In this document: one piece after another, positions 1-64,000 of the stretch
How positions within the stretch are numbered: position 1 is the first letter of the stretch
How the letters are laid out: each line of letters begins with the position of its first letter
Source of the DNA: a virus
Strand: one strand, 5' to 3'
Virus record (IMG/VR): IMGVR_UViG_3300036772_000425
Coordinates: 266,924 to 330,923 of that record
DNA length: 64,000 nt
Notes under the pieces: model-generated
Databases searched by the model: none
What the model saw: the letters and a program-made list of their open reading frames with translations, nothing else
Told to the model about the DNA's origin: nothing
Translations under genes and position numbers: made by a program

Positions 1-868
1 CGTACTTCCGGAAAGGAGGGGCAACCTTGTTCTTCTTGATCGTCATGATGACATGGATGCCGATGACGTTGCCCTTCGAATCCTTGACCTGCGTACCTGA
101 GGTCAGCTTGATGCGGATGCTGGCATGGTACGGGATCGCCTTGCCACCGGGGGTCACGTCCGGATCGCCGTGGGTGACGCCGATGGCTGTTCGAAGCTGG
201 TTCAGGCACATCAGGGTGATGTTGTTCTGGCCCACGACGCCGGTGATCTTCCGCATCCCCTTGCTGATGACGCGGGCCTGCAGGCCCACCGTGTTATCCT
301 CGTACTCACCGTTGAGTTCTGCGAGGGGCGAGGTCGCAGCGATGGAGTCCCAGATTGCAAGGACGGGTACGTCCTTGACGCCCAGGAGGTTCTTTGCCTT
401 GATGATCGTCTCCTCGAGGGCCTTGAAGACATGCTCTGTCGCATGCATGTCCATGTAGACGAAACCCTTCTTGATGTTGATCCCCATCTGACCCAGCTTC
501 TCGATGGGGGTGGCGTTCTCGGTGTCAATGTAGACGACGATGCCGCCCTCGGCCTGAGCGTTCGCTGCCGCGTGGTATGCCAGGTGGGACTTGCCGATGG
601 AGGGCGGTCCACAGATCTCAATGATCCGGCCTTCAGGGTAGCCGCCGAACGACGCGTTCCGGATGGCGTAGTTGAGTTGGATGGAACCGGTGTTGAGCCA
701 TCGCTTGACCACCGTGGGCGCCTCGGTCTCGGCCAGGTTGTAGGCCACCCGCATCCCGAATTCCTTGTTAAGATCCTTGATCAGGGCGGAGGTGAGCTCG
801 TCGATCTCATCGCCTTTCCCGACCTTCTCCTTCGCAGGCCCAACGACTTCTTTCTTACCCTTCATCAT
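1..868 (-). CDS. RecA/UvsX-family recombinase, 3' end truncated at window edge. The ORF runs off the window and is therefore absent from the ORF track.
   Basis: Minus-strand translation from ATG at 868 gives MMKGKKEV...GRIIEICGPPSIGKSHLAYH (Walker A) ...YIDTENA... GLQARVISKGMRKITG...LMCLNQLRTAIGVTHGDPDVTPGGKAIPYHASIRIKL...KKNKVAPPFRK. This is collinear with E. coli RecA motifs (GRIVEIYGPESSGKTTL / FIDAEHALD / [35 protein letters not shown] / VKNKIAAPFKQ). Confidence 0.85.
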   Translation of the reverse strand, partial: MMKGKKEVVGPAKEKVGKGDEIDELTSALIKDLNKEFGMRVAYNLAETEAPTVVKRWLNTGSIQLNYAIRNASFGGYPEGRIIEICGPPSIGKSHLAYHAAANAQAEGGIVVYIDTENATPIEKLGQMGINIKKGFVYMDMHATEHVFKALEETIIKAKNLLGVKDVPVLAIWDSIAATSPLAELNGEYEDNTVGLQARVISKGMRKITGVVGQNNITLMCLNQLRTAIGVTHGDPDVTPGGKAIPYHASIRIKLTSGTQVKDSKGNVIGIHVIMTIKKNKVAPPFRKY

Positions 869-911
869 CGAACTCCATGATCAGAAACTGACACGAGAAA
901 GACACATGAAC

Positions 912-943
912 GGGCGACATGGATCAAACAGACCCATGTCGCC
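912..943 (-). terminator. Candidate intrinsic terminator hairpin between the SSB and recombinase genes
   Basis: 10-bp inverted repeat GGGCGACATG...CATGTCGCCC with a 13-nt loop. On the minus-strand RNA it is followed by a U-rich stretch (GUUCAUGUGUCUUUCUCGUGUC). Confidence 0.35.
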
Positions 944-964
944 CAGAGGTTCAGGAGCCGGTGC

Positions 965-1873
965 TCACTCGCCCGTGTCCGAGTCGCCCATCATCTCCTT
1001 GAACGCATCGTCAAGGCTCTGCTTCGGCGTAGACTCGGATTCATCGAGATCAACCTTCTTGGTTCGCTTCACGGGAGCCTTCACGGGCTCCGATTTTGCA
1101 GGTGCCTTCAGGTCATCGGCGAGCTTGTCGAGCTCATCCTTGGGCTTCACCCCCCGTGCAGTGCCCTCGTCGTTCGTTGCTTCATCACCAGAAGCGCCGC
1201 TGGCAAGCCAGGCATTGAGCACCTGTTCGATCTCTGCAGATGACTTCTGCGGGTACATGTCATCGATGTTGGGAACGGAATCCAGCAGCTTCTTGATCTT
1301 CTCGGGATCTTCAACGAGCTTGGTCTGCTTGCGACCGAGGTCGATGACGGTGTCAAGGACCTCCTTGTTGTTGTACTTCTTGCCCGACTTCTTGATCTCC
1401 ACGATCAGGTCGATGCCCTCGAGCGGGTCCATGTAGTCGATCAGGTCGGGATTGATCTCCACGTTGGTGAAGAAGTCCAGCAAGCGCCCGTATGGGAACT
1501 TGTTGAAGCTCCAGACCTGGATACCCTTGTCTTCCTGACCACGGACCAGGATCGCTGCGTACGCCGTCATCTTGGGCTGCAGCTTCTTGGCCACCTCCCG
1601 ATCCTCAGGCAATCGTGTCGAGTACAGCTTCCTGATCAGGTCGTTGATCGGATCGGGCTTGCCGAACTGGGTCGGTGCCAGGATCCTCGGGTTGTTCCCG
1701 AGGTAGTAGAAGCGCCGTTCGATGAACGGCATCCCATCGGGGGTCGACTTCCAGGGTACCAACCGGACCGTGTACTTCCCGACCTCGGGTTTCCAGAGCT
1801 GGACGTTCGACGTCCGCCATTGTCCGTTGAGCTGCTCAACCCGCTTACGAATCGCTGCAAGATCTACTGCCAT
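965..1873 (-). CDS. gp32-like single-stranded DNA-binding protein
   Basis: 302 aa. N-terminal WKPEVGKYTVRLVPWK resembles T4 gp32 WKLKLDNAGNGQAVIRFLP. Acidic C-terminal tail (DEATNDEG...DLDESESTP...DSDTGE) is typical of gp32. Sits next to the recombinase as in T4-like replication/recombination modules. ATG start, with a purine-rich stretch (AGTAGGAAAAAGGAAAGAGGACAAC) immediately upstream. Confidence 0.75.
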   Translation of the reverse strand: MAVDLAAIRKRVEQLNGQWRTSNVQLWKPEVGKYTVRLVPWKSTPDGMPFIERRFYYLGNNPRILAPTQFGKPDPINDLIRKLYSTRLPEDREVAKKLQPKMTAYAAILVRGQEDKGIQVWSFNKFPYGRLLDFFTNVEINPDLIDYMDPLEGIDLIVEIKKSGKKYNNKEVLDTVIDLGRKQTKLVEDPEKIKKLLDSVPNIDDMYPQKSSAEIEQVLNAWLASGASGDEATNDEGTARGVKPKDELDKLADDLKAPAKSEPVKAPVKRTKKVDLDESESTPKQSLDDAFKEMMGDSDTGE

Positions 1874-2228
1874 GTTGTCCTCTTTCCTTTTTCCTACTGT
1901 GTACCAGTTTTCTGCACCGTGCAGTTGACCAGGACACTACATTCTGCTGCTTGAAAGTTCAAGCGGTGAAGAACTTCATCTTCACCGCTCGTTCAACCGT
2001 TTTTCCGCTTCTCGTCCGCCGCTTGTTGATCTGTTGCGGGTGCCATGCACCCCACGACGCCGCCTGCTCCGCTGAACTCTTCGATTCCTTGTTCCTCAGG
2101 AGGATCATCAGAAACCAGTTGGTTCGGAACCCTTGCTTGTTGAGTCTCGTTGACCGCTAACCTCAAGTACTTCATGAGCAGTTTGCTCATGGAACTAAAT
2201 AGGCTGTTCGATCCATTTGGTGAGGAGA

Positions 2229-2552
2229 TTAAGCCATCGAACAGGTGCAGTTAGCAAGGCGCGCCTTCAGTGAGTTGATCTCTGCACGGAGCTTTCCCAC
2301 GTATTCATCAGGATCCAGGATGACACCGAGAGCATCCTCGTGTTCCTCTGCACGCTTGGCGAGGACGTCTGCGGGCAAGCACGCATGGACCCCATCGACA
2401 AGATCGCAGTGAACAGAGTACTTGCACTTCGGGCACCACATCGCTTCGTAACAGGCCTTACAGATCATCCTGCCATGACCCATGCTGACGCTGGGCGAAG
2501 CTCCGCAGTCGTCGCACTGTTCATCTTCGAAATTTTCTGGGTCAAACATCAT
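2229..2552 (-). CDS. Small Cys-rich zinc-finger protein (hypothetical)
   Basis: Start chosen at internal MMFDPENFED (ATGA overlap with the upstream ORF's stop). Multiple Cys pairs: CDDCG...CKAC...CPKC...HC. Confidence 0.5.
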   Translation of the reverse strand: MMFDPENFEDEQCDDCGASPSVSMGHGRMICKACYEAMWCPKCKYSVHCDLVDGVHACLPADVLAKRAEEHEDALGVILDPDEYVGKLRAEINSLKARLANCTCSMA

Positions 2553-2788
2553 CGTCCTCCATCCCATCCTGGGTGCCCAACCATGAGTTTGGCTGCTGCA
2601 GCGAGGTACGTCGGTCGTAGCTCCTCGATGCAATCATCCCAGCTTGGGCACCCGTACTCCGAGCTGTGCGCCAGCTTCCCTGCGTGAGAAACGAGGATCG
2701 AGGCACCGCAGAAGATGCACGAAAGCCCGCAGCCGCTGATGATCTCACCCGTCTTCGTCCGGCTCCCCACGAAAGCTCTTTCGCTCAT
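2549..2788 (-). CDS. Small protein with CxxxCxxC motif (hypothetical). Possible radical-SAM-like N-terminal fragment.
   Basis: 79 aa. SGCGLSCIFCG matches the CX3CX2C spacing of radical SAM / NrdG-type activases (compare QGCPLRCLYCHN). Stop overlaps the next start (ATGA). Confidence 0.45.
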   Translation of the reverse strand: MSERAFVGSRTKTGEIISGCGLSCIFCGASILVSHAGKLAHSSEYGCPSWDDCIEELRPTYLAAAAKLMVGHPGWDGGR

Positions 2789-3405
2789 GGTTCATCAGCG
2801 CTCCAGCCGTGCCCGCCCTTCTCCATCATGGTGGAGACGTAATCGGCGGTCATCACCCCGTAGACCAACGGTGATGACTTCAGGCAGTAGGGCTTGTTCG
2901 ATTCCAGGACGAAACCATCGTTCAACTTGACGGCCAACCATTCGTCCGGATCGAGCTGGATCCTGTAGTGCTGCAGGACGAAGACGCTCCTGTCGGGAGT
3001 TGTCATGAAGGGGATGTCGTTGTTGTACGCGTACACCTCGCCCCGCTTCTCACGCTTCCATGAATCGGGTTGGTCCACGTAGAAATCGTTCTCCTTTTCC
3101 TTCCCAGGCATGCCCACCTTGCCCAGGTCGTGGAACAGAGCACCGACGATCATGCTGTCCTTGCGCAAGTTCCAGCCGTACCCCTTGTTGAGCACGAGCA
3201 GGTTCTTCAGCACCCTGAGACTGTGATCGACCAACCCACCCGGAAAAGCACCGTGGTAATCTGCCCGAGCCGATGCGGGGCACAGGCACAGGCGCTCATC
3301 GAGTTCATCGAGCATCGTGATCACAGGTTCGGTTCGGGGCCCGAGCCTGCCGCACAGTGAGCGGAATTCGTTCCAGTTCTGCTCGATCTCTTCGGGTGTC
3401 AGCAT
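2785..3405 (-). CDS. HD-domain phosphohydrolase
   Basis: 206 aa with H...HD...D signature (HSLRVL ... ALFHDLGKVGMPGKE ... D). Stop overlaps the downstream start. Confidence 0.7.
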   Translation of the reverse strand: MLTPEEIEQNWNEFRSLCGRLGPRTEPVITMLDELDERLCLCPASARADYHGAFPGGLVDHSLRVLKNLLVLNKGYGWNLRKDSMIVGALFHDLGKVGMPGKEKENDFYVDQPDSWKREKRGEVYAYNNDIPFMTTPDRSVFVLQHYRIQLDPDEWLAVKLNDGFVLESNKPYCLKSSPLVYGVMTADYVSTMMEKGGHGWSADEP

Positions 3406-3443
3406 GGCAGGATCGTAACACGATCCGACCCATCGTTCAACGT

Positions 3444-4667
3444 TCAGACATCGTCAGCTTTGAGCATGAAACGTTGGACGTACCCCTTGATCCGTAGGGA
3501 GTTGATGGCACGGATCGCCGGCACCTCATCCTTGTGAGCATCGATCAGGATCGCATCGTGCAGAAGGAATATGGGCACCGACCTGGGTGCCACCGACGTA
3601 AGTTGGTCGATCACCTGCCTGAAACCGAGCAGGGTGATGTCCACCCCCGATGACTGACCGTAGTACGCAATGAACAGGTTGTCAAGCGGTTCATCGACCA
3701 CGATGGGTCGACCATGACGGTTCATGATCTTTCCGGTCTTCAGGAACTGCGCCTTGATCCGAGCGAGGAGCTCATGCGTGCTGAAGTACCGTTTGACACG
3801 TTGGACGAACTCGTCCAGTGCTGCTCCCTCGATCCCAAGCTGCACACCCAGGGCGCGTTTGCTGCTGCCGTAGAGCTCACTGATCACAGCGCCCTTGATG
3901 GCTTTGCGTTCGTAACCCAATTCTCGAGCGATCATCTGGTACAGGTCGGGTTCATCGCAGCGGCCACCGTGTTCGTACAGCAGGATCCTAGCCTCCAGTG
4001 CCGCAAAATCCAACGAGATCACCTGACCATCGTTCCCATGCCTGGACCTCAGGATCTTCCTGTGTTCACGTTTCAGCGTCAGGATCTGCGGACCGGTCGC
4101 GACCGTCAACCGTCCGGTCAAGGTCCTGAAACGATCGTACTCGACTGCGGGCATGCGACCCAACCTGTTCGGTTCAAAGCTTCGCAGGGCGGGCATGTTG
4201 CCCTCGCCCACGTCGATCAGCTCTTTCCAGAGGTGCTTGTCCACGTACCCGGGCCTCAGGGCCCGGATGACAGCGTTGCCGGGCACCCAGACGGTGGTGT
4301 AGTAATCGAACGGCAGGGTCCCGATGGTACCACCGATCGCGGTCACCAATTTTTTGGTGAAGTCGCGGTGTTCGTTCTCGGGCAGCACGAACCGCCACGG
4401 CACGTCAGTCGAACCGAGAGAACCGCTGAAGTGTTCCATCGACCTGATGAATTGCGGCGCGGGCATCGTCGGCAGCTCGATTCCAGCAAGCCTGTAGAGA
4501 GTGTCGAGACAGAACTCACTGTCCAGCTTGATCTGCCCACTGAGATGCCAGGCTCCGTCAGGCACCGATCCGACCCAGCTGTATCCAGCCTCAGAGACAG
4601 AGAGGTGCTTCGCGGTACCCAGGATCGAAGAATCAATGCAGAACCGTTGCACGATGCATCGTAACAC
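3444..4667 (-). CDS. Family A (Pol I-like) DNA polymerase, polymerase domain only (no exonuclease domain)
   Basis: 407 aa. RFRTLTGRLTVATGPQILT matches the Pol I TATGRLSSSDPNLQNIP. SLDFAALEARIL is motif A (DYSQIELR). RKAIKGAVISELYGSS is motif B (RxxAKxxxFGxxYG). FLLHDAILID is motif C (HDE with D retained). GTG start as called by the ORF track; a later ATG start is possible. Confidence 0.75.
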   Translation of the reverse strand: MLRCIVQRFCIDSSILGTAKHLSVSEAGYSWVGSVPDGAWHLSGQIKLDSEFCLDTLYRLAGIELPTMPAPQFIRSMEHFSGSLGSTDVPWRFVLPENEHRDFTKKLVTAIGGTIGTLPFDYYTTVWVPGNAVIRALRPGYVDKHLWKELIDVGEGNMPALRSFEPNRLGRMPAVEYDRFRTLTGRLTVATGPQILTLKREHRKILRSRHGNDGQVISLDFAALEARILLYEHGGRCDEPDLYQMIARELGYERKAIKGAVISELYGSSKRALGVQLGIEGAALDEFVQRVKRYFSTHELLARIKAQFLKTGKIMNRHGRPIVVDEPLDNLFIAYYGQSSGVDITLLGFRQVIDQLTSVAPRSVPIFLLHDAILIDAHKDEVPAIRAINSLRIKGYVQRFMLKADDV

Positions 4668-4689
4668 CCGTCAACCAACAACTACACGT

Positions 4690-7611
4690 TCAAGGAGCCG
4701 GATCCTTGGGTATGCTCGGATCCAGCTGGGTGATCTGGTCGACGATGTTGGGTGCGCCCTCGAAGACACCGTAACCATCAGCGTACCCGAACTGCCAGGA
4801 TGTCTCGAACTTTCCGGGCGAGAAAGCATGCGTGTAGTTGACCACGATGTAGAGGTTGTCCAGCGTGGTACCCGTCTGGAAATCGATGAAGTACTTCTGG
4901 GCGTTGGTCGCCAGTGGGTTGCCCAGGCTTGTCATGCTGAGTTGGGCTGGGATGACCCGCAACGGTAGGCCCATGGCGCCGGCGCCGTTCGGCGCGGCGG
5001 TATTCTTGATGGTCTGCGATCGGATCATCTGGACCGTCGACAGCAGGGGTTCAGCCTTGGAGGCGAGGTTCGCGCTGGAGATGGTCGAACCGTTCGAACC
5101 GAACCTGATTGTGGGTACCAGCTGGGCAAGGGCGTTCTTCAGCTGTTGAGCATCGGTGAACTGGCTGATCTGCACGCGCCCAGAAGCCTCGTCCTCCTGG
5201 TACTGCATGAAGGCGCTGAACAAGGGGTTGTCGCTGGGGCCCTTCGGCAGCAAGGATTTCGCGTAGTCGTTGGACGGCGTCGCGATGAACCCTGAGTTGA
5301 ACGGGTTCTTGAAGAACTGAGATGCAGCCCGGTGGGTGTTGGTCTGCTTGTCGTACACATGGATCCGCATGATCTTCCGGGTTGATTTGCCCTTCGCGTC
5401 CTTGATGGACACGCTGGTATCAGTCGTGGCAGAGTACGCAAGCACCTGGAGCACGTCGTTCTGCCCTGCATCGCTCACCCTTTCATGTGAGCATTCGATG
5501 TACATCTCTACCACCGGTTTCTTAAACGGTCCGTACTGCTTGTTGTAGGAAGCCAAACGGTTCTCGAACGCCTGTTCGTTATCCTTGCCCGACTTCACCT
5601 GCGCATCCTTGCCCTTGGCGTACGGTTCGTAGTACTGCCGCAGCCCGTATCCGGGCGCCCGGTTGTCCAGGAACTGTGCGTTGATGCACAGCCCCAAGAA
5701 ATCCTCCAGAGTGATCTTGTCGCCGCCGCGCTGCTTGGCAGTGTCGGTGAACTGGTCCATGAACTGCGGTAGGTCGATCGGGAACTCAGCGATGTTCTTC
5801 GAGCTGACGGGCCCACACGATTCATTGAGGCTGTAGAAGAAAACCTGCACCTCGTCCACCGTCTCCGGGATGCTGTTCGTGGCCCTCAAGGCGAAGACGC
5901 TGAACAGCTTCCCGAACGATACGACCCGATGCAGGGCGGTGTCCACCTTGGACGCAGGAGCTGAGTTCAGGCTGTCGCAGATCTGGGCCAGCTCGTTGTC
6001 GTCGGAATCGTACGGGGTGGACTTCGCAGACGAGGGCAAGAAAGGATCGAACCCTGTCTGCACCTCCTTGAACATCTTCTGAACCTGGTTCGCAGCACGG
6101 TGATCGTACTCCTCCTTCAGGGTGTACTTGGTCTTGTCCCGTTGGTCGGGCGTGTACAGCTGCTTGAGTGAATTGATCAGCCCGGACAGTGCCGTCTTGT
6201 CGACGGTCGCGTTCTTCTCCAGGTTCTTCTTCAGGGTGTCGATGTTTGTGTTGACATCGTTCGCCTTCATCTCTGGGAAGTTGCCGGTCTCGGCGGCGTC
6301 CAGGATCTGGAAGATCCGCATCTCCTTGTTCAGGCCCTCTGGCGGGTCCAGCTTCAGGCGCTGCCGGTAGTAGGAGATCTTCTCGATCAGGGCCTTGACC
6401 TGCCGCATCCTGAACGCTGAATCATCATCGTTATCAGTCACCTTCAGGTCACGCATCTCGGCCACCCCCTTGGTGAAGAGCTCGAGGTTGACGGTGACCT
6501 GACCCATCTGGTCGAAAGAGAAGTTCGAGTTGACGATGTGGTATGCCTCCCGCATCATCATGTTGTTGTTGATGTAGTCGAAGTACGGGTTCTGACCGGC
6601 TCGGGAAGGAGCGCGCCAACCGTACGTCATCCATATGGTGACGCCGGTGTAGACCCTCGGTCGAAGCAGGTCGCTGATCTCATTGAGACGGGACCTGTCA
6701 TGTATCTTGAGTGTCAGGTTGGCCTTCTTGTAGCAGAAGTAACCAGCACCTGTCGGCACAGAGTTGATGTTGACGTGCTCAAGGGAGGCGAACGGCCGGA
6801 ACGGATCGATCACGTCGGTGTAACGATCGCCGGCGGTGCCCACCGATTGGTTCGGCAATGGATTGACCAGGGTCTGCGGTGACGTGAACGCCTCCATGCC
6901 CATGTAATCCAGCTCACCCTGCTTCGCTCCGGTGCCATCCACGATGGGCAGGCGCCTGATGTCAGCGTCCGTCATCGCCTTGTTCGCACCGTCGAACGTC
7001 GTCGTATCAGCCGCTCCCAGGAGGAACTTGAGCAGACCACCGGTCTGCAGTTGGTCGGCTGGATCCCGACTGAACTGGAATTCAACCTGCATGTAGGGCA
7101 CCAGCTGCGACAGCACGGTGCTCGGCATGTTGTTCATGAACAGCTCTCCCCGCTTCGTGTTCCGGTTCGCCGGGTTGAAGAAGGGAGAACGGGTGATGAT
7201 CACCCCCATACCGAAACCATCACGCAGCTGGTAGTCGCCGCCGATGACCTCCTGCAGGCTGCTTACGTTGTACGGAGAACCGTCAGGGTTCGTAGCGATC
7301 TGATGCTTGGGCGTGTTCGACCCCACCGACACGATCTTCTCGTTCGTCCAGATGGTGAGGTAGTTCGACAAGTCCACACCTCCGAGGTCAGGGTTCCCCT
7401 TGATCTCGTTGATCTTGTTCTCGATGTCCTGCAGGTTGTAGACGCCCCGCCCGCTGTTCTCCAGGATGCTCATGAGCAGCTTGTACGGGTTGCTGTTGTC
7501 ACCGATCTTGTCGATCGAGCCGCCCAGGCTGGTGGCGACCGAACCGTTCATGTCGCTGGGCAGGAACATCGTGGAGATCCCGTCCAGCGTGGTGAAATCG
7601 CTGTCGGCCAT
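4690..7611 (-). CDS. Large virion structural protein (putative baseplate/tail component)
   Basis: 974 aa from MADSDFTTLDG (ATG placed 2 nt after the stop of the LysM gene). N/S/T/G-rich, no enzymatic motifs. Lies within the tail morphogenesis block directly after the protein-X homologue. Confidence 0.55.
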   Translation of the reverse strand: MADSDFTTLDGISTMFLPSDMNGSVATSLGGSIDKIGDNSNPYKLLMSILENSGRGVYNLQDIENKINEIKGNPDLGGVDLSNYLTIWTNEKIVSVGSNTPKHQIATNPDGSPYNVSSLQEVIGGDYQLRDGFGMGVIITRSPFFNPANRNTKRGELFMNNMPSTVLSQLVPYMQVEFQFSRDPADQLQTGGLLKFLLGAADTTTFDGANKAMTDADIRRLPIVDGTGAKQGELDYMGMEAFTSPQTLVNPLPNQSVGTAGDRYTDVIDPFRPFASLEHVNINSVPTGAGYFCYKKANLTLKIHDRSRLNEISDLLRPRVYTGVTIWMTYGWRAPSRAGQNPYFDYINNNMMMREAYHIVNSNFSFDQMGQVTVNLELFTKGVAEMRDLKVTDNDDDSAFRMRQVKALIEKISYYRQRLKLDPPEGLNKEMRIFQILDAAETGNFPEMKANDVNTNIDTLKKNLEKNATVDKTALSGLINSLKQLYTPDQRDKTKYTLKEEYDHRAANQVQKMFKEVQTGFDPFLPSSAKSTPYDSDDNELAQICDSLNSAPASKVDTALHRVVSFGKLFSVFALRATNSIPETVDEVQVFFYSLNESCGPVSSKNIAEFPIDLPQFMDQFTDTAKQRGGDKITLEDFLGLCINAQFLDNRAPGYGLRQYYEPYAKGKDAQVKSGKDNEQAFENRLASYNKQYGPFKKPVVEMYIECSHERVSDAGQNDVLQVLAYSATTDTSVSIKDAKGKSTRKIMRIHVYDKQTNTHRAASQFFKNPFNSGFIATPSNDYAKSLLPKGPSDNPLFSAFMQYQEDEASGRVQISQFTDAQQLKNALAQLVPTIRFGSNGSTISSANLASKAEPLLSTVQMIRSQTIKNTAAPNGAGAMGLPLRVIPAQLSMTSLGNPLATNAQKYFIDFQTGTTLDNLYIVVNYTHAFSPGKFETSWQFGYADGYGVFEGAPNIVDQITQLDPSIPKDPAP

Positions 7612-7613
7612 GT

Positions 7614-7907
7614 TCAACCCACCAGGGCGGCGACCGCAGGCAAGGCCGGGATGTTGATGATGGTGCCGACGGGCACCTGCATCCCCCAACCGATGTTGCT
7701 AGCCGCCGCTAGAATCCACCAGTACCGAGCATCGCCGTAGACCACACCGGCGATGGTATCCAATCGTTCGGCACCGCGCACGATCATCTGTTTCACCGGA
7801 AGCTGTCCGTTCTTCATCGCGGATTGGACAGCTTCCCGTGCGCGAGATGAACCGAACTGCGCTCCGAAGTTGAGCACAGGAGATCGCGTGTACCGGGTGA
7901 ATGCCAT
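7614..7907 (-). CDS. LysM-like tail/baseplate protein (P2 gpX-like)
   Basis: 97 aa. ERLDTIAGVVYGDARYWWILAAASNIGWGMQVPVGTIINIP parallels P2 gpX QGDTLDAICVRYYGRTEGVVETVLAANPGLAELGAVLPHGTAVELP (LysM fold). Confidence 0.6.
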   Translation of the reverse strand: MAFTRYTRSPVLNFGAQFGSSRAREAVQSAMKNGQLPVKQMIVRGAERLDTIAGVVYGDARYWWILAAASNIGWGMQVPVGTIINIPALPAVAALVG

Positions 7908-7960
7908 GCTCTTACATAGAGCCGGGCTTCAACCGAACGCCTGCATTATCACAACTACGA

Positions 7961-10900
7961 TCACTGCGTGGTCTGGTACGGCATCGGTCCCTGGGCCATC
8001 GCTCCGACAGGGTAGATGGGCCCGCGGTTGAAGCCCAGGTGATCGATACCAGGAGAGATATCGTGGACGGGTGAAAATGTCAACGTCACCTTGCACATCT
8101 TCGGAGCAGTCCTACCAAGACCGATCTCCCATGTCACCTTGTCGTGCCAGTCGAAGTTCATGGTCTCAATGAACCCAGCGAGGCCGCGCCCACCGGTGTC
8201 CTGGAAGGACTTGGCGATGGCGTTGTTCTGAGGGTTCAGGAAGTTTGCAACCTCGGATCCGAAGGCACTGTCCGGAGTGAGGCTTGCAAGGGCCGAGACG
8301 CCGCTCGCTGTGTCGGCCAACGTCTGCTCCGTGGGGTGCAGAGCCTGGATCGGGAACCGGTACGTTCCACCGACGAACTTCTTCAGAGGGAAATCGCTGC
8401 TGTTGAAGTTCTTGTCAACGTAGTCCTGGATCCCGCTCGTGTTCGCAACGTAGAGAGGATCGCTGTTCGGCTGCACCTGCCCGATGACCATGAACGGGTT
8501 GGTCGGATCGAGCTGCTGCACCTTGATCACGAACGCGCCCTTGTACTCAGAATCGCTCGGGGTGAACGACGGGCCGAAGGGCGGGCCGTCGCTGCTGCCT
8601 CCCAACGGGCTTGGGATCGAGATGCCGATCCCTCCGCCGGTGCTAGACGGATCCACGTAATCGTAGCTACGATTGTAGTCCGGGTAGAAGGTCTTGCTGC
8701 CGTCCGGGTTGGTCAGCAGATCCTGGATCGCTGCGGAATACGCGTCCACAGCGGCCTGATCCACCTTGTCCGCGTCCGTGAACTTCTGGCTGTTGATGGT
8801 GAAGTTGGGATTGCCCATCCCGAACAACCGTCCGAGGGCGAACAACGAGTAGTTGCTCCTGATCAGGTCACCCAACCTCAGTCTGATCAAGGGTGATGCA
8901 CCCTGCAACTGGCTGAACGGTTGGGTGAAGGCGTACGCTTGGCCCGAAGAATCTGACATCTGGACGCCCGATGTGTACTGAGGGTACAGCATGGTCACCA
9001 ACCGGTTGATCTTGATGTACATCTCATCGAAGTCGGCCGGAGAGGTGGCCACGATGTAGAATGATATCCCGATCCTGCGTTCGGTGCCCTTGTAGATCTT
9101 CACAGGTTCAACCCGTCCGATACCCTCGGTCTTATCGTACTGTGCGGTGTAGTCGTCTGTCAGGGTCGCAAGGAAGGCGTGGAAGCTCACCATCTCGTTC
9201 GTTCGAACGTCATGGAAGTAGAAGGGCACGTAGCTGGCCTCCAGCTGATCCTCGAACGCGTACGCAGCCTCTGAACTGATCCGGCCCATGTCAGTCGCAG
9301 CGACGACAGCCGTCTGCACCAGGGAGAAAGGATCACGACGGAGACCGACGTCGCTGCTGAACTGTCCCAGGTTCTTGACCGACAACGACAGAGCAAGGAT
9401 GCTGCCGGGAAGCAGGATGTTCGCCGGTGCACGGTTGTTGGACCATGCCAGCTTCAGCGTTCCCTTCAGACGGTTCTTGCTGACAGCATTGTTGATCGTG
9501 TCGTCCTTGCTGTCCATGCTGGACGTACGTGTCTTGTTGGAACTGGTGTCCACGTATGTCGGCGGCAAGGAAAGGACGGCATCGCCTAGGGTAGCAAAGA
9601 TGTTGCAGGCTGCGATGATCTTGGAGGTCCGGATGGTGTCGATCAGCGACAGGATCTGGTTGATGACGCTCATCGGATTCCCACCGATTTTCTTCAGCTG
9701 GTCCACGATCGTCAGGCTGCTTCGGGCAATGGAGCGAGCGACGACCACGTTGAACCCTGGGCTGTCCGTGCTGGACGTGAAGGCGCCCACCAGTTGGTTG
9801 AGGCCGATCCCACCGCCCGAGCTGTCAGGGATCTGGAAGAAGGCGTTCATGCCGGCCACGAGGGCACGAGAAAAAGGATAGTTGGTGGGTTGGATACCCA
9901 ACAGGGCGCCGAAATTGAGCGACGTGAGGGCACTGAGGGCCCCTCCGATACCGCCTGAATTCTGCTGGTTGGCTGCCTTGGTACCCGGAAAGTACTCGCC
10001 CAGGCTGTAGCGACCCTGCGGATCTCGGGCCGGTTGCTTCAGCTGGGGCGTGATCAGCCCGAGCAGGATGCTGAGCCCATCGAAGATCACCTCCACCCCT
10101 GCGACCAAGGCCGTCGACAGGGCGACCATGCCCAGCGCGTCCGTTCCATCGTACGGATCGTCTACGTTGTTGAGCTGTCCCCACGACAACCCGTTCGTGC
10201 TCAGCACGAAAGTGTCACCTGTCGGTTCGTCCGTGGTCAGCGTGGCGAGGACATCCTCGGCAGTCAACACCTGCGGTGAGATCCTTTCAACGCCGAGCTG
10301 AGCCACACCGGGGAGCAAGGCGCCTGCCTGCAGTGAACTTGCGTTCGGATCTGCACCCGGATCCGATGAACCGAGCTCGGTGCCCGCGCGCATGGTCAGC
10401 AGGGGACCGATCGCTGCCATGCGGCCGAGGGCGATGCTGGGGGCTTTCGGATCGTAGATGCCGAACTGCGTTTGGTTCGTCAGCCCCGGGTCGAAACCCA
10501 GGACGCCGTCGGCGTTAGCCTCAGCACCTGCAATGTCGCTGGTTCCCACGAACGATGCCGCTGCGGCCGAGAACCGGTTCGATGAGAGGACGGATGAGAC
10601 GTAGGGTGTGAGCACCCCTGCGGTGCTCTTGTGTCCCTTGATCGGCTTGGGGGTTACGCCGGGCCTGGGTGAATCACCAGCAATCCCGGGCAGCAGATCG
10701 TTACCATCGACCTTCCGGGAATCTGACTGGCCCTTGCCGAAGTCCTTCGAGATGGACGGATAGTCCTTCGAAAGGCTGGAGAACGACCCCTCATCGGGAG
10801 CAAAGACCCTGGAGTTCTTGGGATCCGGAATTCCGGGCGATTGTAGGGCCGGTCTCCCGGTCTTGGTCCGGATCGACACCTGATCGTACCCAGGGTCGAC

Positions 10901-11161
10901 CGGGTAGTCGTTTGGGATCCCGGTCGCATCGCCCTTGCCCAGCGTCTGCTGGCTCAGGTAGTTCGCAAGGGTGGTCTGGGTCTTCCTGGTGAGATCCTTC
11001 GGTTTGCCGTTGGAGTCCAGGTACCCCGCGCTGACATCGACAGTACGAGCTCGAGTGCCCTGCGGACCACCCTCGCCTTCGGGCAGGCCCACGTCAAAAT
11101 CGTAGGTCTTCCCATCGATCCCAAAACCGTTGGGGCCTGTGTTCAGCGGGTTCTGTGCCAT
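7961..11161 (-). CDS. Large structural protein immediately after the tape measure (putative baseplate hub/spike-like)
   Basis: 1066 aa, G/S/T/P-rich, ATG start. Position after the TMP and before the LysM protein is where myovirus hub/spike proteins occur. Confidence 0.5.
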   Translation of the reverse strand: MAQNPLNTGPNGFGIDGKTYDFDVGLPEGEGGPQGTRARTVDVSAGYLDSNGKPKDLTRKTQTTLANYLSQQTLGKGDATGIPNDYPVDPGYDQVSIRTKTGRPALQSPGIPDPKNSRVFAPDEGSFSSLSKDYPSISKDFGKGQSDSRKVDGNDLLPGIAGDSPRPGVTPKPIKGHKSTAGVLTPYVSSVLSSNRFSAAAASFVGTSDIAGAEANADGVLGFDPGLTNQTQFGIYDPKAPSIALGRMAAIGPLLTMRAGTELGSSDPGADPNASSLQAGALLPGVAQLGVERISPQVLTAEDVLATLTTDEPTGDTFVLSTNGLSWGQLNNVDDPYDGTDALGMVALSTALVAGVEVIFDGLSILLGLITPQLKQPARDPQGRYSLGEYFPGTKAANQQNSGGIGGALSALTSLNFGALLGIQPTNYPFSRALVAGMNAFFQIPDSSGGGIGLNQLVGAFTSSTDSPGFNVVVARSIARSSLTIVDQLKKIGGNPMSVINQILSLIDTIRTSKIIAACNIFATLGDAVLSLPPTYVDTSSNKTRTSSMDSKDDTINNAVSKNRLKGTLKLAWSNNRAPANILLPGSILALSLSVKNLGQFSSDVGLRRDPFSLVQTAVVAATDMGRISSEAAYAFEDQLEASYVPFYFHDVRTNEMVSFHAFLATLTDDYTAQYDKTEGIGRVEPVKIYKGTERRIGISFYIVATSPADFDEMYIKINRLVTMLYPQYTSGVQMSDSSGQAYAFTQPFSQLQGASPLIRLRLGDLIRSNYSLFALGRLFGMGNPNFTINSQKFTDADKVDQAAVDAYSAAIQDLLTNPDGSKTFYPDYNRSYDYVDPSSTGGGIGISIPSPLGGSSDGPPFGPSFTPSDSEYKGAFVIKVQQLDPTNPFMVIGQVQPNSDPLYVANTSGIQDYVDKNFNSSDFPLKKFVGGTYRFPIQALHPTEQTLADTASGVSALASLTPDSAFGSEVANFLNPQNNAIAKSFQDTGGRGLAGFIETMNFDWHDKVTWEIGLGRTAPKMCKVTLTFSPVHDISPGIDHLGFNRGPIYPVGAMAQGPMPYQTTQ

Positions 11162-11163
11162 GT

Positions 11164-11430
11164 TCAGCCTGCGGAACCCGAGGTGGGTCCAGCTGCTGTA
11201 ACTACCTTTCGATCCTCAAGGAGCCGCCTGGCTAGTTGCTCCTTGAGCGAAGGATCGTCCTGCAACCTATCGTACAGCGGCGCGAGCACCTTCGCGAACT
11301 CTCTGACCAACTGCTCGGCCGCGGCACGGGCTCCCTCCCTCTCTGCGTCAGATCGTGCGGAAGAAAGGGCACGTTGGAAGGTCCCTGATTCCCGAAGACG
11401 TTTCAACAGGTCTGGTTTCTGTGTGGGCAT
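11164..11430 (-). CDS. Hypothetical protein (88 aa), packed between the TMP and the large structural gene
   Basis: ORF with stop 3 nt before the downstream ATG. Coiled-coil-like, basic. Confidence 0.4.
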   Translation of the reverse strand: MPTQKPDLLKRLRESGTFQRALSSARSDAEREGARAAAEQLVREFAKVLAPLYDRLQDDPSLKEQLARRLLEDRKVVTAAGPTSGSAG

Positions 11431-11454
11431 TGGCTTACACTATGCCGCCAGGGC

Positions 11455-14400
11455 TCAACGTTTCGTCACGTTGGGAAGATCTTGCGGTGAAGAAGGAATC
11501 TCAGGGCCTGCCTTCGTGGTCGGATCGCTGAGGGCGAAGTTGATCCTGTCCCTGATGACCGAGTTTCCCCTCATGACAAGGGCCTTTTCCATGTCGGCTG
11601 CATTGATCTCAACGGTCATGTTGACAGTGATCTGCACTGCCCGCGATGGATTGACGGTGTAGGTGGCCTTGCCGCCCAGGCCGACAGCCTTCGCCACGTT
11701 CTGCAGCTTGGCCTTGACGTCGATCTTGTTGAGGTTACCGTCGCTCAACGCACTGTTGAGATCGTTGGCGATGCCTATCATCTTCTGCACGGCGTTCAAG
11801 GCAGGGACAACACCGTCGCCCTTGATGCTCGCCGTCGCCTTGATGACATCCTCAGTCATCGACTTGTAGGCATCGCTGAGTTGGGCAACTGCCTCGAACG
11901 CCTTCCCAGTGGCCGCGATGCCGCTGATCGCCGACGGCGAGATGCTGACGCCGGGATCGTTCAACATCGAACCGACGGCCTTCGCCACGTTCATGAAGCT
12001 CATGAGCTCCACGTCGATGCTGGACACCTTGCTGAACTTCTCCTTGAAGATGGCTGCCGCAGCGGAGATCGTGCCCAGGCTGTCGAAGGCCATGCTGATC
12101 TCCTTGATCTTGCCGACGCTGTCCTGCAGCGTCTTGTCATCGCCGAACATGTTCAGGATCCTGCTGAACGCCTCGCGCACAGAACCAAGTTCTTTCTCTG
12201 TGACCGCGCCCAGGTTGTCCTTCAGCTTCTTGAGATCACCCACCGTTGCAGAAGCATGCTGGATGAACGATGATGCATCAGTCTTGTCCTGCTTCGGAGC
12301 GGACTGTGAGATCTGTTTTTGGGCCTCCGCGTTGTCAGAGACGGCTGCGACGGCCGTCTTCTTCAGGTTGTCCTTGTAGTCCTCGTAGCTCTTACCGATG
12401 TTCGGGAAGATGTCAACCTTGCTGTCCTTCCCGGACGCCTTCGCTTTCAGGTAGTCGGTGAGGCTGGAAATCGCGTTGCCGATGTACTTGGCAAAGAACG
12501 GGATGGCATTGCCGATGTCCATGAAGGTCTTGTAGATCGGATCAAAGATCCACTTGCTGGCCCAGTTGTCCTTCCCGAACCATGATTTGAGCTGCCCAGA
12601 GATGGCCTCGAACAGCGCGCCCGGGATCCGGTAGACAAGGCCCGTGAGCGCTCCTGCGATGCTCAGCACGGCCGGGATGAGATGGTTGCCCAGCAGGAGG
12701 AGCAGCTGCTTCGGGATCTCCACGATCAGCGGCAGGATCACCTTCCCGATCGACTTGATACCATCGACCAGGCTGTCCAGGACCGACGGTTGCGATCCTG
12801 ACTGGAACAGCTTGTCCAGCCAGGACGCGAGGGCCGCGACCGAGTCACCCAACCAGCTGATGAGCCTGACGGGCAGGGTGAGGAAGATCAGCTGCATCTG
12901 CTGCATTGCCCCTTCTGCTACGTCCAGCAGCAGCTTGCCGAGCGACTTGATGGCGCCGCCGATGTCTCCGCTGAAGAGGTTGCGGAAGATGTCGCCGATG
13001 TCGATCAGTTGGTCGAACGTCTTCTCGACCACCTTCTTGACGTTCTTTGCAACGTCTTCGCCGAAGATGTTCTCGATCGTCTTGTTGAACTGGTCAGAGT
13101 ACTCTGCGAAGCTGGTGGCCATTCCCTTCGCCGCCTGATCACCGATCATGCCGAACGACAGCATCTGGACCAACCCTGCGATCGAGGCACCCATCTTCCT
13201 GTCGGCTGCGTCACCGATGTCCTTGGAGATCTGATCCTGGAACTTCTCCACACCCTTGCTGAAACCCGTGCCGACGACGCCCAAGGCCACCGTCGCCGCA
13301 GCGATGGCCACGTATGGGTTACCGAGCACCGGTCCCATGATCCGGGTCAACAACCCCCCTGAGCCGCCGCCCGATGCTGCCTTGCTGGCGATCCCTTCCG
13401 CAGCGCCTGCAGCCTCCTTGACCCCGCCCGCGATGGCGCTCTTGATACCGCCGCCGATCGCTGTCACTCCCATCGCGAAGATGGACCGCGTCACAGCCGG
13501 TCCGAACAGGACAGCCGCCAGGACGGGCAACGCGGGCTTCACCAGGTTCAGGAAGTCCTTCGACGTCAGGTAGTCGTACAGCTTCCCGCCCAGCAGCTTG
13601 ACAAGTTCCAGCAGCTTGGGCGCGATCACGGTCCAGGCATGGCTCAGGCCATCGACCATGGGCATGATCACCTTGCCCAGGAACCCCATACCGCCTTCCG
13701 CAGCGCCCGCCCCCATCTTCAGGAGCTTGCTGGGATCCTTGATCATGTCGATGATGAATCCCAGGCCCTCACCGACACGGTCAGACGCCCACTTCAGGCC
13801 CTCACCGAAGACGTTCGCCAGCGTCAGCAGCGTCGTCTTGAAGCCCTCGATCATCTTCTTGCCAGCCGGAGTCTCCTTGTTGAAGAAGTTGAAGAAGTTC
13901 TCCTGCAACCTGTCCATCAGTGACGAGAACGACATGGGACCGCTGGACGCGGTCAACGACTTCATCCAGTCCTCCAGGATGGTGACGGTGCCGCCGACGA
14001 AGTCCTTGAACTTCTTGGGATCGAACAGATCGCCGATGCCCTTGAAGAACTCCTTCACCCCCGGGAACATGGCCACGAAGGCCTTGCCCAGCTTGACGCC
14101 CTCCATGTAGGTGAGCATCAGGGCACGCCTGATGTTCATCATGATCTCTCGGAATTCCTTGGACGCCTGGATGCCGCCCAAGAAACCCTTGACGAACATG
14201 TCCCAGAACCCGCCCTGCATGCCACCACCGCCGGACTGGACCATCCTTTCGATGGCGTCGGCCAACTTGCCCATGGCCTGAGCCTGGGTCAGGGTCTTCT
14301 TCTCGGCATCGCCAGATTTCTTCTTGATCTCATCCAGGCCCATCCCCTGGTTCTTCATGGAGAACGCAAGCTTGGCCGTCTGCTCGTCCATGCCGGTGGT

Positions 14401-15642
14401 CTGCGACAGCAGCTTGAGCTCCTGCCGCGTCATGTTCTCTGCCGATTTGCCGGCAGCGAACATGGACTTCCGCAGCATGTCGAACTGCTCAGCCGGATTT
14501 TGGGCCTCCATCAGCTTGAAGGCATCGACGTTGGCACCGAAGGCCTGCGATAGCTTGGCTGCGTTCTCTGCCGCGGTGTCGAAGCTCTCGAAGGCGTCCA
14601 AGGTTCCGGTCATCTTGTCGACCTCCACCCCCAACTTCCTGGCGTAGATGGCAACCTCGCCCAGCTCCTTCGCACCCAGCTGGCCGAAGTGCTTCACATC
14701 GCCCGCCATCTTGCCCATGTCGCGGCTCAGCAGCTTTGCATCATCATCGGAGTCGGCAAGGGCCTTCGAGAACTTGGTGAAGTCCTTCAGGACGTTGCCC
14801 ATCTTCTGACCGGTGGACGTCGCGACGACCGCCAGACCCTTCATCTGTTCGTTGTTGAGGCCCAGACCTTTCTGGTATGCCAGAAGGGCGCCACCGTTGT
14901 CCTCGAACTCCTTGTGGAACTTGTTGAACTGCGCGCCCATCTCGGTCGCCAGCTCCCGCAGCATGTTGAAACGATCAGCGAGGTTGCCGAAGACACGCCA
15001 GGCGCTCAACCCGGTGTCGCTGAACCCCTTCAGCGACTTTGAGGTGTCGATGATGGCCTTGTTCGTGGGTCCGTACAGTTCACCGAACTGCTTCCGGAGC
15101 TCCTCGATCGCCTTGGCGAGCTCGTTGCTGCCACCTCCGCCCTTCGCAGCAAGGTCGATCAACCCCTCGAACAGCTTGAACGGGATGGCGATGATGGATG
15201 CCGTGATGTTGGCCAGGCCATCGACGAAACCAGAGACGAAGCCGGTCAGGCCCTTGCCCAGGGCGACCACGTTTGAAACTCCTTGCTCGAAACCGGTAAG
15301 GGCGGCGACACCGACCGCGACCGACTTCGGGAACTTATCGCCGATCTTCTTGCCGGTGTCCTCCACCTTCTTTCCCAGCTTCGAGAAGGTGGACTCTGAG
15401 GTCGTACCGGCAGACGACATCTTCTTGGAAGCATCCCCCACCGCCTTGTTCAAGGCCTCGATGTTCTGGACGGTGTTCTGGGTGTTGATCTGGTTGAATG
15501 CGTCGGCGAGCTTCTGAACAGCAGTGATCTGACCTTCGTACGACTGCTGCAGCTTGTCAGCCGCAGCAGCCATTCGCTCGATCTGTGCTGCTACTTTCTG
15601 GGTCAGGGCCAGCTGCTCTGACAGGTCTTCTTTCGACGCCAC
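11455..15642 (-). CDS. Tail tape measure protein
   Basis: 1395 aa, highly alpha-helical low-complexity sequence with recurrent A/G/K/L/F motifs and Gly-rich tracts (GGGGMQGGFW, AAGAAEG). Length and position between the tube/chaperone region and the baseplate genes fit a TMP. GTG start, preceded by GATAGTTCTCGTCCAGAGG. Confidence 0.8.
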   Translation of the reverse strand: MASKEDLSEQLALTQKVAAQIERMAAAADKLQQSYEGQITAVQKLADAFNQINTQNTVQNIEALNKAVGDASKKMSSAGTTSESTFSKLGKKVEDTGKKIGDKFPKSVAVGVAALTGFEQGVSNVVALGKGLTGFVSGFVDGLANITASIIAIPFKLFEGLIDLAAKGGGGSNELAKAIEELRKQFGELYGPTNKAIIDTSKSLKGFSDTGLSAWRVFGNLADRFNMLRELATEMGAQFNKFHKEFEDNGGALLAYQKGLGLNNEQMKGLAVVATSTGQKMGNVLKDFTKFSKALADSDDDAKLLSRDMGKMAGDVKHFGQLGAKELGEVAIYARKLGVEVDKMTGTLDAFESFDTAAENAAKLSQAFGANVDAFKLMEAQNPAEQFDMLRKSMFAAGKSAENMTRQELKLLSQTTGMDEQTAKLAFSMKNQGMGLDEIKKKSGDAEKKTLTQAQAMGKLADAIERMVQSGGGGMQGGFWDMFVKGFLGGIQASKEFREIMMNIRRALMLTYMEGVKLGKAFVAMFPGVKEFFKGIGDLFDPKKFKDFVGGTVTILEDWMKSLTASSGPMSFSSLMDRLQENFFNFFNKETPAGKKMIEGFKTTLLTLANVFGEGLKWASDRVGEGLGFIIDMIKDPSKLLKMGAGAAEGGMGFLGKVIMPMVDGLSHAWTVIAPKLLELVKLLGGKLYDYLTSKDFLNLVKPALPVLAAVLFGPAVTRSIFAMGVTAIGGGIKSAIAGGVKEAAGAAEGIASKAASGGGSGGLLTRIMGPVLGNPYVAIAAATVALGVVGTGFSKGVEKFQDQISKDIGDAADRKMGASIAGLVQMLSFGMIGDQAAKGMATSFAEYSDQFNKTIENIFGEDVAKNVKKVVEKTFDQLIDIGDIFRNLFSGDIGGAIKSLGKLLLDVAEGAMQQMQLIFLTLPVRLISWLGDSVAALASWLDKLFQSGSQPSVLDSLVDGIKSIGKVILPLIVEIPKQLLLLLGNHLIPAVLSIAGALTGLVYRIPGALFEAISGQLKSWFGKDNWASKWIFDPIYKTFMDIGNAIPFFAKYIGNAISSLTDYLKAKASGKDSKVDIFPNIGKSYEDYKDNLKKTAVAAVSDNAEAQKQISQSAPKQDKTDASSFIQHASATVGDLKKLKDNLGAVTEKELGSVREAFSRILNMFGDDKTLQDSVGKIKEISMAFDSLGTISAAAAIFKEKFSKVSSIDVELMSFMNVAKAVGSMLNDPGVSISPSAISGIAATGKAFEAVAQLSDAYKSMTEDVIKATASIKGDGVVPALNAVQKMIGIANDLNSALSDGNLNKIDVKAKLQNVAKAVGLGGKATYTVNPSRAVQITVNMTVEINAADMEKALVMRGNSVIRDRINFALSDPTTKAGPEIPSSPQDLPNVTKR

Positions 15643-15665
15643 ATTACCTCTGGACGAGAACTATC

Positions 15666-15950
15666 TCACATCGGCCAGGGCACGCCCATGATCCTCTCGA
15701 ACTCTCGAGCGGCACCGTGCTTGAGGCCCAGGCACTGCATCACAGATTCGACCGTTGCGCCCGACCGCTCGAGCTCTGCCTGGAAGTTTCGGGATGCGAG
15801 GAGGGCCGACCTGAATGCCGTCACCTCCTCCACCGTCCCCCTGATCTTCATGTTGGTGGGCCTGCCCACCAACCAGGAGCCCACCGCCGCGAACATCACC
15901 TTCCCGAGGAGGTTCAACTTCAGCTCAACGAGCATGTTCGCGGCGGCCAT
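15666..15950 (-). CDS. Hypothetical protein (94 aa), possible tail assembly chaperone by position
   Basis: Small ORF directly upstream of the TMP. No motif recognised. Confidence 0.35.
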   Translation of the reverse strand: MAAANMLVELKLNLLGKVMFAAVGSWLVGRPTNMKIRGTVEEVTAFRSALLASRNFQAELERSGATVESVMQCLGLKHGAAREFERIMGVPWPM

Positions 15951-15965
15951 GCTGGTATGTATGGA

Positions 15966-16178
15966 TCAGGTGAACCGGCGGAGGCGCGACGGGGTCTCAG
16001 TTCGGGTTCGACCCTGCATCTCACGGATCTCGGGCGAGTTCTGGTGAAGCGCCCTGGTCGCGGAACCCTCGTCGCCCTTCCCCTTGTTGAGCTCCTTGAC
16101 CAGGCGGTCGATGAACCACCGCTTGTACGGGACGGGCAAGGTGCAGGTGTCCCGGTACGTGAACCCGCCGTAGTACAT
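15966..16178 (-). CDS. Hypothetical protein (70 aa)
   Basis: Small basic ORF between the 297-aa zinc-ribbon protein and the TMP. Confidence 0.3.
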   Translation of the reverse strand: MYYGGFTYRDTCTLPVPYKRWFIDRLVKELNKGKGDEGSATRALHQNSPEIREMQGRTRTETPSRLRRFT

Positions 16179-16215
16179 CAGGAGGAAGGCGGGCTCCAGG
16201 ATCAGCTCCTCCTTG

Positions 16216-17109
16216 TCACCTGGCTGAAGGCCAAAGAAAGGAGACGCCCATCGGGACGGTGATCTCCTCGCTGTGCCCGCATGATGGGCACGTCACGTCC
16301 TGCCGCATCCTGATGCCAGGTTCGTTGGCCCGGATGTAGTCGCGCAGGGCCAACGAATCCCGAGCGGGCATCCCGTTGCGGACGAAGTTGGCGATCTTGC
16401 TGCGATCATCAACGCCCTCGATCGACACGATGCTGAACAGCAGGTTGGTGGTCACGCTGGCCTCACCCTGCAGGCCCAGCTTCTTCTGCTTCTCTGTCAT
16501 GGCAAGGATCTCCTGCTCGTCGCGGCCGGACAGGAACCTGAACCCGATCACCTTCTTCGAGTACGGGAGGTTGAACTTGAACAGGTTGACGCCCTCCTGC
16601 ACGGGCTCAATCTCCAGGGTCTGCAGGGGCAGCGCGGACAGGTCGAAGCTTCGTGACGACTTGGTCGAGCATTCGTCGCAGTTGACCTCGGCCGAGTACT
16701 CGGCACCGTAGCCCGTGATCCTGATGGCGACCATCAGGGCGTTCCTGTCGCCCGTCAGCATCTCGTTCGGGTCGATCGACTTGTCGATCAGGCACGAACG
16801 GATCAGCTCGCTGATCACGGTCCCCTTCTTCAACAGGGCACGGCTCGTGAGGATGTCCTCCTCCCGGGCTGTCATCGCCCTGATCTCAACAGTCTCTCGG
16901 TTGTGGAGCGCGCTGGAACCTGGGTACACGCGGCCGCGGCTCGGCAGCGGCATCGTCTCGACCGGAATCTCCAACCCGAAGTCCTTGGTGACCTGTGCAG
17001 CCGCGGTTGTCGTCTGGATCCCGGGTGCACCGGCCTGAGCGAAAACCTGGTTGCGCTGCTCGCGTTCGTCTGCCATGTTGATCTTTCCTTGCTGGGAGCC
17101 ATTGTACAC
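16216..17109 (-). CDS. Zinc-ribbon-containing protein (hypothetical tail-module protein)
   Basis: 297 aa (possibly starting at MADEREQRN, 17076). CDEC...CPSCGH Cys pairs near the middle and C-terminus. Confidence 0.45.
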   Translation of the reverse strand: MYNGSQQGKINMADEREQRNQVFAQAGAPGIQTTTAAAQVTKDFGLEIPVETMPLPSRGRVYPGSSALHNRETVEIRAMTAREEDILTSRALLKKGTVISELIRSCLIDKSIDPNEMLTGDRNALMVAIRITGYGAEYSAEVNCDECSTKSSRSFDLSALPLQTLEIEPVQEGVNLFKFNLPYSKKVIGFRFLSGRDEQEILAMTEKQKKLGLQGEASVTTNLLFSIVSIEGVDDRSKIANFVRNGMPARDSLALRDYIRANEPGIRMRQDVTCPSCGHSEEITVPMGVSFLWPSAR

Positions 17110-17159
17110 CGCTGCTCCCTGCCCGGTAAATGGCAGTACGACACGTGATCAACCCATTT

Positions 17160-17420
17160 TCAGCACCTGTTGATGGTGGGTGCCGTGCGTGGGGTCGACC
17201 ATCGCCCGTCCAGCTCCAGCAGGACCTCATCCCAGGTCCAACCGGCGAGCTCTACGACCAGGTCCCACTCCCTGTTGTAGCCGTCGATGTCCAGCTCCCC
17301 ACGAACGTACCGTTCCAGCAGGGCTGCGTGCAGGCTGTCCAGACCGGAGTACGACAGCCTCATGCAGGCGATCCTACACCCGGACGGTGTAGGCGACCGC
17401 GCCCTCGACCAGGTTCTCAC
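17160..17420 (-). CDS. Hypothetical protein (86 aa)
   Basis: Minus-strand ORF in the small-gene cluster between the zinc-ribbon protein and the HNH gene. Partially overlaps 17374..17607, so only one of the two may be real. Confidence 0.3.
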   Translation of the reverse strand: MRTWSRARSPTPSGCRIACMRLSYSGLDSLHAALLERYVRGELDIDGYNREWDLVVELAGWTWDEVLLELDGRWSTPRTAPTINRC

Positions 17421-17607
17421 CGCCCGGATCTGAACTCAGGATCCGCCGGACAACGCCGGCCTCCTCCAGATCGTCCACCAGCTTCTGCGTCTGCTTGAGC
17501 GACAGGCCTGTCTCCAGCGCCAAATATCCGAGGTAGACCGGGTTGGTAACCCTGTTCATGTAGCCCACGATTATTTCTGTGAACCGCTGGGAAGGTCGCT
17601 GGGTCAT
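17374..17607 (-). CDS. Hypothetical protein (77 aa)
   Basis: Small minus-strand ORF in the same cluster as 17160..17420 and partially overlapping it. No motif recognised. Confidence 0.3.
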   Translation of the reverse strand: MTQRPSQRFTEIIVGYMNRVTNPVYLGYLALETGLSLKQTQKLVDDLEEAGVVRRILSSDPGGENLVEGAVAYTVRV

Positions 17608-17843
17608 TGGACGATGGTAACACAGGTCAGAAGGATTGTCAAGCGTCGAGCAGCTCCCTGAGCTCCTTCAAGGCACGGCCCACGAACCGTCCGTTCCACG
17701 TGATGGAACCGCTGGCTGCGTGCAACGGAACCTGCTTCCGTTCGATGAACAGGGCGAGCTCCTTCCCGCTGAGTTCCAGGGAGATGAGCCTGCCTTGCAC
17801 GGACGGGAAGCTCCCGCCCCTGGAGAAGACGCTGACAACCTCC

Positions 17844-18203
17844 CTACGATTGAAACTGGAGATGATCCGGATCATGTTCGCGCGGTCCAGCGGGATGGGG
17901 CCAATTCTCCTCGAACCATCCCTCGAACTTCCAGGGTTCGCCCAACCACACCATCCTATCAACTATCTCCGCAGGTATCCCCATCCGCAGAAGGGAAACA
18001 TCATCATAGCGCGACGGCACGTCCTGCAGATCCTGCACGGTGAGGGCGGTGCCGTTGGAAAAGCGCCAACCGATCTCATCGATGGGACCATCCCGCAGAC
18101 CGAAGCTCGAGCACATGGCCTTGACCGCCGGTGTAAGGGCGGTGTCGAACGCATCGATTGATTCCTTGATGAGGGTCCGCAATCCCCTGACCGTGATCAT
18201 CAT
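17844..18203 (-). CDS. Small protein with capsid-targeting-like N-terminus (119 aa)
   Basis: MMITVRGLRTLIKESIDA matches the R-x-L-R-x-(L/I)-I-x-E motif family described in findings. ATGA overlap with the upstream gene. Confidence 0.4.
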   Translation of the reverse strand: MMITVRGLRTLIKESIDAFDTALTPAVKAMCSSFGLRDGPIDEIGWRFSNGTALTVQDLQDVPSRYDDVSLLRMGIPAEIVDRMVWLGEPWKFEGWFEENWPHPAGPREHDPDHLQFQS

Positions 18204-18511
18204 GCTCTAACTACTAGGTGGTCGAAGTACTTCAACAGCCGGTAATCACCCGTTCGATCCCAAATCCTGGCCGCAACGTCCTGCATCGGAACCGAGCAGT
18301 AGCACCGATCGCAGACATGCCAGTGGGTGTCCTCAAAGAAGAAGAAACTACCGGCGGCCTCGAGCAGAACCAGGCATGCTGCACACTTGGCGTCTTCACG
18401 AATGTTGAAATTACCGTGACGGCCGACCCACCTCTTGGGCGGGAACCACGAAAACCACCTCTTCCTGAACCAATCGACCATGTCAGGATCGTACCTCGTG
18501 CTCAGCAGCAT
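18200..18511 (-). CDS. Hypothetical Cys/His-rich protein (103 aa)
   Basis: CAAC...HWHVCDRCYC motif. Coupled by ATGA overlap to the downstream ORF. Confidence 0.4.
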   Translation of the reverse strand: MLLSTRYDPDMVDWFRKRWFSWFPPKRWVGRHGNFNIREDAKCAACLVLLEAAGSFFFFEDTHWHVCDRCYCSVPMQDVAARIWDRTGDYRLLKYFDHLVVRA

Positions 18512-19310
18512 GGCATCGCTCGCACAGGACGATGCCCGAAACGTCGTTGTCGAGGTGGTAGTCAGTCACCCACTCGGAGATGCTGGACTTCCGTTCGAAG
18601 TCACCGTCGGCACGGGTCGGATCGACCTCCCCGAACAGTGCGATGCCCCTGTGAAGGATGCTGGCGAAGCGTTCCTGGTCGTGATGGACCTCCAACCCAG
18701 GGCCGCGCGCTCCGCACTTCTGGCACTTGAACCCGGATGCCCGCAGTTTCGGGTACGTCCACACCGAGTGGAGCCGGGCTCGGGCCAGGGGTTGCAGGGC
18801 GGAAGAACCACCGCGCCACTGGGAATGAGTCGGACCGGTGAGAGGGACGATGCTCCCGGTTTCCCAGTAAGATTTCATGTCATCCGACCTCTTTTTCAAG
18901 AGTTCAGGTTGTGCCACGATCGTAGCGCTCCCTTTGATCCCGTAAGCTTGAATTCGAGAATCAGTTTCCTTGGTGCCGTTCTTGTTCCAGGCCACCCAAT
19001 CTCCGTCAGAGATCTGTTGCCTTCGAACGTCCTGACTCTTCTGCAGGGCTTCCTTGTTGTGCCCCCAGTTGTTCTTCACCCGGGAAGCATGGCCTCGGAT
19101 GTACTCCATGAACCCACGTTCGAAGCCGAAGTACTTCGTTGCTCCGCCACAACCGCATGCACAGGTGGGCGCTTTCCCACCGTGCTTCGCTTCGATCAAC
19201 TGCTGCTTCATGATCTCCGTGAGCTGTTGAGCGGTGCCGTGAGCATTGCGGAAATGGAGAGAGACAGCGGTGTAGCTCTTGAACGCGCCGCCGCAGTTGG
19301 GACACTTCAT
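18483..19310 (-). CDS. HNH homing endonuclease with N-terminal zinc finger and a NUMOD3-like repeat
   Basis: 275 aa. N-terminal MKCPNCGG...HFRNAHG...CACGCG zinc-finger module. NGTKETDSRI is a NUMOD3-like repeat. C-terminal CQKCGA...LEVHHDQE...CERCHAAEH is an HNH motif. Free-standing, immediately downstream of the tube gene. Confidence 0.8.
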   Translation of the reverse strand: MKCPNCGGAFKSYTAVSLHFRNAHGTAQQLTEIMKQQLIEAKHGGKAPTCACGCGGATKYFGFERGFMEYIRGHASRVKNNWGHNKEALQKSQDVRRQQISDGDWVAWNKNGTKETDSRIQAYGIKGSATIVAQPELLKKRSDDMKSYWETGSIVPLTGPTHSQWRGGSSALQPLARARLHSVWTYPKLRASGFKCQKCGARGPGLEVHHDQERFASILHRGIALFGEVDPTRADGDFERKSSISEWVTDYHLDNDVSGIVLCERCHAAEHEVRS

Positions 19311-19376
19311 GTCATGACTTTAACACTTGATACAGTACTGTACAGGATGTTTGTTATCGCAAGGTCAAGAAACGCC

Positions 19377-19416
19377 AAAAGGCCCTTTCGGGCCTTCTGA
19401 ATCAGCCTTTCGGCTT
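19377..19416 (-). terminator. Tandem hairpin terminators downstream of the tail tube gene
   Basis: GGCCC-TTTC-GGGCC hairpin followed by AGCC-TTTC-GGCT. On the minus RNA the first is followed by UUUUGGCGUUUCUUG. Confidence 0.5.
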
Positions 19417-19430
19417 GTCGAATCGCAATC

Positions 19431-19919
19431 TCAAAATTGCAGAACCGCGTTGTCAAAACGCAGCGTCAGGCTGATCTCGGCCGGCGTTCCGTCCTCGTAC
19501 GTCAGTTCACCGAAGTTCGCCTCGGTGATGAAGGCACCCTTGATGTCCCACAGTTCGACGACTGTACCGACGGGATCCAGCAGCTTGAGCTGCACGTCCC
19601 GCTTGTAGAAGTCTGCGTAGCCCGACCGGCCCGATACGGACTCAAAGTGAAGCCTGACCCACTCCATGATCTGCTGCGCGCCGGACGGCGCGATCGGATC
19701 GTGCAGGGTGACGGCCATGGTGTTGAACTTCGTCAGGCCGGCCAGGTAACGACGAGCGTTGATGAAGGGCATCTCCACCTCCTCGGTCGTCACGGTCGGT
19801 CGGGCCGTGGTCTTGATGATGTAGGCATCAATGCCCTCGATCATCAGAACCCAACGGTTCTTCCGCTTGGGTTCGAATTTGACTGGCAGCATTGACGTGA
19901 CATCGAGCGTTTCGGCCAT
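19431..19919 (-). CDS. Tail tube protein (T4 gp19-like)
   Basis: 162 aa. C-terminal ELWDIKGAFITEANFGELTYEDGTPAEISLTLRFDNAVLQF parallels gp19 EIKGLWPTNVGELQLDWDSNNEIQTFEVTLALDYWE. ATG start with GAGAGA-type RBS. Confidence 0.75.
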   Translation of the reverse strand: MAETLDVTSMLPVKFEPKRKNRWVLMIEGIDAYIIKTTARPTVTTEEVEMPFINARRYLAGLTKFNTMAVTLHDPIAPSGAQQIMEWVRLHFESVSGRSGYADFYKRDVQLKLLDPVGTVVELWDIKGAFITEANFGELTYEDGTPAEISLTLRFDNAVLQF

Positions 19920-20053
19920 TTTCTCTCAATTCCTTTCAGGAGTGCCTTTTGGGTCCCCTTCAAGTGGTAGCTAGGAGGATCAGCAAGATTCGTATCTGAA
20001 AATGTGCAATGATCGGCCTGAACATAAGGATCGGTGGATTACCATGATCAACG

Positions 20054-21718
20054 ATGGCACCCGTCCCTGGGCAGGTTCTGCGCGTCGCCCAGTGCCCACT
20101 GTGCAATTTTTCATCAAAAAGGTTGACGACCTTCGGGACGCATGTGTCGGATGTCCACGGAAGTTCCGTCCAGGCAGAGTGGGATCGGTTGCACGGTGGA
20201 CCGCGGATCTGCGCCTGCGGTTGCGGCAGGGTGACCACATGGCTCGGTTGGCACGCAGGTTACTCGACCCTGCTGAGGGGCCACAACGCAAGCATCTACA
20301 CGGTGTACAGCACGGAAGAAGCGCAGCGGCTCGCTGCCACGCGTGGGATGAACTGGTCAGGCCAACCCGGGTGGTCCAAGGGCCTCACCAAGGAGACGGA
20401 TGACAGGGTCCGCATGCGTGCAGAGGCGACTGCCGTGGGCCGACAGACCGCCATCGACAGTGGTAGGATCTCCGTCTGGTCCAAGGGCCTCACCAAGGAG
20501 ACGGATCAGAGGGTCGCCGACGCAGCCGCGGCGAAGGGACGGGCACACGCGGACGGAACGTTGGTCGTCTGGTCCAACGGGCTCACCAAGGAGACCGACG
20601 TCAGGGTCGCTGCGATGGCTCGGGCCAACGCCATCACCCACCAACGGCGCGCCCTACGCGATCACCTGGACCGGATCAAGAGGTTGAGCCTCGATGAGAT
20701 CCGTGATCGGGTGGAGGGAGCAGGGAACATGGAGCTCATCGCAGCCGACGGGTACGTGAACGACCTCACCTCGGAGGTTCGGGTCAGGTGCAGGCTATGC
20801 ACGCAGGAATCCATCATCAACGCCAGGCAGGCGTTCGCGTCCAGGTGCCAGCACTGCGATCCTTTTGGGTCCGCGGCGCAGGCCGAGCTCGCCCGGACCG
20901 TCGAGGGTTGGGGGTTCCGGATCCGGCGCAACGATCGATCGACCATCCGGATGAACGGCAGCGTGGCGGAGCTGGACATCCTCATCCCGGAGCATGGGTT
21001 GGCCATCGAGTACAATGGGCTGTACTGGCACAGCAGCCTGAAAAAATCGTCAGCGTACCACCAGAACAAGTCGGACGCGTGCAAGGCGGTTGGGATCCAA
21101 CTGGTGCATGTCTTTGAGGATGAGTGGCGTGACCGGCGCACGATCGTTGAGGGCATGCTCATGCACCGCCTGGGAATGTCAACCCGGTTCGGAGCAAGGG
21201 TCTGCAGCATCGGCGCCCTGGAGCCTGGGGAACGCCGACGATTCTTCCGGCAGAACCACGTGGACGGTGACGTGCCCGCGGTGCATGCCTTGGGCCTCTA
21301 CCACCCAACCGCCGGGCTGGTGATGGCCATCAGCCTCCGGAGGCCGATCCTACGCAAGAAGCACGCCGGTTTCCTTGAGGTTGCCCGGCTGGCGACTGCG
21401 TCCGACACAGCGATCGTCGGCGGGCTGTCGAGGCTGTCGCGTGCAGCCCTGGCATGGGCACAGAATAATGGACATGCGGGCCTAATGACCTATGTTGACA
21501 CCCGGCACGGGAGCGACGGTGGGTCCTGGGTGGGCCATGGATGGGCACCCAAGGGGGAAACGCCGCCGCGATGGTGGTGGACTGACATGGAAACACGGTT
21601 CAACCGGTTCAAGTACCGGGCTGACCGTGCTCGGAACATGTCAGAGACGCAGGTCGCCGAGGAGGCGCACGTCGTGAAGATCCACGGATGCAAGAACCTG
21701 ATCCTTGAAATGATCTGA
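20054..21718 (+). mobile_element. Free-standing homing endonuclease gene: zinc finger + 3x NUMOD3-like repeats + DUF559/PD-(D/E)xK nuclease domain
   Basis: 554 aa on the plus strand inside a minus-strand block. N-terminal CPLCNF...HVSDVHG...CACGCG is the same module as the 18483..19310 HNH protein. Three repeats WSKGLTKETDDRV / WSKGLTKETDQRV / WSNGLTKETDVRV. C-terminal ELDILIPEHGLAIEYNGLYWHS...VHVFEDEW matches the DUF559 (Vsr-like) endonuclease motif. Confidence 0.8.
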
Positions 21719-21760
21719 GCGCACCACCCGGGCGCGCTCGATCCGTCCGCCGCTCGACCG

Positions 21761-22060
21761 TCAGCTCTTCCGGTACGTACCTGAACCGCCCGATGCGGGC
21801 TGCTGCGCCTGCATGTTCTTCGCAGCCTGCATGAGCCGGGTCACCCCGTTCAGCAAGGATTGAACCTGCTCTCCCGACTGGGAATCACCGCTCGCCTGGT
21901 ACATCTCACTGAGAGCCTGCTTCGCCGCGCTCAGGTGCTGGACGAACTTCTCCATCGATGCCTGGGCCCTGAAGCCCGGCGCGCCGGCCTCGTTCAGGGT
22001 TTCTTCCATGATGGTTCGGAGTTGGCTCCCGGTCAGCCTGACGACCCTGTTCTGTTTCAC
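21761..22060 (-). CDS. Small protein with CTS-like N-terminus (99 aa); putative internal head protein
   Basis: MKQNRVVRLTGSQLRTIMEETLNE. Paralogous to the adjacent 22057..22359 ORF. Confidence 0.5.
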   Translation of the reverse strand: MKQNRVVRLTGSQLRTIMEETLNEAGAPGFRAQASMEKFVQHLSAAKQALSEMYQASGDSQSGEQVQSLLNGVTRLMQAAKNMQAQQPASGGSGTYRKS

Positions 22061-22359
22061 CGCTTGCCTCCCGACATGATCCTCTGCATGGCTCCGTCGA
22101 CCTTGAAGGCCAGCGTCTCGAGTTCCTTGTGGATCGCGTTGAGCTCGTTCATGTGCTCGGGAGGTGCTTCATGGATCGCCTTCTGGAACATGTGGTCCGC
22201 CTCCCACAGCTTGGTCACCCCCTGCTTCAGGAAGCTACCGATCTGTGAGCCTGGGTACAGCTCGTTGAGGGTCTGCACCGTTTCTTTGAGCAGGTCAGGC
22301 CGGACGGATCGAGCCTCTTCGTTGATCAGTTTTCGGAGTTGCTGCCTGGAGATCTTCAC
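22057..22359 (-). CDS. Small protein with CTS-like N-terminus (100 aa); putative internal head protein
   Basis: MKISRQQLRKLINEEARSV. ATGA-type overlap with its neighbour. Confidence 0.5.
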   Translation of the reverse strand: MKISRQQLRKLINEEARSVRPDLLKETVQTLNELYPGSQIGSFLKQGVTKLWEADHMFQKAIHEAPPEHMNELNAIHKELETLAFKVDGAMQRIMSGGKR

Positions 22360-22393
22360 GTTGGTTCACCTTTGAGGTTGGAGTTTGTCGCCG

Positions 22394-25393
22394 TCAGGGC
22401 TGCTGCTGGTTCAGGTTGTTCGTCACGACGAAGTCCAGTGACACGAACTCGATCGTCTTCGTGGGCATCACGAAGATCTTCCCGCGGATGGTGTTGTTCT
22501 CGATGTCCTGCTGCGTCGTCGTCGAGCTGTCGATCACGACCTTAAACCGATCGAGACCGGCGAGCGCCTGGATCCTCTGCAGACCGGGCGTGACTGCTGC
22601 CGTGAACTTCGCGAGGGTGACGTCCCTGTTGGGCTCGAAGAGGATGGTGTTGGAGATGTCGCGAACCTGACGCCTGATCTCGATCAGCAACCGGCGGACG
22701 TTGACCCTGTCGAGGGCCGATGCAGCCTGCTGCAGCGTCTTCTGTCCCCAGACCACGACGCCGCCGGTGGGGTTGGTACCACCCTGCGAATTGCCCGGGA
22801 AGGCGACGAGCGGGTTGATGTTGACGTCGTACAGGACGTCCATGTTGTTCTTGGACAGCTTGACCCGGGCCTCCAGGGTCGATTGCAGGGCTCCTCGGGT
22901 GAAACCGGCCGGAGCGAACCACGGATGACCCACCTTGTCATTCAAGGCCATGGCTCCCAGGACAACGACTGACGGTGGGACGACCACGTTAGTCTGCGTC
23001 GTCGGATCCGGGATCACAACGTCCGGGAAGTAAGCTGCTCCGAAGCTGCTGTCCAGGGCCCGGCTTGCGAAGTTCTGGGCCGTCAGGGTGACGCTCGGCA
23101 GCTGGTCATCGCTGGTCACCAGTTCACCGTTGTTGTCAAGCTGCTCTACGTCCATGATGTAGAGAGCATCGAACCTATCCTGCACCGCTGAGATGGCGGC
23201 ATCGGTGACCACTGGGTTCCGAGCGCCAGGAATGGCAAGGAGCTGCAGGTCGGTGTTCGTGGTCTCACCCATGATCTGCAGGGCCTTGGCGTAGGCCTGG
23301 ACCGTGGGTCCGTTGTTGGATCCACGGTTCGGATCGGACATGTCTCCCTCGACGGCTGCGTTGGTGAGCTGCGATTCATCCATGTCAAAGATGTTGATCC
23401 CATCCGAACCGCCCTGGACGAAGAAGCTCCACTTCAGGAAACGCCTGTTGGCCTGGATGAAGTCGTCTGGGATGACGGCCCGCGTTTTGTTGGCATCGTT
23501 TGCCACGATGCCGCCGGCGCGGACATAGGTTGCGTTGACCCACTGGTTGGAGTCAGCCACACCGGTAGAGCCGGTGATGACCTGGACGTTCATCAGGCTG
23601 AAGAAATCTCGGTTGAAGAGATCGTTGTCGATCGCTCCGTTCGCCACCGTGCTCGGGGTCCCGGTGTTGTCAGTGGACAGGAAGTCCTGCACATCAACCC
23701 GGTGGTTCGGGAAGTACTGCACGGTCGCGTTCATCGAAAGGTTGGGCAGAACGGACAGGTTCGGTGTGGCCAAGCTGGCCACGTGTTCGTACTGAACGCC
23801 CCAGTACAGGAGCGGGTTGACCTGCAACGTGGCTCCTGAACCCTGCGTCAGGTTCTGCCGGAACGGAACGGGCGGTTGCTTGACACGGGTCCATGCTGAT
23901 GAATCGATGACGGTGGCTGCCGTGGGCGCCACCAACGGAGCTGTGCCCGCCGTCATCAGGTGGTTCGCTCCACGCATGCCGACCGGCATGGCGCTCGGGT
24001 CTGCCTCGCCGGTGTCCACGCTGGAATCCATCTCGACCCGGATCAGGTTCGACTGGTTCAGGTAGTTGCCGTCCACCGCGATCTTCTGGGCTGTCAGGCC
24101 CCTGTCGAAGTCGAAGTACGAGTGTTGGTCGCCCACCACCTTGGCGATGTACCGATCATCGCTTGGGTTCAGGCTGAGCCCACGCCACTGTTCCAGGTAG
24201 ACGGGACTTGCGTCGTTGTCAGTCCAAGATCGAACGACCAGGTCGAATGACGGGTATGGGTCGTTGGAATCTGTCGAGATCGCAATGTTCTCGATGGCCA
24301 ACTTGTACAGCGTTGACACACCGGAACCGTCATCGAGGGCGTGCACCCTGAACAGGTTCTGAGCGCGGCCGCCGAAAGGTTGGCTGACAACCCAGGGTGA
24401 AAGAGCGTGGGTGAAACGATCCTGGAAATCCTCGAAATCCGGTGCCGTTGAGGTGCCGGAATCCCGAGCCTGAGACCCGGTGAGCAGGAATGCATCGTGC
24501 TCAAGGACCTGACCCACCATGGAACTGGTGAGGACTCCGATGCCCGTCACTACAGCGGTGGCTGGGTGGATGTCCCATGATGCGTAGACGAAGTGACCGG
24601 CCTGCTGAAGCTTGGTCTGATCGGTGTTGAGAACGTTTGCGAAGTAGTTCGGCGACGTCATGTCGAACGATGCCGTGATCACGTTCGGGTACAGCGGATC
24701 GGTGCCCTTGTGACCGTTGAGAAGCATGACAAAGTCCTGCTTGGCAACGCTCGATTGGAGAAGAACCGTTGAACCGACGGAAGCTCCGTTCCCGTTGCTG
24801 GCGACAGCGTTCGACCCGGGTCGAACGCTGGGAGCGACGGACGAGGACAGGGAGATGATGACGCCTGATGGAGCCATCACAACCCCCCGGAGGATGGGCT
24901 GTGCCGCAGAGCCTGACTGCAGGCCCGCCGAGCTGAAGACGGTTGACCCAGCTGACTCTGACATGAGGCAACCGAGGAAGTACGTCCGACCGAGCGGGCC
25001 GCCCAAGTTCGCGTACGGGTTGGAGCTCAGGATGCCTTCGTTGTCGGGATCCGGCTGCTTCTCACCCACCACGAAACCAGAGGTTCCGACGATGCCGGTC
25101 TGGGTGTTGCGCTGCTTCCCGTCTCCGGCACCCAGGATCCTGAGGTAGGTCAGGGCCTGAGCGTTCCGCAACCATTCACTGACCGCCAGCGGCCCGAACT
25201 TCTGGCCGTCGGACGGCCCGAACTTGGCGTTGAAGTCAGACTGCAATCCGACCGTGATCGGAACGTAAGCCGGACCCTTCACCGCGGTGCCGATGACACC
25301 GGCTGGGACGCCCGTCGGTTGCTGAGCAACCGGGCCCGAGAGATCGATCTCCTGAGCTGTGACCCCCGCTGCACCGAACTTCAACTGTGCCAT
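22394..25393 (-). CDS. Tail sheath protein, copy 1 (gp18-like, 999 aa)
   Basis: C-terminus NRVNVRRLLIEIRRQ...IEFVSLDFVVTN parallels gp18 DRINVRRLFNMLK...INYITLNFVATA. N-terminus TGVPAGVIGTAVKGPAYVPITVG. Preceded by GATAGTTAGGAACGAGGCAGGACAGGC-ATG. Confidence 0.85.
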   Translation of the reverse strand: MAQLKFGAAGVTAQEIDLSGPVAQQPTGVPAGVIGTAVKGPAYVPITVGLQSDFNAKFGPSDGQKFGPLAVSEWLRNAQALTYLRILGAGDGKQRNTQTGIVGTSGFVVGEKQPDPDNEGILSSNPYANLGGPLGRTYFLGCLMSESAGSTVFSSAGLQSGSAAQPILRGVVMAPSGVIISLSSSVAPSVRPGSNAVASNGNGASVGSTVLLQSSVAKQDFVMLLNGHKGTDPLYPNVITASFDMTSPNYFANVLNTDQTKLQQAGHFVYASWDIHPATAVVTGIGVLTSSMVGQVLEHDAFLLTGSQARDSGTSTAPDFEDFQDRFTHALSPWVVSQPFGGRAQNLFRVHALDDGSGVSTLYKLAIENIAISTDSNDPYPSFDLVVRSWTDNDASPVYLEQWRGLSLNPSDDRYIAKVVGDQHSYFDFDRGLTAQKIAVDGNYLNQSNLIRVEMDSSVDTGEADPSAMPVGMRGANHLMTAGTAPLVAPTAATVIDSSAWTRVKQPPVPFRQNLTQGSGATLQVNPLLYWGVQYEHVASLATPNLSVLPNLSMNATVQYFPNHRVDVQDFLSTDNTGTPSTVANGAIDNDLFNRDFFSLMNVQVITGSTGVADSNQWVNATYVRAGGIVANDANKTRAVIPDDFIQANRRFLKWSFFVQGGSDGINIFDMDESQLTNAAVEGDMSDPNRGSNNGPTVQAYAKALQIMGETTNTDLQLLAIPGARNPVVTDAAISAVQDRFDALYIMDVEQLDNNGELVTSDDQLPSVTLTAQNFASRALDSSFGAAYFPDVVIPDPTTQTNVVVPPSVVVLGAMALNDKVGHPWFAPAGFTRGALQSTLEARVKLSKNNMDVLYDVNINPLVAFPGNSQGGTNPTGGVVVWGQKTLQQAASALDRVNVRRLLIEIRRQVRDISNTILFEPNRDVTLAKFTAAVTPGLQRIQALAGLDRFKVVIDSSTTTQQDIENNTIRGKIFVMPTKTIEFVSLDFVVTNNLNQQQP

Positions 25394-25434
25394 GCCTGTC
25401 CTGCCTCGTTCCTAACTATCGTTCTCTGCCTCGA

Positions 25435-25647
25435 TCATGAACCCTTGACGCAGTCGAAGCACTCCCAAGCCCCATCTTCTAGCTCAACCCAACCCCTGCG
25501 CTTGGCAGAGGCAAGCGATTCTTCCAGCATTTCTAGACGAACGTAGTACTGCGCCCCGCACATGCACACCATGCGGGGCACAAGCACCGCGACATCAGAA
25601 GCGATGACTAACCCTTTGGGTTGCTCGTTTCCCATGATCTTCACCAT
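25435..25647 (-). CDS. Small zinc-ribbon protein (70 aa) between the two sheath genes
   Basis: CMCG...CFDC Cys pairs, in the 266-bp gap between the sheath paralogues. Confidence 0.4.
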   Translation of the reverse strand: MVKIMGNEQPKGLVIASDVAVLVPRMVCMCGAQYYVRLEMLEESLASAKRRGWVELEDGAWECFDCVKGS

Positions 25648-25658
25648 GTTCTCATGAA

Positions 25659-28600
25659 TCAGACGAAGGCGATGCCGCTGTTGGTGATGATGAAGTCAAC
25701 CGCGATGAATTCAATCACACGGGTGGGCACCACCACGATCCGGCCGTTCAGCTTGTTCAGGTCGATGTCGGCCTGCGTGTTGTTGGTCTCATTCATGATG
25801 ACCTGGAAGGATTCGATCCCGGCCTGTGCCTGGATCAGGCCCAACTGCAGGGCTGATTGCGAGACGAACTTGCCCCAAACCTCGGGCGTGTTCTGCTCGA
25901 ACTCCAGGCCCAAAGCGATGTTGATGACGATCCTCTTGACCTCCAGCAGCAACCGGCGGACGTTGACCCGATCGAGCGCGGAGCTCTTGATCTGCAGCGT
26001 CTTCTGTCCCCAGACCACGAATCCCTGCCTGGGGAAGGTGGCGATCGGATTGATCCGGCTGTCGTAGAGACGATCCCTGTCCGAGGAGTTCAAGCGGACC
26101 TCAACGTTGCTGACGAAGTCGAGAGCAGCCCGGTTGAACCCAGCCGGCGCGAACCACGGGTACCCCACCCGATCATTGAACCCAAGGGCTCCGAGCGCAG
26201 CGATGGACGCTGGCACCTTGATGCGGCGGCGGTTGGTGGAATCTTCGATGAAGACGTCCGGGAAGTACGTACCGACGTAGTTGTTGTCGATCGCTCGGGT
26301 GTCCAGGCCGACCGCTGTCTGGTTGACGTCGGGCTTCAGGGTCGCATCGTCGAAGAGGCGAACCTGGTTCTCATCGAATTTCTCAAGGTCCATCACGTAG
26401 TAGGCGAGCCCGTAGGCCCTGACCTTCTGTCCCGTGTAATCGCTGATGAAAGGTTCCCTGATACCCGGAAGGAGGAGAACGTTGTGGTTGACCGCCATCG
26501 GATCCGTCATGATGTTGACAGCCGCTACGTACGAGGCGACCGTGGAGTTCTGCTGCCCTGCACCCGACTGGTTCGCTGCGAATGCTGCTGGGATGAACCC
26601 GGGTGCCGCCTCGCCGACGAAGGAGCTCGCCTTGTCGTTCATCCGACGTGCATCGGGATCCAGCGTGTTGACGCCGTCCCAACCGCCCGCAAGGAAGGTG
26701 GTGAATTTTGCGTATGGGCTGAAACGGTTGAAGACAGAGGCGGATGCCTTACCGAGCAGGGTTGCAAACGAAATGCGAGGACCGATGACAGGATCCTGGA
26801 TCGTGTACTGGGTGGTGTCCACCTTTCCGTTGCGGATGTAGGCTGCCTCCCTCATGTGCGTGTCGACAGACGCCGTCAGGTCGGTCAAGGAACTGTTGCC
26901 GAGCGCAACCCGGGCCAACGTGAACTTGTTGTTGTTCAGCACGTCGGCACCCGACCCGGTGACCACCGTGTCCAGCTGCTGGATCCCCTGCAGCTGGGTC
27001 AACGATGAGAGCAGGGAGTTCGGGAACGTCTCCAGGTTCGGATCGAGCGGGATATCGTTCCTTTCGAACTTGACACCCCAGTAGTACAGCGGAACAGAAA
27101 GCTCCGTGATGCCCGGTTCGCCGAACCACGATGCCGCGGTCGGACGTTGGCCCTTGGTCACCTTGGAACGCATCGGCACGGGGGGCACGATTGCTCCGCT
27201 CAGTGCCTGAGCAGACCCGGTCACAACACCGGAGATCCTCACGAGCCCACCGGTCTGCGCGGAGTCCGTCAAGGAATCGTTCGTCTTCAGGATCACCGCT
27301 CCACGGAAACCGAACGGAAGCGCCTGCGGCGGCGTCAGGCCACGATCGACCTGGGAATTCATGACGATCCTGACAAGTGCCGAGTTGTTCTGGTACTTCC
27401 CCTGCGTCACGATCCGTCGCTCATCCGGATCGGTTGAATCAAAGTTGAAGTACACCTTCCGATCTCCGATCACCTTCGCAACGTAGTTCTGTGCGTTGGG
27501 ATCGAGCGAGCAGTTGTTGAACTGCTCCAGCACCAGCGGGCTGGTGTCCGTGTCAGACCAGGAACGAACCTGGACTGCGAAGGTCCCGTACTTGTTGGCA
27601 TCGTCCAGGGATGCCTTCAGGCTGACGATGGAGATCTTGTACAGGTTGTTTGCGTACGATCCATCGTCGAGGGCCTCAAACCTGAAGAGATCGTACTCGG
27701 TGGCACCGAATGGTTGGCTGATGAAGTTCGTGGTCGAGGGAGCCTTGAACCGGGTATCGAACGCTCCGAACGCCTTGCGGTACTGCAGGGTGGCATCGCC
27801 AGAGTTCAGGCTCACGTTGTTGGTACCCGAGACCACGGCGACGACTGAGTTCGCCACTGTCGCAATCTCATCATCGACAGCGAAGTCTGAGTACAGCAGG
27901 TGCTTCGTGGTCGCAAAGCGATCCGGATCAGAGTTCAGGACCTTGGCGAAGTAGTCAGTTGAGCTCGGATCCAACGAAGCCGTCAGGATGTGAACCCCTG
28001 ATTGACCGTCGTTGTTGTAGTAGCTGTCGCCCAACGATGTTGAGATGATCAGCTTGAATTTCCCGTTTGAATCAGTCGCACCTGCGTCCAACATGGTGTT
28101 GACGGCGCCCGCTGACATGTCACGGTTGTAGTCAGTGACCATCAGCTTCGACCCAGAGGCCATCAGAACAACACCCCTGATCAGGTTGACGATGGACGAT
28201 GCGAACGAATCGTTGTCCGTGAAGTCAGCCTGGCCGAACGCTTCGTTCGCCTGCTTGGTGTGCCGAGCCACGATGTACTGAACGCTGTGATCGTACCGAC
28301 CGAGCCTGTCCTGGGACGTACCGTCCAGGTGGTACCCTGCGTTGAGGACCCGACCCTGCACGCTGGCACGGGTGATGTCTGTTGCGCTGGCGTTGTTACC
28401 GGCTCCCAGGATCCTCATGAAGGTCAGGGCCGACCGGTTGTTGAGCCAGTTGTTGGCTGCGTAGGGCCCGAACCTTTTCGGATCAAGGTTGCCGAAGATG
28501 CTGACGAACTGATCCCAGTTCCCCACCGTGACCGGCACGAATGCTGGTCCTCGGTTGGAGGTGCCGATGACACCGGCCGGAACACCAACAGGGCCTTGCG

Positions 28601-28667
28601 GTGCTGGAGCTGACTGGTCAATCTCCCGATCGAAAAAGTTGGGAGACCTGAAAGACTGTGCGGGCAT
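25659..28667 (-). CDS. Tail sheath protein, copy 2 (gp18-like, 1002 aa)
   Basis: Paralogue of copy 1: N-terminus VGVPAGVIGTSNRGPAFVPVTVG, C-terminus DRVNVRRLLLEVKRI...IEFIAVDFIITN. ATG start with GAGGAG RBS. Confidence 0.85.
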   Translation of the reverse strand: MPAQSFRSPNFFDREIDQSAPAPQGPVGVPAGVIGTSNRGPAFVPVTVGNWDQFVSIFGNLDPKRFGPYAANNWLNNRSALTFMRILGAGNNASATDITRASVQGRVLNAGYHLDGTSQDRLGRYDHSVQYIVARHTKQANEAFGQADFTDNDSFASSIVNLIRGVVLMASGSKLMVTDYNRDMSAGAVNTMLDAGATDSNGKFKLIISTSLGDSYYNNDGQSGVHILTASLDPSSTDYFAKVLNSDPDRFATTKHLLYSDFAVDDEIATVANSVVAVVSGTNNVSLNSGDATLQYRKAFGAFDTRFKAPSTTNFISQPFGATEYDLFRFEALDDGSYANNLYKISIVSLKASLDDANKYGTFAVQVRSWSDTDTSPLVLEQFNNCSLDPNAQNYVAKVIGDRKVYFNFDSTDPDERRIVTQGKYQNNSALVRIVMNSQVDRGLTPPQALPFGFRGAVILKTNDSLTDSAQTGGLVRISGVVTGSAQALSGAIVPPVPMRSKVTKGQRPTAASWFGEPGITELSVPLYYWGVKFERNDIPLDPNLETFPNSLLSSLTQLQGIQQLDTVVTGSGADVLNNNKFTLARVALGNSSLTDLTASVDTHMREAAYIRNGKVDTTQYTIQDPVIGPRISFATLLGKASASVFNRFSPYAKFTTFLAGGWDGVNTLDPDARRMNDKASSFVGEAAPGFIPAAFAANQSGAGQQNSTVASYVAAVNIMTDPMAVNHNVLLLPGIREPFISDYTGQKVRAYGLAYYVMDLEKFDENQVRLFDDATLKPDVNQTAVGLDTRAIDNNYVGTYFPDVFIEDSTNRRRIKVPASIAALGALGFNDRVGYPWFAPAGFNRAALDFVSNVEVRLNSSDRDRLYDSRINPIATFPRQGFVVWGQKTLQIKSSALDRVNVRRLLLEVKRIVINIALGLEFEQNTPEVWGKFVSQSALQLGLIQAQAGIESFQVIMNETNNTQADIDLNKLNGRIVVVPTRVIEFIAVDFIITNSGIAFV

Positions 28668-28751
28668 TACCGTGCTCCTCTAGCGGATCTGTGGGGATGG
28701 ATCGCTGTGGGATAAGTATTTCGGGCACGGCCCGAATGACCGTCGATGGGG

Positions 28752-30053
28752 TTAGTCCTCCACCAAGACGATCGTCAACCCGAGCAGATCCTGATCTGGG
28801 ACCAGCACGGTCTCGCCCGTTGAACCGTTGATGTTCCTGACCCTAACTAGGCGTACGACCTTTTTTCCGCGTCCGTCGATCCCAGTGACCTTCTTGTACC
28901 TGGCCGGATGGGTTCCTCGCGGGTACGACCTCAAGGCCGGATCTTCTGGGTTGATCTCCTGGGAGTCTGGGTACAGGCGCGTCCTGTTGATCATCCTCTG
29001 GTCAGATCGGGTGTTCGGGCCATCATCGCCCGAGGTGAGCGGCAACGTCGGATCGTCCGCACCCAGAAAAGGATCATCGATGGAATCGTTGCCGATCGAC
29101 TCGCTGCCTCCGGTTGACACCTGGAAGCTGATCGTGGGTGAGGAAATGTAGCGCCTGACGGGTACCGGTGCGCCCGGAGTACCGGATGCGAGGATGTAGC
29201 CGGGCACGTTGATCACCAGCTTGTACCGGATGAGCCGTTCCTCCTGCGAGTAGTCATCGGTGTTCGTGTCAGCAGTGTACTGGTTCCCATCCACGCTGGC
29301 CATGAACCAGTAACCTTGGGGGGTGTCCAATCGCCAGCTGTTTCCCTGCGGCAGGAACGAGGAGATCATAGCCTCCAGCATCTGGTTCATGTGCCCAGTG
29401 TACTGGGACCACAGGGTGACATCGTATTTTGCGGTGAAGAACTGGGGAGCTGGGATGACGATCGTCTCGTAAACGTTCTTCTGACGGTTCGGCAGCAGCA
29501 GACCGCCCTGCTGCACGGTCGGATCGTCCTCCAGATCTCCGATCTCACCCAGGGTGCTCAACTGCCCGGGTTCGACCTCTGAGGGGGTCACCGCGAGGTT
29601 GGCCTGATTTCTCAGCATCAACCGGTTGATGAGTCCTTGGTACGCCCTGTCCGATTTATCGAGCCGGCGGTTGATGACAATCTCGCCGGTTTGCTGGTTG
29701 ATGCCCCTACCGGTGATGTCCAACGCAGGATCCTGGGTCAGGGTGGTCCGGACGGCGGTGATCAACGGAAGGATCAGCGTGTTGTTCCGATCCTTGAGAG
29801 CCTTGAGACGCTTGTTCAGCGCCCATTTCTCCCCCGCAAAGAACACCACCGGGACCCGTTTCTGGTCGACCCCGTTACCTGACACGATGAACCTGATCTC
29901 CTCGTTGAACAGCTTGAACAGCGCCCGATCAACATCCTCAATCCCGACCGCGGGTACGACCACGTCCGGAGCCGGTTTCCCCTGGTAGCCCGTGGGCAGC
30001 CCAGAGAACAGGTCGAAGCGACGCTGTGGATCGGCGGTGTACCTGGTCGTCAT
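28752..30053 (-). CDS. Putative neck / tail-completion protein (433 aa)
   Basis: Structural-module ORF upstream of the sheath (the position of T4 gp13-15). No catalytic motifs. Overlaps the next gene's stop. Confidence 0.45.
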   Translation of the reverse strand: MTTRYTADPQRRFDLFSGLPTGYQGKPAPDVVVPAVGIEDVDRALFKLFNEEIRFIVSGNGVDQKRVPVVFFAGEKWALNKRLKALKDRNNTLILPLITAVRTTLTQDPALDITGRGINQQTGEIVINRRLDKSDRAYQGLINRLMLRNQANLAVTPSEVEPGQLSTLGEIGDLEDDPTVQQGGLLLPNRQKNVYETIVIPAPQFFTAKYDVTLWSQYTGHMNQMLEAMISSFLPQGNSWRLDTPQGYWFMASVDGNQYTADTNTDDYSQEERLIRYKLVINVPGYILASGTPGAPVPVRRYISSPTISFQVSTGGSESIGNDSIDDPFLGADDPTLPLTSGDDGPNTRSDQRMINRTRLYPDSQEINPEDPALRSYPRGTHPARYKKVTGIDGRGKKVVRLVRVRNINGSTGETVLVPDQDLLGLTIVLVED

Positions 30054-30727
30054 GTTCCGTCCTCGTCGTAGAACGCGCTCGTGTCAGAAGCATCGTCATC
30101 GCCCCTCGGAGATATCTCCTTCGCTCCGGTGATGGGTCGTCCCAGCACCTGTTCGTTCTGGAGGTCCCTTACATCTCCCGTCACCCCGTCAGCATTCGTG
30201 GCTTGGCCACGCTGCTGGTGGAACGTTGACTGCACTGCGTCCGGTTCAGGGTGAGAGATGTCGGTGGGACCGATCACGGGTGCCGTGAACAGCGTGCCCC
30301 TTGCCTGGGTACCGATCAGCTTCACGCCATCCTTGTGCTCGGCGAGACCGTAGATGTTCCGCATCACCACCTTCTCGGTGATCTCATAGAAGATGTCGCT
30401 GAATGAGAAGAAGTCACCGATGGACAGCGCGATCCCCTTGTCAACAAGGTCACGGTACTGGACGAAGACCTCGACCTTGTACTGAGCGTCAACGCCGAAC
30501 TCATTGATTCGGGTGTCGGTCTGGAAGTTGGAATCCACCAGGGCATCCAGCTCGATCGGCTTGTCAAACACCTTCTGGGTCGCCTCGTTGTAGACCGTGT
30601 CAGTCTTCGTCTTGAGCTCGTTGATGGGGTAGTAGAAGATGCGTTGCCCGACGACGTCCTTGATCAACTCCTTCGTGATGTCGGAGATGAAATTCAGCTC
30701 TCGGGTGGTGAGGAACAGCCTGCTCAT
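30050..30727 (-). CDS. Putative neck / tail-completion protein (225 aa)
   Basis: Tightly coupled (ATGA overlap) to 28752..30053. Acidic C-terminus. Confidence 0.45.
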   Translation of the reverse strand: MSRLFLTTRELNFISDITKELIKDVVGQRIFYYPINELKTKTDTVYNEATQKVFDKPIELDALVDSNFQTDTRINEFGVDAQYKVEVFVQYRDLVDKGIALSIGDFFSFSDIFYEITEKVVMRNIYGLAEHKDGVKLIGTQARGTLFTAPVIGPTDISHPEPDAVQSTFHQQRGQATNADGVTGDVRDLQNEQVLGRPITGAKEISPRGDDDASDTSAFYDEDGT

Positions 30728-30731
30728 GTCA

Positions 30732-31925
30732 TCAACCGATGAAGACGCTCTTGCCCATAGGGAACGGGATCAGCTTCAGCTGCGCAGCAACGCTCTGGGC
30801 GATGCTGGTCTGGGCCTCCATCAGTTGCTGGGTGGTCAACTGATCCAGGAATTCCTTGAGCTGCGTCTGCAACTTGTCCTTATCATCGCGTGCCTGTTGC
30901 AGCAGCGCCTCCCCGTTCAACTGCAGGTCTGCATTGGGGACCGGGATGGTCTGGAACTTCGACCGGATCAGACCCAGCAGTTCCTTCGCCAGCGCCAGGG
31001 TGTACTGGCGGATCCATTGTCTTCCGGGGACCGTGATTGTCATGTACGGTAGGATGCTGAAGGGCACGTTCTCAGGCCCTGACACACCGTAGATGGAATC
31101 ATCCTGGAAATCTGGGTCAAAGATGTTCGCCGGTGGAGCAACCCTGATGTACAACCTGACGTTGTTTACGCCCAGCAGATCCACCTCGGAGGTTGGGATC
31201 GGGTAGATCCGGATGTTGCTGCCCATGATCTGGTAGCTGTAGTTCGACCGCCGGACCCGGAAGGCTTCCTTCAGCATGCCCCTGCGTAGAACATCCTCAA
31301 AGACAGGGAGGACGTAGAACACGGTGCTGTTGACGTAAGATTCGTAGTTGAAATTCGTAGCCAAAAAGTTCGTGATGTTACTGGCGTTGAGCAGGAAGGT
31401 TTGGGCTGCCAGGGGTTCGAAGTGAAAAACCTCCATGATCCTCAGCTTGCCCTTGCTACCCGACTGCATGGTGTCCACCACCAGCATGCTCGGATCCGTG
31501 CTGGACGTGAGTTCCGTGTATATGTTGTAGTCCTGCCGGCCCGTCTGCAACGGGATGTAACCGAGCTGTGAATCGAAGCTGCCACCCACCCCGGCTGCGT
31601 ACGCGTACGCATCGGACAACCGTAGAAGGTAATCGAGAGTGTACTGGGGGTACTTGTTGGTGAGATCGGTGGAACCTGTGGGTTGCCCGAGCACGTTGAC
31701 CAACTCGCTGATGATCTTCAGTTCTTGGATGTGCCGAGCGTACTCCAAGGTGGCTTCCTCGAAGCATGCCCAAACCTGCTTCTTGGTCAGTTCCACGCTG
31801 AGCACGTCATCCCCCAGCTTTCGCTTCACGAAGGTGACCATTCCGTCGGCCTCGGTCTGGAAGGCTGTGTCAGTGTCGAAGAACCCAAACGGTGTGGGTT
31901 GCAAGGTCTGGATGAATGTCGCCAT
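30732..31925 (-). CDS. Putative neck/structural protein (397 aa)
   Basis: ATG start preceded by CCTATCGAAGGAAAACAAGCG. Last gene of a minus-strand operon before a divergent 62-bp intergenic region. Confidence 0.45.
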   Translation of the reverse strand: MATFIQTLQPTPFGFFDTDTAFQTEADGMVTFVKRKLGDDVLSVELTKKQVWACFEEATLEYARHIQELKIISELVNVLGQPTGSTDLTNKYPQYTLDYLLRLSDAYAYAAGVGGSFDSQLGYIPLQTGRQDYNIYTELTSSTDPSMLVVDTMQSGSKGKLRIMEVFHFEPLAAQTFLLNASNITNFLATNFNYESYVNSTVFYVLPVFEDVLRRGMLKEAFRVRRSNYSYQIMGSNIRIYPIPTSEVDLLGVNNVRLYIRVAPPANIFDPDFQDDSIYGVSGPENVPFSILPYMTITVPGRQWIRQYTLALAKELLGLIRSKFQTIPVPNADLQLNGEALLQQARDDKDKLQTQLKEFLDQLTTQQLMEAQTSIAQSVAAQLKLIPFPMGKSVFIG

Positions 31926-31987
31926 CGCTTGTTTTCCTTCGATAGGTATGGAGGGCCGTGCCGGCTCTGTGATCGGAGGAGATTCCC

Positions 31988-32380
31988 ATGCGTTATGTGA
32001 GGGGCGACGAACTCATCCTCAAGATCGAAGAAAACTTCGGTTACAAGGATCTGACGGTCAGGCACGTCAAGGTACAGATCATCGCGCACAACGTGATCTC
32101 GCAGTACGATGAGGCTGAGTACCTCGTCTACGTCCCACCCTACGAACACCTATCGGGCACGTGGCGGCTGACCCTGAGGGATGCTCAGCGGTACCAGGTC
32201 GACAAGAAGTTCATCGATGATGATGTGATCTTCATCGACCCGTACCACCCAATCTCCAAGCACATCCCGTCAATCCCGGGAGCCAAGTGCGATCACTGCA
32301 ATGAATTCTTCGCAGGTGCCGTCCCAGAGGGCGACGGTACGTACTGGTGCCGGGCGTGCCGGCACAATCCCTACCGTTGA
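31988..32380 (+). CDS. Plus-strand zinc-ribbon protein (130 aa), divergently oriented
   Basis: Strong RBS (GGAGGAGATTCCC-ATG). C-terminal CDHC...CRAC zinc ribbon. One of only two plus-strand genes in the window. Confidence 0.55.
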   Translation: MRYVRGDELILKIEENFGYKDLTVRHVKVQIIAHNVISQYDEAEYLVYVPPYEHLSGTWRLTLRDAQRYQVDKKFIDDDVIFIDPYHPISKHIPSIPGAKCDHCNEFFAGAVPEGDGTYWCRACRHNPYR

Positions 32381-32989
32381 TCAGCGCTGCCTGCTGCGGA
32401 CAAAGGTCCGGGCGAGCTCCCTGAGGGATTCCACTCCCTCTTCGTCGATCTCTGCATCGTTCTCAGTGACACGTGCAACGTAGCGTTCCTTGAGCGTTGG
32501 TGCTACGATCTGCGGCGCCGCGACCGCGCGCCGCGGCTGCGAAACAGGAGAGACCGGTTGAACGACAGCCCTCTGCTCTGGGACCTTGGGCCGCTGGTTC
32601 AAAGAACTGGGCTTTTTCACCACGATGGGAGCTGCTGTCACCCTCGGCTGCGCAGCCGGTGCCATCTGAACGGATTCAGCGACCACGGAAACGGACTTCT
32701 TGAAGTTGATGTTGAACTCCACCGGCGCAAAGTACCGGTTATCAACCAGGACCTCAACCCTGCTGCCGTAGACGCCCTCGTTCACCTTGTCCTTCAAGGA
32801 AGGGATGGAGAACTGGATGACTCCGTCATCCTTGGTGGTGTGACCATCGAACATGTAGGCGATCTCTCCGGCCTCACAGACCAACCTGATCTTGGTAGGT
32901 GCTGGGTCGATCCCTTCGATCTTCACCTTGAAGAAAAGTTCAGACGACTCATCGATGTCGAGCTCGATCATTTCAAGGAGTGATTCCAT
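32381..32989 (-). CDS. Hypothetical structural protein (202 aa) with Pro/Ala/Val/Gln-rich middle segment
   Basis: ORF immediately adjacent to the plus-strand gene's stop. Low-complexity linker APAAQPRVTAAPIVVKKP. Confidence 0.4.
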   Translation of the reverse strand: MESLLEMIELDIDESSELFFKVKIEGIDPAPTKIRLVCEAGEIAYMFDGHTTKDDGVIQFSIPSLKDKVNEGVYGSRVEVLVDNRYFAPVEFNINFKKSVSVVAESVQMAPAAQPRVTAAPIVVKKPSSLNQRPKVPEQRAVVQPVSPVSQPRRAVAAPQIVAPTLKERYVARVTENDAEIDEEGVESLRELARTFVRSRQR

Positions 32990-33004
32990 CGTCGTAAGTA
33001 TCCC

Positions 33005-33388
33005 TCACAGCAACCGAACTGTGACCTTGATCCTCTCGAAGATGGACTGCACCCTGGTGGACACGTGCTCGACCAACGCGCTCGCCCGGCTGGTTCTATC
33101 GACCTTCACCTTGACCCAACCCTTGATGTTCGGCACGGGACCTTCCTGACCGTTGACATCCACGAGCTTCGCCCAGATGATGACCTCGTCGAGCTGGTCC
33201 AGACGTCGGTGAGCGCTGGACCTGCCACCTCGCAGCCTGATGGGCCGCTGGGCCTCTGTCAGAGCTACAACCACGAACTGCGGCAGCAGCGGCCCATAAC
33301 CCTGAACCACCAACGCCGACGTCTGTGGGATGTTCCTGATCGGACCGAACCCTCGGGTCACGATCTTGTTCTGCATGGGCGTACCCAT
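33005..33388 (-). CDS. Hypothetical protein (127 aa)
   Basis: Minus-strand ORF, start 4 nt downstream of the upstream gene's stop. Confidence 0.4.
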   Translation of the reverse strand: MGTPMQNKIVTRGFGPIRNIPQTSALVVQGYGPLLPQFVVVALTEAQRPIRLRGGRSSAHRRLDQLDEVIIWAKLVDVNGQEGPVPNIKGWVKVKVDRTSRASALVEHVSTRVQSIFERIKVTVRLL

Positions 33389-33391
33389 CGT

Positions 33392-33898
33392 TCACACCTT
33401 CTGACGTTCGAACACCCCATCGAACGCGGGAGCTCCGGCGTCATCGTACAGGTTGAACGTGGCGATGGGGGTCACGTTGTCCGCGGCGAAGAACAGCATC
33501 TGGTTAGTGGACTTGTTGATCTTCCACCGACCGAAGCCCATGTCATAGATGGACTGGATGGTGCCTGTCACCGCCGCGAGCATCTGTTCTGTGGAGCCCA
33601 CGCGAGGATCGTTCTCCTCGATGTTGAACTGTTCGGCAGCGAAGCTCTGGGACACCACGCCCAAGGATCCCGTGAACGCTGGGCAATCCCACACCACCTG
33701 CCCACGAAAGTTATCAGGAAAATCGATGAGCGAGGCGTAAAGACCACTGTCGACCATCAGTTGGTAAACACCCGTGGTGGTCCTGGACGCTACGATGGTA
33801 CCGCCCTGGTCCAACAGGGCGTAACCGACCCCCATCGAACCCGTCTGGTTCGAGTGGGTCCTTCCGAAGTTGACGTTCCGCAGTAGTTGCAGGCTCAT
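33392..33898 (-). CDS. Hypothetical structural protein (168 aa)
   Basis: ATGA-type overlap with the upstream fibre-like gene. Confidence 0.45.
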   Translation of the reverse strand: MSLQLLRNVNFGRTHSNQTGSMGVGYALLDQGGTIVASRTTTGVYQLMVDSGLYASLIDFPDNFRGQVVWDCPAFTGSLGVVSQSFAAEQFNIEENDPRVGSTEQMLAAVTGTIQSIYDMGFGRWKINKSTNQMLFFAADNVTPIATFNLYDDAGAPAFDGVFERQKV

Positions 33899-34542
33899 GG
33901 TGAGATCGGGTTGATCAGCTCAACGTTTGCGACCTTGATAGTCGCGGTCTTCGATGCTCCGGTGGTGAGGGCAACGTGCATGTAGAACGGCACCGTGGTC
34001 GAGTTGAAGTTCGCCATCGTCCCTGACAGGACGTTGGTCGCTGCATTGATGAAACCGGTTGTGACAGCTGAGTTGATGATGGTACACTCAGCTGTTGACT
34101 GTGCCGCAGCACCGACAACCCTGATTGCAAGGTCGACCGTCATCTTGAAGTCAGACGCAGTGGCCGTGCCTGCTGTGGTGGTGAAGGTCGCGATCGCAGC
34201 GTCTGACACGGTACCCGTTGACCCAGCCCTGACGGTGACGGTGTTGGCTGCGACGCCCAGGGCGCCGCCCACTCCGATGATGTTCCAACGGATGGTCGTG
34301 CCCGGCACCAGGTTGAGGACAGGGGCTCCGATCAGGGTGCCGGCGATCAGGGTCAACGTCGCCGCGGAGATCGCCTGGTCTGTGATCGATGATGACAGGG
34401 CAATGTTGCCCAGCGGGATGAAGGCACCCAACGGGCTTTTTGTCCTGGGCACACCGCTTGGGTCGAAGAAGAACGCCGTCTTACCAGTCGGCGGGGTCTG
34501 AACGCTGCCTGAGAGTGTGTTGACAAGTGTGATGTCTGACAT
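33895..34542 (-). CDS. Fibre-like / receptor-binding-like protein (215 aa)
   Basis: A/T/S/G/V-rich repeat-like sequence (TATASDFKMTVDLAIRVVGAAAQSTAECTIINSAVTTGF). First of three translationally coupled fibre-like genes. Confidence 0.45.
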   Translation of the reverse strand: MSDITLVNTLSGSVQTPPTGKTAFFFDPSGVPRTKSPLGAFIPLGNIALSSSITDQAISAATLTLIAGTLIGAPVLNLVPGTTIRWNIIGVGGALGVAANTVTVRAGSTGTVSDAAIATFTTTAGTATASDFKMTVDLAIRVVGAAAQSTAECTIINSAVTTGFINAATNVLSGTMANFNSTTVPFYMHVALTTGASKTATIKVANVELINPISP

Positions 34543-35564
34543 TAGATGAGCTCCACCAACCTACCGTCCAGCTGCAACCTACCATCGATTGCGAAATGAT
34601 CAACCAGGATGAGGTTCTTGCTCACGTCAACGCTTGCCGTCATGTTCATCGGGATCGTGGTCCAAGAACCGTCGATCGGTACCGGCGACGGCGTCGTCGT
34701 CAGGATAAGACCCTTGTGAGCGGCCACGATGGCGTCCAGCAACGACTTGTCACCACCGGAAAGGGTGCCGTTGAAGTAGATGGTGATGACGCTGCTGGCT
34801 GTGTCGATGCGTGTGGGCTGGGCTGACGCAAGGTTCGCGGCAGCGGACGCCGCCAGCAGCACTCCCGCATCGCAGTTACCGTCCGCCGTCTGCGCAAACG
34901 TGTACGTGTACGCACCCGGAGCGCTGAACGCGGTGGTCAAAGCAACGACGATCTGGTTCAGATCGTTGGCAGAGGCAAAGGTCCACGACGTGGCATATGA
35001 CCCCGCAGCGCCCACCGTCCTGTAGCTGCCGACCGTCTCCCTGGACTGCGTCGCATCGGCCGCGCGCAGGAGGGTCTGCCCAGCGGTTGCAGTGAAGGTG
35101 CCGACGCCGCCCGCGCCCACGTAATCAACGAGCACATCGTTCGCTGACAGGGTGGTGACGCTCGTGGAGATCGATGTGACTGGGATCAAGTTGCTGTTGT
35201 TGGTACCGCTAACTTCCGGTGCCGTTCCGTTGACACCGGTGAAGGACGCTGCCAGCAACTTCAAGCGGTTGTTCGAGGGAGATGCGGTGACGATGGTGTT
35301 GTACGTACCGCCGGCGGGCAACGAAGGATCCGCCAGGTACCATGCAGAGACCGTGTTGCTACCGTCCGATTCGGATCCGGAGACAGCAAGCGTCATCGAT
35401 GTCCCGTTGAACTGCACGCCCAGCGGCATGCTGTTCGCGGGAGTGGAACCATCGCTGAACACGAGGGCAAGCAGGTACCGGTTCAACCCAGAACCGATGG
35501 TGTGAGCGACGGTGAGGTTGCCGTTCGCGTTACCGCTGCTGGTTGCGTCTAGTGCGATCACCAT
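34542..35564 (-). CDS. Fibre-like protein (340 aa)
   Basis: S/T/G/A-rich composition typical of tail fibres and adhesins. Stop/start overlap at both ends. Confidence 0.45.
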   Translation of the reverse strand: MVIALDATSSGNANGNLTVAHTIGSGLNRYLLALVFSDGSTPANSMPLGVQFNGTSMTLAVSGSESDGSNTVSAWYLADPSLPAGGTYNTIVTASPSNNRLKLLAASFTGVNGTAPEVSGTNNSNLIPVTSISTSVTTLSANDVLVDYVGAGGVGTFTATAGQTLLRAADATQSRETVGSYRTVGAAGSYATSWTFASANDLNQIVVALTTAFSAPGAYTYTFAQTADGNCDAGVLLAASAAANLASAQPTRIDTASSVITIYFNGTLSGGDKSLLDAIVAAHKGLILTTTPSPVPIDGSWTTIPMNMTASVDVSKNLILVDHFAIDGRLQLDGRLVELI

Positions 35565-36304
35565 CAGAAGATCTCTTTCACCGAGAGACTACGTTGGACA
35601 CCGACGGTCCGGGCCGTACCGGTCGTCACAGCCCATCGTACATCAAATACGTGGCTCGCTGAGGTCAGACCGACGACAGAAACATCGATCGACGCAAAGG
35701 CGCCGGGCAAGCTTCCGTTGGTCACCAACGAACCAGAGGATGCGTTGAACGCCATTGTCAACCGTGAACCGCTGATCTCTGAACCGTCCACGAACGCAGC
35801 TGCCTGCCAGTTATCACCGTGCACCATGTTAAAGGTACTGTAGAACTGGAGCTGGACAGCCGGCGTTTGCACGGACGCTGTCATCAGCATGTCAGGGATG
35901 AGGATGAACGCGGTGGAGGTGGTGGTTGGAGCGATCGCCAGACCGAGGCTCGATGATTTGAGGGGCAGGATCCACCGAGGAACTGCAGTACCCGATGAGT
36001 ACAGGACGGACCCGCTGGCACCTGCCGGCAGCCTTGTCCAAGTGGTACCGTTGAAGTACGCCAGGTCGCCCGGCTGCTGGCCCGGTTGAACCAGCTGCGA
36101 AAGCCCGATGCTCGACCCAGAATTCAGGAAGGAGGAGACAGGGCCGTACACCCCACCGTTCTCGTTGAAGAAGAAGCCGCTGCCAGAGATCGTACCAGTT
36201 ACGTACCCCAGCTCACCCGAGTTCGAGGGAAAGTTCGACCCAGAGTCAAAGACTATCGACTCCTCGTACCGGGTGCCCGGGAACTGGTCTAGGGTGCGTG
36301 GCAT
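35564..36304 (-). CDS. Fibre-like protein (246 aa)
   Basis: S/G-rich composition. ATG 12 nt after the upstream gene's TAG stop (TAGTTACAACGACAG-ATG). Confidence 0.45.
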   Translation of the reverse strand: MPRTLDQFPGTRYEESIVFDSGSNFPSNSGELGYVTGTISGSGFFFNENGGVYGPVSSFLNSGSSIGLSQLVQPGQQPGDLAYFNGTTWTRLPAGASGSVLYSSGTAVPRWILPLKSSSLGLAIAPTTTSTAFILIPDMLMTASVQTPAVQLQFYSTFNMVHGDNWQAAAFVDGSEISGSRLTMAFNASSGSLVTNGSLPGAFASIDVSVVGLTSASHVFDVRWAVTTGTARTVGVQRSLSVKEIF

Positions 36305-36316
36305 CTGTCGTTGTAA

Positions 36317-36823
36317 CTATTGCTGGGGCCTGGTTCTCCGGCTCGGCTTCTTCGGTTCCTGCTTGTACTCGTCGATCGGTTTGCCCGGGTTCATGCCCGG
36401 TGGTCGATCACGTTGCTCACGTTCAGGGTCGTTCTCCCATGCCGCGTGCGCATCGGCCTTCGCCTTCTCCTCATCGTAGAGGCGCTTGACGCTGCCAGTT
36501 GCCTGCTTGAGGGCGGCAGCAGCGCCCGCCGCCTGCAGACGCTTGGCCTCCGTATCGTTGAAGAGCTGTTTCATCAGCTCAATGCACCGGTTGACGTAGA
36601 TCCGTCCGTACTCAGCTTCCTTGAGCGGGATCTTGGCTGCTTGGACCTCTGTCAGCATCCGGTGCAGGTATGTCTCCAGAGTGTTCCCTGCCATCCCGAA
36701 GGCCAACTTCATGGCATTCAGGTTCTGGGCCTCGCGCTCGTAGGATTCCCCCAGCTCCTCGATCTTCGTTCCGGTCGAGAAGACTGCTGCGGCCCTGCCG
36801 TGCTGGTACTCGCTCTCGCTCAT
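36317..36823 (-). CDS. Coiled-coil protein (168 aa), possible fibre assembly/chaperone
   Basis: Start chosen at MSESEYQHG to avoid a 130-nt overlap with the upstream gene. Lys/Glu-rich helical C-terminus. Confidence 0.4.
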   Translation of the reverse strand: MSESEYQHGRAAAVFSTGTKIEELGESYEREAQNLNAMKLAFGMAGNTLETYLHRMLTEVQAAKIPLKEAEYGRIYVNRCIELMKQLFNDTEAKRLQAAGAAAALKQATGSVKRLYDEEKAKADAHAAWENDPEREQRDRPPGMNPGKPIDEYKQEPKKPSRRTRPQQ

Positions 36824-36863
36824 GCAGCGATAGTAAATCGCTGCATGCCAGAGTGATCGTCGA

Positions 36864-38447
36864 TCAGTGGATGACCATGGTGACCACGGAACCGCTCCGG
36901 AGCTTGTACGGGAACTTGAGGTCCCCCGTCGACGGGGAGGTACCTGGGTACACATCGTTCGGGTTGGCGGAGGTGCCGGGCAGGAGGAGAACACCGTTCA
37001 AAAAGATCGACAGATCCTTCGTGAAATCCTTGCCGAGGTACGAGCCCAGCTGCGCATCGATGTTGGTCGGGAACGTCACGTTGGTGTCGGGTGACAGCGG
37101 GTTGGCTGTGATGCCGCCCCGGGTGGGCAACCACCTGCGGGATCCGCTGATTGACTGCGACAGGACGTGGATCGCGCCCAACAAGGAGGTCGCGGTGCCG
37201 AAGTCAGTGGCAAACTGGTTCCATTCCAGCGAGGCCGTCGCGAACGGAATGGTACCGCCGGTGTACGTGGATCCCGGACCGTAGTTGTCGCTGAAACGCA
37301 GCTGGTTACCGCCCGACAGGATCAGGTTGTTGCCGACCTGCGAGTTGATGGTGCCCGGGTTGACGCCCAGGTCGAGCTGGTTCGAACCGGTGCTGACGCT
37401 GATGCCGAGCTGGTACGCTGTCGCGAACGAACTCGACACGCTGATCCTGTCTACAGCGACCGTCATGGTGTCGGTCGTGTCAGAGGACACCAGCTTCCAC
37501 AGTTCCTTGGAGGCTGAGAGGAAGGTCCATGAGAACCCAGCACCGATCCGGATCGCGATGTTCTGGTCCTGCGTCACGGTACCGATCTGGTTGTCGATCA
37601 CGTTGTCAAGCGTGACGGAGGTCGACCCACCGCCAGTGGACCCCGCAGCGTCGACAAAGATGGTGTTGGAGAGGTACGCATCCTCCGGGATGTCATCCAA
37701 CGCGGTGCGCCGACCGTAGATGTACTCAAAGGTGCGCCCGCCGACGCTCGCAGCGGGCGCTGCGGTGATGGAGGACGTACCGTTCAGGACAGTCTCAAAG
37801 ACGAAAGAGATCTGGGTACGACGCGTCGAATCGTTGAAAGCATCTCCCGAGAGCGTACCGTTCTCCGACTGCATCAAACCGAAGATGTAGCGTCCGTTGG
37901 AGGCTGTGACCTGCTGCCCGGTGAAGGCATCACGGATGGAGACCAGATTCTTAGGGGTCAGAACTGACGATCCTGAGGTCTGGGCCACGGAGTGCGACCC
38001 GTACGTACCCTCGGTACCCGACAGCAAGGCAACCAACGATCCGGTGGAGATGCTGGCCGGGAGCAGCGGGTGCGACACGGCAGCGTAGTTCGCGGGTGCT
38101 GTGCCGAGCGACACGCTCAGGAAGGCGAAGTTCGACCCAGTCGCGACGTTGAGGAGGTTCAGGCTCTGCCGCCTGAACAGGAACCTCTTCTGCTCCAGGT
38201 CTGTCAGGTCGAGGTTGATGGTGTTGAGGCCACGGGCAGAGTTCGACCCGGAAGGAGCGGTGATCGGATCGTACCAGGAACCCGACACGCCTGCCCAGAG
38301 CAGCTGCCGGATCTGTGTCCTGAGCGCATTGAGGTCAGACTCGATCGAAACGGAGGTGGTCTGCAGGGACGACCCTGGTGTGAGGGCGTCGTTGTAACCT
38401 TCTGTATTGAAGATCTGTGTTGGTTGTGACAGGAACGTACGCGCCAT
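36864..38447 (-). CDS. Large fibre-like protein (527 aa)
   Basis: S/T/G/N-rich with repeated GT/GS segments. No enzymatic motifs. Confidence 0.5.
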   Translation of the reverse strand: MARTFLSQPTQIFNTEGYNDALTPGSSLQTTSVSIESDLNALRTQIRQLLWAGVSGSWYDPITAPSGSNSARGLNTINLDLTDLEQKRFLFRRQSLNLLNVATGSNFAFLSVSLGTAPANYAAVSHPLLPASISTGSLVALLSGTEGTYGSHSVAQTSGSSVLTPKNLVSIRDAFTGQQVTASNGRYIFGLMQSENGTLSGDAFNDSTRRTQISFVFETVLNGTSSITAAPAASVGGRTFEYIYGRRTALDDIPEDAYLSNTIFVDAAGSTGGGSTSVTLDNVIDNQIGTVTQDQNIAIRIGAGFSWTFLSASKELWKLVSSDTTDTMTVAVDRISVSSSFATAYQLGISVSTGSNQLDLGVNPGTINSQVGNNLILSGGNQLRFSDNYGPGSTYTGGTIPFATASLEWNQFATDFGTATSLLGAIHVLSQSISGSRRWLPTRGGITANPLSPDTNVTFPTNIDAQLGSYLGKDFTKDLSIFLNGVLLLPGTSANPNDVYPGTSPSTGDLKFPYKLRSGSVVTMVIH

Positions 38448-38501
38448 CTTGACTCCATCATCGTCCTGGAACGATGATGTAGGTATCAGTCCCGGACTGG
38501 G

Positions 38502-38951
38502 TCAGTACGGGTAGGTCGCATCGATGTTGCTTCCGCTGCGGTAGTTCGTCAGCAGGGTGACCACGTGACCGGACAGGGTGTAATCGCTGTCGGAACCTTG
38601 CCTCTGTTTGACGCCATTGATGAAGAACATCAAAGCAGAGGAAGGAACTGGGCTGAATGTCAGGTTGAACGTCATGTTGGTCCCGTCGACGGCGCCTGAC
38701 GGGACCTCGTTCCACTGGATCGATGCTTCCGTGCCCGAAGCGCTGATGACCAGGTCACCGTTGGGCCCCGCGTCATTGATCGAGATCCCAACGCCCGCGG
38801 CGAGCCGGCGCGCCGAGTCCGGGAAGGGACCGGTGGAACCTGAGACGACAACCCATGCCGTGCGCTGCACGTAGCCGTCCAGCTGACCGTGGGTCAGCTG
38901 CCCAATGTTCTCCAGTTCCTGGTGATCTGTTACGATCCTGTAGGCTGTCAT
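38502..38951 (-). CDS. Hypothetical structural protein (149 aa)
   Basis: ATG ORF, beta-rich composition. Confidence 0.45.
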   Translation of the reverse strand: MTAYRIVTDHQELENIGQLTHGQLDGYVQRTAWVVVSGSTGPFPDSARRLAAGVGISINDAGPNGDLVISASGTEASIQWNEVPSGAVDGTNMTFNLTFSPVPSSALMFFINGVKQRQGSDSDYTLSGHVVTLLTNYRSGSNIDATYPY

Positions 38952-39228
38952 CTGAGCTCAAATCCCTTCAGCGAGCTCAGCGTCCGCCTGTTCTGAGGGC
39001 CCTACGAACCAGGCAACGCAGCCCACCGAAGGTGAACCTGATTGACCGACCCTCAATGATCTCGTCATCATCTGTCAGCATCGGTAGGTCCACGTCATCA
39101 TCAGTGGCACCCGCGACCGCCATCATGCTTCCACGGGCGGCGGCCGGAGTACCAAAGGCATCCTCATTCTCGAATTCTCTGGGTGTCACGACCGGCTCCG
39201 ATCCAGGCCATAACTAGGCCCGAGAGCA

Positions 39229-39834
39229 TCACGTCGTCTTCCCATGCGATGGGGGTGTAGAAGAAAGGAGAGCGCTCACAGCGCTTCGAAACTCCGACTT
39301 GGCCAGTTCCAGGGTTGCATGAGCCTCGCACACCCGCTGCAGTTCGGGTGACATCCGATCGTAGGAGATGAAACGCTCCTTCGGATCCGTCTGCTTGAGC
39401 TCTTCCATGGTCCGGACCATCTCTGACCAGAACTTCTGTGAGGCATCGATGTCGGATCGTAGCTCTCTGTCGCGCAGTTCGCACTTGAGCAGCAGATCAC
39501 GGCTTTTACCCGCCAGCCGAGCGTCGGTCGAGCTCTGGACTGCCACCTCATCGATGAGGTGCTTGGACACGGTCACGCCATTGCCCAAGGAAACCTGCGG
39601 AGAGTTCGTCTTGACATGCAAGCCCGGTAGGACTTGCGATCCGATCCCACATGACATTGCATCCTCGTGGGGCCGGTCCAACCTCCCGGGCTCTGCGTAC
39701 AGTTCCTTGGAATTGACCGTGTCCGCGGGCTTCCAGTTGCTGGGATGGTTGCAATCGCTCGTTCCCCAGTGCCTGCAGCAGTAGCCGAGGTGAGAAACGT
39801 TTTCAGCCTGCTCGGCCGTGTTCTTCTGTTCCAT
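39229..39834 (-). CDS. Hypothetical Cys/His-cluster protein (about 201 aa)
   Basis: Start chosen at MEQKNTAEQ to abut the upstream SGNH gene. HLGYCCRHWGTSDCNHP cluster. Confidence 0.4.
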   Translation of the reverse strand: MEQKNTAEQAENVSHLGYCCRHWGTSDCNHPSNWKPADTVNSKELYAEPGRLDRPHEDAMSCGIGSQVLPGLHVKTNSPQVSLGNGVTVSKHLIDEVAVQSSTDARLAGKSRDLLLKCELRDRELRSDIDASQKFWSEMVRTMEELKQTDPKERFISYDRMSPELQRVCEAHATLELAKSEFRSAVSALLSSTPPSHGKTT

Positions 39835-39839
39835 GCAGC

Positions 39840-40436
39840 TCAAGGTACAACCCGCCAGATCTCCCTGATCCACCGCTCGGCACCCGCCCTGGTCGGATGC
39901 ACCCCATCGACCAACGGGATCTTTGCGGCCTGCGTATCGAAGTAGGTGCACCGTGGCACCGCGGCGCGCCTGATCACGTCATTGATGGGCCAATCCCGCC
40001 CGTGAACCTGGGTGTTGCCCACCCAAACGCAGGGAACAGAACCCAACTGAGTCAGCAACGAACCGACGGGTGGTACGGTGCTGCTGTTGTAGTGATTCGT
40101 GCCCAAGAAGATGATGATCACGTCTGGGTTTGGATGCAGCTGCAGGGCGCGCCTAGCATGGCCCGCAGCCCAGTGCTGGACAGTTGTACCATTTTGGCAC
40201 TCCACGTCAACAGAATCGTGCGGGGCTCCTGCCTCATCGTTGATCGTCCGGACCAACCCGGGTAGGTCGTTCAGGATCCTGACAGCACATGCCTCACTGT
40301 CGCCCAAGATCAGGACATGTCTCGGTGAGACAGCCTGAACCTCCAGCGCTGCGTCGGGGAACTTCAACGGATCATGGTCAGCGCGTGGAACTGAACAACC
40401 CAGGAAGGCGCACAGCACCCAAGCCAGGGGTCGCAT
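39840..40436 (-). CDS. Secreted/lipoprotein-like SGNH (GDSL) hydrolase
   Basis: Start at MRPLAWVLCAFLGCSVP (hydrophobic signal peptide with FLGC lipobox-like cysteine). Block I ILGDSEA, block III FLGTNHYN, block V DGVHP. TGATG overlap with the methyltransferase stop. Confidence 0.65.
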   Translation of the reverse strand: MRPLAWVLCAFLGCSVPRADHDPLKFPDAALEVQAVSPRHVLILGDSEACAVRILNDLPGLVRTINDEAGAPHDSVDVECQNGTTVQHWAAGHARRALQLHPNPDVIIIFLGTNHYNSSTVPPVGSLLTQLGSVPCVWVGNTQVHGRDWPINDVIRRAAVPRCTYFDTQAAKIPLVDGVHPTRAGAERWIREIWRVVP

Positions 40437-41035
40437 CACTTCTTCCGAAGGATGATGGGTTCTCCCTGGATCGGCTTGATCAGCTCCCAACCTGGGTGCG
40501 ACACCAACCAATCATCGACCGCGGGTTTGACCCCGTGTTTTTCGGTGTCAACCGGCTTGGTGACAGAGGTCACGTCCTGGTACCCTTCCCTCTCAGAGTA
40601 CCAGAGGTCCCGCTCTGACCAACGTCCGTCGTAGTCATCGATGACAACCAACGTGTGCGGGTGGCACAGATCCTCAAGCGAGGACAGTTCGTTGGAGACG
40701 GTGTGGTAGTTGTGATCACCGTCCAGCATGATCACATCGAACTTCATACCGGTCTTGACCAGCTCGGGCAGCGCCTGCAAGCTGTTTCCTTGGATGCAGG
40801 CCACCTCCTGCCCAGCCTGCAGGTCAAGGTTGTTGAGGATCAGCCTGACCTGTTCCTGGACCAGCACGTCAACCCCCAGGACGACGAACCCGGCCCGGGT
40901 ACGGGCCAGGAACGCAACTAGCGGGATCAGTGTCGTGCCCCGATCGATGCCCACCTCCAGGACGGAGACAGATCGATCCTTGGGTAGGCCGTGAAGTTCA
41001 TGCTTGATCAGGGGCAAGTATCCCACGTAGCTCAT
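40436..41035 (-). CDS. Class I SAM-dependent methyltransferase (TylF/CmcI-like O-methyltransferase family)
   Basis: Start at MSYVGYLPL. VLEVGIDRGTT glycine-rich SAM motif. FDVIMLDGDHNYHTV resembles macrocin-O-MTase family proteins. Confidence 0.65.
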   Translation of the reverse strand: MSYVGYLPLIKHELHGLPKDRSVSVLEVGIDRGTTLIPLVAFLARTRAGFVVLGVDVLVQEQVRLILNNLDLQAGQEVACIQGNSLQALPELVKTGMKFDVIMLDGDHNYHTVSNELSSLEDLCHPHTLVVIDDYDGRWSERDLWYSEREGYQDVTSVTKPVDTEKHGVKPAVDDWLVSHPGWELIKPIQGEPIILRKK

Positions 41036-41278
41036 CCTAGAATTCTCCGTTATGTTGGTCGGTTCAGCCGCCGGCGAGCAGGACCTGGATCGTGGTCTCC
41101 ACCCGGGCACGAAGCTCGTCGGGCAATGCCGACATCAGGACATACGTCTCACCCCTGAGGCCCGATGCGGGCACCCCCTCGCTGATCGAGGTGTCATTTG
41201 GGATACCCAGACGAAGTGTCAGCGGTGCGCTGCCGCCGACGACAGAAATGATGGGCTGGTATGGATTGATTCTCTGCA

Positions 41279-41488
41279 TCAGGTGCTCCGTTCTTCCTTC
41301 GGTTTCTCCGCCAACAACCGTTCGAGCTCCTTGCTCAGGAGCTTGGCATCACCGCCGACGACTGCGTTGGCCATGACACGTTCCAGGAACTCAGCGTAAC
41401 GCCGGTCCCATTCCTCACGGGTTTCCTTCTGCAGGTTTGCCTTGAGACGTGCCTGCTTTGCCTGCTGGCTCTTCGTCTGCAAGATCAA
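41279..41488 (-). CDS. Small coiled-coil protein (69 aa)
   Basis: Lys/Glu-rich. Stop/start coupled with the 41485..41673 ORF. Confidence 0.4.
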   Translation of the reverse strand: MILQTKSQQAKQARLKANLQKETREEWDRRYAEFLERVMANAVVGGDAKLLSKELERLLAEKPKEERST

Positions 41489-41673
41489 TCCTTGAGCAGG
41501 CGACGACCCTCGGTCAGGGCCTCCGTCAGCTTCAGGTGCTGAGCCTTGAGGCGGTTACGTTGGATGTCGAGCGCCATGATCACGCTCGCAGGTTTTCCCT
41601 GAGCCTGAGCATCTCGGTACTCGTCATCCAGCTTCTGGATCTCCAACAGCAGGTTCTCGGTCGTCGCTGACAT
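41485..41673 (-). CDS. Small coiled-coil protein (62 aa)
   Basis: ATG ORF coupled to 41279..41488. Confidence 0.4.
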   Translation of the reverse strand: MSATTENLLLEIQKLDDEYRDAQAQGKPASVIMALDIQRNRLKAQHLKLTEALTEGRRLLKD

Positions 41674-41706
41674 GCCAAGGATCCTACCTCACGGTAGGAT
41701 GATTGA

Positions 41707-42435
41707 TCAATCTAACGCCAGTTCTCTCTGTGATTTCTTCAGACGCTTTAGCGTTGAGTACGACACTCCGTGTTCCTTCATCAGGTCCACCAACGGTGTG
41801 TTGACGATCGCTTGTAATAGTTCTGAGCTCGGTTCGAACTTCGTGGAAGCTGAAATCTTCGATCGTGTCTCTGTTGAAGGTTGACGACGATGTGAACATG
41901 CATCAGAACATGTTGTCCGAACATGGTACCTCCTGTTCTGAGAGAACTCAACCTTGAAAGAGGTGCCGCAATGGCACGTTCGAACCTCGACAACCTCATC
42001 CTTCGCACCCAACCGACGCTCATGAGCGATGGGCCAGCATTTCCGGAGCTTGTCTCGGGTTTCAGGTCCTAGAACCCGACCGACGCAGTGGGTGTTACCC
42101 TTCAGAGCTTCGGAGAGTGTTTGACGGGCTGCATCTGTCATTCCTCTTCCGCACGGATCAATGTTGTAACCCTTGTTTGAGTTCATGGAATCCAGCTCGG
42201 AGATCCAGAACCTTTCTCGATCATCAATCGTTGAGTCTGAGCACTCTTCAATGATTTCGAAAATGAAGTTCTCAACACCGTGCTTTCGCATTGAACGATA
42301 AAGAGGATATTCCACTCTCGTGTCTTTCGACGCGTAAAGATGACCCGCCTTACGTTGAGCGAAGTTGTAGGTCTGCCCTACGTAAACTTTACCATTCACC
42401 TGATTGGTGATCTTGTAGATGTACCGCATGAACAA
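41707..42435 (-). mobile_element. GIY-YIG homing endonuclease (Seg/I-TevI-like), free-standing
   Basis: 242 aa. YIYKITNQVNGKVYVGQTYNFAQRKAGH...NKGYN is a GIY-YIG catalytic module. C-terminal DNA-binding region. Located directly next to the tmRNA gene. Confidence 0.8.
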
Positions 42436-42469
42436 CCTTACTACATGTTCACATGATATATCGTGCGAG

Positions 42470-42828
42470 TGGAGCAGCCGGGAATTGAACCCGGGTCCGC
42501 AGCGCGTCTTCCGATCACTTCTTCACAAGCTTGGCCCCTTTTGCTGCTCGGCCCAGGGACAGGCCTAGAGGACGAATTTCACGTCTTTATCCCCAATGAC
42601 GGTGCCTGTACGCCGGTCACCTGACGTTTTCCGACCCAGGACGCTCGGTCGCGCGCTCAGCATTCTGTTCCGAGGTCGCTGAGGACCCGATCCGTCACGC
42701 CGCGAGGCGGAGCGGAAGTGCGCCGTTGTCGTTGGCAGCTATACGTCACTTGGGTTTTTAGACCGGACCCTCGTGCACCGGTGCTTGCAGTGAAAGGCTT
42801 CAGAACCACGTCGAAACCTGTCTGCCCC
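42470..42828 (-). ncRNA. ssrA: Phage-encoded tmRNA (one-piece SsrA)
   Basis: Minus-strand RNA 5'-GGGGCAGACAGGUUUCGACGUGG... (compare E. coli GGGGCUGAUUCUGGAUUCGACGGG) ...3' GGACCCGGGUUCAAUUCCCGGCUGCUCCA. Acceptor stem GGGGCAG/CUGCUCC with a G3:U70 pair (alanine identity) and a T-arm CCGGG-UUCAAUU-CCCGG. Internal tag reading frame GUAUAGCU-GCC AAC GAC AAC GGC GCA CUU CCG CUC CGC CUC GCG GCG UGA encodes (A)ANDNGALPLRLAA. About 359 nt. Confidence 0.8.
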
Positions 42829-42907
42829 GAAATCTTCCGGGAGAACTAGCATTAGGTTGTCAATGACCGGGTGACCATCCTTAAGTACCACACCGTTGGG
42901 CGTTGTT

Positions 42908-43294
42908 TCACAGGCTCCGCATTGGGAAGTGCGGATGCCGCGGCGTGCGCAGGGGCCGCGGCTTCGGTTGCAGCGGAGGAATCGGCGGATCGTTGAGATC
43001 GATCTCACCGCACGGCGAGCTCGTCAGGGCCGCGATCCTTTCATCCTCACGTTGGGCGAAGGAATTGAACCTCTCCCGCTCCGCACCGTGTGCCGCTGCA
43101 TCGAGCTCTGACAGCAGCAGGGCCTGCAACCGACCGTTGACCCGAACGAGGGCGGGGCGGCCCGGGATGGCGTTACCGTCAAGGGATCGTTGCAGGAGTC
43201 CGAAGATGGTCAGGGCCTCAGCTGCAGAAAGTTCGAGCTTCACTTGACACCGACCTTCCTGATCTTCCGAGCTGGAAGGATCAACTTTCGCCAT
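42908..43294 (-). CDS. Hypothetical protein (128 aa)
   Basis: Minus-strand ORF upstream of the tmRNA. Overlaps 43240..43692 by about 55 nt, so start positions are uncertain. Confidence 0.3.
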   Translation of the reverse strand: MAKVDPSSSEDQEGRCQVKLELSAAEALTIFGLLQRSLDGNAIPGRPALVRVNGRLQALLLSELDAAAHGAERERFNSFAQREDERIAALTSSPCGEIDLNDPPIPPLQPKPRPLRTPRHPHFPMRSL

Positions 43295-43692
43295 TCTTGG
43301 GTGAATTTCACACCCGTGAGGGTCCTGTTCGTACCATTCTCCCCCACGATGAACAGCCGATCAACGCCTTCCCGGTGGAGTGACACGACCGGGCCGATCT
43401 CAGCAAATCCATCAACGATGAGGTCAATGCCCTTGTTCGGCAAACGCACGTCGAACTCAGCAGAACCCTGGTCGGTCCTGATGCGCTTCAGCCTGACAAG
43501 GTCGACGGTGGGCAATGAGTGTCCCGTCGATCCGACCTTGAGATCGGGTCCATCGATGAGGAATTTCTCGGCGCGCAGGAGGAACCGCGTCAGGATCCGC
43601 TCCTTGGTCGAGGAACCCTCATCGATACGATCATCAACGTGGTTCGCCAGCAGCTTCACCAGCTCCAGCGCTTCGGATCGGGAGACCCTCAC
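43240..43692 (-). CDS. Hypothetical protein (150 aa)
   Basis: ATG ORF. No recognisable motif. Confidence 0.35.
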   Translation of the reverse strand: MRVSRSEALELVKLLANHVDDRIDEGSSTKERILTRFLLRAEKFLIDGPDLKVGSTGHSLPTVDLVRLKRIRTDQGSAEFDVRLPNKGIDLIVDGFAEIGPVVSLHREGVDRLFIVGENGTNRTLTGVKFTQEWRKLILPARKIRKVGVK

Positions 43693-43694
43693 GG

Positions 43695-44000
43695 TCAGTT
43701 GCCCCGTGACTCGAAGTGCTTCTTCAGGACCCGGTACAGGGTCCGTGCCTGGTAGCCCGTCAGCTCAAGGTCGGCCAGGCCCGCATGGTCGGGATCGAGA
43801 CCGCGGTCGCGACCGAAGAGGTCGATGAAGACGCGGGTCCGATGGCTGCTGGTGTTGGTCGACGCGGCGACGTCGAACCCGGCACGACGACCGAGGGTTT
43901 CAGTCCTGATGTTGCCTCGGGAATCGCGCCGGGTCTTGATGTTCGCGTTACGGTTGAAGCTCTTCATGTTCAGTTTCCTCCGGGTCGATGCGTTCTGCAT
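43695..44000 (-). CDS. Hypothetical basic protein (about 90-101 aa)
   Basis: Arg/Lys-rich N-terminus (MKSFNRNANIKTRRDSRGNIR). Possible nucleic-acid-binding protein. Confidence 0.35.
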   Translation of the reverse strand: MQNASTRRKLNMKSFNRNANIKTRRDSRGNIRTETLGRRAGFDVAASTNTSSHRTRVFIDLFGRDRGLDPDHAGLADLELTGYQARTLYRVLKKHFESRGN

Positions 44001-44133
44001 GACCGACAGATCGAACCGTACACATCATCGAACGCGTGTACAAGTGCCCAAGCCGCCCCGACAATTCGTCCCAGAAGTCAGCTGGACTCTGTTGCCAAGG
44101 GCACGCGATTATTCTGGTAGACTGCGGTAGCCG

Positions 44134-44361
44134 TCAGCGTGACAGCTCATGCTCAACCTCGAGCATGGTGGGAACCTCTGTGGGGGCGAGCTCCACCGTG
44201 ACATCATCCACGACCTCTTCCCCTCCGCGGGCGACCAGGAACCATGAATCTTCCATCCGCTGGCGGCGGCGATGATCACGGAGCTGCTCATGGCTCCACG
44301 GCTGGCGGTGGTCCAACTTCAGGTCTTCGATCTCATAGATGACAGGTCGCGGTGCAGGCAT
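44134..44361 (-). CDS. Hypothetical acidic protein (75 aa)
   Basis: Minus-strand ORF in the small-gene cluster. Confidence 0.3.
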   Translation of the reverse strand: MPAPRPVIYEIEDLKLDHRQPWSHEQLRDHRRRQRMEDSWFLVARGGEEVVDDVTVELAPTEVPTMLEVEHELSR

Positions 44362-44381
44362 GGTCTATGTATTCGTCCGGT

Positions 44382-44597
44382 TCAAGGTTCCTCGAACTCA
44401 ACAGGGATCTCCCCGTCCCACTCCTCTGGCTCCACCTCGTCGAACGTGAGGTCAGCCTCCACCTCACCCGGTTCCTCATCGAAAACGGGCACGTACGGGG
44501 TGCGCATCTGGCCACGGGTGGGCTCTGAGACGCCGAGCTTCATCTGGTTCAGCTCTTCACGGAGGAAGGAACGCAGGGTTGAAATTCGAATTTTCAT
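44382..44597 (-). CDS. Small acidic protein with CTS-like N-terminus (71 aa)
   Basis: MKIRISTLRSFLREELNQ. Very acidic C-terminus (EEPGEVEADLTFDEVEPEEWDGE). Confidence 0.45.
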   Translation of the reverse strand: MKIRISTLRSFLREELNQMKLGVSEPTRGQMRTPYVPVFDEEPGEVEADLTFDEVEPEEWDGEIPVEFEEP

Positions 44598-44601
44598 GCT
44601 G

Positions 44602-45183
44602 CTAACTATCCTGCGTACCCGCCCTCAAGAGCCACTTCTGTTGGATCCGTTCCTTGCCAGAATGGCTGGGCCACAGACGTCCGACCAACGTCATCCGGAT
44701 GGGCGCCAACGACCAGACCTCGCCCGTCACCTGAGGGTCGTCGCTGATGATGCCATTGACCACCCGAGCGTGCTCTTCGTCCGTCGGCTCAACGTTATTG
44801 TCCTCAGCGTAACGAGCAAACGACCAATCAGGACCCCATGGATTGCGTGACGAACCCAGGTCGATCCCGGTGGTCGGGGTCATGATCCGAGAACCCGATC
44901 GGGCTGCGTAGACGAACATCTCGGCCTGCCCGAAGCTCGACGGTTCGTCCGAACCGAACTTGCCCATGACGGCCTTGGCAACGCTGGTCGCGAGACAGAC
45001 ACGCGGTGTCGTGAAGTCCTCTGCGTCGGTGTGGGCGGTCCACGTCGGTATCCGTGGCTCCAGGACGAGCTGGTTGCCCCTGTCATTCGGGGTGATGTGG
45101 AAGTAGCGCCAACCACCAACCGGATCGGTGAGAGTTTCAACGATCAGCTGCCTGAGCCGGTGCACCGTCATCTTCAGCATCAT
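44602..45183 (-). CDS. Protein with CTS-like N-terminus (193 aa); putative internal head protein
   Basis: MMLKMTVHRLRQLIVETLTD. Its TAG stop lies 4 nt upstream of the next ATG. Confidence 0.45.
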   Translation of the reverse strand: MMLKMTVHRLRQLIVETLTDPVGGWRYFHITPNDRGNQLVLEPRIPTWTAHTDAEDFTTPRVCLATSVAKAVMGKFGSDEPSSFGQAEMFVYAARSGSRIMTPTTGIDLGSSRNPWGPDWSFARYAEDNNVEPTDEEHARVVNGIISDDPQVTGEVWSLAPIRMTLVGRLWPSHSGKERIQQKWLLRAGTQDS

Positions 45184-45185
45184 GG

Positions 45186-45707
45186 CTAAGTATGACAGAC
45201 CAGCTCGATGAGTTCATGCAATGGACGCAACCTCTCGCTCGGAACGAGACGGTAGCCTCCCATGTCGATGAAGGCAGGATCGTTCAAATCGCTCAAGATC
45301 CAGCCCAAGCAGCTGAACGTTATGTCCCGAGGCGCATCGAATTCTTCAAGGAATGCAGGCAATTCAGGTCGAAGGCCGATCAGAATGACCCCCGGATGCA
45401 AGGTTGTCACAGTGATACCTGGGTTGTTCCGGGTCGATGGTTTCGGCACCTTCACATCAAGCATGTAGTCACCCAACTTGATGTCGTACTCCCACTCTCT
45501 GCCCAATTGGGCACCGGTGATCGAACGTTTGACATGTCGTAGAGCATCAACATGAGCAACCTGTCCGAAGAAGCGCCCGAGCGCGAGCTCGCTTCGGTTG
45601 GGCACGTAGAACTGAGCGTAATTCTTGCCTCGTTGCTTCATTGCCAAGGCGGCAAGGTGACTCACTTCATGATCTTCCGACATGGGACTGACGAGCCTGC
45701 ACAGCAT
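45186..45707 (-). CDS. Hypothetical protein with HExxH motif (putative zinc metallopeptidase, 173 aa)
   Basis: MSEDHEVSHLAALAMKQ contains HEVSH (HEXXH). First gene after the terminator that follows the capsid gene. Confidence 0.35.
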   Translation of the reverse strand: MLCRLVSPMSEDHEVSHLAALAMKQRGKNYAQFYVPNRSELALGRFFGQVAHVDALRHVKRSITGAQLGREWEYDIKLGDYMLDVKVPKPSTRNNPGITVTTLHPGVILIGLRPELPAFLEEFDAPRDITFSCLGWILSDLNDPAFIDMGGYRLVPSERLRPLHELIELVCHT

Positions 45708-45757
45708 CCTGTCATACTACTGTTCAACGAACCGCAGGTCAAGCTTCAGAAACGACG

Positions 45758-45805
45758 AAAGGGCCCGATTGGGCCCATTTCTTCGTGCCTACCGCTTTCG
45801 GCGGT
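45758..45805 (-). terminator. Tandem hairpin terminators downstream of the major capsid gene
   Basis: AAAGGGCCC-GATT-GGGCCCATTT (perfect 6-bp GC stem, A/T flanks) followed by ACCGC-TTTCG-GCGGT. On the minus RNA the first is followed by UUUCGUCGUUUCU. Confidence 0.55.
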
Positions 45806-45816
45806 GGCTCAGAACA

Positions 45817-47745
45817 TCAGATGATGTTCATGTCGAGGCAGGTGACCGTACCGTAGAAGTCGGAGCGAACCATCTTCTTGCCGTACCGGGTCATCACACC
45901 CTTTCGAGGCGTGAAATCCTCAGGAGCGAAGATCGTCGGGGTGACGATCAGGGGAACGTACGGGGAGTACACGTAGCCCGTCTCGAGGTAGCTGCCGCCC
46001 TTGTAGCCGACCAGGATCTTGTTCCTTGCGAAGTAAGGATCCTTGTAGACCGTGAACCGGTTGCTCAGGGTACCGATCGCCTCGGCGCCGACCGTGAAGG
46101 GCGAACCCACCTGGCCCTCGCCGTCGATCGAGAACTTCGGCTTGTAGAGGACAGAGCTCTCCAGGATCGTGGCAACGTCGGGGGACGTGACCATGAAGTT
46201 GGCGGAGCCACGCAGCGTCTTCCGGTGGATGGTGTTGGCGCAATCGATGATGGTCTCGATCAGCGTCTCGTACCACTCACGGACCGTGCCGGTGAACTGC
46301 GGACCGATGCTGAGCGAGGTCGCCAGGTTGATGGGCGAACCTGTCAACTTGTTGACGAACTTGCCAGGAGCACGGCTCCAGTACATGTTGGCACCGTTGG
46401 CCTGGGTGACCAGGTCGTTCAGGATCTCGCGGTCGATCTCCAGGGCGATCTGCTCAGACAGGATGCCGGTCAGCTCGACCTCAGCGTCCATCGAGTGGTA
46501 CGCATTGAGGTCCTGTGCCATTTCAGGCGACCACCGAGCACGCAGCTTCCGGGTTGTCGCGGTGATCGAGATGGACTCGATCTTGATGTCGATCTCGGGG
46601 ATCGCCGGTGAAGGCGTGGCACCGAAGTCGGACTCGAAGGATGGGATCGTCAGGGTGGCACCGGTGCTGTCGCCCTGGACCAATCCGTCTGCGATCGCCA
46701 TCGACACCTTCTGAACTGCGGTGCCCAGGGCCGGAGCCGTGCCGCCGTCGGTCAGACGAAGGACGAACTGGACGTGGTCGCCGTTCATCGGTGACGGGGT
46801 GAAGGTACCGCCCGTCAGGAGGTTGCCGCCGGCCGTGTAGGTCGGAGCAACGAAGAAGCCACGCTTGTTGAGCCGGCGCAGGTTCAGGATGCCCTTACCG
46901 CTCTGGTAGGAGGTGCCCCACTCGACCGCGCCGTTCGCGGTTGCAACACCGTACAGCGAGATCTGCTCGACCGACAGGAAGTCACCGTTCGGGATGCCCG
47001 CCTGGATCGAAGCGACCGGGATGTGGACGAAGACCACGTCCAGGAGGCTGTTCTGCAGGTCGACATCGATCTGAGGATCGAAGCCCAGCAGCCGGGCGTT
47101 GGTGCCCGAGAAGTCCGTGGTGGATGCGACCGTTCCGGACACGAAGGTTCCGTTGGGACCGCTGAAGGCACCGACCGCGAGGTTCGATCCGGAGATCGTC
47201 TCGTTGTTCTGGTGCACCCGGGTGAACCCGACGTTGACCAGGTCGTACATGCCGCCCGTCGCCAAGGATCCGCTCTGGATTCCCTTGCCCGTCGGGTTGT
47301 TGTAGATTGACTGGCCGCGCTGGTAGGTTTCAGCCGTGGCGGAGTTCGAGAGACCGACACCTGCGTTACCGCCGACATTGCTGCCGTAGGTGTAATCCAG
47401 GTAGAAGATCAGACCAGACGGGAGGCTCATCGGTTGGATCGAGACAAGCTCGTTCGCAACCAAACCACCGAACACCCTGCGGACGATCGGGAAGGCGATG
47501 TTCGAGAAACCCTGGATCTGACCGCTCGAGCCGACGTTGCCGCCGCCAGTGGACAGAGCGTTGGATTCCTTGAGGACCTGCGCTGCCTGGTTCTCCAGGA
47601 GCTGGGCCATGGTCTCTCGCTTGAAACCATCGAGTCCACGAAGCAAGCCGGTGCGGCTCCACTTCTCAACCAGTCGAGCGCGTTCCGCGCCGACATGCCG
47701 ATCTTTGATGCCCGCGGCGAGCTGTTCCATCGTGAAGAACTTCAT
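45817..47745 (-). CDS. Major capsid protein (T4 gp23-like)
   Basis: 642 aa. TTRKLRARWSPEMAQDLNAYHSMDAEVELTGILSEQIALEIDREIL is collinear with gp23 KSRQLKAAYSIELAQDLRAVHGMDADAELSGILATEIMLEINREVV. C-terminal NKILVGYKGGSYLETGYVYSPYVPL parallels YFTVGYKGPNEMDAGIYYAPYVAL. N-terminal propeptide-like segment. Preceded by CTACTTAGGAAGCAGCAGGAGACACA-ATG. Confidence 0.9.
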   Translation of the reverse strand: MKFFTMEQLAAGIKDRHVGAERARLVEKWSRTGLLRGLDGFKRETMAQLLENQAAQVLKESNALSTGGGNVGSSGQIQGFSNIAFPIVRRVFGGLVANELVSIQPMSLPSGLIFYLDYTYGSNVGGNAGVGLSNSATAETYQRGQSIYNNPTGKGIQSGSLATGGMYDLVNVGFTRVHQNNETISGSNLAVGAFSGPNGTFVSGTVASTTDFSGTNARLLGFDPQIDVDLQNSLLDVVFVHIPVASIQAGIPNGDFLSVEQISLYGVATANGAVEWGTSYQSGKGILNLRRLNKRGFFVAPTYTAGGNLLTGGTFTPSPMNGDHVQFVLRLTDGGTAPALGTAVQKVSMAIADGLVQGDSTGATLTIPSFESDFGATPSPAIPEIDIKIESISITATTRKLRARWSPEMAQDLNAYHSMDAEVELTGILSEQIALEIDREILNDLVTQANGANMYWSRAPGKFVNKLTGSPINLATSLSIGPQFTGTVREWYETLIETIIDCANTIHRKTLRGSANFMVTSPDVATILESSVLYKPKFSIDGEGQVGSPFTVGAEAIGTLSNRFTVYKDPYFARNKILVGYKGGSYLETGYVYSPYVPLIVTPTIFAPEDFTPRKGVMTRYGKKMVRSDFYGTVTCLDMNII

Positions 47746-47794
47746 TGTGTCTCCTGCTGCTTCCTAAGTAGTTGGGAAATCTGAATCCTGACGA

Positions 47795-49732
47795 TCACCG
47801 CTTGGTGATGCCTGCGAGCTTGGCCCACCGCTCTGCCTCGTAACCCTCGTTCAGGGTTTGGGTCGATGCAGGACGGGTCGCCCTTGAACCAGAACCGAGG
47901 ACCGTGCGGTCCCTGCTCTCGTTGACGGGCTTTGCAGAGCTTGCCAAGGTGTTGGACAGGCTCTCGTAGACCAGCTTTGCCTCTCGAAGGGTCTTTGCTG
48001 AGTCGAGCTGCTTGATGACCTGCGCCTTCTGGCGGGAGGTCAGCTGCTCGTTCTGCAGGATCCGGTTCGTGTAGAGGAGCTTCGCGTTGAACAGATTCGT
48101 TTCCGTCAACTTCTTGCGGAGTTCGGTAACAACGGCCTGGTTCTCCGCGGGCCGTGCAGCACCGCTATTCGAGCGGGACTCACGCAGTTTTTGCGTCGCC
48201 TCGGCGACCAACTGCTTCATCTTCTTGGATCGGGCGAGCGATTCGTTGTAGCGCTGCGCAACCGTCCGGTACTCATTCTGAATCTGTGACAGTGAAGATC
48301 CTCGGGCCCTCTTGGCCGCGGTGCGGAGCTGGGATGCTCGAGCCTTGGCCCGCTCCTGCAGCTTCTTCTCGTGTCCCAGGCGGCGCAGGCCTTCCTGCCG
48401 GGTCACCTGGAATGACTCACCAGCATGGTCGCTCTGCTCGTTGGATGGCATCGTCTCGTCCCCGCCGTGGGCAGGAGCGTCGATCGCCTCGTCCATGTCA
48501 TCTGTCTCATCCATCTGATCCTGGACCTCGTCCAGATCCTCGTCGGCCTCGCCGAGGGGCAGGGCTCCAGGCGAAGGTGACTTGTCGACGATCTCAGCTT
48601 CCGTGGGCTCGCCCTCGTCGTCGCCGCCGCCGAAGTCATCAAGGATGTTCGAACCACCGGGACCGTGTCCCCACGACTGGGGCTTGGTCTCAGACCCACC
48701 CGTACCGGTGTGGTTCTCGCGGAGACGCTGCATTCGGCTGATCTCGCTCTTGAGCATCTTCTCATCGATCTCAACGATCGTGTCATCGCTCAGTTTGAGA
48801 GCCTCCAACTGATCTCCGCTCATGTCCTGTTCTCCTTGACCACCTTGGTCATCCATTCCCAGGTCGTCGAAATCGACGGCATCATCGCCGCCCTGTGACT
48901 CGCCGCCCTCTTCGTCTTCGTCGCCCGTGATCAGGTCGACCCCGACGCTGTCAAGATCAACATCGTCAGGCAGGCCCGTCAGCTTCAGCGTGACGTCTGC
49001 TTCGTTCATCCGCCTCTTGTTGGTCTTGTTCGACATCGTCGTTGGCTCCTGAAGTTTGTTGAGGACCTTAAAGCTGGCCTCCAGCACTGCCTCGTATGAA
49101 TTCTTCTTTGCAGGGTCAGTTGCCTGTTCCTGCACGTGAGCATACATATCTTCAACACGGGAAATCATCCGAGCGATTTGATCTCGGTACCTACCCGTTT
49201 TCCGCACGACAGCGGATGCTGCCTTGAAGGGTGCGATCTGCTCGTTCAGTTTCCTGATCTCGCTCTCAAGGGTGAGGCTACGATCGGACGAACCGGCAAC
49301 TGAGCTGAGAGCATCGATTGACTCGATATTGATCTCAAAAACTTCGTCGTCGTCCATCGCCGGCTCACCGAACATCGGAGCAGGCACAGCTGCTCCGGCG
49401 TCATCGCAGCACAGACCGTCCAGGTCCAACGTCACCTTGCCGTCAAGGTCGGGTGCGCTCATGGCAGCGGCCGGACCTGCGTTGGTGATGTCCACTGCAA
49501 CTGCCGGATCGGCCGCTGTCAGATCCGTGATCAGCTCTCCTTCGACCGGTGGTGCACCGGGTTCCCCCATCTCTTCATCCTCAAACCCACCTTCGTTCAG
49601 CAGGGCCTGATCGATGAACTCACGAATTCGAGGGGTCACAGCTTCCAGGACAGCGCGTGTTGCGTTGCCCTCAGCCACTTGCTTGACCTTCTTGACGTCG
49701 GCCAGAGCCTCATCGTAGAGCTGCTTGGACAT
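47795..49732 (-). CDS. Prohead scaffolding/core protein (gp22-like)
   Basis: About 645 aa from MSKQLYDEALADV. Extremely acidic (long D/E/G tracts) with coiled-coil ends. Immediately upstream of the capsid gene, as in the T4 22-23 order. The ORF track's upstream start is TTG. Confidence 0.7.
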   Translation of the reverse strand: MSKQLYDEALADVKKVKQVAEGNATRAVLEAVTPRIREFIDQALLNEGGFEDEEMGEPGAPPVEGELITDLTAADPAVAVDITNAGPAAAMSAPDLDGKVTLDLDGLCCDDAGAAVPAPMFGEPAMDDDEVFEINIESIDALSSVAGSSDRSLTLESEIRKLNEQIAPFKAASAVVRKTGRYRDQIARMISRVEDMYAHVQEQATDPAKKNSYEAVLEASFKVLNKLQEPTTMSNKTNKRRMNEADVTLKLTGLPDDVDLDSVGVDLITGDEDEEGGESQGGDDAVDFDDLGMDDQGGQGEQDMSGDQLEALKLSDDTIVEIDEKMLKSEISRMQRLRENHTGTGGSETKPQSWGHGPGGSNILDDFGGGDDEGEPTEAEIVDKSPSPGALPLGEADEDLDEVQDQMDETDDMDEAIDAPAHGGDETMPSNEQSDHAGESFQVTRQEGLRRLGHEKKLQERAKARASQLRTAAKRARGSSLSQIQNEYRTVAQRYNESLARSKKMKQLVAEATQKLRESRSNSGAARPAENQAVVTELRKKLTETNLFNAKLLYTNRILQNEQLTSRQKAQVIKQLDSAKTLREAKLVYESLSNTLASSAKPVNESRDRTVLGSGSRATRPASTQTLNEGYEAERWAKLAGITKR

Positions 49733-49791
49733 GCTTTCTCCGTGAACCCTTGACCTAAGTATCGAGGAATCCTCCCAAGTGTGGGAGGTGC

Positions 49792-50343
49792 TCAACCATT
49801 ACCACCAGAATCGCCCAATTTCTGGGGGACTCCGATTTGAGTGCTGTTGTAGACCTTCGGGCTCGCATTGCTGGGATCGATCAGATCCTGACCGCTCGGA
49901 TCCTCCTTTGTGCCCATGGCCTGGGTTTGCGCCACATCAACATCAGCAGGAGCGGAGTTCAACGGCTGCCCAGTAGAAGGATCGGGTGACCGGATGTCTG
50001 GGATGTACGGCGAGGCAGGGTCGCCCGCCTTCGACCAGGCAACGCTTGGGATGACAGGAGAGTCACCGTAGCCAAGCCGAACGCCGGTGGGGAACATGCC
50101 CATGTCGCCCTGTTGGATCCCGTTGGCCGGAAGCAACCCGCCGACGCCTGATGCATCGACGTTGGCAATCGCGTTCGCTTTCACGACATTCTGTGCATCA
50201 ACTTCCTTACCTGCGGTAAGGGCAGCCTGCAGCGCCTGCATCGTAGGGTAATCAGAAGACGCTGGGAAGAGCTTCGACAGCAGCTTGTGAGCGTCGGTGG
50301 CGACGCCTCCCACGTATGTTGTGTACTTCCCCAGCAATCCCAT
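49792..50343 (-). CDS. Hypothetical head-module protein (183 aa)
   Basis: ATG ORF between the CTS-family genes and the scaffold. Gly/Ala/Pro-rich. Confidence 0.4.
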   Translation of the reverse strand: MGLLGKYTTYVGGVATDAHKLLSKLFPASSDYPTMQALQAALTAGKEVDAQNVVKANAIANVDASGVGGLLPANGIQQGDMGMFPTGVRLGYGDSPVIPSVAWSKAGDPASPYIPDIRSPDPSTGQPLNSAPADVDVAQTQAMGTKEDPSGQDLIDPSNASPKVYNSTQIGVPQKLGDSGGNG

Positions 50344-50361
50344 GGATCTACCCAGTACCTT

Positions 50362-50646
50362 TCAGATCACCCGAGCGATGACGAGCTTCCGAGCACCCTC
50401 TGACAGGGACTGTCGGACCTTCGATAGACGACGGACGAGGCGAGCCTCCTCCATCTTCATAGCCTTCATGATGTCGATGTGCTTGTCAAGGGTGTCTGCG
50501 AACTCGTCGGCCTCGACCTCGTCGGTCTCACCGGCTCGATCCTCGACGCGCTCTTCCTTACCGAAGCCCTTCTTGACCTCGGCCTCCACGATGCTCCTCA
50601 GCATTTGGGGGGACAGCTTGACAGCCTGCTTCTTGTTTCGGTTCAT
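50362..50646 (-). CDS. Small protein with CTS-like N-terminal region (94 aa)
   Basis: MNRNKKQAVKLSPQMLRSIVEAEVKK. Confidence 0.45.
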   Translation of the reverse strand: MNRNKKQAVKLSPQMLRSIVEAEVKKGFGKEERVEDRAGETDEVEADEFADTLDKHIDIMKAMKMEEARLVRRLSKVRQSLSEGARKLVIARVI

Positions 50647-50698
50647 CTCGACATCTCTCCTGTGGGTGACCTGCGTCTAAATACCATCATCACCAATG

Positions 50699-51151
50699 TT
50701 ACGCAGCTTTCTTAGCTGACATGAACGCGAGATCAGCCCAATGGTTGGAGGCTTCACCAAAAACCTCGTTCGGATCCCCAGAGAACTGTTCCTGACCGGC
50801 GCCCGGGCTGTGGGGAGTGTGACCCATAGGAGCAGCTCCCATCCGATCCCCGTTGGCGAGCTGCGTGGGCAGCGTGGTTCGAGCGGTATCAGCAAAGATA
50901 TCAGCCATGATAGGGTTGCCACCCGACTCGAGCTTGATCGCCTCCTTCAAGCTGGCGCTGGCCCGTCCGGAACCGAGTGGAGTGTCCAACCTCGGATCGA
51001 ACGCAGCTGCACGTGGGCGTGTACGTTGCTCGCCCGTGATCCTTGAATGGCTGACGGACGCAGCGGGAGCCATGCTACCGAGACCCTCGCTCAGGATCTC
51101 TACCATGATTTCCTTGATGATGGCTTTCAGCTGAACACGTGAGGTTTTCAT
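50699..51151 (-). CDS. Protein with CTS-like N-terminus (150 aa); putative internal head protein
   Basis: MKTSRVQLKAIIKEIMVEILSEG. Confidence 0.5.
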   Translation of the reverse strand: MKTSRVQLKAIIKEIMVEILSEGLGSMAPAASVSHSRITGEQRTRPRAAAFDPRLDTPLGSGRASASLKEAIKLESGGNPIMADIFADTARTTLPTQLANGDRMGAAPMGHTPHSPGAGQEQFSGDPNEVFGEASNHWADLAFMSAKKAA

Positions 51152-51320
51152 CTAGCTCTAGATAGGCTCTTCATTGTCAGCTTACGTGACAAGGATCCGA
51201 CTTTGTCGACAGACCGTTCATTAGACACACAGATTGACCCAGGATTAACCGTCGATCGGTCGACGGTGGAATTCAAACGGCTCTGGGATCAATTGTCAAG
51301 AACGTCGTTGAAGATGAAAA

Positions 51321-51728
51321 TCATCCGACCCCCGGGAACCCGGCGGTACCATCGTCCAGGGTGCCTGAGAGCTGGGGCATATTGCGGGTCAGGATGGTCG
51401 TCAGACCGACTGACAGGTTGAACGCGCCTCCAGATGCGCTCTCGCCCTGGACGAACACTGATTTGACGCGCCACTCGAACTGGAGGGTTGCGAGTGGTGG
51501 CACGATCACCTTGTTGCTTGTCTTGGTGATCCCGTTCCGGGTGAACCCGATCGACATGGTCTTGGTCGAATCCAGGTTGGTGACGGAGACGAACCGGGTC
51601 ACGAACGCGAACGGGTACTCGGTCGGCGAACCCGCGGCAGGAGCAACGGATGACGTCACCCACGGCAGGGCAGCTGACTGGAATTCCCCCGCGTAACCGA
51701 AGCCACCTTGTGCATTATCCAACGGCAT
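51321..51728 (-). CDS. Hypothetical head-module protein (135 aa)
   Basis: ATG ORF downstream of the prohead protease. Confidence 0.4.
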   Translation of the reverse strand: MPLDNAQGGFGYAGEFQSAALPWVTSSVAPAAGSPTEYPFAFVTRFVSVTNLDSTKTMSIGFTRNGITKTSNKVIVPPLATLQFEWRVKSVFVQGESASGGAFNLSVGLTTILTRNMPQLSGTLDDGTAGFPGVG

Positions 51729-51758
51729 TGTAGATCCTTGTCAAGTGAAGGGAACCCT

Positions 51759-52424
51759 TCAACGATCGGTCTTGGTTGAGAACAGGATCTCGTTCAGGAC
51801 CCTGTCGATCCTGTCAGACTTCTTCAGGATCCTTCTCAGTTCGTCCGGGTGCAGTTCCTTGCCTTCCGGGATCATGAAGGCACCCGGAGTGCTCGGTTCT
51901 GAGACCATGTCCCAGCAGATGAGCTGGAAGTCGTCCTGGACCACGTAGTACTCACCCTGCTTTCGGGTCGACCCTACTCCCCGGCTGCTGATTCCCAGCT
52001 TGATGTTCGATTCCACCAGGCCCCTGAGGATAGCACCGGAAGGCGTCTTGTCCAGGACCTCGATGGAACCGATCACAGTTCCATCCTCGATGTAGGCCTC
52101 CCTGATGACATGCGACACGTTCTTCAGGTTGACCACGCTGGAGTCTGGGTGATCGAGCTCCCCCACAGCCCTGTTCTCGATGATGAACTTCTGGTAGTTC
52201 CTCACCTCACGTTCCAGGATGTTGAACGGGTAGATCCTGCCGTTCTGGTTGAGGGTGTCCGCCTTCTGCAGGATGCCCTTCATCATGATCTTTTGCCCGC
52301 CTGGGACCTCGACCTGCTGCCCGTTCACCTCCTTGAGGATCGGAGGAAGTTCGATCTTTTCGACCTTGTAATCAAAGACATCGTACGTCTCGAGGCGGCG
52401 CAGGTTGCTTGAATCGTTCATCAT
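51759..52424 (-). CDS. Prohead core protease (gp21-like)
   Basis: 221 aa (gp21 is 212 aa). Located between the portal-side genes and the scaffold, as in the T4 20-(67,68)-21-22-23 order. The proposed CTS proteins carry (L/I)-x-E sites expected for this protease. Confidence 0.6.
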   Translation of the reverse strand: MMNDSSNLRRLETYDVFDYKVEKIELPPILKEVNGQQVEVPGGQKIMMKGILQKADTLNQNGRIYPFNILEREVRNYQKFIIENRAVGELDHPDSSVVNLKNVSHVIREAYIEDGTVIGSIEVLDKTPSGAILRGLVESNIKLGISSRGVGSTRKQGEYYVVQDDFQLICWDMVSEPSTPGAFMIPEGKELHPDELRRILKKSDRIDRVLNEILFSTKTDR

Positions 52425-53275
52425 TCCTCCGAACCGATCGTAGAGCTGAGTTGGGTGTACAGCATGAAACGTGTCACCGTCTCATCGTCAACCTTTTCCA
52501 AGGTCTCGGTGTTGAGACGTGCTGCAACGTCATCAAGCTTGTTGACGAGTGATTCGCTCATGTCGGGAGTTCCCTTGTACGAGCAGATCTCCTTGAGCAA
52601 CCTGTCCTTGATCTCTGCGAGCTTCAACCTGATCGATGAAGGATCTGAGTTCGCAGTAGAGAACGCGAAGGCCCTGATCAACCCACGCTGCTCGTCTGAC
52701 ATGATGCCGGAGTACTTCTCGTTCAGCTTCCGCATCATCACCTTCATCAGCAACCGACTCTCACCGGGTGATTCTTCGGGCAGCACGATCTCCGATTCAG
52801 CGACCTTCTCCAGGACCAACCAGCTGGTGAGCTGATCCTCGTACTGGGCCATCCGTCCCAGGTCGCAATCATCAGACCTCCAGTCGTTGATCAGGGTCTG
52901 AATGGTCGCCAGCGTTCGGTACTCCTTGACAGGCTGATCAAAGAAGTCGTTGTCTCCCATGACCTTGTTGATGTTGCTGATCAACAGCGATTTTTCGCGA
53001 TCGAGCTCCCTAACATCATGGGATCGCGCCGCGCGTTTTGCTTCCTGCATGATGGAGGCGGCGACGGACGGGTTCGACACCGTCGTCCTGAGCAGTGAGT
53101 TGATCAGCCGGTACTCCTTGTGGAGCTGGGTGCCGACCTTGAAGTGGCGCTTGATCAGCTTCAGAGCGTGGTTGGCCCGCTTGCTGTCTCCCGCAATCAG
53201 AGCACGTGAGATCGACTGCGCAAGGAATTCCATCAGCAGGCCTGAATTCCTCTTCTTGTGGTGAACTTTTGGCAT
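52421..53275 (-). CDS. Hypothetical prohead/core protein (284 aa)
   Basis: Positional analogue of T4 gp67/gp68 between the portal and the protease. Stop overlaps the protease start. Confidence 0.4.
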   Translation of the reverse strand: MPKVHHKKRNSGLLMEFLAQSISRALIAGDSKRANHALKLIKRHFKVGTQLHKEYRLINSLLRTTVSNPSVAASIMQEAKRAARSHDVRELDREKSLLISNINKVMGDNDFFDQPVKEYRTLATIQTLINDWRSDDCDLGRMAQYEDQLTSWLVLEKVAESEIVLPEESPGESRLLMKVMMRKLNEKYSGIMSDEQRGLIRAFAFSTANSDPSSIRLKLAEIKDRLLKEICSYKGTPDMSESLVNKLDDVAARLNTETLEKVDDETVTRFMLYTQLSSTIGSEE

Positions 53276-53284
53276 ACTCAGGCC

Positions 53285-55375
53285 TCACTCATCGTCTGTA
53301 AGTAGCGTGTCAGCAGGTTCGTCTTGATCATTTTCGATCCCTTCGGCCAGCTGGTCGTCCGGGAGCTCGACGTCATCAATTTCATCCTGAACATCCCTGC
53401 CCTCGACGAGAACTCCGTCGCCGCTGGTGTCAATATTGAAACTGTGTGACATCCGGCGCAGGGTTGAGACAATGTCAAGCGGCAACCTGTTCGGCCGGAA
53501 TGTCTGCTGCCGTTTGGCCTCGCCGAACGGGTTGCTGACCGCCGACCTGATCCAGTCTGAATCGAACGGGTCTTGCATGGACGGACTGTCATTCGACGTC
53601 ATCTTCCTGAAATCAGGCATGTGCGTCTTGCTAGCTCCGTGCGTACGGTGACGGCTCCGGTTGTAGAGGACCCTATCGAGCTGGTTGGCCACCTTGACGG
53701 GTTTGTCCTGGATGTTCCTGAGCTTCAACGAGAACTCCTCGTCGTCGGCTGGATCATCGCCACCCGTCAGGAGATGCTGGGTAGGATCCGTCTCTTCAAC
53801 TGGTTTTTCGCCTGCGTTCTCCTCTCCTGATGTTGATTTCGTTGCTGACCCTCCCGAATCGGCTGCAGGCGTTTGATCCCCGGTGTCGGGTGCACCACCC
53901 AGGTCGTCACCACCATCTCCGAACGGATTGTCACCGCCGCCCAGATCACCGCCTCCTCCACCCGCCTGTTCAATGGTCACATCGACCAACTTCTCCTTGA
54001 GCCTGTTGTCGTCAACCTGCCTGATCTGTTCATCATTGAGGCCCATGATCTCCTTCCTGATGAACTGCTTATCAAGCATGCCCTCAGGTGAGGAGCCTGC
54101 GATCTCAAAGCGGGCTCGCCACAGTTCCAGCTTCTGTTGCTGGGCGACGGTGGATGGGTTGCTGAGGCGCAGGGTGAAATTCTGCAGATCTTCATCATCG
54201 TACCCATGCGAATACAGGTGGATGATGGCGAGCTTGTTGAGCTCAGCGAGCATGACCTTCTGGATCACGTTAATGGTCCGTGAGAACCTGATGTCCTCCT
54301 GAGCAAGCGTTGCCTTGCTGGACAGCATCTCATCGTACCCAAGGTAGGCTCGTGGAATCTTCAACGCGGCGAACAATTTCTTCTGGATGTACGCGACATC
54401 CTCGACGGCAGCCGTGTTCTGACCGCCCGCCAGCGTATCGATCTTTGTGCCCGATTCGCCACCACGGACTGGGATGAAGTAGTCCTCCTCAACGCTCAGA
54501 GGATTGTACCGAAGATCCACCCGACCGGTCGTCTTGTCTGCGACAGGAGCTGTGCGAAGGTTGGCACGCTGTTGCTCGATGTACTGTGGCACCTCGGAGG
54601 GTGGGAGGTTCGCAACATCGATGTAGAAGACTCGGCGTTCAGGCGCGCGGACGACCCGGTACACGAGCATCGCATCTTCGATCAGGATCAGTTGGCGCCA
54701 GATGCGACGAGCGGGTTCAATGACAGACGAACCGTAGGGCAAGAACATATCGTTGCCCAGCAGACGGAAGTGCGTGACCTCCCAGTTCTCCAGGGTTCGA
54801 TTGCCGAGGGTTACCCACCTGTACCTGACCGCGAACGGATCGTCACGGTCGTAGTTCTCTTCGCGCTCGACCTCATTGACAGGGATCGGGAACGCGTTGA
54901 CAACTCCGTACTCTGGTGACACGTCGTTGTAGAGGAAGAAGTCGCCGTACTTGACCAGATTTCGGGCCCATGAACGCAGGTTGAACTCAACGTTGAGGAC
55001 ATTGTAGAAGAGGTCCTCCAGCAGCTCACGGATGCGCTCATTGTCAGAGTAGACGTGGAGACACCTACCCTTGTCGTCGGCAGCAACCGTTTCATCAGCA
55101 TAGATGTCCATCGCCGCGGCGATCTCGGGGGTGTACTCCATCTCTTGGAAATCCTGATACCGCATCAGGCGTTCTGAGAGGTTGTACGCGTTGCTGGTGA
55201 TGGTTGCGTATGTCGGAGACAGCGATTTCTGAAACAGCAAGGTCCCGGAGCTCTTGGTCTTGTCGGCCATTGCCAACGTGGTGTCCAGTGCTCGGATCTT
55301 CCGTTTGACGACGGGCCCGCTCCTAAAAAGCCGGGTCAACCTCCTGAAGAGGCTCTTTGATTCTTTTTTTGCCAT
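53285..55375 (-). CDS. Portal vertex protein (gp20-like)
   Basis: 696 aa. Basic N-terminus (MAKKESKSLFRRLTRLFR). Acidic, Gly-rich C-terminal region. Position between the terminase and the protease. Upstream GC hairpin AGGCCCCGACCGAATGAAGGGGC immediately 5' of the ATG. Confidence 0.75.
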   Translation of the reverse strand: MAKKESKSLFRRLTRLFRSGPVVKRKIRALDTTLAMADKTKSSGTLLFQKSLSPTYATITSNAYNLSERLMRYQDFQEMEYTPEIAAAMDIYADETVAADDKGRCLHVYSDNERIRELLEDLFYNVLNVEFNLRSWARNLVKYGDFFLYNDVSPEYGVVNAFPIPVNEVEREENYDRDDPFAVRYRWVTLGNRTLENWEVTHFRLLGNDMFLPYGSSVIEPARRIWRQLILIEDAMLVYRVVRAPERRVFYIDVANLPPSEVPQYIEQQRANLRTAPVADKTTGRVDLRYNPLSVEEDYFIPVRGGESGTKIDTLAGGQNTAAVEDVAYIQKKLFAALKIPRAYLGYDEMLSSKATLAQEDIRFSRTINVIQKVMLAELNKLAIIHLYSHGYDDEDLQNFTLRLSNPSTVAQQQKLELWRARFEIAGSSPEGMLDKQFIRKEIMGLNDEQIRQVDDNRLKEKLVDVTIEQAGGGGGDLGGGDNPFGDGGDDLGGAPDTGDQTPAADSGGSATKSTSGEENAGEKPVEETDPTQHLLTGGDDPADDEEFSLKLRNIQDKPVKVANQLDRVLYNRSRHRTHGASKTHMPDFRKMTSNDSPSMQDPFDSDWIRSAVSNPFGEAKRQQTFRPNRLPLDIVSTLRRMSHSFNIDTSGDGVLVEGRDVQDEIDDVELPDDQLAEGIENDQDEPADTLLTDDE

Positions 55376-55447
55376 CTACGATCGCCCCTTCATTCGGTCG
55401 GGGCCTCCCTATCGCATCCTAACCTACAGGATCTACGATGCGTAGTC

Positions 55448-55780
55448 TCAATCCTTGCTGACGGCCTTCAGGGACACCTTCTGCGGTTCCTTCTTGGGCA
55501 GCGGCACGTACGACCCAGGACTGCTGACCATGTTCTCCAGCACCTTCTCAAGCTCCGCAAGGTGTGGGGTGGTCGCATTGACTGCGGCATGGGGTGCCTT
55601 CTCCTTGAAGGCCTCCACAGCCGCCAGCAGCTTGCTGGCCACTCCGACCACAGAGTTGATGCTCTTGTGATCGACCGATTCTGCCAACGCAGCCGCTTCC
55701 TCTGCGATGATGCGCTGCAGGTTCTTCCTGGAGATCTTGACTGTGGTCATCTGGTTTCCCTTCGGGTAAGTAGGCATCAA
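55448..55780 (-). CDS. Small protein with CTS-like N-terminal region (110 aa)
   Basis: ...MTTVKISRKNLQRIIAEEAAALAE. Stop overlaps the terminase gene's end region. Confidence 0.5.
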   Translation of the reverse strand: MMPTYPKGNQMTTVKISRKNLQRIIAEEAAALAESVDHKSINSVVGVASKLLAAVEAFKEKAPHAAVNATTPHLAELEKVLENMVSSPGSYVPLPKKEPQKVSLKAVSKD

Positions 55781-57411
55781 CCCATCAACCAGCTGAAGTC
55801 TCCCACGTCACGCAGGAACGGATTGGTCCGCTGGACCTGGGAGGCTTCCTTGGGCCGGAAGACGCTCTCGTTGTAGCCCCTGATGTTAGGGTTGATCAGC
55901 GGTTGAGCCTCGTTGATGTTCCCGGGCATCTGCTCGTTCCGATGAAGGCGGGTCGCTTCCAACATGGCGTACGCCATGAGCTTGGCCTGTTCGCTGATCC
56001 CTTCCCCACCTTCGATCAACCAGCAACCGATCGCCAGGCTCATGATCAGATCGTCGTGGCTATCCTTGCCCGCTGACGGTTTGTTTCCGTTCCACACGAA
56101 GGCCTGAAGTTGGTTGTACAGCCTCTCTGAGTACACGCTCAGTGCCTTGTTCCTGATCAGTTCTTCCAACTTTGCGAGGATCTGCACCCTTGATTTCTGG
56201 TTGGTCGGGAACCCAGGAAGCTCGTTGGGATCTGTTGGGATGTAGTTGAAAGGATCGCCCTTGTTCTTGTCGTAGTACAGCTTCTTGTACGAGTGCACAT
56301 CTCGAAGCTTGGTGTTGACGAAGTACCCGAAGGTGTTGTTCTCAGGCACAAGCAGGGCACCGTTGTACCGCTGTCCCCATTCTGCAAGCATGTCTGCAAG
56401 CTTCTCGGGTGGCACCTTGCCCATGTACTCGGCCACCACCTCGCACGTGCTAGCATCGATGACATGGAACGCAGAGTAGTCGGCAGCATCACCACGGGCA
56501 ACGTCAGCAGACACCACGTATGTGTGCCCTGCGTTCGGGTGTTCCCAGATCCAGATGTTCCTGTCGTGACCCTGCTTGTCGATCGGTTCCTGGATCTTTG
56601 TTCGAAGATCCTCAAGGTCGCTCGGTTGCAGGAAGGTATCACCTGATGATATGAAGTCGCAGAGGTACTCCTGGCTGGCCCGTTTCCGGGACAAGGACTT
56701 CGTTTCCTTGACGAACCAGGCATCATCGTGCTCGGGATGGACGGTCCAGGGCAGTTTGATGCAGTTGAAATCGTTCTGCCCGGCCTGTGCTTGGGTCCAC
56801 AGACGGTAGTACTGCCCACCGACACCCTTGGGCGTGGACAAAACGATGCAGTCTCCTCCGGTGGAGATGGTCGGAGCCAGACCTGTCCAGATCTCATCGA
56901 AATTGTGGATGATGGCAGCCTCATCGACCACCAGCAGCGACAGGGCTTCAGAACGACCAGCATCGTCAGAAGTTGGCACAGCAACGATCTGCGATCCGTT
57001 ATCGAACGAAACTGCCTGCTTCGTCGGTTCGAACTTGGTGAGCAAGAGCCAGGGCGGCAGGCCCAACAGGGCAACCTTGACCTTCTTGATCATGTTCATC
57101 GCCGTGGGCAGCTTGGTGGCGATGATCAGAATGTTCTTGTCCTTGTGAAAGATCGCCATCCAGGTGACGTACGCGGCGCACAGGGTGGACAGGCCCAGCT
57201 GCCGAGATTTCAGGATGATGTTGTGACGATTGTCCTTGAACTGCTGGACACAATCATCCTGGAATGGGTACGTTTCGAAGGGGATGGTGCCGCGCGTCGG
57301 GTGCTGGATCTTGACGTAGTTCTTGATGAAATAGACAGGATCTTTGCCGCACTTGATGATCTCTTCAACCTGCTGGGCACGGCTGAGGAGGTTGGTCGGT
57401 TTGTTCCGCAT
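55777..57411 (-). CDS. Terminase large subunit (gp17-like)
   Basis: 544 aa. Walker A ILKSRQLGLST, Walker B LLVVDEAA. C-terminal nuclease-domain acidic residues. ATG start. Confidence 0.85.
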   Translation of the reverse strand: MRNKPTNLLSRAQQVEEIIKCGKDPVYFIKNYVKIQHPTRGTIPFETYPFQDDCVQQFKDNRHNIILKSRQLGLSTLCAAYVTWMAIFHKDKNILIIATKLPTAMNMIKKVKVALLGLPPWLLLTKFEPTKQAVSFDNGSQIVAVPTSDDAGRSEALSLLVVDEAAIIHNFDEIWTGLAPTISTGGDCIVLSTPKGVGGQYYRLWTQAQAGQNDFNCIKLPWTVHPEHDDAWFVKETKSLSRKRASQEYLCDFISSGDTFLQPSDLEDLRTKIQEPIDKQGHDRNIWIWEHPNAGHTYVVSADVARGDAADYSAFHVIDASTCEVVAEYMGKVPPEKLADMLAEWGQRYNGALLVPENNTFGYFVNTKLRDVHSYKKLYYDKNKGDPFNYIPTDPNELPGFPTNQKSRVQILAKLEELIRNKALSVYSERLYNQLQAFVWNGNKPSAGKDSHDDLIMSLAIGCWLIEGGEGISEQAKLMAYAMLEATRLHRNEQMPGNINEAQPLINPNIRGYNESVFRPKEASQVQRTNPFLRDVGDFSWLMG

Positions 57412-57412
57412 C

Positions 57413-57793
57413 TCAACCGATCTCGTAGACGGTACGGCGGCGGAAGTACGCTGTGCGGCGCGGGTTGTGCACCGCGAAGTTGATGATCTCCAGGCTGTCC
57501 GTCGTGCTCACCTGCTTGGAGCTCAACGATTCGCCAGAAAGTTCACGGTAGTTGGCCTTGACCGCCTTCAAGACCTCGGCTGTGATTGATTCGGACTCCT
57601 CTGAGTACCGGCGCTTCATCTCAATCATCTGCCGCTCGGTACCGAAGTTGACCACGGCCTGGTAGGAGGCCAGCAATCGATCGGGACCGAGCATGCTCAG
57701 CTTGACAGAATAGCTGGCGGTTTTGGGGGTCGACGATCGACCCCACGTCGTGTCGATCGCCTGGCCCAGGGCGTTGAAATCAATGTCTGACAT
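57413..57793 (-). CDS. Candidate terminase small subunit (126 aa)
   Basis: Immediately upstream of, and translationally coupled to, TerL (1-nt gap). Preceded by CATAGTTAGACGTGGAGACACGTCAAC-ATG. No HTH recognised, so the call is positional only. Confidence 0.35.
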   Translation of the reverse strand: MSDIDFNALGQAIDTTWGRSSTPKTASYSVKLSMLGPDRLLASYQAVVNFGTERQMIEMKRRYSEESESITAEVLKAVKANYRELSGESLSSKQVSTTDSLEIINFAVHNPRRTAYFRRRTVYEIG

Positions 57794-57827
57794 GTTGACG
57801 TGTCTCCACGTCTAACTATGGCAGACA

Positions 57828-58130
57828 TCAATCGCCGTGTAGAACCAATGCTATGGGCGCTCGATCAACCTCTGCTCCGGCGATCTGCTCGGGGGTGGGT
57901 CTCCACCCGTTTGACCATGCTTCCCGACGCGGATGGGCCCACAGCATGGCGCAGCGGTAGCAACACCCAAATCCAAGGTACGATCTTTCATCATCGTCGG
58001 ACCTCATCAGGTAGGTGCACAGTGGGCAAGAAAGCGGAACAGGAGGTTCGGCATCGATGGGGACGATGACAGAAAAACCCTCGGGTCGATCCTCGATCAG
58101 TCTGCCGTTCAAGTAGGGTCGAAATGCCAT
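57828..58130 (-). CDS. Hypothetical Cys-rich protein (100 aa)
   Basis: CPLC...GCCYRC motif. Abuts the Rad50-like gene's stop. Confidence 0.4.
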   Translation of the reverse strand: MAFRPYLNGRLIEDRPEGFSVIVPIDAEPPVPLSCPLCTYLMRSDDDERSYLGFGCCYRCAMLWAHPRREAWSNGWRPTPEQIAGAEVDRAPIALVLHGD

Positions 58131-58131
58131 C

Positions 58132-60750
58132 TCAACCTTCGTTCACGACCCTGTCAGTGGGTTTGCTTTCGTTGAAAACAACGAGGGCATCGCTCTCGTT
58201 CTTCATCACCTCAATGACATGATCGGCCACATCTTTCACACCATCCACGTGCGTGATGACGATGATGGTTCGAAAGTACCGCTTCAATGAGATCAACAGA
58301 CGATTACATGCCTCGACGGAGGCTGGATCCAACGGACCGAAGCTCTCATCGATGATGAGCATGTCGGTCTTGGGCAGGGATGATACGTTGATCAGCGCAA
58401 CCCGAATCGCGATCGCAGCGATCGTCTTCTCCATCCCCGAACCCAGCTCGATGATCCGTCGACTGTCACCGTAGTCGATGTAGATCTCCATGGAATCGCT
58501 GTCGTCATCCTGCTCCAGTTCAACAGTGAAGTTAACGATCCCGCTCAGGATCTTAGCAACCTCTGAGTTGATGACTGGCAGTTGGGAGGAGACGATCATG
58601 CTCGGAACCCCCTTGCGGGAGAAAGCCTGAGCAATCAGTTCATGTACCTTCATCAGGTGCAGCACCTCGGCACGGCGATCTTTCTCAGAATCGAGCTTGA
58701 CCATGTCGGAGGTGTACCGCCCGACCGAGGCAGCAAGTTCCAATCGATCAGCGTTGAGGTCTTTGGTGAGCTGCTGGACTTCATTCAAGGAGTTCCGGAT
58801 GGTGACAGCCTCTACGTTTTCATCATTCTTGAGTGCCTCCTCCAGACCAGCCAGCAGCTTCTGAGCATCAACCAGCTTGGTCTGCTCTGGCTCCAGCCCC
58901 CGCTCCTTACGATCGATGGAAACGAGAAGTTGGCTCAGCTCGCCCTGCAGTGATACTCGACGAGCAGCCAACTTCTCGAGCTTGTCGATACGGCCTCGGA
59001 GATCTTCCTTCTTCAACTCTTCCAGCTGTTCGCCGGCCTTCTGCAGCTTACCGTGTGCCTTGGTTACCCGAACCCTCTGAGGATCGACCTTCTCACGTTG
59101 CTTGAATGCATCCTTGATGAACTTGCACCCAGGGAAGGTATCACCGCACGGAACCTCCTCAAGGATCTTGAGGGCGCGTTCCTTCTGTTTCAAGGAATCA
59201 GCTTCCCGTTCGTGCAGCAGGTTCAAGGTTTCGTAGGTCGACTCCAGGTTGATGAGAACCTCGAGCTTCTTCTTCAGTTCATCAAGATCGTTGGATCGGA
59301 ACACGCTGTCGAGCTTGGACAGTTTTTCCTCCCGATCAGAGCGATCTGCCTGAGCGTCTGAAAGCTCAGTCTCAAGATCGGAGACTGTCTGCTGCAGCGT
59401 CTCGATCCATTTTCGCTGTTGAACAACCTGACTTTGCGTGACGGGACTGAAATCCTTGAACACATCGAGCTGCCTACGCAGGTCATTCAACCGGAGGTTC
59501 GCGTCGTTGAGTTGGTGATCCTTTGTCTCGATCTGGGCACGCAGTTCTGCCAGCTTCTTGGCACAGTCATCGATCAGGGTACGGTAGTCCTTGTCGGGTA
59601 GGGCACGCAGTGAACCCTTGCCGAGGTTGACATCGACCTTTGCCTGCTCGAACATCCGGTCGAAGATGTCGAGATCGAGGAACCTAGACAGATCCTTGCG
59701 TCGTTTTGTGGTGCCCTGGTTGATGAACATCTTCACATCATCCTGAGCAGCGACGGAGGTCATCAGGCAATCCTCTGCGGTGCCGAGCAACCCCCTGATC
59801 ACCTTCTCGGTATCGTTCCGTTGTTCCCCGCCCAGATCCTCTGCCTCACCCTGCTCGTTGATCCTGAAAACGTTGAGGGAGGTACCTGCGTACACCTGCG
59901 CACGCTTGGTTTCGTACCTGACAGTCTGCCGCTCGATGACGTAGTTCACTCCTGATACGTTGACAATTGCCTTGGTGTAGCAGTGCGGATGCCGGACATT
60001 GATGACATGCAGGTTCTTGACGTTGCCACGATCGGTGGTGTTGAACAGGGCGTACATGGCAGTGCCGACGATGGACGATTTTCCGGCACGGTTCGGACCA
60101 AAGATCCCAACGATACCATGCAGCTGCTCGAAGTTGATGACATTGCCCGAACCGTACGTAAACGTATTGTCGAACTGCAGGTGCCTGAGCGACCACTTCG
60201 TGTTCCTGATGATCTCATCGTTACCGAGAGAGCTCTGCAGGTACACGCTCACCTGTTCACGGATCGCATCCCACTCTACGTCATCCAGCTTCAGATCGCG
60301 ATGATAGTCCCTCAACAGCCTGACCAACACCTCCGGATTTCGCAGGTCTTCCTTGGCGAGCGTTGCGCCACCGGTGGTGGTGATCAGATCCCGACGGATC
60401 TGTTGATCGTTCTTGAACGTAACCTCCGCCGCCATCATCTCGGATCGCAACCTCGACGTCAGCTGGATGACCTCCTTCTGCGTAAGGGTATCCTTGGTGC
60501 GGATCCGGAACCTAGCCCCCCGTGGGTGCGCCAGAGCGCCAGAGACAGTTGCATCGACAGAGCCCTTCCATTCGATGGTGATGAATGGACACGGGTTCGG
60601 CAGGTCGACGAAACGTACGTCAAAACTGTCACGATCCTGGATGTCCCAGAGCAGAAACCCGTGGGTGAGATCCTCTGCGTAGTTCTGCTGGACAGTGGAC
60701 CCAGGGTACCCTATCCAGGGTCGCTGTGCCTTGATCTTGATGGTGCTCAC
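58132..60750 (-). CDS. Mre11 capping-domain :: Rad50/SbcC (gp46-like) fusion ATPase
   Basis: Proposed GTG start overlapping the TGA of the upstream small ORF (GTGA). The first ~190 aa (STIKIKAQRPWIGYPGSTVQQNYAEDL...FITIEWKG) parallel the SbcD segment after motif V (VRYCGSPIPLSFDE...). They are followed by Rad50 Walker A GIVGIFGPNRAGKSS, a long coiled coil with hook-like PCGDTFPGC, signature LGSGMEKTIAAIAIRVAL and Walker B LIIDESFGPLD. The 46 N-terminal aa of ORF 58132..60885 look out-of-frame (G/R/P-rich). Confidence 0.75.
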   Translation of the reverse strand: MSTIKIKAQRPWIGYPGSTVQQNYAEDLTHGFLLWDIQDRDSFDVRFVDLPNPCPFITIEWKGSVDATVSGALAHPRGARFRIRTKDTLTQKEVIQLTSRLRSEMMAAEVTFKNDQQIRRDLITTTGGATLAKEDLRNPEVLVRLLRDYHRDLKLDDVEWDAIREQVSVYLQSSLGNDEIIRNTKWSLRHLQFDNTFTYGSGNVINFEQLHGIVGIFGPNRAGKSSIVGTAMYALFNTTDRGNVKNLHVINVRHPHCYTKAIVNVSGVNYVIERQTVRYETKRAQVYAGTSLNVFRINEQGEAEDLGGEQRNDTEKVIRGLLGTAEDCLMTSVAAQDDVKMFINQGTTKRRKDLSRFLDLDIFDRMFEQAKVDVNLGKGSLRALPDKDYRTLIDDCAKKLAELRAQIETKDHQLNDANLRLNDLRRQLDVFKDFSPVTQSQVVQQRKWIETLQQTVSDLETELSDAQADRSDREEKLSKLDSVFRSNDLDELKKKLEVLINLESTYETLNLLHEREADSLKQKERALKILEEVPCGDTFPGCKFIKDAFKQREKVDPQRVRVTKAHGKLQKAGEQLEELKKEDLRGRIDKLEKLAARRVSLQGELSQLLVSIDRKERGLEPEQTKLVDAQKLLAGLEEALKNDENVEAVTIRNSLNEVQQLTKDLNADRLELAASVGRYTSDMVKLDSEKDRRAEVLHLMKVHELIAQAFSRKGVPSMIVSSQLPVINSEVAKILSGIVNFTVELEQDDDSDSMEIYIDYGDSRRIIELGSGMEKTIAAIAIRVALINVSSLPKTDMLIIDESFGPLDPASVEACNRLLISLKRYFRTIIVITHVDGVKDVADHVIEVMKNESDALVVFNESKPTDRVVNEG

Positions 60751-61061
60751 TTCTTCACCTGACGGTAGTTCTCCCAGTAGAACTCGCGAGCCTGAGCGAT
60801 CGCTGTTCTCAGATCGGTCTGCCCGTTCTTCAGGATCTGCAGGACCATGTCTAGCGCCCTCTCCGGTTCCAGGTTCAACCAACAAACAAGCGCATGATCA
60901 TGATCGACTTCCTTGCTCGCAAGGGCGCCGATCTGATACCGTTCTTCAGCGATGAACCTGACAAGCTCAGGATCCTTGATGCAATCCTTGCAAAGTCCGG
61001 TCATACCGACTGACGGCCAACCCGTACAATCCTTGATGAAGCAACCCGGCCAACCCATCAA
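60747..61061 (-). CDS. Small zinc-finger ORF inserted within the mre11 coding region (104 aa)
   Basis: CFIKDC...CKDC Cys pairs. ATGA overlap with the Mre11-N stop and GTGA overlap with the downstream start. Flanked by a diverged ~60-nt duplication of mre11 sequence. Confidence 0.5.
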   Translation of the reverse strand: MMGWPGCFIKDCTGWPSVGMTGLCKDCIKDPELVRFIAEERYQIGALASKEVDHDHALVCWLNLEPERALDMVLQILKNGQTDLRTAIAQAREFYWENYRQVKK

Positions 61062-61711
61062 CCCTCCTCCCTGGACACGATCTCAGCTCCTGGGTACCTC
61101 GCAAGGTCTGACTCATCGATACTGATCGTTGATTCGCGGCCCGAGAGGTACTGCATCTTGTGGATGTCACCCAGGAAGCAGAAATCGAATTTCTTGAATG
61201 AATCCACCGTCAGGCCTTCCTCGATCAACCAATCCGTCAGAGCACCGAAGACTGGACCGTGGTAGCACGCGATGTTGACCTTGCCGGGGCTGGGTTCAAC
61301 GTTCTTCCAACCTTCCTCGTCGAAGAGGCTGAAAACACACCACGTGTAACCAGGAGCGAATTCGTACACCCCGCTCTTCTTGTACAGATGAACGTTTGGA
61401 TGTCCCAACGCGGCGACGATGGGTGACACGGCGTCCTGCCGCGACAGGTTGGTCAGGTTTCCATCATGGTTTCCCAGGATGAGGTGCACCTGTGCCACTG
61501 ACGCCATCTCCTGCAACCACCAGCTCATCTGCTGAATGTACTCAGGAGATAGGCCGGTCGTCTTGGTGTGGAAGATGTCCCCGCCCACGAAGACATGCTC
61601 AACGTGCAGTTCCCTGGTCCGGGACACGAAGGCCTGGAACACTTCTCTGTACTCGTTGTGCCTGCTCAGGCCGCGCCAGTGGACGTCTGCAATGTGTGCG
61701 ATCCTAAGCAT
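61058..61711 (-). CDS. Mre11/SbcD (gp47-like) nuclease, N-terminal phosphoesterase domain only
   Basis: 217 aa with all five calcineurin-like motifs: IADVHW (I), GGDIFH (II), LGNHD (III), CYHG (IV), FLGDIHKMQ (V; compare SbcD ALGHIHRAQ). Terminates about 30 aa after motif V. Confidence 0.8.
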   Translation of the reverse strand: MLRIAHIADVHWRGLSRHNEYREVFQAFVSRTRELHVEHVFVGGDIFHTKTTGLSPEYIQQMSWWLQEMASVAQVHLILGNHDGNLTNLSRQDAVSPIVAALGHPNVHLYKKSGVYEFAPGYTWCVFSLFDEEGWKNVEPSPGKVNIACYHGPVFGALTDWLIEEGLTVDSFKKFDFCFLGDIHKMQYLSGRESTISIDESDLARYPGAEIVSREEG

Positions 61712-62777
61712 CTGTCCTTCGGTTCACAGTACTGCGTTTGTTCGAACTGTACAAGAACGGTACTGTCGAACCCAGATGAACCTGAGCGGCACGTTCGAGC
61801 CGGGCCTTGATGTCCTGCATCCAATCGAACTTGGCCGCGTTCGATTTTGCGACCATGAAATCTGATTTCGACATAGCTCCCGGATCGTCGGGCACGTAGA
61901 CGATAGAAACATCGACCGCGTATTCCTCCAACCTCTTGGCGATCAGGGGAACCTTCGATTCCCGCATGTCAGCGTCCAACGCTAGGAAGACGGGGGTGGA
62001 GTTTGCGACGATGCAGTTGAAGAGCGCCGAACCGACGCGGAGGTCGCTGCCCAACAGGGGCACAGCATTGTCACCCGCCTTGAACATGTCGAAGACGCCC
62101 TCGCACAGGGTGACGCTGCGCTTCCAGTCTACATTGATCTCGTTGAAGATGACCTTATCACGGTCACCGTCTGGCGCATCGTACCTGGGTTTCCGTCCCC
62201 GATCGATGGCACGTGCAATGAAGTGGTTCACCTCCCCTTGGGCATCGAAGGATGGAATGATCGCCCTCCGCACCCACCGTGGGTCATTGCTGACACCAAT
62301 CCGGTACCGCCACAGGTCCCCCATGTCCAGTCCCCGGTCGACGAGCAGGTAGCGCTTGACAGCAAGCGCGTCCGGATCTGTTGTTCCGACGCACAGCAAC
62401 CTGAAATCATCGGGCAACCTCAACCTCTCCTTGACATGCTCAACATCATCAAAGAACCGGCGCGCCTTCATGGCATCGGGCAGCACCCGATCCCTGAACT
62501 CCAGCAGCAGTTCTCGTCCGAAATGATCAGCAAGGATGGTCCACAGTGTCCTGGACCTGTACCCGCATGTCCAGCAGTGGCACGCGAGGCAAACCTGCTC
62601 CTCCTCGCCCTTCTTGTTGACGATCGTCTCATCCGTCAGGATCGACAGCTTTAGCTTCATCCTGTCCGTGGGAGCGCAGATCGGGCACCTCACGTCCACG
62701 TTCCGACCATCACGTGAGGTGCGAAACTGACCGAACACCCGATTGATGAAATTCAGCTTGTCGGACAGGCTGAGCAC
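61704..62777 (-). CDS. DNA primase (gp61/DnaG-like: zinc ribbon + TOPRIM)
   Basis: 357 aa. N-terminal CPICAP...CLACHCWTCG zinc-binding domain. Central acidic TOPRIM-like region. Overlaps the mre11 start by 8 nt. Confidence 0.75.
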   Translation of the reverse strand: MLSLSDKLNFINRVFGQFRTSRDGRNVDVRCPICAPTDRMKLKLSILTDETIVNKKGEEEQVCLACHCWTCGYRSRTLWTILADHFGRELLLEFRDRVLPDAMKARRFFDDVEHVKERLRLPDDFRLLCVGTTDPDALAVKRYLLVDRGLDMGDLWRYRIGVSNDPRWVRRAIIPSFDAQGEVNHFIARAIDRGRKPRYDAPDGDRDKVIFNEINVDWKRSVTLCEGVFDMFKAGDNAVPLLGSDLRVGSALFNCIVANSTPVFLALDADMRESKVPLIAKRLEEYAVDVSIVYVPDDPGAMSKSDFMVAKSNAAKFDWMQDIKARLERAAQVHLGSTVPFLYSSNKRSTVNRRTDA

Positions 62778-62789
62778 ACCACCAAGGTA

Positions 62790-63410
62790 CTACGGAGCCT
62801 TGTTCTTGGACTTGCGTACCTTCGGAGCGGGAACGGAGGCAGTACCCTGGACGACAGCGGCACGGGCGATCACGTAGGCATCGGTGGCGTCCCTGGACCA
62901 GTCAACCTCGGCGCCGTTCTTCTTCCTGTCCCACACAACATGCTTCAGGTCGTGTTCCTTCATGTGCTTGAAGACCTGTTCCTTCTGGGACATGCCCGCC
63001 GCGGCTGTCCTCTGCATCTTCATCCCACACAGCTTACGAGCATGTGCAGATCCGATGTACTCAGGTTCGCAGCCTAGCTGCGATCGGGCGATGTAGCTGA
63101 CGATCCCATTGAAACGCATCAGCTGGGTGATGGTCTGCGCGCTCGACATCCCTGTCCGGAACCCCATCAAGGGTTCCTCCACGACCACCCGACCGATGCG
63201 CCGGGAACCTAGGGCTGCGTGGTCACCGTCCAGTTCTCGCAACCGAACTGCGACCGCATCGGCCTTCTCCCACAGGGTACCGCAGCCCTTGAACTCGATC
63301 CTGTCGAGCAGGAGGATCTGGGAACCCTGCTCGTCTGGCATCGCCTCAGAATCGACCACACAGATCCCTGTCACCGAGGTGCTGACGTCCAAACCAAGAA
63401 CGATGGTCAT
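62790..63410 (-). CDS. RuvC-family Holliday junction resolvase
   Basis: Start at MTIVLGLDVSTSVTGICVVD (compare E. coli RuvC ILGIDPGSRVTGYGV). Acidic catalytic residues EEP and DATDAYVIA (compare RuvC DAADALAIA). Confidence 0.65.
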   Translation of the reverse strand: MTIVLGLDVSTSVTGICVVDSEAMPDEQGSQILLLDRIEFKGCGTLWEKADAVAVRLRELDGDHAALGSRRIGRVVVEEPLMGFRTGMSSAQTITQLMRFNGIVSYIARSQLGCEPEYIGSAHARKLCGMKMQRTAAAGMSQKEQVFKHMKEHDLKHVVWDRKKNGAEVDWSRDATDAYVIARAAVVQGTASVPAPKVRKSKNKAP

Positions 63411-63448
63411 GGTGGATGGTGGTCCCCGATTGACCCACGTAAACTCGC

Positions 63449-63850
63449 TCAGAGCAACCGTAGACCTTTCAGTTCCTTTTCCGTGATAATCACCAGGGTG
63501 GCACCGTTGGTCCTGCACCATCCTTCTGCGGCCGCCAGTTTCTTTTTCACGATGGTCTGGACCAAACGCTTCGAGGGCTTGATCTCGACGAGGACCAGGG
63601 TCCCATCCACGTGGGTGATCAGGATGTCAGGGTAGTACGTCCGGACCCTCCCTGTCCGAGAGTTGCTCACGTACGGGATCTTCACTGATTCGTAGGAGTA
63701 GCTGGCCACGCTAGGGTCAGCGTCGAGGTACTGCATGTACTTCAGCTCCCAACCCGACCGGTAGCTGCATTCACCGACCAGCTTCGGCGAAGTGTGTTCA
63801 CCGGTGTGGTAGCGTTTCTTGCGCCGCCTTTTCTTCTTGGGGATCAGCAT
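63449..63850 (-). CDS. PD-(D/E)xK-type nuclease-fold protein (hypothetical, 133 aa)
   Basis: Basic N-terminus KKKRRRKKR, then YYPDILITHVDGTLVLVEIKPSK resembling a D...(D/E)xK catalytic motif. Confidence 0.4.
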   Translation of the reverse strand: MLIPKKKRRRKKRYHTGEHTSPKLVGECSYRSGWELKYMQYLDADPSVASYSYESVKIPYVSNSRTGRVRTYYPDILITHVDGTLVLVEIKPSKRLVQTIVKKKLAAAEGWCRTNGATLVIITEKELKGLRLL

Positions 63851-64000
63851 CTATGAACTTGAGTGATTGGCAAAATTAGAAATCGTACCTGATCTTGAAG
63901 TTCAGTCGATCCCCGTGACGTTTCGCGATCGGTTGTGCCAGCTGGGACTTCATCACCACGTTGAGGTCGGTGTCATGGAAATTGATCCCAGTGATGTAGA

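Follow-up and report, generated by a model that had tools for sequence, protein, structure and literature searches.

A complete one-piece tmRNA gene in the structural module of an uncultured T4-like myovirus

The tmRNA Locus

The window analysed here, a stretch of 64,000 nucleotides of viral DNA, carries on its minus strand a mature one-piece tmRNA gene (ssrA) at positions 42470..42828, i.e., 359 nt through the discriminator A. The gene lies in a non-coding gap of about 478 bp (and not of about 390 bp, as given in the preliminary description of this DNA), which runs from the stop codon of the upstream ORF (42908-42910) to the start of a GIY-YIG endonuclease gene (42429). That description had proposed a full one-piece tmRNA on this strand and a covariance-model search as a check on it, and the gene is borne out by two programs. 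The search with Rfam RF00023 scored 87.8 bits (E=1e-32), the gathering threshold being 47, and covered model positions 1-374 of 374, and ARAGORN called a tmRNA at 42469-42828 (minus strand) with the tag ANDNGALPLRLAA, the same as the one obtained by direct read-out. The order of the elements is the standard one, since ARAGORN labels the gene tmRNA and not permuted tmRNA* and the 5′ and 3′ halves of the tRNA-like domain (TLD) flank the reading frame. The central part of the molecule has a low posterior probability in the Rfam alignment, and the Rfam search detected no riboswitch or other family associated with the tmRNA. Taken together, these results support a complete, phage-borne, one-piece tmRNA with a proteolysis-type tag.

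The two ends of the gene form a typical acceptor stem. The 5′ strand GGGGCAG (nt 1-7; 42822..42828, minus strand) pairs with CUGCUCC (nt 352-358; 42471-42477) over 7 bp, including G3:U70, the alanine identity pair, and is followed by the discriminator A. This pairing, predicted in the preliminary description, is read directly from the minus strand and also forms in unconstrained minimum free energy (MFE) and centroid folds. The same two folds contain the expected T-arm CCGGG/UUCAAUU/CCCGG, found at 42478..42494 (minus strand), with its 5-bp stem and its 7-nt UUCRANY loop. The MFE z-score of the whole tmRNA is 0.13, a value that is uninformative for a pseudoknotted RNA. The D-loop analogue ACAGGUUUCGAC (42810..42821, minus strand) combines GG with an invariant UCGAC, corresponds to the invariant columns T14-C19 of the alignment and fits the Rfam consensus GGaUUCGAC. 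The GGAC that precedes the T-arm lies at 42495-42498 (minus strand), and the 3′ strand of helix P2 extends over 42498..42530 (minus strand), with its partner at 42783-42810. The 3′ CCA is not encoded, the bases after the discriminator A being CUC, and must thus be added post-transcriptionally. Among the family sequences, 8 of 31 do encode CCA. A genomic CCA is present in E. coli, it is not universal and does not define the tmRNA family.

The internal ORF had been described as starting with GCC AAC GAC AAC and ending with GCG GCG UGA, for a tag finishing in LAA, and we confirmed it. It covers 42695..42736 (minus strand), counts 13 codons and encodes ANDNGALPLRLAA followed by a stop. Its resume codon GCC stands at nt 93, right after GUAUAGCU. 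At position −4 from this codon lies an A (A89, 42740, minus strand), the equivalent of the frame-setting base A86 of E. coli (PMC2481249).

Upstream of the gene, the two motifs noted before are both found, TTGACA at 42858..42863 and CTAGTTCTC at 42841-42849 (both on the minus strand). The TTGACA box, a candidate −35 element, spans −35 to −30 relative to the mature 5′ G and is part of a conserved YYTTGACAA; it is kept at −26 to −39 in most of the high-GC relatives. A reading of it as a promoter is only partly sustained: the box is real, well placed and conserved, but it has no acceptable sigma-70 −10 partner, so that the promoter remains putative. A sigma-70 scan returned 0 promoters and no intrinsic terminator was found after the tmRNA gene; the T4 late-promoter consensus TATAAATA gave 0 matches. 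We also considered the 12-mer around TTGACA as a repeated phage promoter and rejected it, the other near-matches being located inside ORFs. Further upstream, the motif GTGTGGTACTTAAGG (42879..42893, minus strand) is present in a single copy in the window and recurs 5′ of the tmRNA in relatives.

On the other side, a GIY-YIG/NUMOD3 homing-endonuclease gene (41707..42429, minus strand; PF01541, 2.8e-9; PF07460, 3.6e-6) starts 40 nt after the tmRNA discriminator. Its third-position GC of 0.53 is atypical compared with that of its neighbours (0.7-0.85).

Conservation of the RNA among Related Phages

At least 30 distinct relatives carry a tmRNA at the same syntenic position. They are uncultured phage contigs, i.e., independent IMG/VR contigs obtained from different samples, and the tmRNA-bearing phages are divergent, with major capsid proteins (MCP) of 70-90% identity. 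We assessed covariation by column counts on MAFFT alignments of these sequences. In a test on the whole molecule (31 sequences, 52 pairs), 92.5% of the cells are paired, versus 32-46% in slid controls, and the covariation score reaches 0.562, versus 0.07-0.12 in slid controls. Double-sided changes affect 40 of the 52 pairs, and the observed values were reached by 0 of 500 shuffles. For the central pseudoknots considered separately, 91.9% are paired, versus 30-42% when slid.

In the TLD, the acceptor stem has 7 bp in 31/31 family members, with G3:U70 in 23 of the 24 distinct ones and covariation at positions 5-7; acceptor stem and T-arm together are 98.6% paired across the family. No variation is seen in the UCGAC and GGAC columns of the 31 sequences. 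Helix P2 is 85-99.5% paired, with double-sided changes in 15 of its 20 pairs. In some sublineages, the elbow is formed by a co-varying, non-canonical D-loop/T-loop combination (AG with GGCAGUA), which is missed by ARAGORN.

Between helix 2 and the resume codon lies PK1 (42752..42782, minus strand; S1 ACCGG/CCGGU, S2 GGG/CCC), both stems of which show double-sided changes, with 98-99% of the cells paired. The end of the tag and its stop codon are enclosed in helix 5 (42691..42716, minus strand; UCCG at 42713-42716 with CGGA at 42691-42694). Judged by eye, its equivalents in relatives differ in sequence (CCUCUC/GAGAGG, GACGA/UCGUC, CCAG/CUGG) and its register slides. The post-tag domain then opens with PK2 (42656..42688, minus strand; S1 GGGUC/GACCU, S2 CUCAGC/GCUGAG), built around an invariant AACAGAA. 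In S2, 6 of 6 pairs have double-sided changes, and S1 is conserved without covariation in the family alignment. A hairpin, CGACC/GGUCG (42632..42651, minus strand), comes next and, by manual comparison of alignments that differ between subgroups, occupies the place where some relatives have a third pseudoknot. It is followed by PKb (42601..42627, minus strand; S1 ACGUC/GGCGU, S2 GGUG/CACC), with S1 96.6% and S2 93.3% paired in the family and with compensatory changes; in the window, S2 is shifted by one column in the family alignment. PKc (42568..42601, minus strand) combines S1 CGUC..GACG, 97% paired, with S2 GGGGA/UCCUC, located just 5′ of a conserved CUAG and weaker (78%); 5 of the 5 pairs of S2 form in the window. 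The last pseudoknot, PKd (42535..42565, minus strand; S1 GGCC/GGCC, S2 UCCC/GGGG), is 89-100% paired and shows a change from CCC/GGG to CUCU/AGAG.

The tag is also conserved. ANDN is invariant in 31/31 family tags, with only synonymous, third-position codon changes; the terminal Ala-Ala is found in 29-30 of 31 tags and LAA in 25 of 31, and the middle is less conserved than the N-terminal ANDNG and the C-terminal LAA. The frame-setting A at −4 is present in 29 of the 31 members. The tag thus appears to be under selection at the peptide level. Since the helices covary and the codons of the tag change synonymously, selection probably acts on the gene as a working tmRNA, and these comparisons point to the maintenance of its elements in this way in at least 30 related phages.

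Genomic Context

The phage has a genome of at least 169 kb, and the tmRNA gene is located inside its T4-type structural module and not at the edge of a prophage. Phage genes are found on both sides, i.e., two sheath paralogs, a Gp23-type MCP, portal, prohead protease, TerL, tail tube, gp32, and SbcCD, and no integrase family was detected among the 63 ORFs of the window. Neither a blastn search (word 11) with the locus nor a megablast search with 20 kb gave a nucleotide match in 50,697 deposited phage records. The best deposited relative of the capsid protein belongs to an uncultured 484-kb phage, with 45% amino-acid identity.

Presence of the tmRNA is patchy. It is found in 8 of the 13 covered loci, five related loci are devoid of it, and a sister subclade lacks it. 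In one relative, L148, the stop codon of the tag is lost. This loss and the five loci devoid of the gene indicate that the tmRNA is dispensable, i.e., an accessory gene.

Concerning partner proteins, no SmpB gene was found among the 63 window ORFs and none is listed in a 10-kb extension. A tblastn search of 1.82 Mb of related loci with an E. coli SmpB gave no match either, which is a weak negative. The window likewise yielded no CCA-adding enzyme. With neither protein in the window and CCA not encoded, the phage most likely relies on host factors. In two relatives, L121 and L132, a gene of the ClpP protease family (PF00574, 5e-27) lies directly 3′ of the tmRNA; the window has no ClpP or adaptor gene beside it.

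The slot located 20-40 nt 3′ of the tmRNA has a variable content. It holds the GIY-YIG endonuclease in the window, L136, and L148, and, in L133, L125, L137, and L040, a second, nuclease-like protein that shares a 71-aa Cys-rich module (42% identity, E=7e-13). In other relatives, it holds other small ORFs or is empty. From this distribution, the slot appears to be a homing-endonuclease hot spot that has been invaded repeatedly. In phage T4, free-standing GIY-YIG homing endonucleases of the Seg type are found beside tRNA genes. As in the window, a free-standing GIY-YIG gene lies there next to a stable-RNA gene of a T4-like genome, with a patchy distribution among relatives; the neighbour is a tRNA cluster in T4, whereas it is a tmRNA here.

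Comparison with Known tmRNAs

The rarity of tmRNA genes in phages, asserted in the preliminary description, agrees with published figures, i.e., 2.3% of 18,146 phage genomes (PMC9004378). The complete phage tmRNA is a kind that is already well documented, in Bxz1-like mycobacteriophages, phage G, huge phages, and pelagimyophages.

The window tmRNA shares with the bacterial one, exemplified by E. coli, the succession of TLD 5′ half, PK1, tag ORF, helix 5, pseudoknot domain, and TLD 3′ half; G3:U70, the UUCGAC and GGAC motifs and a UUCRANY-type T-loop; and an A four nt 5′ of a GCN resume codon, with a tag of the form AND...LAA. Its length is similar as well (359 nt + CCA versus 363 in E. coli). 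It differs in being phage-encoded, in that its CCA is not encoded, and in its post-tag domain, which is made of five modules of 20-35 nt (PK2, hairpin/PK3, PKb, PKc, and PKd), whereas the bacterial domain consists of three pseudoknots of about 50-60 nt. In the one-piece tmRNAs of cyanobacteria, pk4 is split into two smaller tandem pseudoknots (PMC1168896). The likeness lies in a higher number of pseudoknots through smaller tandem ones that replace a large one, but in the window the whole post-tag domain is made of small modules, one of which is a hairpin in some members of the family and a pseudoknot in others.

Among phages, the Bxz1 group, Bacillus phage G, and the huge phages (Al-Shayeb et al. 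2020) likewise carry a full ssrA in a large genome of virulent type, and their genes have been read as translation support during infection (PMC4131195, PMC7162821). The window phage belongs to another lineage (Gp23-type capsid, high GC, uncultured) and, unlike huge phages, which often carry SmpB too, it yielded none in the searches given above. Pelagimyophages and the OM43 phage Melnitz are also T4-like myoviruses in whose clade an accessory ssrA is common but not universal. Their tmRNA is, however, two-piece, i.e., permuted, and that of Melnitz is linked to a glutamine riboswitch (PMC9004378), whereas the window tmRNA is one-piece and without an associated riboswitch. What is particular to this tmRNA is the extra small pseudoknots and the apparent homing-endonuclease hot spot immediately 3′ of it.

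The Host Question

It had been suggested that the ANDN start of the tag hints at a beta- or gamma-proteobacterial host. This is not supported: E. coli has the tag ANDENYALAA (PMC2481249), and ANDN opens the tag of the alphaproteobacterium Caulobacter, AANDNFAEEFAVAA. Four tag residues cannot assign a host, and we infer none from the tag. Permuted tmRNAs in other viral contigs also have tags that start with ANDN. Our viral pattern scan for the family allowed a gap of N45-75, the real spacing in the window being 53; with a shorter gap (N20-50), the hits were unrelated loci, including four permuted tmRNAs.

We scanned 185,579 species-representative bacterial genomes with the pattern GGTGCACGAG-N20-45-GCNAAYGAYAAYGG and found no genome with a matching tmRNA signature. 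The 13 loci returned, from Acetobacteraceae and other metagenome-assembled genomes, are all protein-coding: they belong to a protein gene (...VLVHEDG...ANDNGGGQVVISGH...) and hold no tmRNA according to ARAGORN or the family HMM. We therefore dropped a reading of these loci as one-piece tmRNAs of Alphaproteobacteria. The scan thus gives no lead to a host or donor.

Proposed Role and Alternatives

We consider that the gene is a genuine, functional ssrA of a T4-like myovirus of lytic type, with a genome of at least 169 kb, and that it would provide extra ribosome rescue during infection, a reading to which we give a probability of about 0.8. The tmRNA would be transcribed from its own upstream region, where TTGACA is conserved at −35. 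Its 5′ end would be matured and its 3′ end trimmed, and CCA would be added by host enzymes because it is not encoded. The host AlaRS would charge the molecule with alanine via G3:U70, and host SmpB and EF-Tu would bring it to ribosomes that have stalled on mRNAs which are broken or lack a stop codon. Such a ribosome would resume on GCC, append (A)ANDNGALPLRLAA, terminate at UGA and be released, and the tagged peptide would be directed to host ClpXP-type proteases via its C-terminal LAA. The likely benefit for the phage is a greater ribosome-rescue capacity during infection, a time at which ribosomes stall more often because mRNAs are damaged and late genes are heavily translated. Complete phage tmRNAs, and roles proposed for them, have precedents (PMC9004378, PMC7162821, PMC4131195).

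Several other explanations have to be weighed against this one. The RNA could work as a tmRNA and yet have been selected for a role other than general ribosome rescue, as already proposed for other phage tmRNAs (PMC9004378). The ClpP-family gene beside the tmRNA in two relatives, the stronger conservation of the tag ends, and a family signature matched in no bacterial genome speak in this sense. Trans-translation tags anything that stalls, however, and no selectivity is visible in the sequence; the window lacks a ClpP or adaptor gene at this place, and the tmRNA lies among late structural genes and not in an early host-takeover region. We regard such a role as unlikely. A broader proposal sees here a phage-specific tmRNA lineage, and not a recent copy of a host gene, with its own, infection-tuned tagging-and-degradation system, whose RNA gene would also serve as a homing site for modular endonucleases. 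It draws on the lack of a bacterial counterpart to the tested pattern in the genomes scanned, the five small modules, the odd elbow, and the ClpP gene of some members, and we hold it to be speculative, with a rather low probability. That the tmRNA is mainly a passenger, i.e., a landing pad of selfish DNA that offers a reliable homing target and brings little benefit to the phage, is improbable. The slot filled by two kinds of nuclease gene in seven loci, and by other small ORFs or nothing elsewhere, the atypical composition of the GIY-YIG gene of the window, and the patchy presence of the tmRNA would fit it, but, without a function, one can hardly account for the strong purifying selection that acts on structure and tag in such divergent phages. 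Moreover, several relatives have a tmRNA and an empty slot, so that the RNA persists without an endonuclease.

The RNA could instead be an inhibitor or decoy: by titrating SmpB or ribosomes of the host, it would shut off trans-translation there, a role put forward for mycobacteriophage DS6A and its TLD-only molecule. This would agree with the strong inhibition of tmRNA by a TLD-only RNA (PMC4131195) and with the lack of a detected phage SmpB. A decoy, however, has no need of a full mRNA-like region, a frame-setting A, a stop codon, or an LAA end, all of which are conserved here, with synonymous codon changes, and we judge this explanation very improbable. The chance that the gene does not belong to the phage at all is negligible. 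The 3′ ends of ssrA are common integration sites and fragments of the gene occur in prophages (PMC9004378), so that it could have been a host ssrA lying at the edge of a prophage, as a remnant of the attachment site; the other form of this reading is an assembly chimera. The gene is, however, full length and not a 3′ fragment, phage structural genes flank it for tens of kb on both sides, no integrase family is detected, about 30 independent contigs, obtained from different samples, show the same synteny, and the signature was found in no bacterial genome scanned. We consequently rejected the attP-remnant and chimera readings, which these data effectively refute. The reading as a functional ribosome-rescue RNA of the phage is the one that we retain.

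Significance

The current picture of trans-translation and of phage biology is unchanged by this locus. It adds a clade-wide, well-supported case of a virus with a ribosome-rescue RNA, in an uncultured, high-GC, T4-like clade without a cultured representative. The endonuclease hot spot next to it is a natural system for homing beside stable-RNA genes. The conserved tag and TLD could help in linking these phages to hosts when the tmRNA, SmpB, and ClpX systems of candidate hosts have become known. Finally, the approximately 30 natural variants make up a comparative data set for pseudoknot number, the register of helix 5, and elbow variants.

Identification and anatomy of the tmRNA gene

The tmRNA is the sole ARAGORN gene call in the 64-kb window (42469-42828, minus strand; tag ANDNGALPLRLAA*) and, when the whole window was searched against all 4,227 Rfam families, the sole match was to the tmRNA family RF00023 (42467-42828, minus strand), which was aligned over its complete model (1-374) with 87.8 bits (E=1e-32; gathering score, 47). 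The covariance-model search and ARAGORN, which the preliminary description proposed among its checks, are thus positive. Reading out the minus strand also recovered the elements described there: an acceptor stem made of GGGGCAG (nt 1-7) and CUGCUCC (nt 352-358), with the G3:U70 pair and a discriminator A; the T-arm CCGGG/UUCAAUU/CCCGG; a tag frame that starts at nt 93 with the GCC resume codon, after GUAUAGCU, and ends with GCG GCG UGA; and the upstream motifs TTGACA (42858-42863) and CTAGTTCTC (42841-42849). Acceptor stem and T-arm were retained in unconstrained MFE and centroid folds; unpaired ends in a global fold, which the preliminary description had named as a refuting result, were thus not seen. 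The surrounding non-coding stretch is longer than the ~390 bp first given, since it runs over ~478 bp from a stop codon (42908-42910) to the next ATG (42429). The observation of a complete, phage-borne one-piece tmRNA is confirmed, and its interpretation as such is supported.

In tmRNA numbering (window coordinate = 42829 - n), the acceptor stem is followed by the D-loop analogue (nt 8-19, ACAGGUUUCGAC), by helix 2 (nt 19-46 with 299-331) and by the pseudoknot PK1 (nt 47-77, ACCGG/CCGGU and GGG/CCC). The frame-setting A is nt 89 and the tag ORF occupies nt 93-134, with helix 5 (UCCG/CGGA) around the stop codon. The domain after the tag consists of five compact modules instead of the canonical three larger pseudoknots: PK2 (nt 141-173), built around an invariant AACAGAA; a hairpin (nt 178-197), which is a pseudoknot in some relatives; PKb (nt 202-228); PKc (nt 228-261); and PKd (nt 264-294). 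The tRNA-like domain is completed by GGAC (nt 331-334), the T-arm (nt 335-351) and the discriminator A359. This modular organization accounts for the central part of the Rfam alignment having low posterior probabilities. In cyanobacterial one-piece tmRNAs, pk4 is split into two small tandem knots, in alphaproteobacterial ones it is reduced to a helix, and tmRNA pseudoknots are functionally interchangeable (PMC1168896; PMC2481249). We therefore treat the five-module domain as a variant inside the known plasticity of tmRNA.

The 3' CCA is not encoded in the window tmRNA, where the discriminator A is followed by CUC (window 42467-42470). Of the 31 sequences that make up the family, i.e., the window tmRNA and 30 distinct relatives, eight do encode CCA directly behind this base (they include those of the related viral loci L004, L005, L040, L123, L126, L137 and L143). 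Dependence on a CCA-adding enzyme thus varies within the family.

The phage genome and the distribution of the gene

The gene lies well inside a phage genome, whose structural genes were identified by PHROG and Pfam scans: a Gp23-type major head protein of 642 aa (45817-47745, minus strand), a portal protein, an S77 prohead protease, a T4-type large terminase, a gp19 tail tube and baseplate proteins, together with gp32 and SbcCD-like nucleases. The PHROG match of the head protein covers residues ~361-624, the N-terminal ~360 being without family match. Two adjacent tail-sheath paralogs of ~1000 aa (22394-25393 and 25659-28667, both on the minus strand) match tail-sheath families in their C-terminal ~200-350 residues only, which suggests that a sheath gene has been duplicated and has become much larger. 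The 63 window ORFs gave no match to integrase, SmpB or CCA-adding enzyme families. The window sequence is contained in a 168,718-bp contig of the Logan assembly of SRR11832861, and a 10-kb extension reaches replication genes (RecA/UvsX-like, DnaB-like helicase, RNR and ThyX); no tRNA gene was found in this extension. There was no nucleotide match among 50,697 deposited phages, and the closest deposited capsid, from an uncultured 484-kb phage, is ~45% identical. The lineage is uncultured and high-GC (~58-60%), with a T4-type core.

Searching with the capsid protein retrieved hundreds of IMG/VR contigs, and in 10 of the best 80 loci ARAGORN called a tmRNA that lies downstream of the capsid gene, at a distance of 2-8 kb. 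A pattern scan based on blocks conserved within the family and a subsequent nhmmer profile brought the number of distinct tmRNA sequences besides the window to 30. The gene order is kept, from the head protein through g101 (43695-44000) to the tmRNA, and then through d62/d69/d71 and a methyltransferase (40436-41110) to a GDSL hydrolase. Both flanks are covered in 13 capsid-related loci, eight of which carry the tmRNA; the five without it (L018, L021, L024, L025 and L030) are somewhat more distant, with head proteins 71-72% identical, and retain g101 on one side and d71 or the methyltransferase on the other, with no tmRNA between them. The tmRNA is thus an accessory gene restricted to part of the clade, yet a long-standing one. 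A chimeric assembly or a misplaced prophage boundary could in principle also put a tmRNA beside phage genes, and this long-standing residence rules out both.

A second alternative is that the RNA is a mere decoy for SmpB. The reading frame of the tag argues against it. Its ANDN start is invariant (31/31), all nucleotide changes in these codons being synonymous third-position ones (GCC/GCG/GCT, AAC/AAT, and GAC/GAT at 20:11); both terminal Ala codons are retained in 29-30 of 31, again with synonymous variation; the tag ends in LAA in 25 of 31 and has 13 residues in 23 of 31. This conservation at the peptide level implies that the frame is translated. Moreover, an A stands four nt before the resume codon in 29 of the 31 sequences, the window included. 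It corresponds to A86 of E. coli, which is almost universally conserved and sets the frame exactly four nt downstream (PMC2481249). In one relative (L148:11978-12351), UUA stands where the UGA stop is expected and the read-through tag would be 34 residues long (ANDNGVAPFALAALGTGV...); the gene may be decaying, its tag may have changed, or the read may contain a sequencing error.

Selection on the RNA structure

We evaluated a hand-derived structure (helix 2, both stems of PK1, PK2 and the last pseudoknot, and the T-arm) on the 31-sequence alignment. Standard pairs occupy 92.5% of 1,528 cells, versus 32-46% after sliding the partners by 1-3 columns, and the covariation score is 0.562 versus 0.07-0.12; the sequences are related and the structure is partly derived from them, so that the slid controls, which retain this relatedness, are the more meaningful comparison. 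Double-sided changes occur in 40 of 52 pairs, and the observed values were reached by none of 500 shuffles. In a gap-free mini-alignment, acceptor stem and T-arm are 98.6% paired, G3:U70 being present in 23 of 24 distinct sequences while acceptor positions 5-7 covary freely. Most of the tested helices were recovered independently by RNAalifold. For the central region, 18 window-like sequences support PKb, PKc and the last pseudoknot (91.9% paired versus 30-42% slid; covariation 0.374 versus at most 0.10), the weakest helix being stem 2 of PKc (78% paired).

Eight relatives (L121/L127, L122, L130, L147, L148, L149, L151 and L153, with L126 and L012/L015 listed alongside) have a T-loop GGCAGUA (or GGCGGUA, GGCAGCG) in place of UUCGAUU, and AG in place of GG in the D-loop. 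Across the 31 sequences the two loops are almost perfectly correlated (21 GG/UUC, 8 AG/GGC, 2 others), and the odd form is found in both structural subgroups of the family. All eight were missed by ARAGORN and accepted by Rfam at 55-76 bits. From these alignments, the AG/GGC combination looks like a co-varying alternative "elbow".

Candidate expression signals and the downstream insertion slot

TTGACA lies at exactly -35 to -30 relative to the mature 5' G, and most high-GC relatives share a YYTTGACAA box, of which it is part, 26-39 nt upstream; we infer a dedicated promoter region. Consensus scanning found no sigma-70 promoter, with no acceptable -10, and the window contains no match to the T4 late-promoter consensus. 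The motif GTGTGGTACTTAAGG (42879-42893, minus strand) occurs once in the 64-kb window; many relatives have variants of it (GTGTGGTAGATATAG, TGGTACTTAAAG and others) upstream of the tmRNA, and one directly abuts the mature 5' end in L012. The motif might serve as a second promoter or as a signal for processing or recombination. No intrinsic terminator was found by scan which, with a 40-nt spacer, suggests possible read-through into the downstream GIY-YIG gene.

The 20-40 nt that follow the 3' end of the tmRNA are a hot spot for insertions. In the window (41707-42429, minus strand), as in L136 and L148, this slot is occupied by a GIY-YIG/NUMOD3 endonuclease; L133, L125, L137 and L040 have a ~250-aa Zn-finger/"VWVESDG.WHF" protein there, twelve relatives a conserved ~90-aa ORF (RR.NG.RLEG...), and two (L121 and L132) a ClpP-family protease; in six relatives the slot is empty. 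Third-position GC is 0.53 in the window endonuclease gene, versus 0.7-0.85 in its neighbours. Its product shares with the ~250-aa protein a 71-aa Cys-rich module (42% identity, E=7e-13) outside which these nuclease-like proteins differ, suggesting domain shuffling at a single homing site. The ClpP-family gene (200 aa, PF00574, E=5e-27; L121:~680-1280 and L132) begins ~30 nt after the tmRNA, in phages that already encode the T4-type S77 prohead protease. In these relatives, tagging and proteolysis may be functionally linked. We consider it rather unlikely that the family is a phage-specific tmRNA lineage that has elbow variants of its own and is associated with a protease and endonucleases, a proposal built on side observations in relatives.

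Host range and likely role during infection

Complete phage tmRNAs were catalogued in 2014 in Bxz1-type mycobacteriophages and Bacillus phage G (PMC4131195), and in huge phages tmRNAs were reported together with SmpB (PMC7162821). The statement that such genes are rare in phages is correct: a survey found them in 402 of 18,146 genomes (2.3%), with 133 unique sequences, 53 of which are two-piece, including those of T4-like pelagimyophages and Melnitz (PMC9004378). The kind is thus known; what is new is a family that spans a clade and has a structural flavour of its own. The ANDN start had been taken as a hint of a beta/gamma-proteobacterial host, and here the preliminary description fails: the Caulobacter tag and those of permuted viral tmRNAs begin with ANDN, and the E. 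coli tag is ANDENYALAA (PMC2481249). Permuted (two-piece) tmRNAs were seen in four unrelated IMG/VR viral contigs (L092, L108, L111 and L115), with tags ANDNDMALAA and ANDNDAPVMALAA. A pattern scan of bacterial genomes returned coding-sequence false positives only and no matching tmRNA. The bacterial matches (MAG contigs L154-L166) are a conserved FabD-like protein-coding gene (...VLVHEDG...ANDNGGGQVVISGH...) of Acetobacteraceae and other Alphaproteobacteria, matching the tmRNA-derived DNA pattern by chance, a caution for pattern-based tmRNA searches.

By sequence comparison, all recognition elements of the canonical trans-translation pathway are present and conserved. Following what is known of this pathway (PMC2481249), host enzymes would process the 5' and 3' ends and add CCA, AlaRS would charge the RNA through G3:U70, and SmpB and EF-Tu would deliver it to stalled ribosomes. 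The ribosome would then resume at GCC, add (A)ANDNGALPLRLAA and terminate at UGA, the LAA end directing the tagged product to degradation. No phage SmpB was found among the window ORFs by family scan, in the 10-kb extension, or in the related loci by tblastn with an approximate query; host SmpB is thus the probable partner, on a search that covered about one third of the genome. The benefit to the phage would likely be an extra rescue capacity during infection, as put forward for other phage tmRNAs (PMC7162821, PMC9004378).

Follow-up and report, generated by a model that had tools for sequence, protein, structure and literature searches.

The closest described analogue of the locus reported here is the nrdA-a/mobE/nrdA-b arrangement of Aeromonas phage Aeh1 (Friedrich et al. 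2007; Crona et al. 2010, PMC3045599), in which an essential gene of phage DNA metabolism, contiguous in relatives, is split within its conserved catalytic region at the site of a free-standing homing endonuclease. The two pieces are translated separately from overlapping genes and carry unique terminal tails of opposite charge; in NrdA-a and NrdA-b these tails are needed for activity (Crona et al. 2010, PMC3045599). Endonuclease-associated fragmentation of a replication or repair gene is also described for T4 genes 39/60 with mobA and for the split gene 43 of Aeromonas phages 25 and 44RR, cases in which the junction sequence travels with the endonuclease gene, and for gene 43 the question stands whether the endonuclease gene invaded a gene that was already split (PMC2988022).

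Our locus shares with these systems a contiguous form of the gene in relatives, a split within a conserved catalytic region and oppositely charged tails on the two pieces, with a different enzyme at its center. The pieces, encoded by overlapping genes, would likewise be translated separately, and putative homing endonuclease genes lie at the split in relatives, where the junction sequence travels with them. Unlike Aeh1, the gene concerned is a single-chain Mre11-Rad50 rather than NrdA; the polarity of the tails is reversed, with an acidic C-terminal tail and a basic N-terminal head whose role is predicted; the split recurs in more than 120 distinct sequences, most often with nothing inserted, and has served at least three endonuclease families; and the occupant of the junction in our sequence is no recognisable endonuclease. 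Unlike T4 39/60, the locus lacks a 50-nt bypass element, its insert is translated as an ORF, and protein tails rather than an untranslated spacer lie at the junction. The encoded domains are those of canonical Mre11/Rad50 pairs such as T4 gp47/gp46, E. coli SbcD/SbcC and T. maritima Mre11-Rad50 (PDB 3QG5, 6S6V), namely phosphoesterase motifs, a YPGS strand, a capping domain, a helix-loop-helix, an ABC-ATPase head, a coiled coil and a cysteine hook. Unlike those pairs, the gene boundary falls inside Mre11, the Mre11 C-terminus is covalently joined to the Rad50 N-terminus, motif V reads GDIH and the hook has CX6C rather than CXXC spacing. We found no description of natural Mre11-Rad50 fusions in the literature searched. 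Our overall reading, which we hold to be quite probable, is of an inherited single-chain Mre11-Rad50 gene in pieces, with a junction that is a homing site and an ORF2 that is secondary.

The window, a 64,000-nucleotide stretch of the virus record IMGVR_UViG_3300036772_000425, carries the following features at this locus:

61058..61711, minus strand: ORF1, Mre11 N-fragment with the nuclease core, 217 aa, phosphoesterase motifs I-V
61061..61135, minus strand: acidic C-terminal tail of ORF1, aa 193-217, ESTISIDESDLARYPGAEIVSREEG, not present in uninterrupted fused genes
60747..61058, minus strand: ORF2, 103 aa, four-cysteine N-terminal knuckle plus three helices; upstream sequence GGGAGGAGGG
58132..60750, minus strand: ORF3, 872 aa, GTG start at 60750 and end at 58132, opening with STIKIKAQRPWIGYPGSTVQ
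60712..60750, minus strand: basic N-terminal head of ORF3, MSTIKIKAQRPWI, before the canonical YPGS strand
60190..60711, minus strand: Mre11 C-part of ORF3, aa 14-187, with the YPGSTVQQNYAE strand, capping domain and Rad50-binding helices
58132..60189, minus strand: Rad50/SbcC part of ORF3, aa 188-872, phrog_77 SbcC-like
60076-60099, minus strand: Rad50 Walker A
59125-59148, minus strand: Rad50 hook, CGDTFPGC
58429-58440, minus strand: Rad50 signature, SGME
58345-58362, minus strand: Rad50 Walker B
58249-58257, minus strand: Rad50 H-loop

The three-ORF arrangement proposed in the initial annotation is borne out by an independent Logan assembly, which is 100% identical over window positions 59558-63211 and gives the same gene calls of 217, 103 and 872 aa. 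ORF2 fills the gap between the ORF1 stop and the ORF3 start exactly, through a TGATG overlap with ORF1 (stop 61060-61058, ATG 61058-61056) and a GTGA overlap with ORF3, with AGGTGA 4 nt upstream of the ORF3 GTG. That annotation had the GTGA overlap right, reported the TGATG overlap as ATGA, and counted ORF2 as 104 aa; it is 103 aa from the ATG, and all homologues start MGWP. The window derives from one metagenomic source, and the related locus L006 has a nonsense codon within ORF3, both of which could point to an assembly artefact or a decaying pseudogene. We consider that explanation negligible, as the independent assembly is identical over 3.65 kb, the catalytic motifs are all intact, GC by codon position in ORF2 (0.57/0.38/0.66) is similar to that of neighbouring genes, and hundreds of relatives have the same architecture.

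ORF1 carries all five phosphoesterase motifs (DVH at aa 9, GD at 44, GNHD at 80, YHG at 150 and GDIH at 181), as first described, and stops 33 aa past the motif V histidine. It matches Pfam Metallophos with 44.1 bits (cut-off 21.5) and the SbcD-like phrog_100 at 6e-15, and scores only 25-29 bits against the NCBIfam SbcD/Mre11 equivalogs, short of their cut-offs of 77-600. Motif V is GDIH, not GHxH, with its first histidine changed to Asp family-wide. Judged by these profiles, the Mre11 part belongs to the superfamily only distantly and does not count as an equivalog. Distinct homologues of 214-233 aa number more than 120. Of the 458 ORF1 homologues, the best 120 all fall within 201-233 aa and end in a conserved tail, with the consensus E[LI]x[IV]DExDLxKYPGAE[VI][IL]E (126 distinct sequences) and a mean net charge of -4.6 (n=135 tails); fused sister genes have a 15-20 aa loop where the split genes have this tail.

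The Mre11 C-terminal piece in ORF3 continues without a stop into a complete Rad50, in agreement with the first reading: all motifs are present (Walker A at aa 218-225, signature SGME at 771, Walker B at 797, H-loop at 832), and aa 188-852 match the SbcC-like phrog_77 at 1.8e-47. Matches to Pfam SMC_N and AAA_23 are below gathering scores, and ORF3 scores far below the NCBIfam SbcC cut-off. No CXXC zinc hook is found at the coiled-coil apex, which reads VPCGDxFPxCK with CX6C spacing; this hook is conserved in split and fused members, and the distant Mel-JY01 and L002 have CXXC. The proposed homology of the N-terminal ~187 aa of ORF3 to the region of Mre11/SbcD after motif V is upheld by profile alignment, as positions 178-351 of a profile of fused relatives align to T. 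maritima Mre11 203-367, and positions 170-363 to E. coli SbcD 207-399. An AF2 model of ORF1 joined to ORF3(1-200) retrieves only Mre11/SbcD structures among its top 31 Foldseek matches, with TM 0.52-0.64 against full-length SbcD/Mre11. These alignments and this model argue that ORF1 and ORF3(1-200) together make a complete Mre11, in two pieces as originally claimed, with the core in ORF1 and the YPGS strand, capping domain and Rad50-binding helices in ORF3. MAFFT placed every fused homologue on the tail in this concatenated model and left the head without alignment cover, so the model is neutral as to whether tail or head supplies the YPG strand of the core.

Heads of split relatives read KKIKIKxKKPWI[GA] and have a net charge of +4 to +6; fused sister genes are missing both of the oppositely charged elements, tail and head. 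The two share a beta-like alternating stretch and equal spacing, followed by YPG[A/S], a likeness previously interpreted as a ~60-nt duplication at ~60% nucleotide identity. Aligned in register with one codon gap, tail and head nucleotides are 43% identical (26/60); across the family the two have YPG alone in common, and locally they align best over just 10 nt, at the YPG codons. The alignment score is not above chance, being reached by 31% of codon shuffles and 49% of other ORF3 windows, and an HMM of 126 tails aligns to ORF3 heads over YPG only, with non-significant scores. From these comparisons a target duplication is not statistically detectable.

One uninterrupted Mre11-Rad50 chain, in a single frame and with no stop, is encoded in 66 of 78 related loci, and the 1066-aa protein of Microcystis phage Mel-JY01 (WWT39521.1) is uninterrupted and colinear with ORF1 plus ORF3. 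On this basis the single chain is ancestral and the Mre11C-Rad50 fusion no by-product of the split, contrary to the view that both arose in the same rearrangement. Mel-JY01 and the megaphages LR756501/LR756503 belong to the same family as the window locus and share an adjoining primase-like gene; unlike it, they are unsplit and lack tail and head, at an identity of only ~30%. The identical split, together with the conserved acidic ORF1 tail, is found in more than 120 distinct relatives. Among them are the closest (L083, L003, L084/L086 and L005-L010), in which the ORF1 stop overlaps the ORF3 start and there is no insert; since these are split and tailed without ORF2, the split is older than ORF2 and under selection. 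The initial annotation had instead proposed that a zinc-finger ORF2 inserted into an intact mre11, and thereby created the split, duplicated a ~60-nt target and produced the fusion as part of the rearrangement. In our view this is refuted by the existence of insert-free split relatives, and we regard it as very unlikely, even though ORF2 is located exactly at the break, STI.I and YPG are common to tail and head, and endonuclease genes do split genes in T4-like phages (PMC2988022, PMC3045599). The family-wide fusion, the chance-level duplication and the properties of ORF2 itself also speak against it.

ORF2 has no match in Pfam, PHROG, NCBIfam, PDB or BFVD. Nine remote homologues conserve MGWPxC..C..WPxxG.TGxC..CI.DP and sit elsewhere, within arrays of small phage ORFs; ORF2 is not present in the closest relatives of the window locus and has no similarity to the junction ORFs of relatives. 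Its AF2 model (pLDDT 87.8) is a cysteine knuckle plus three helices. GIY-YIG, HNH, LAGLIDADG, PD-(D/E)xK and EDxHD domains were sought in ORF2 by Pfam, PHROG, NCBIfam and fold searches and none was found, and we rejected a homing endonuclease assignment for want of a nuclease signature in profile or fold. Conservation, codon-position GC and the predicted fold mark ORF2 as a real gene; it belongs to a small family of four-cysteine phage proteins and is not a nuclease. We treat it as a secondary cargo insertion; it could, instead of being neutral cargo, be functionally tied to the Mre11-Rad50 complex.

Other split loci are mostly empty at the junction. In relatives, this very ORF1/ORF3 position is taken by homing-endonuclease-like genes of at least three families, these being putative assignments by profile match, several under Pfam cut-offs: in L085, a 187-aa ORF that carries a NUMOD3 motif and matches phrog_314 'homing endonuclease'; in L020 and L011, Vsr/DUF559-like inserts that match phrog_3339/559; and in L002, a TnsA-like insert that matches phrog_1271. 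Upstream of the junction, L085 matches L086/L084 at 100% identity for 4,649 nt; downstream, identity is again complete beyond the first ~60 nt and persists for more than 3 kb. The only differences are the 581-nt insert and ~22 substitutions in the first 58 nt of ORF3, just two of which alter an amino acid, both K to R. The backbones of L016 and L020 are divergent and each groups with fused sister genes, yet their tails are 93% and their heads 100% identical at the nucleotide level, with identity in the flanks falling to 40-60%, and L016 has a 76-nt spacer in which the final 19 codons of the endonuclease gene of L020 survive at 89% identity. Such comparisons show transfer of the junction between divergent backbones, the tail, the endonuclease gene, the head and ~100 nt moving together, and they show that the cut site is a homing site, holding putative endonuclease genes in relatives. 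The earlier suggestion of homing endonucleases at this site holds for relatives (L085, L020, L011, L002 and the L016 remnant) and fails for ORF2.

The split may have been caused by an endonuclease gene, or it may already have existed when endonuclease genes colonised it. Under a fission-first scenario, ordinary mutation (e.g. a small duplication or frameshift giving rise to a stop and restart) would have cut the fused gene once, after which the pieces evolved tails, and the short junction left between two conserved coding regions would later have offered unrelated endonuclease genes and ORF2 a place to land. Most split junctions are empty, three unrelated endonuclease families at one site fit secondary colonisation, the RD-to-YPG distance in the tail equals that in long-loop fused relatives, and the same question stands for gene 43 of phages 25 and 44RR (PMC2988022). 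Against this order of events, the shared junction of L016 and L020 amid fused backbones and the endonuclease gene remnant in L016 show that the split state can be imported with the endonuclease gene, and we view fission first as possible, though somewhat doubtful.

Returning to an inherited gene in pieces, most members of this large family of big aquatic phages encode one ~1050-aa protein, Mre11 domains then Rad50, and in the sub-lineage of the window the gene is cut ~8 residues past the motif V GDIH, before the YPGS strand at the nuclease/capping boundary. The ORF1 and ORF3 polypeptides would be translated separately off one message, coupled by overlapping stop and start codons, and would come together without a covalent bond as a functional Mre11, tethered to Rad50 from the outset; the tail and head, opposite in charge and beta-patterned, would help them assemble. 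ORF2, slotted between stop and start, would retain coupling on both sides. A two-polypeptide enzyme, one of the outcomes proposed initially, is likely the product.

Restoration of a single polypeptide by RNA splicing, intein trans-splicing, ribosomal frameshifting or translational bypass has precedents in T4 gene 60 bypass and phage group I introns, and ORF1 and ORF3 overlap in different frames in insert-free relatives. The frame offset varies, however (-1 in L003, L007 and L008; +1 in L009 and L010), there is no Rfam match in 57000-63000 at E<=1, and the 311-nt insert is entirely filled by conserved, coding ORF2. The tail is conserved as a translated peptide right to the stop codon. Neither tail (~25 aa) nor head (~13 aa) could be an intein half, both being much too short and without the terminal Cys/Ser and His-Asn residues of inteins. 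We find a restored chain, one option raised initially, extremely improbable.

More tentatively, the acidic tail and stop, the endonuclease gene, and the start and basic head might form a self-contained mobile gene-splitting cassette that brings its own reassembly adaptors, with ORF2 as cargo replacing the endonuclease gene, an idea that we offer as a speculation. If true, homing would turn an intact single-chain gene into a working two-piece gene without fitness cost, and ORF2, translated in step with the halves, could be a new zinc-binding partner or regulator of Mre11-Rad50.

The locus adds to the Aeh1 ribonucleotide reductase a second, much more populous natural case of an essential enzyme fragmented by a selfish endonuclease site, the harm apparently being offset by charged terminal tails, with hundreds of sequence variants to study. 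It also brings to light a large family of single-chain Mre11-Rad50 proteins that occur naturally in big aquatic phages. The cut at the nuclease/capping boundary bears on communication between the Mre11 capping domain and Rad50, and the split and fused forms are ready constructs for structural work. For annotation, a 217-aa 'SbcD' beside an 872-aa 'SbcC' in these phages is not a canonical pair; the uninterrupted Mel-JY01 protein is annotated 'AAA domain containing protein'.

The locus under study comprises three tightly packed minus-strand ORFs:

61711-61058, minus strand: ORF1, the Mre11 nuclease core, 217 aa; matches Pfam Metallophos above cut-off and an SbcD-like PHROG family
ATG at 61058-61056, minus strand: ORF2, a small four-cysteine ORF, 103 aa
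60750-58132, minus strand: ORF3, the C-terminal part of Mre11 plus Rad50, 872 aa, with a GTG start at 60750

ORF1 contains the phosphoesterase motifs DVH, GD, GNHD, YHG and GDIH, and ORF3 a complete set of ATPase motifs (Walker A, signature, Walker B and H-loop), with an SbcC-like PHROG family matching residues 188-852 (1.8e-47). ORF1 and ORF2 overlap in TGATG, one base being common to the TGA stop and the ATG, and a GGGAGGAGGG run lies immediately 5' of this ATG; the ORF2 stop and ORF3 start overlap as GTGA, with AGGTGA 4 nt 5' of the GTG. The initial annotation had the GTGA overlap right, but gave the first overlap as ATGA and the length of ORF2 as 104 aa. A separate Logan assembly contains 3,654 nt of the region at 100% identity, with genes called at 217, 103 and 872 aa; because this independent assembly is identical, an assembly error is excluded, and the three-ORF architecture is firmly established. 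Primase-like and RuvC-like genes lie upstream, and terminase and portal genes downstream, on a source contig of 340 kb; we conclude that the window derives from a large phage.

The N-terminus of ORF3 is the remainder of Mre11, as the initial annotation proposed. A profile built from 38 relatives with an uninterrupted (fused) Mre11-Rad50 gene aligns over positions 178-351 with residues 203-367 of T. maritima Mre11 (3qg5_C), placing GDIH...YPGStiQQNYGE opposite GHIH...YPGSLIRIDFGEE, and over positions 170-363 with residues 207-399 of E. coli SbcD. Modelled with AF2, ORF1 joined to ORF3(1-200) reaches a pLDDT of 84.5, and each of the top 31 Foldseek matches to PDB entries is a Mre11/SbcD chain. 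The underlying alignment set every fused homologue against the ORF1 C-terminal tail, and the model does not tell whether the YPG strand of the tail or that of the ORF3 head fills the core. Since the ORF3 N-terminus matches T. maritima Mre11, E. coli SbcD and Mre11/SbcD structures, the observation stands.

We find the fusion of this region to Rad50 to be ancestral; the split did not produce it. Microcystis phage Mel-JY01 encodes a single 1066-aa protein colinear with ORF1 and ORF3, adjoining a primase-like gene, and a scan of IMG/VR yields >570 relatives; among the 78 loci with both parts visible, the frame is uninterrupted in 66 and split into two genes in 12. Few GenBank phages carry the family: Mel-JY01 and the 735-kb megaphages LR756501 and LR756503 (fused), LR756508 (split), and distant Tenacibaculum phages. 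In the literature searched, no paper describes a naturally occurring Mre11-Rad50 fusion or a split gp47; the items found were tagged constructs and general reviews, and this single-chain Mre11-Rad50 family has no earlier description there.

Nor did insertion of ORF2 split the gene, as had been suggested, since its closest relatives break at the identical residue (related locus L083, with an ORF1 84% identical to that of the window, and L003, L084/L086 and L005-L010) and have no insert, the ORF1 stop overlapping the ORF3 start. The split is inherited and antedates ORF2. The best 120 of the 458 listed ORF1 homologues are all 201-233 aa long and end in a conserved tail, E[LI]x[IV]DExDLxKYPGAE[VI][IL]E, whose strong conservation we take to reflect purifying selection acting on the peptide once translated. 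The ORF3 proteins of split relatives begin with a head, KKIKIKxKKPWI[GA]YPGS. The tails are acidic (mean net charge -4.6) and the heads basic (+4 to +6), and fused sister genes have a loop of 15-20 aa at this position, e.g., QMQHLGYRDCLNGKKKPWIS.

The tail and head of the window have STI.I and YPG in common, and had been described as copies of a ~60-nt target duplication with about 60% identity. That figure does not hold: in register they are 43% identical in nucleotide sequence, the best local match in a nucleotide alignment is 10 nt, a score reached by 31% of codon shuffles, and a tail HMM searched against heads and fused loops matches over YPG only, with non-significant scores. From RD to YPG, the tail is spaced as in fused relatives with a long loop, e.g., RDVSISKNRNPWISYPGS. 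An ancient hairpin duplication is possible.

The junction between tail and head is a probable homing site, polymorphic for endonuclease genes in the relatives. L085 and L086/L084 match at 100% across the 4,649 nt that precede the junction and, starting ~60 nt past it, for >3 kb more; the sole differences are a 581-nt insert and ~22 substitutions within the first 58 nt of ORF3, 2 of which are non-silent (K to R in each case). The insert holds a 187-aa ORF that has a NUMOD3 motif and matches phrog_314, 'homing endonuclease'; we read the insert and clustered substitutions as the signature of an endonuclease gene beside a recoded target site. Vsr/DUF559-like ORFs matching phrog_3339 and phrog_559 occupy the L020 and L011 junctions. 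At L016, all that survives of the L020 ORF is its final 19 codons, so loss of an endonuclease gene leaves a clean split gene. The L016 and L020 backbones differ, each being nearest to fused genes, while their tails are 93% and their heads 100% identical in nucleotide sequence, falling to 40-60% within ~150 nt; near-identical junctions on such backbones mean that the split state moved horizontally, as a junction cassette transferred between them. The very distant jumbo phage L002 (LR756508.1, 484 kb; 3355-7580; ~30% identity) is split at the same residue; its tail, EEMVVEEDELEKY..., is acidic and related to the others, and between the two pieces lies a TnsA-like, cysteine-rich ORF of 305 aa. 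This suggests that the junction module may cross large phylogenetic distances. As to how the split first came about, fission followed only later by endonuclease genes is a live alternative; the same ambiguity in the order of events has been noted for gene 43, likewise split, in Aeromonas phages (PMC2988022).

The proposed homing endonuclease involvement is borne out by relatives (L085, L020, L011 and L002, with a remnant in L016), but not by ORF2 itself, which matches no nuclease family in Pfam, PHROG or NCBIfam searches. ORF2 has gene-like codon-position GC and nine remote homologues of ~100-120 aa that conserve MGWPxC..C..WPxxG.TGxC..CI.DP and are located away from Mre11 junctions, within arrays of small phage ORFs. 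Its AF2 model (pLDDT 87.8), in which a four-cysteine knuckle precedes three helices, has no fold match in the PDB or BFVD; within IMG/VR the family alignment is too variable, and an N-terminal motif scan gave no confirmed match. The flanks of ORF2 use both junction types of the relatives, TGATGGGT upstream as in L083 and GTGAGCA downstream as in L086. Because it lacks a nuclease match, has its homologues elsewhere and reuses these junction types, we treat ORF2 as a probable secondary cargo insertion. The idea that ORF2 is what is left of such an endonuclease gene was also considered and rejected, as blastp and tblastn reveal no similarity to the junction ORFs of the relatives.

Restoration of a single Mre11 chain by splicing, bypass or frameshifting, also raised initially, is not supported: an Rfam scan by E-value finds no group I intron or other RNA, ORF2 occupies the entire insert, and the ORF1/ORF3 frame offsets differ among relatives. 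A split intein is ruled out by length and missing terminal residues. We infer that the three ORFs are translated separately but coupled, and that the Mre11 core and the capping-domain/Rad50 chain would reassemble non-covalently. The acidic tail and basic head may act as adaptors in this assembly, on the precedent of Aeh1 NrdA-a/NrdA-b, whose oppositely charged tails are essential (PMC3045599); here too the two fragments carry oppositely charged tails. The first reading was sound in its observation and, as relatives show, in its endonuclease hunch, but largely wrong about cause. The Mre11-Rad50 split joins the genes in pieces already known to be associated with endonucleases, and it occurs in a single-chain family previously undescribed in the literature searched.

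A scan of the interior of the three-gene block finds no promoter or terminator on the coding strand, weakly suggesting one operon, and a nucleotide BLAST search with the region as query gives no match among GenBank phages. The gene order (TnsA-like, RuvC-like, primase-like, mre11N, ORF2, mre11C-rad50, two small ORFs, terminase) is the same from the TnsA-like gene to the terminase block in the window and in L084-L086, and the first 8 nt of ORF1 are shared with the primase-like gene (window 61704-61711; the observation also covers 62777-62790). The TnsA-like PD-(D/E)xK endonuclease ORF (63449-63850, minus strand; 133 aa; Pfam, 54 bits), labelled 'head closure' in some PHROG families, lies directly upstream of the RuvC-like and primase-like genes and looks resident, not mobile, since its position is conserved in L084-L086. 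Directly 3' of rad50, and overlapping its stop, is a 100-aa cysteine-rich ORF (57828-58130, minus strand; CPLC...CCYRC) that matches no family; relatives have a 101-aa ORF called at the equal position.

In L006 (4547-4549), a single TCA-to-TAA change relative to L005, one of 7 differences over 7 kb, creates a stop precisely where Mre11C meets Rad50 in ORF3; it may reflect a sequencing error, a variant that is defective, or one more split. Motif V reads GDIH (61160-61171, minus strand; ORF1 aa 181-184) throughout the phage family, with Asp where GHxH has its first metal-binding His. The Rad50 hook (59125-59148, minus strand; ORF3 aa 535-542), VPCGDxFPxCKFIKD, has CX6C spacing where the canonical hook is CXXC; CX6C is kept in both split and fused members, and CXXC is found in the distant members Mel-JY01 and LR756508.
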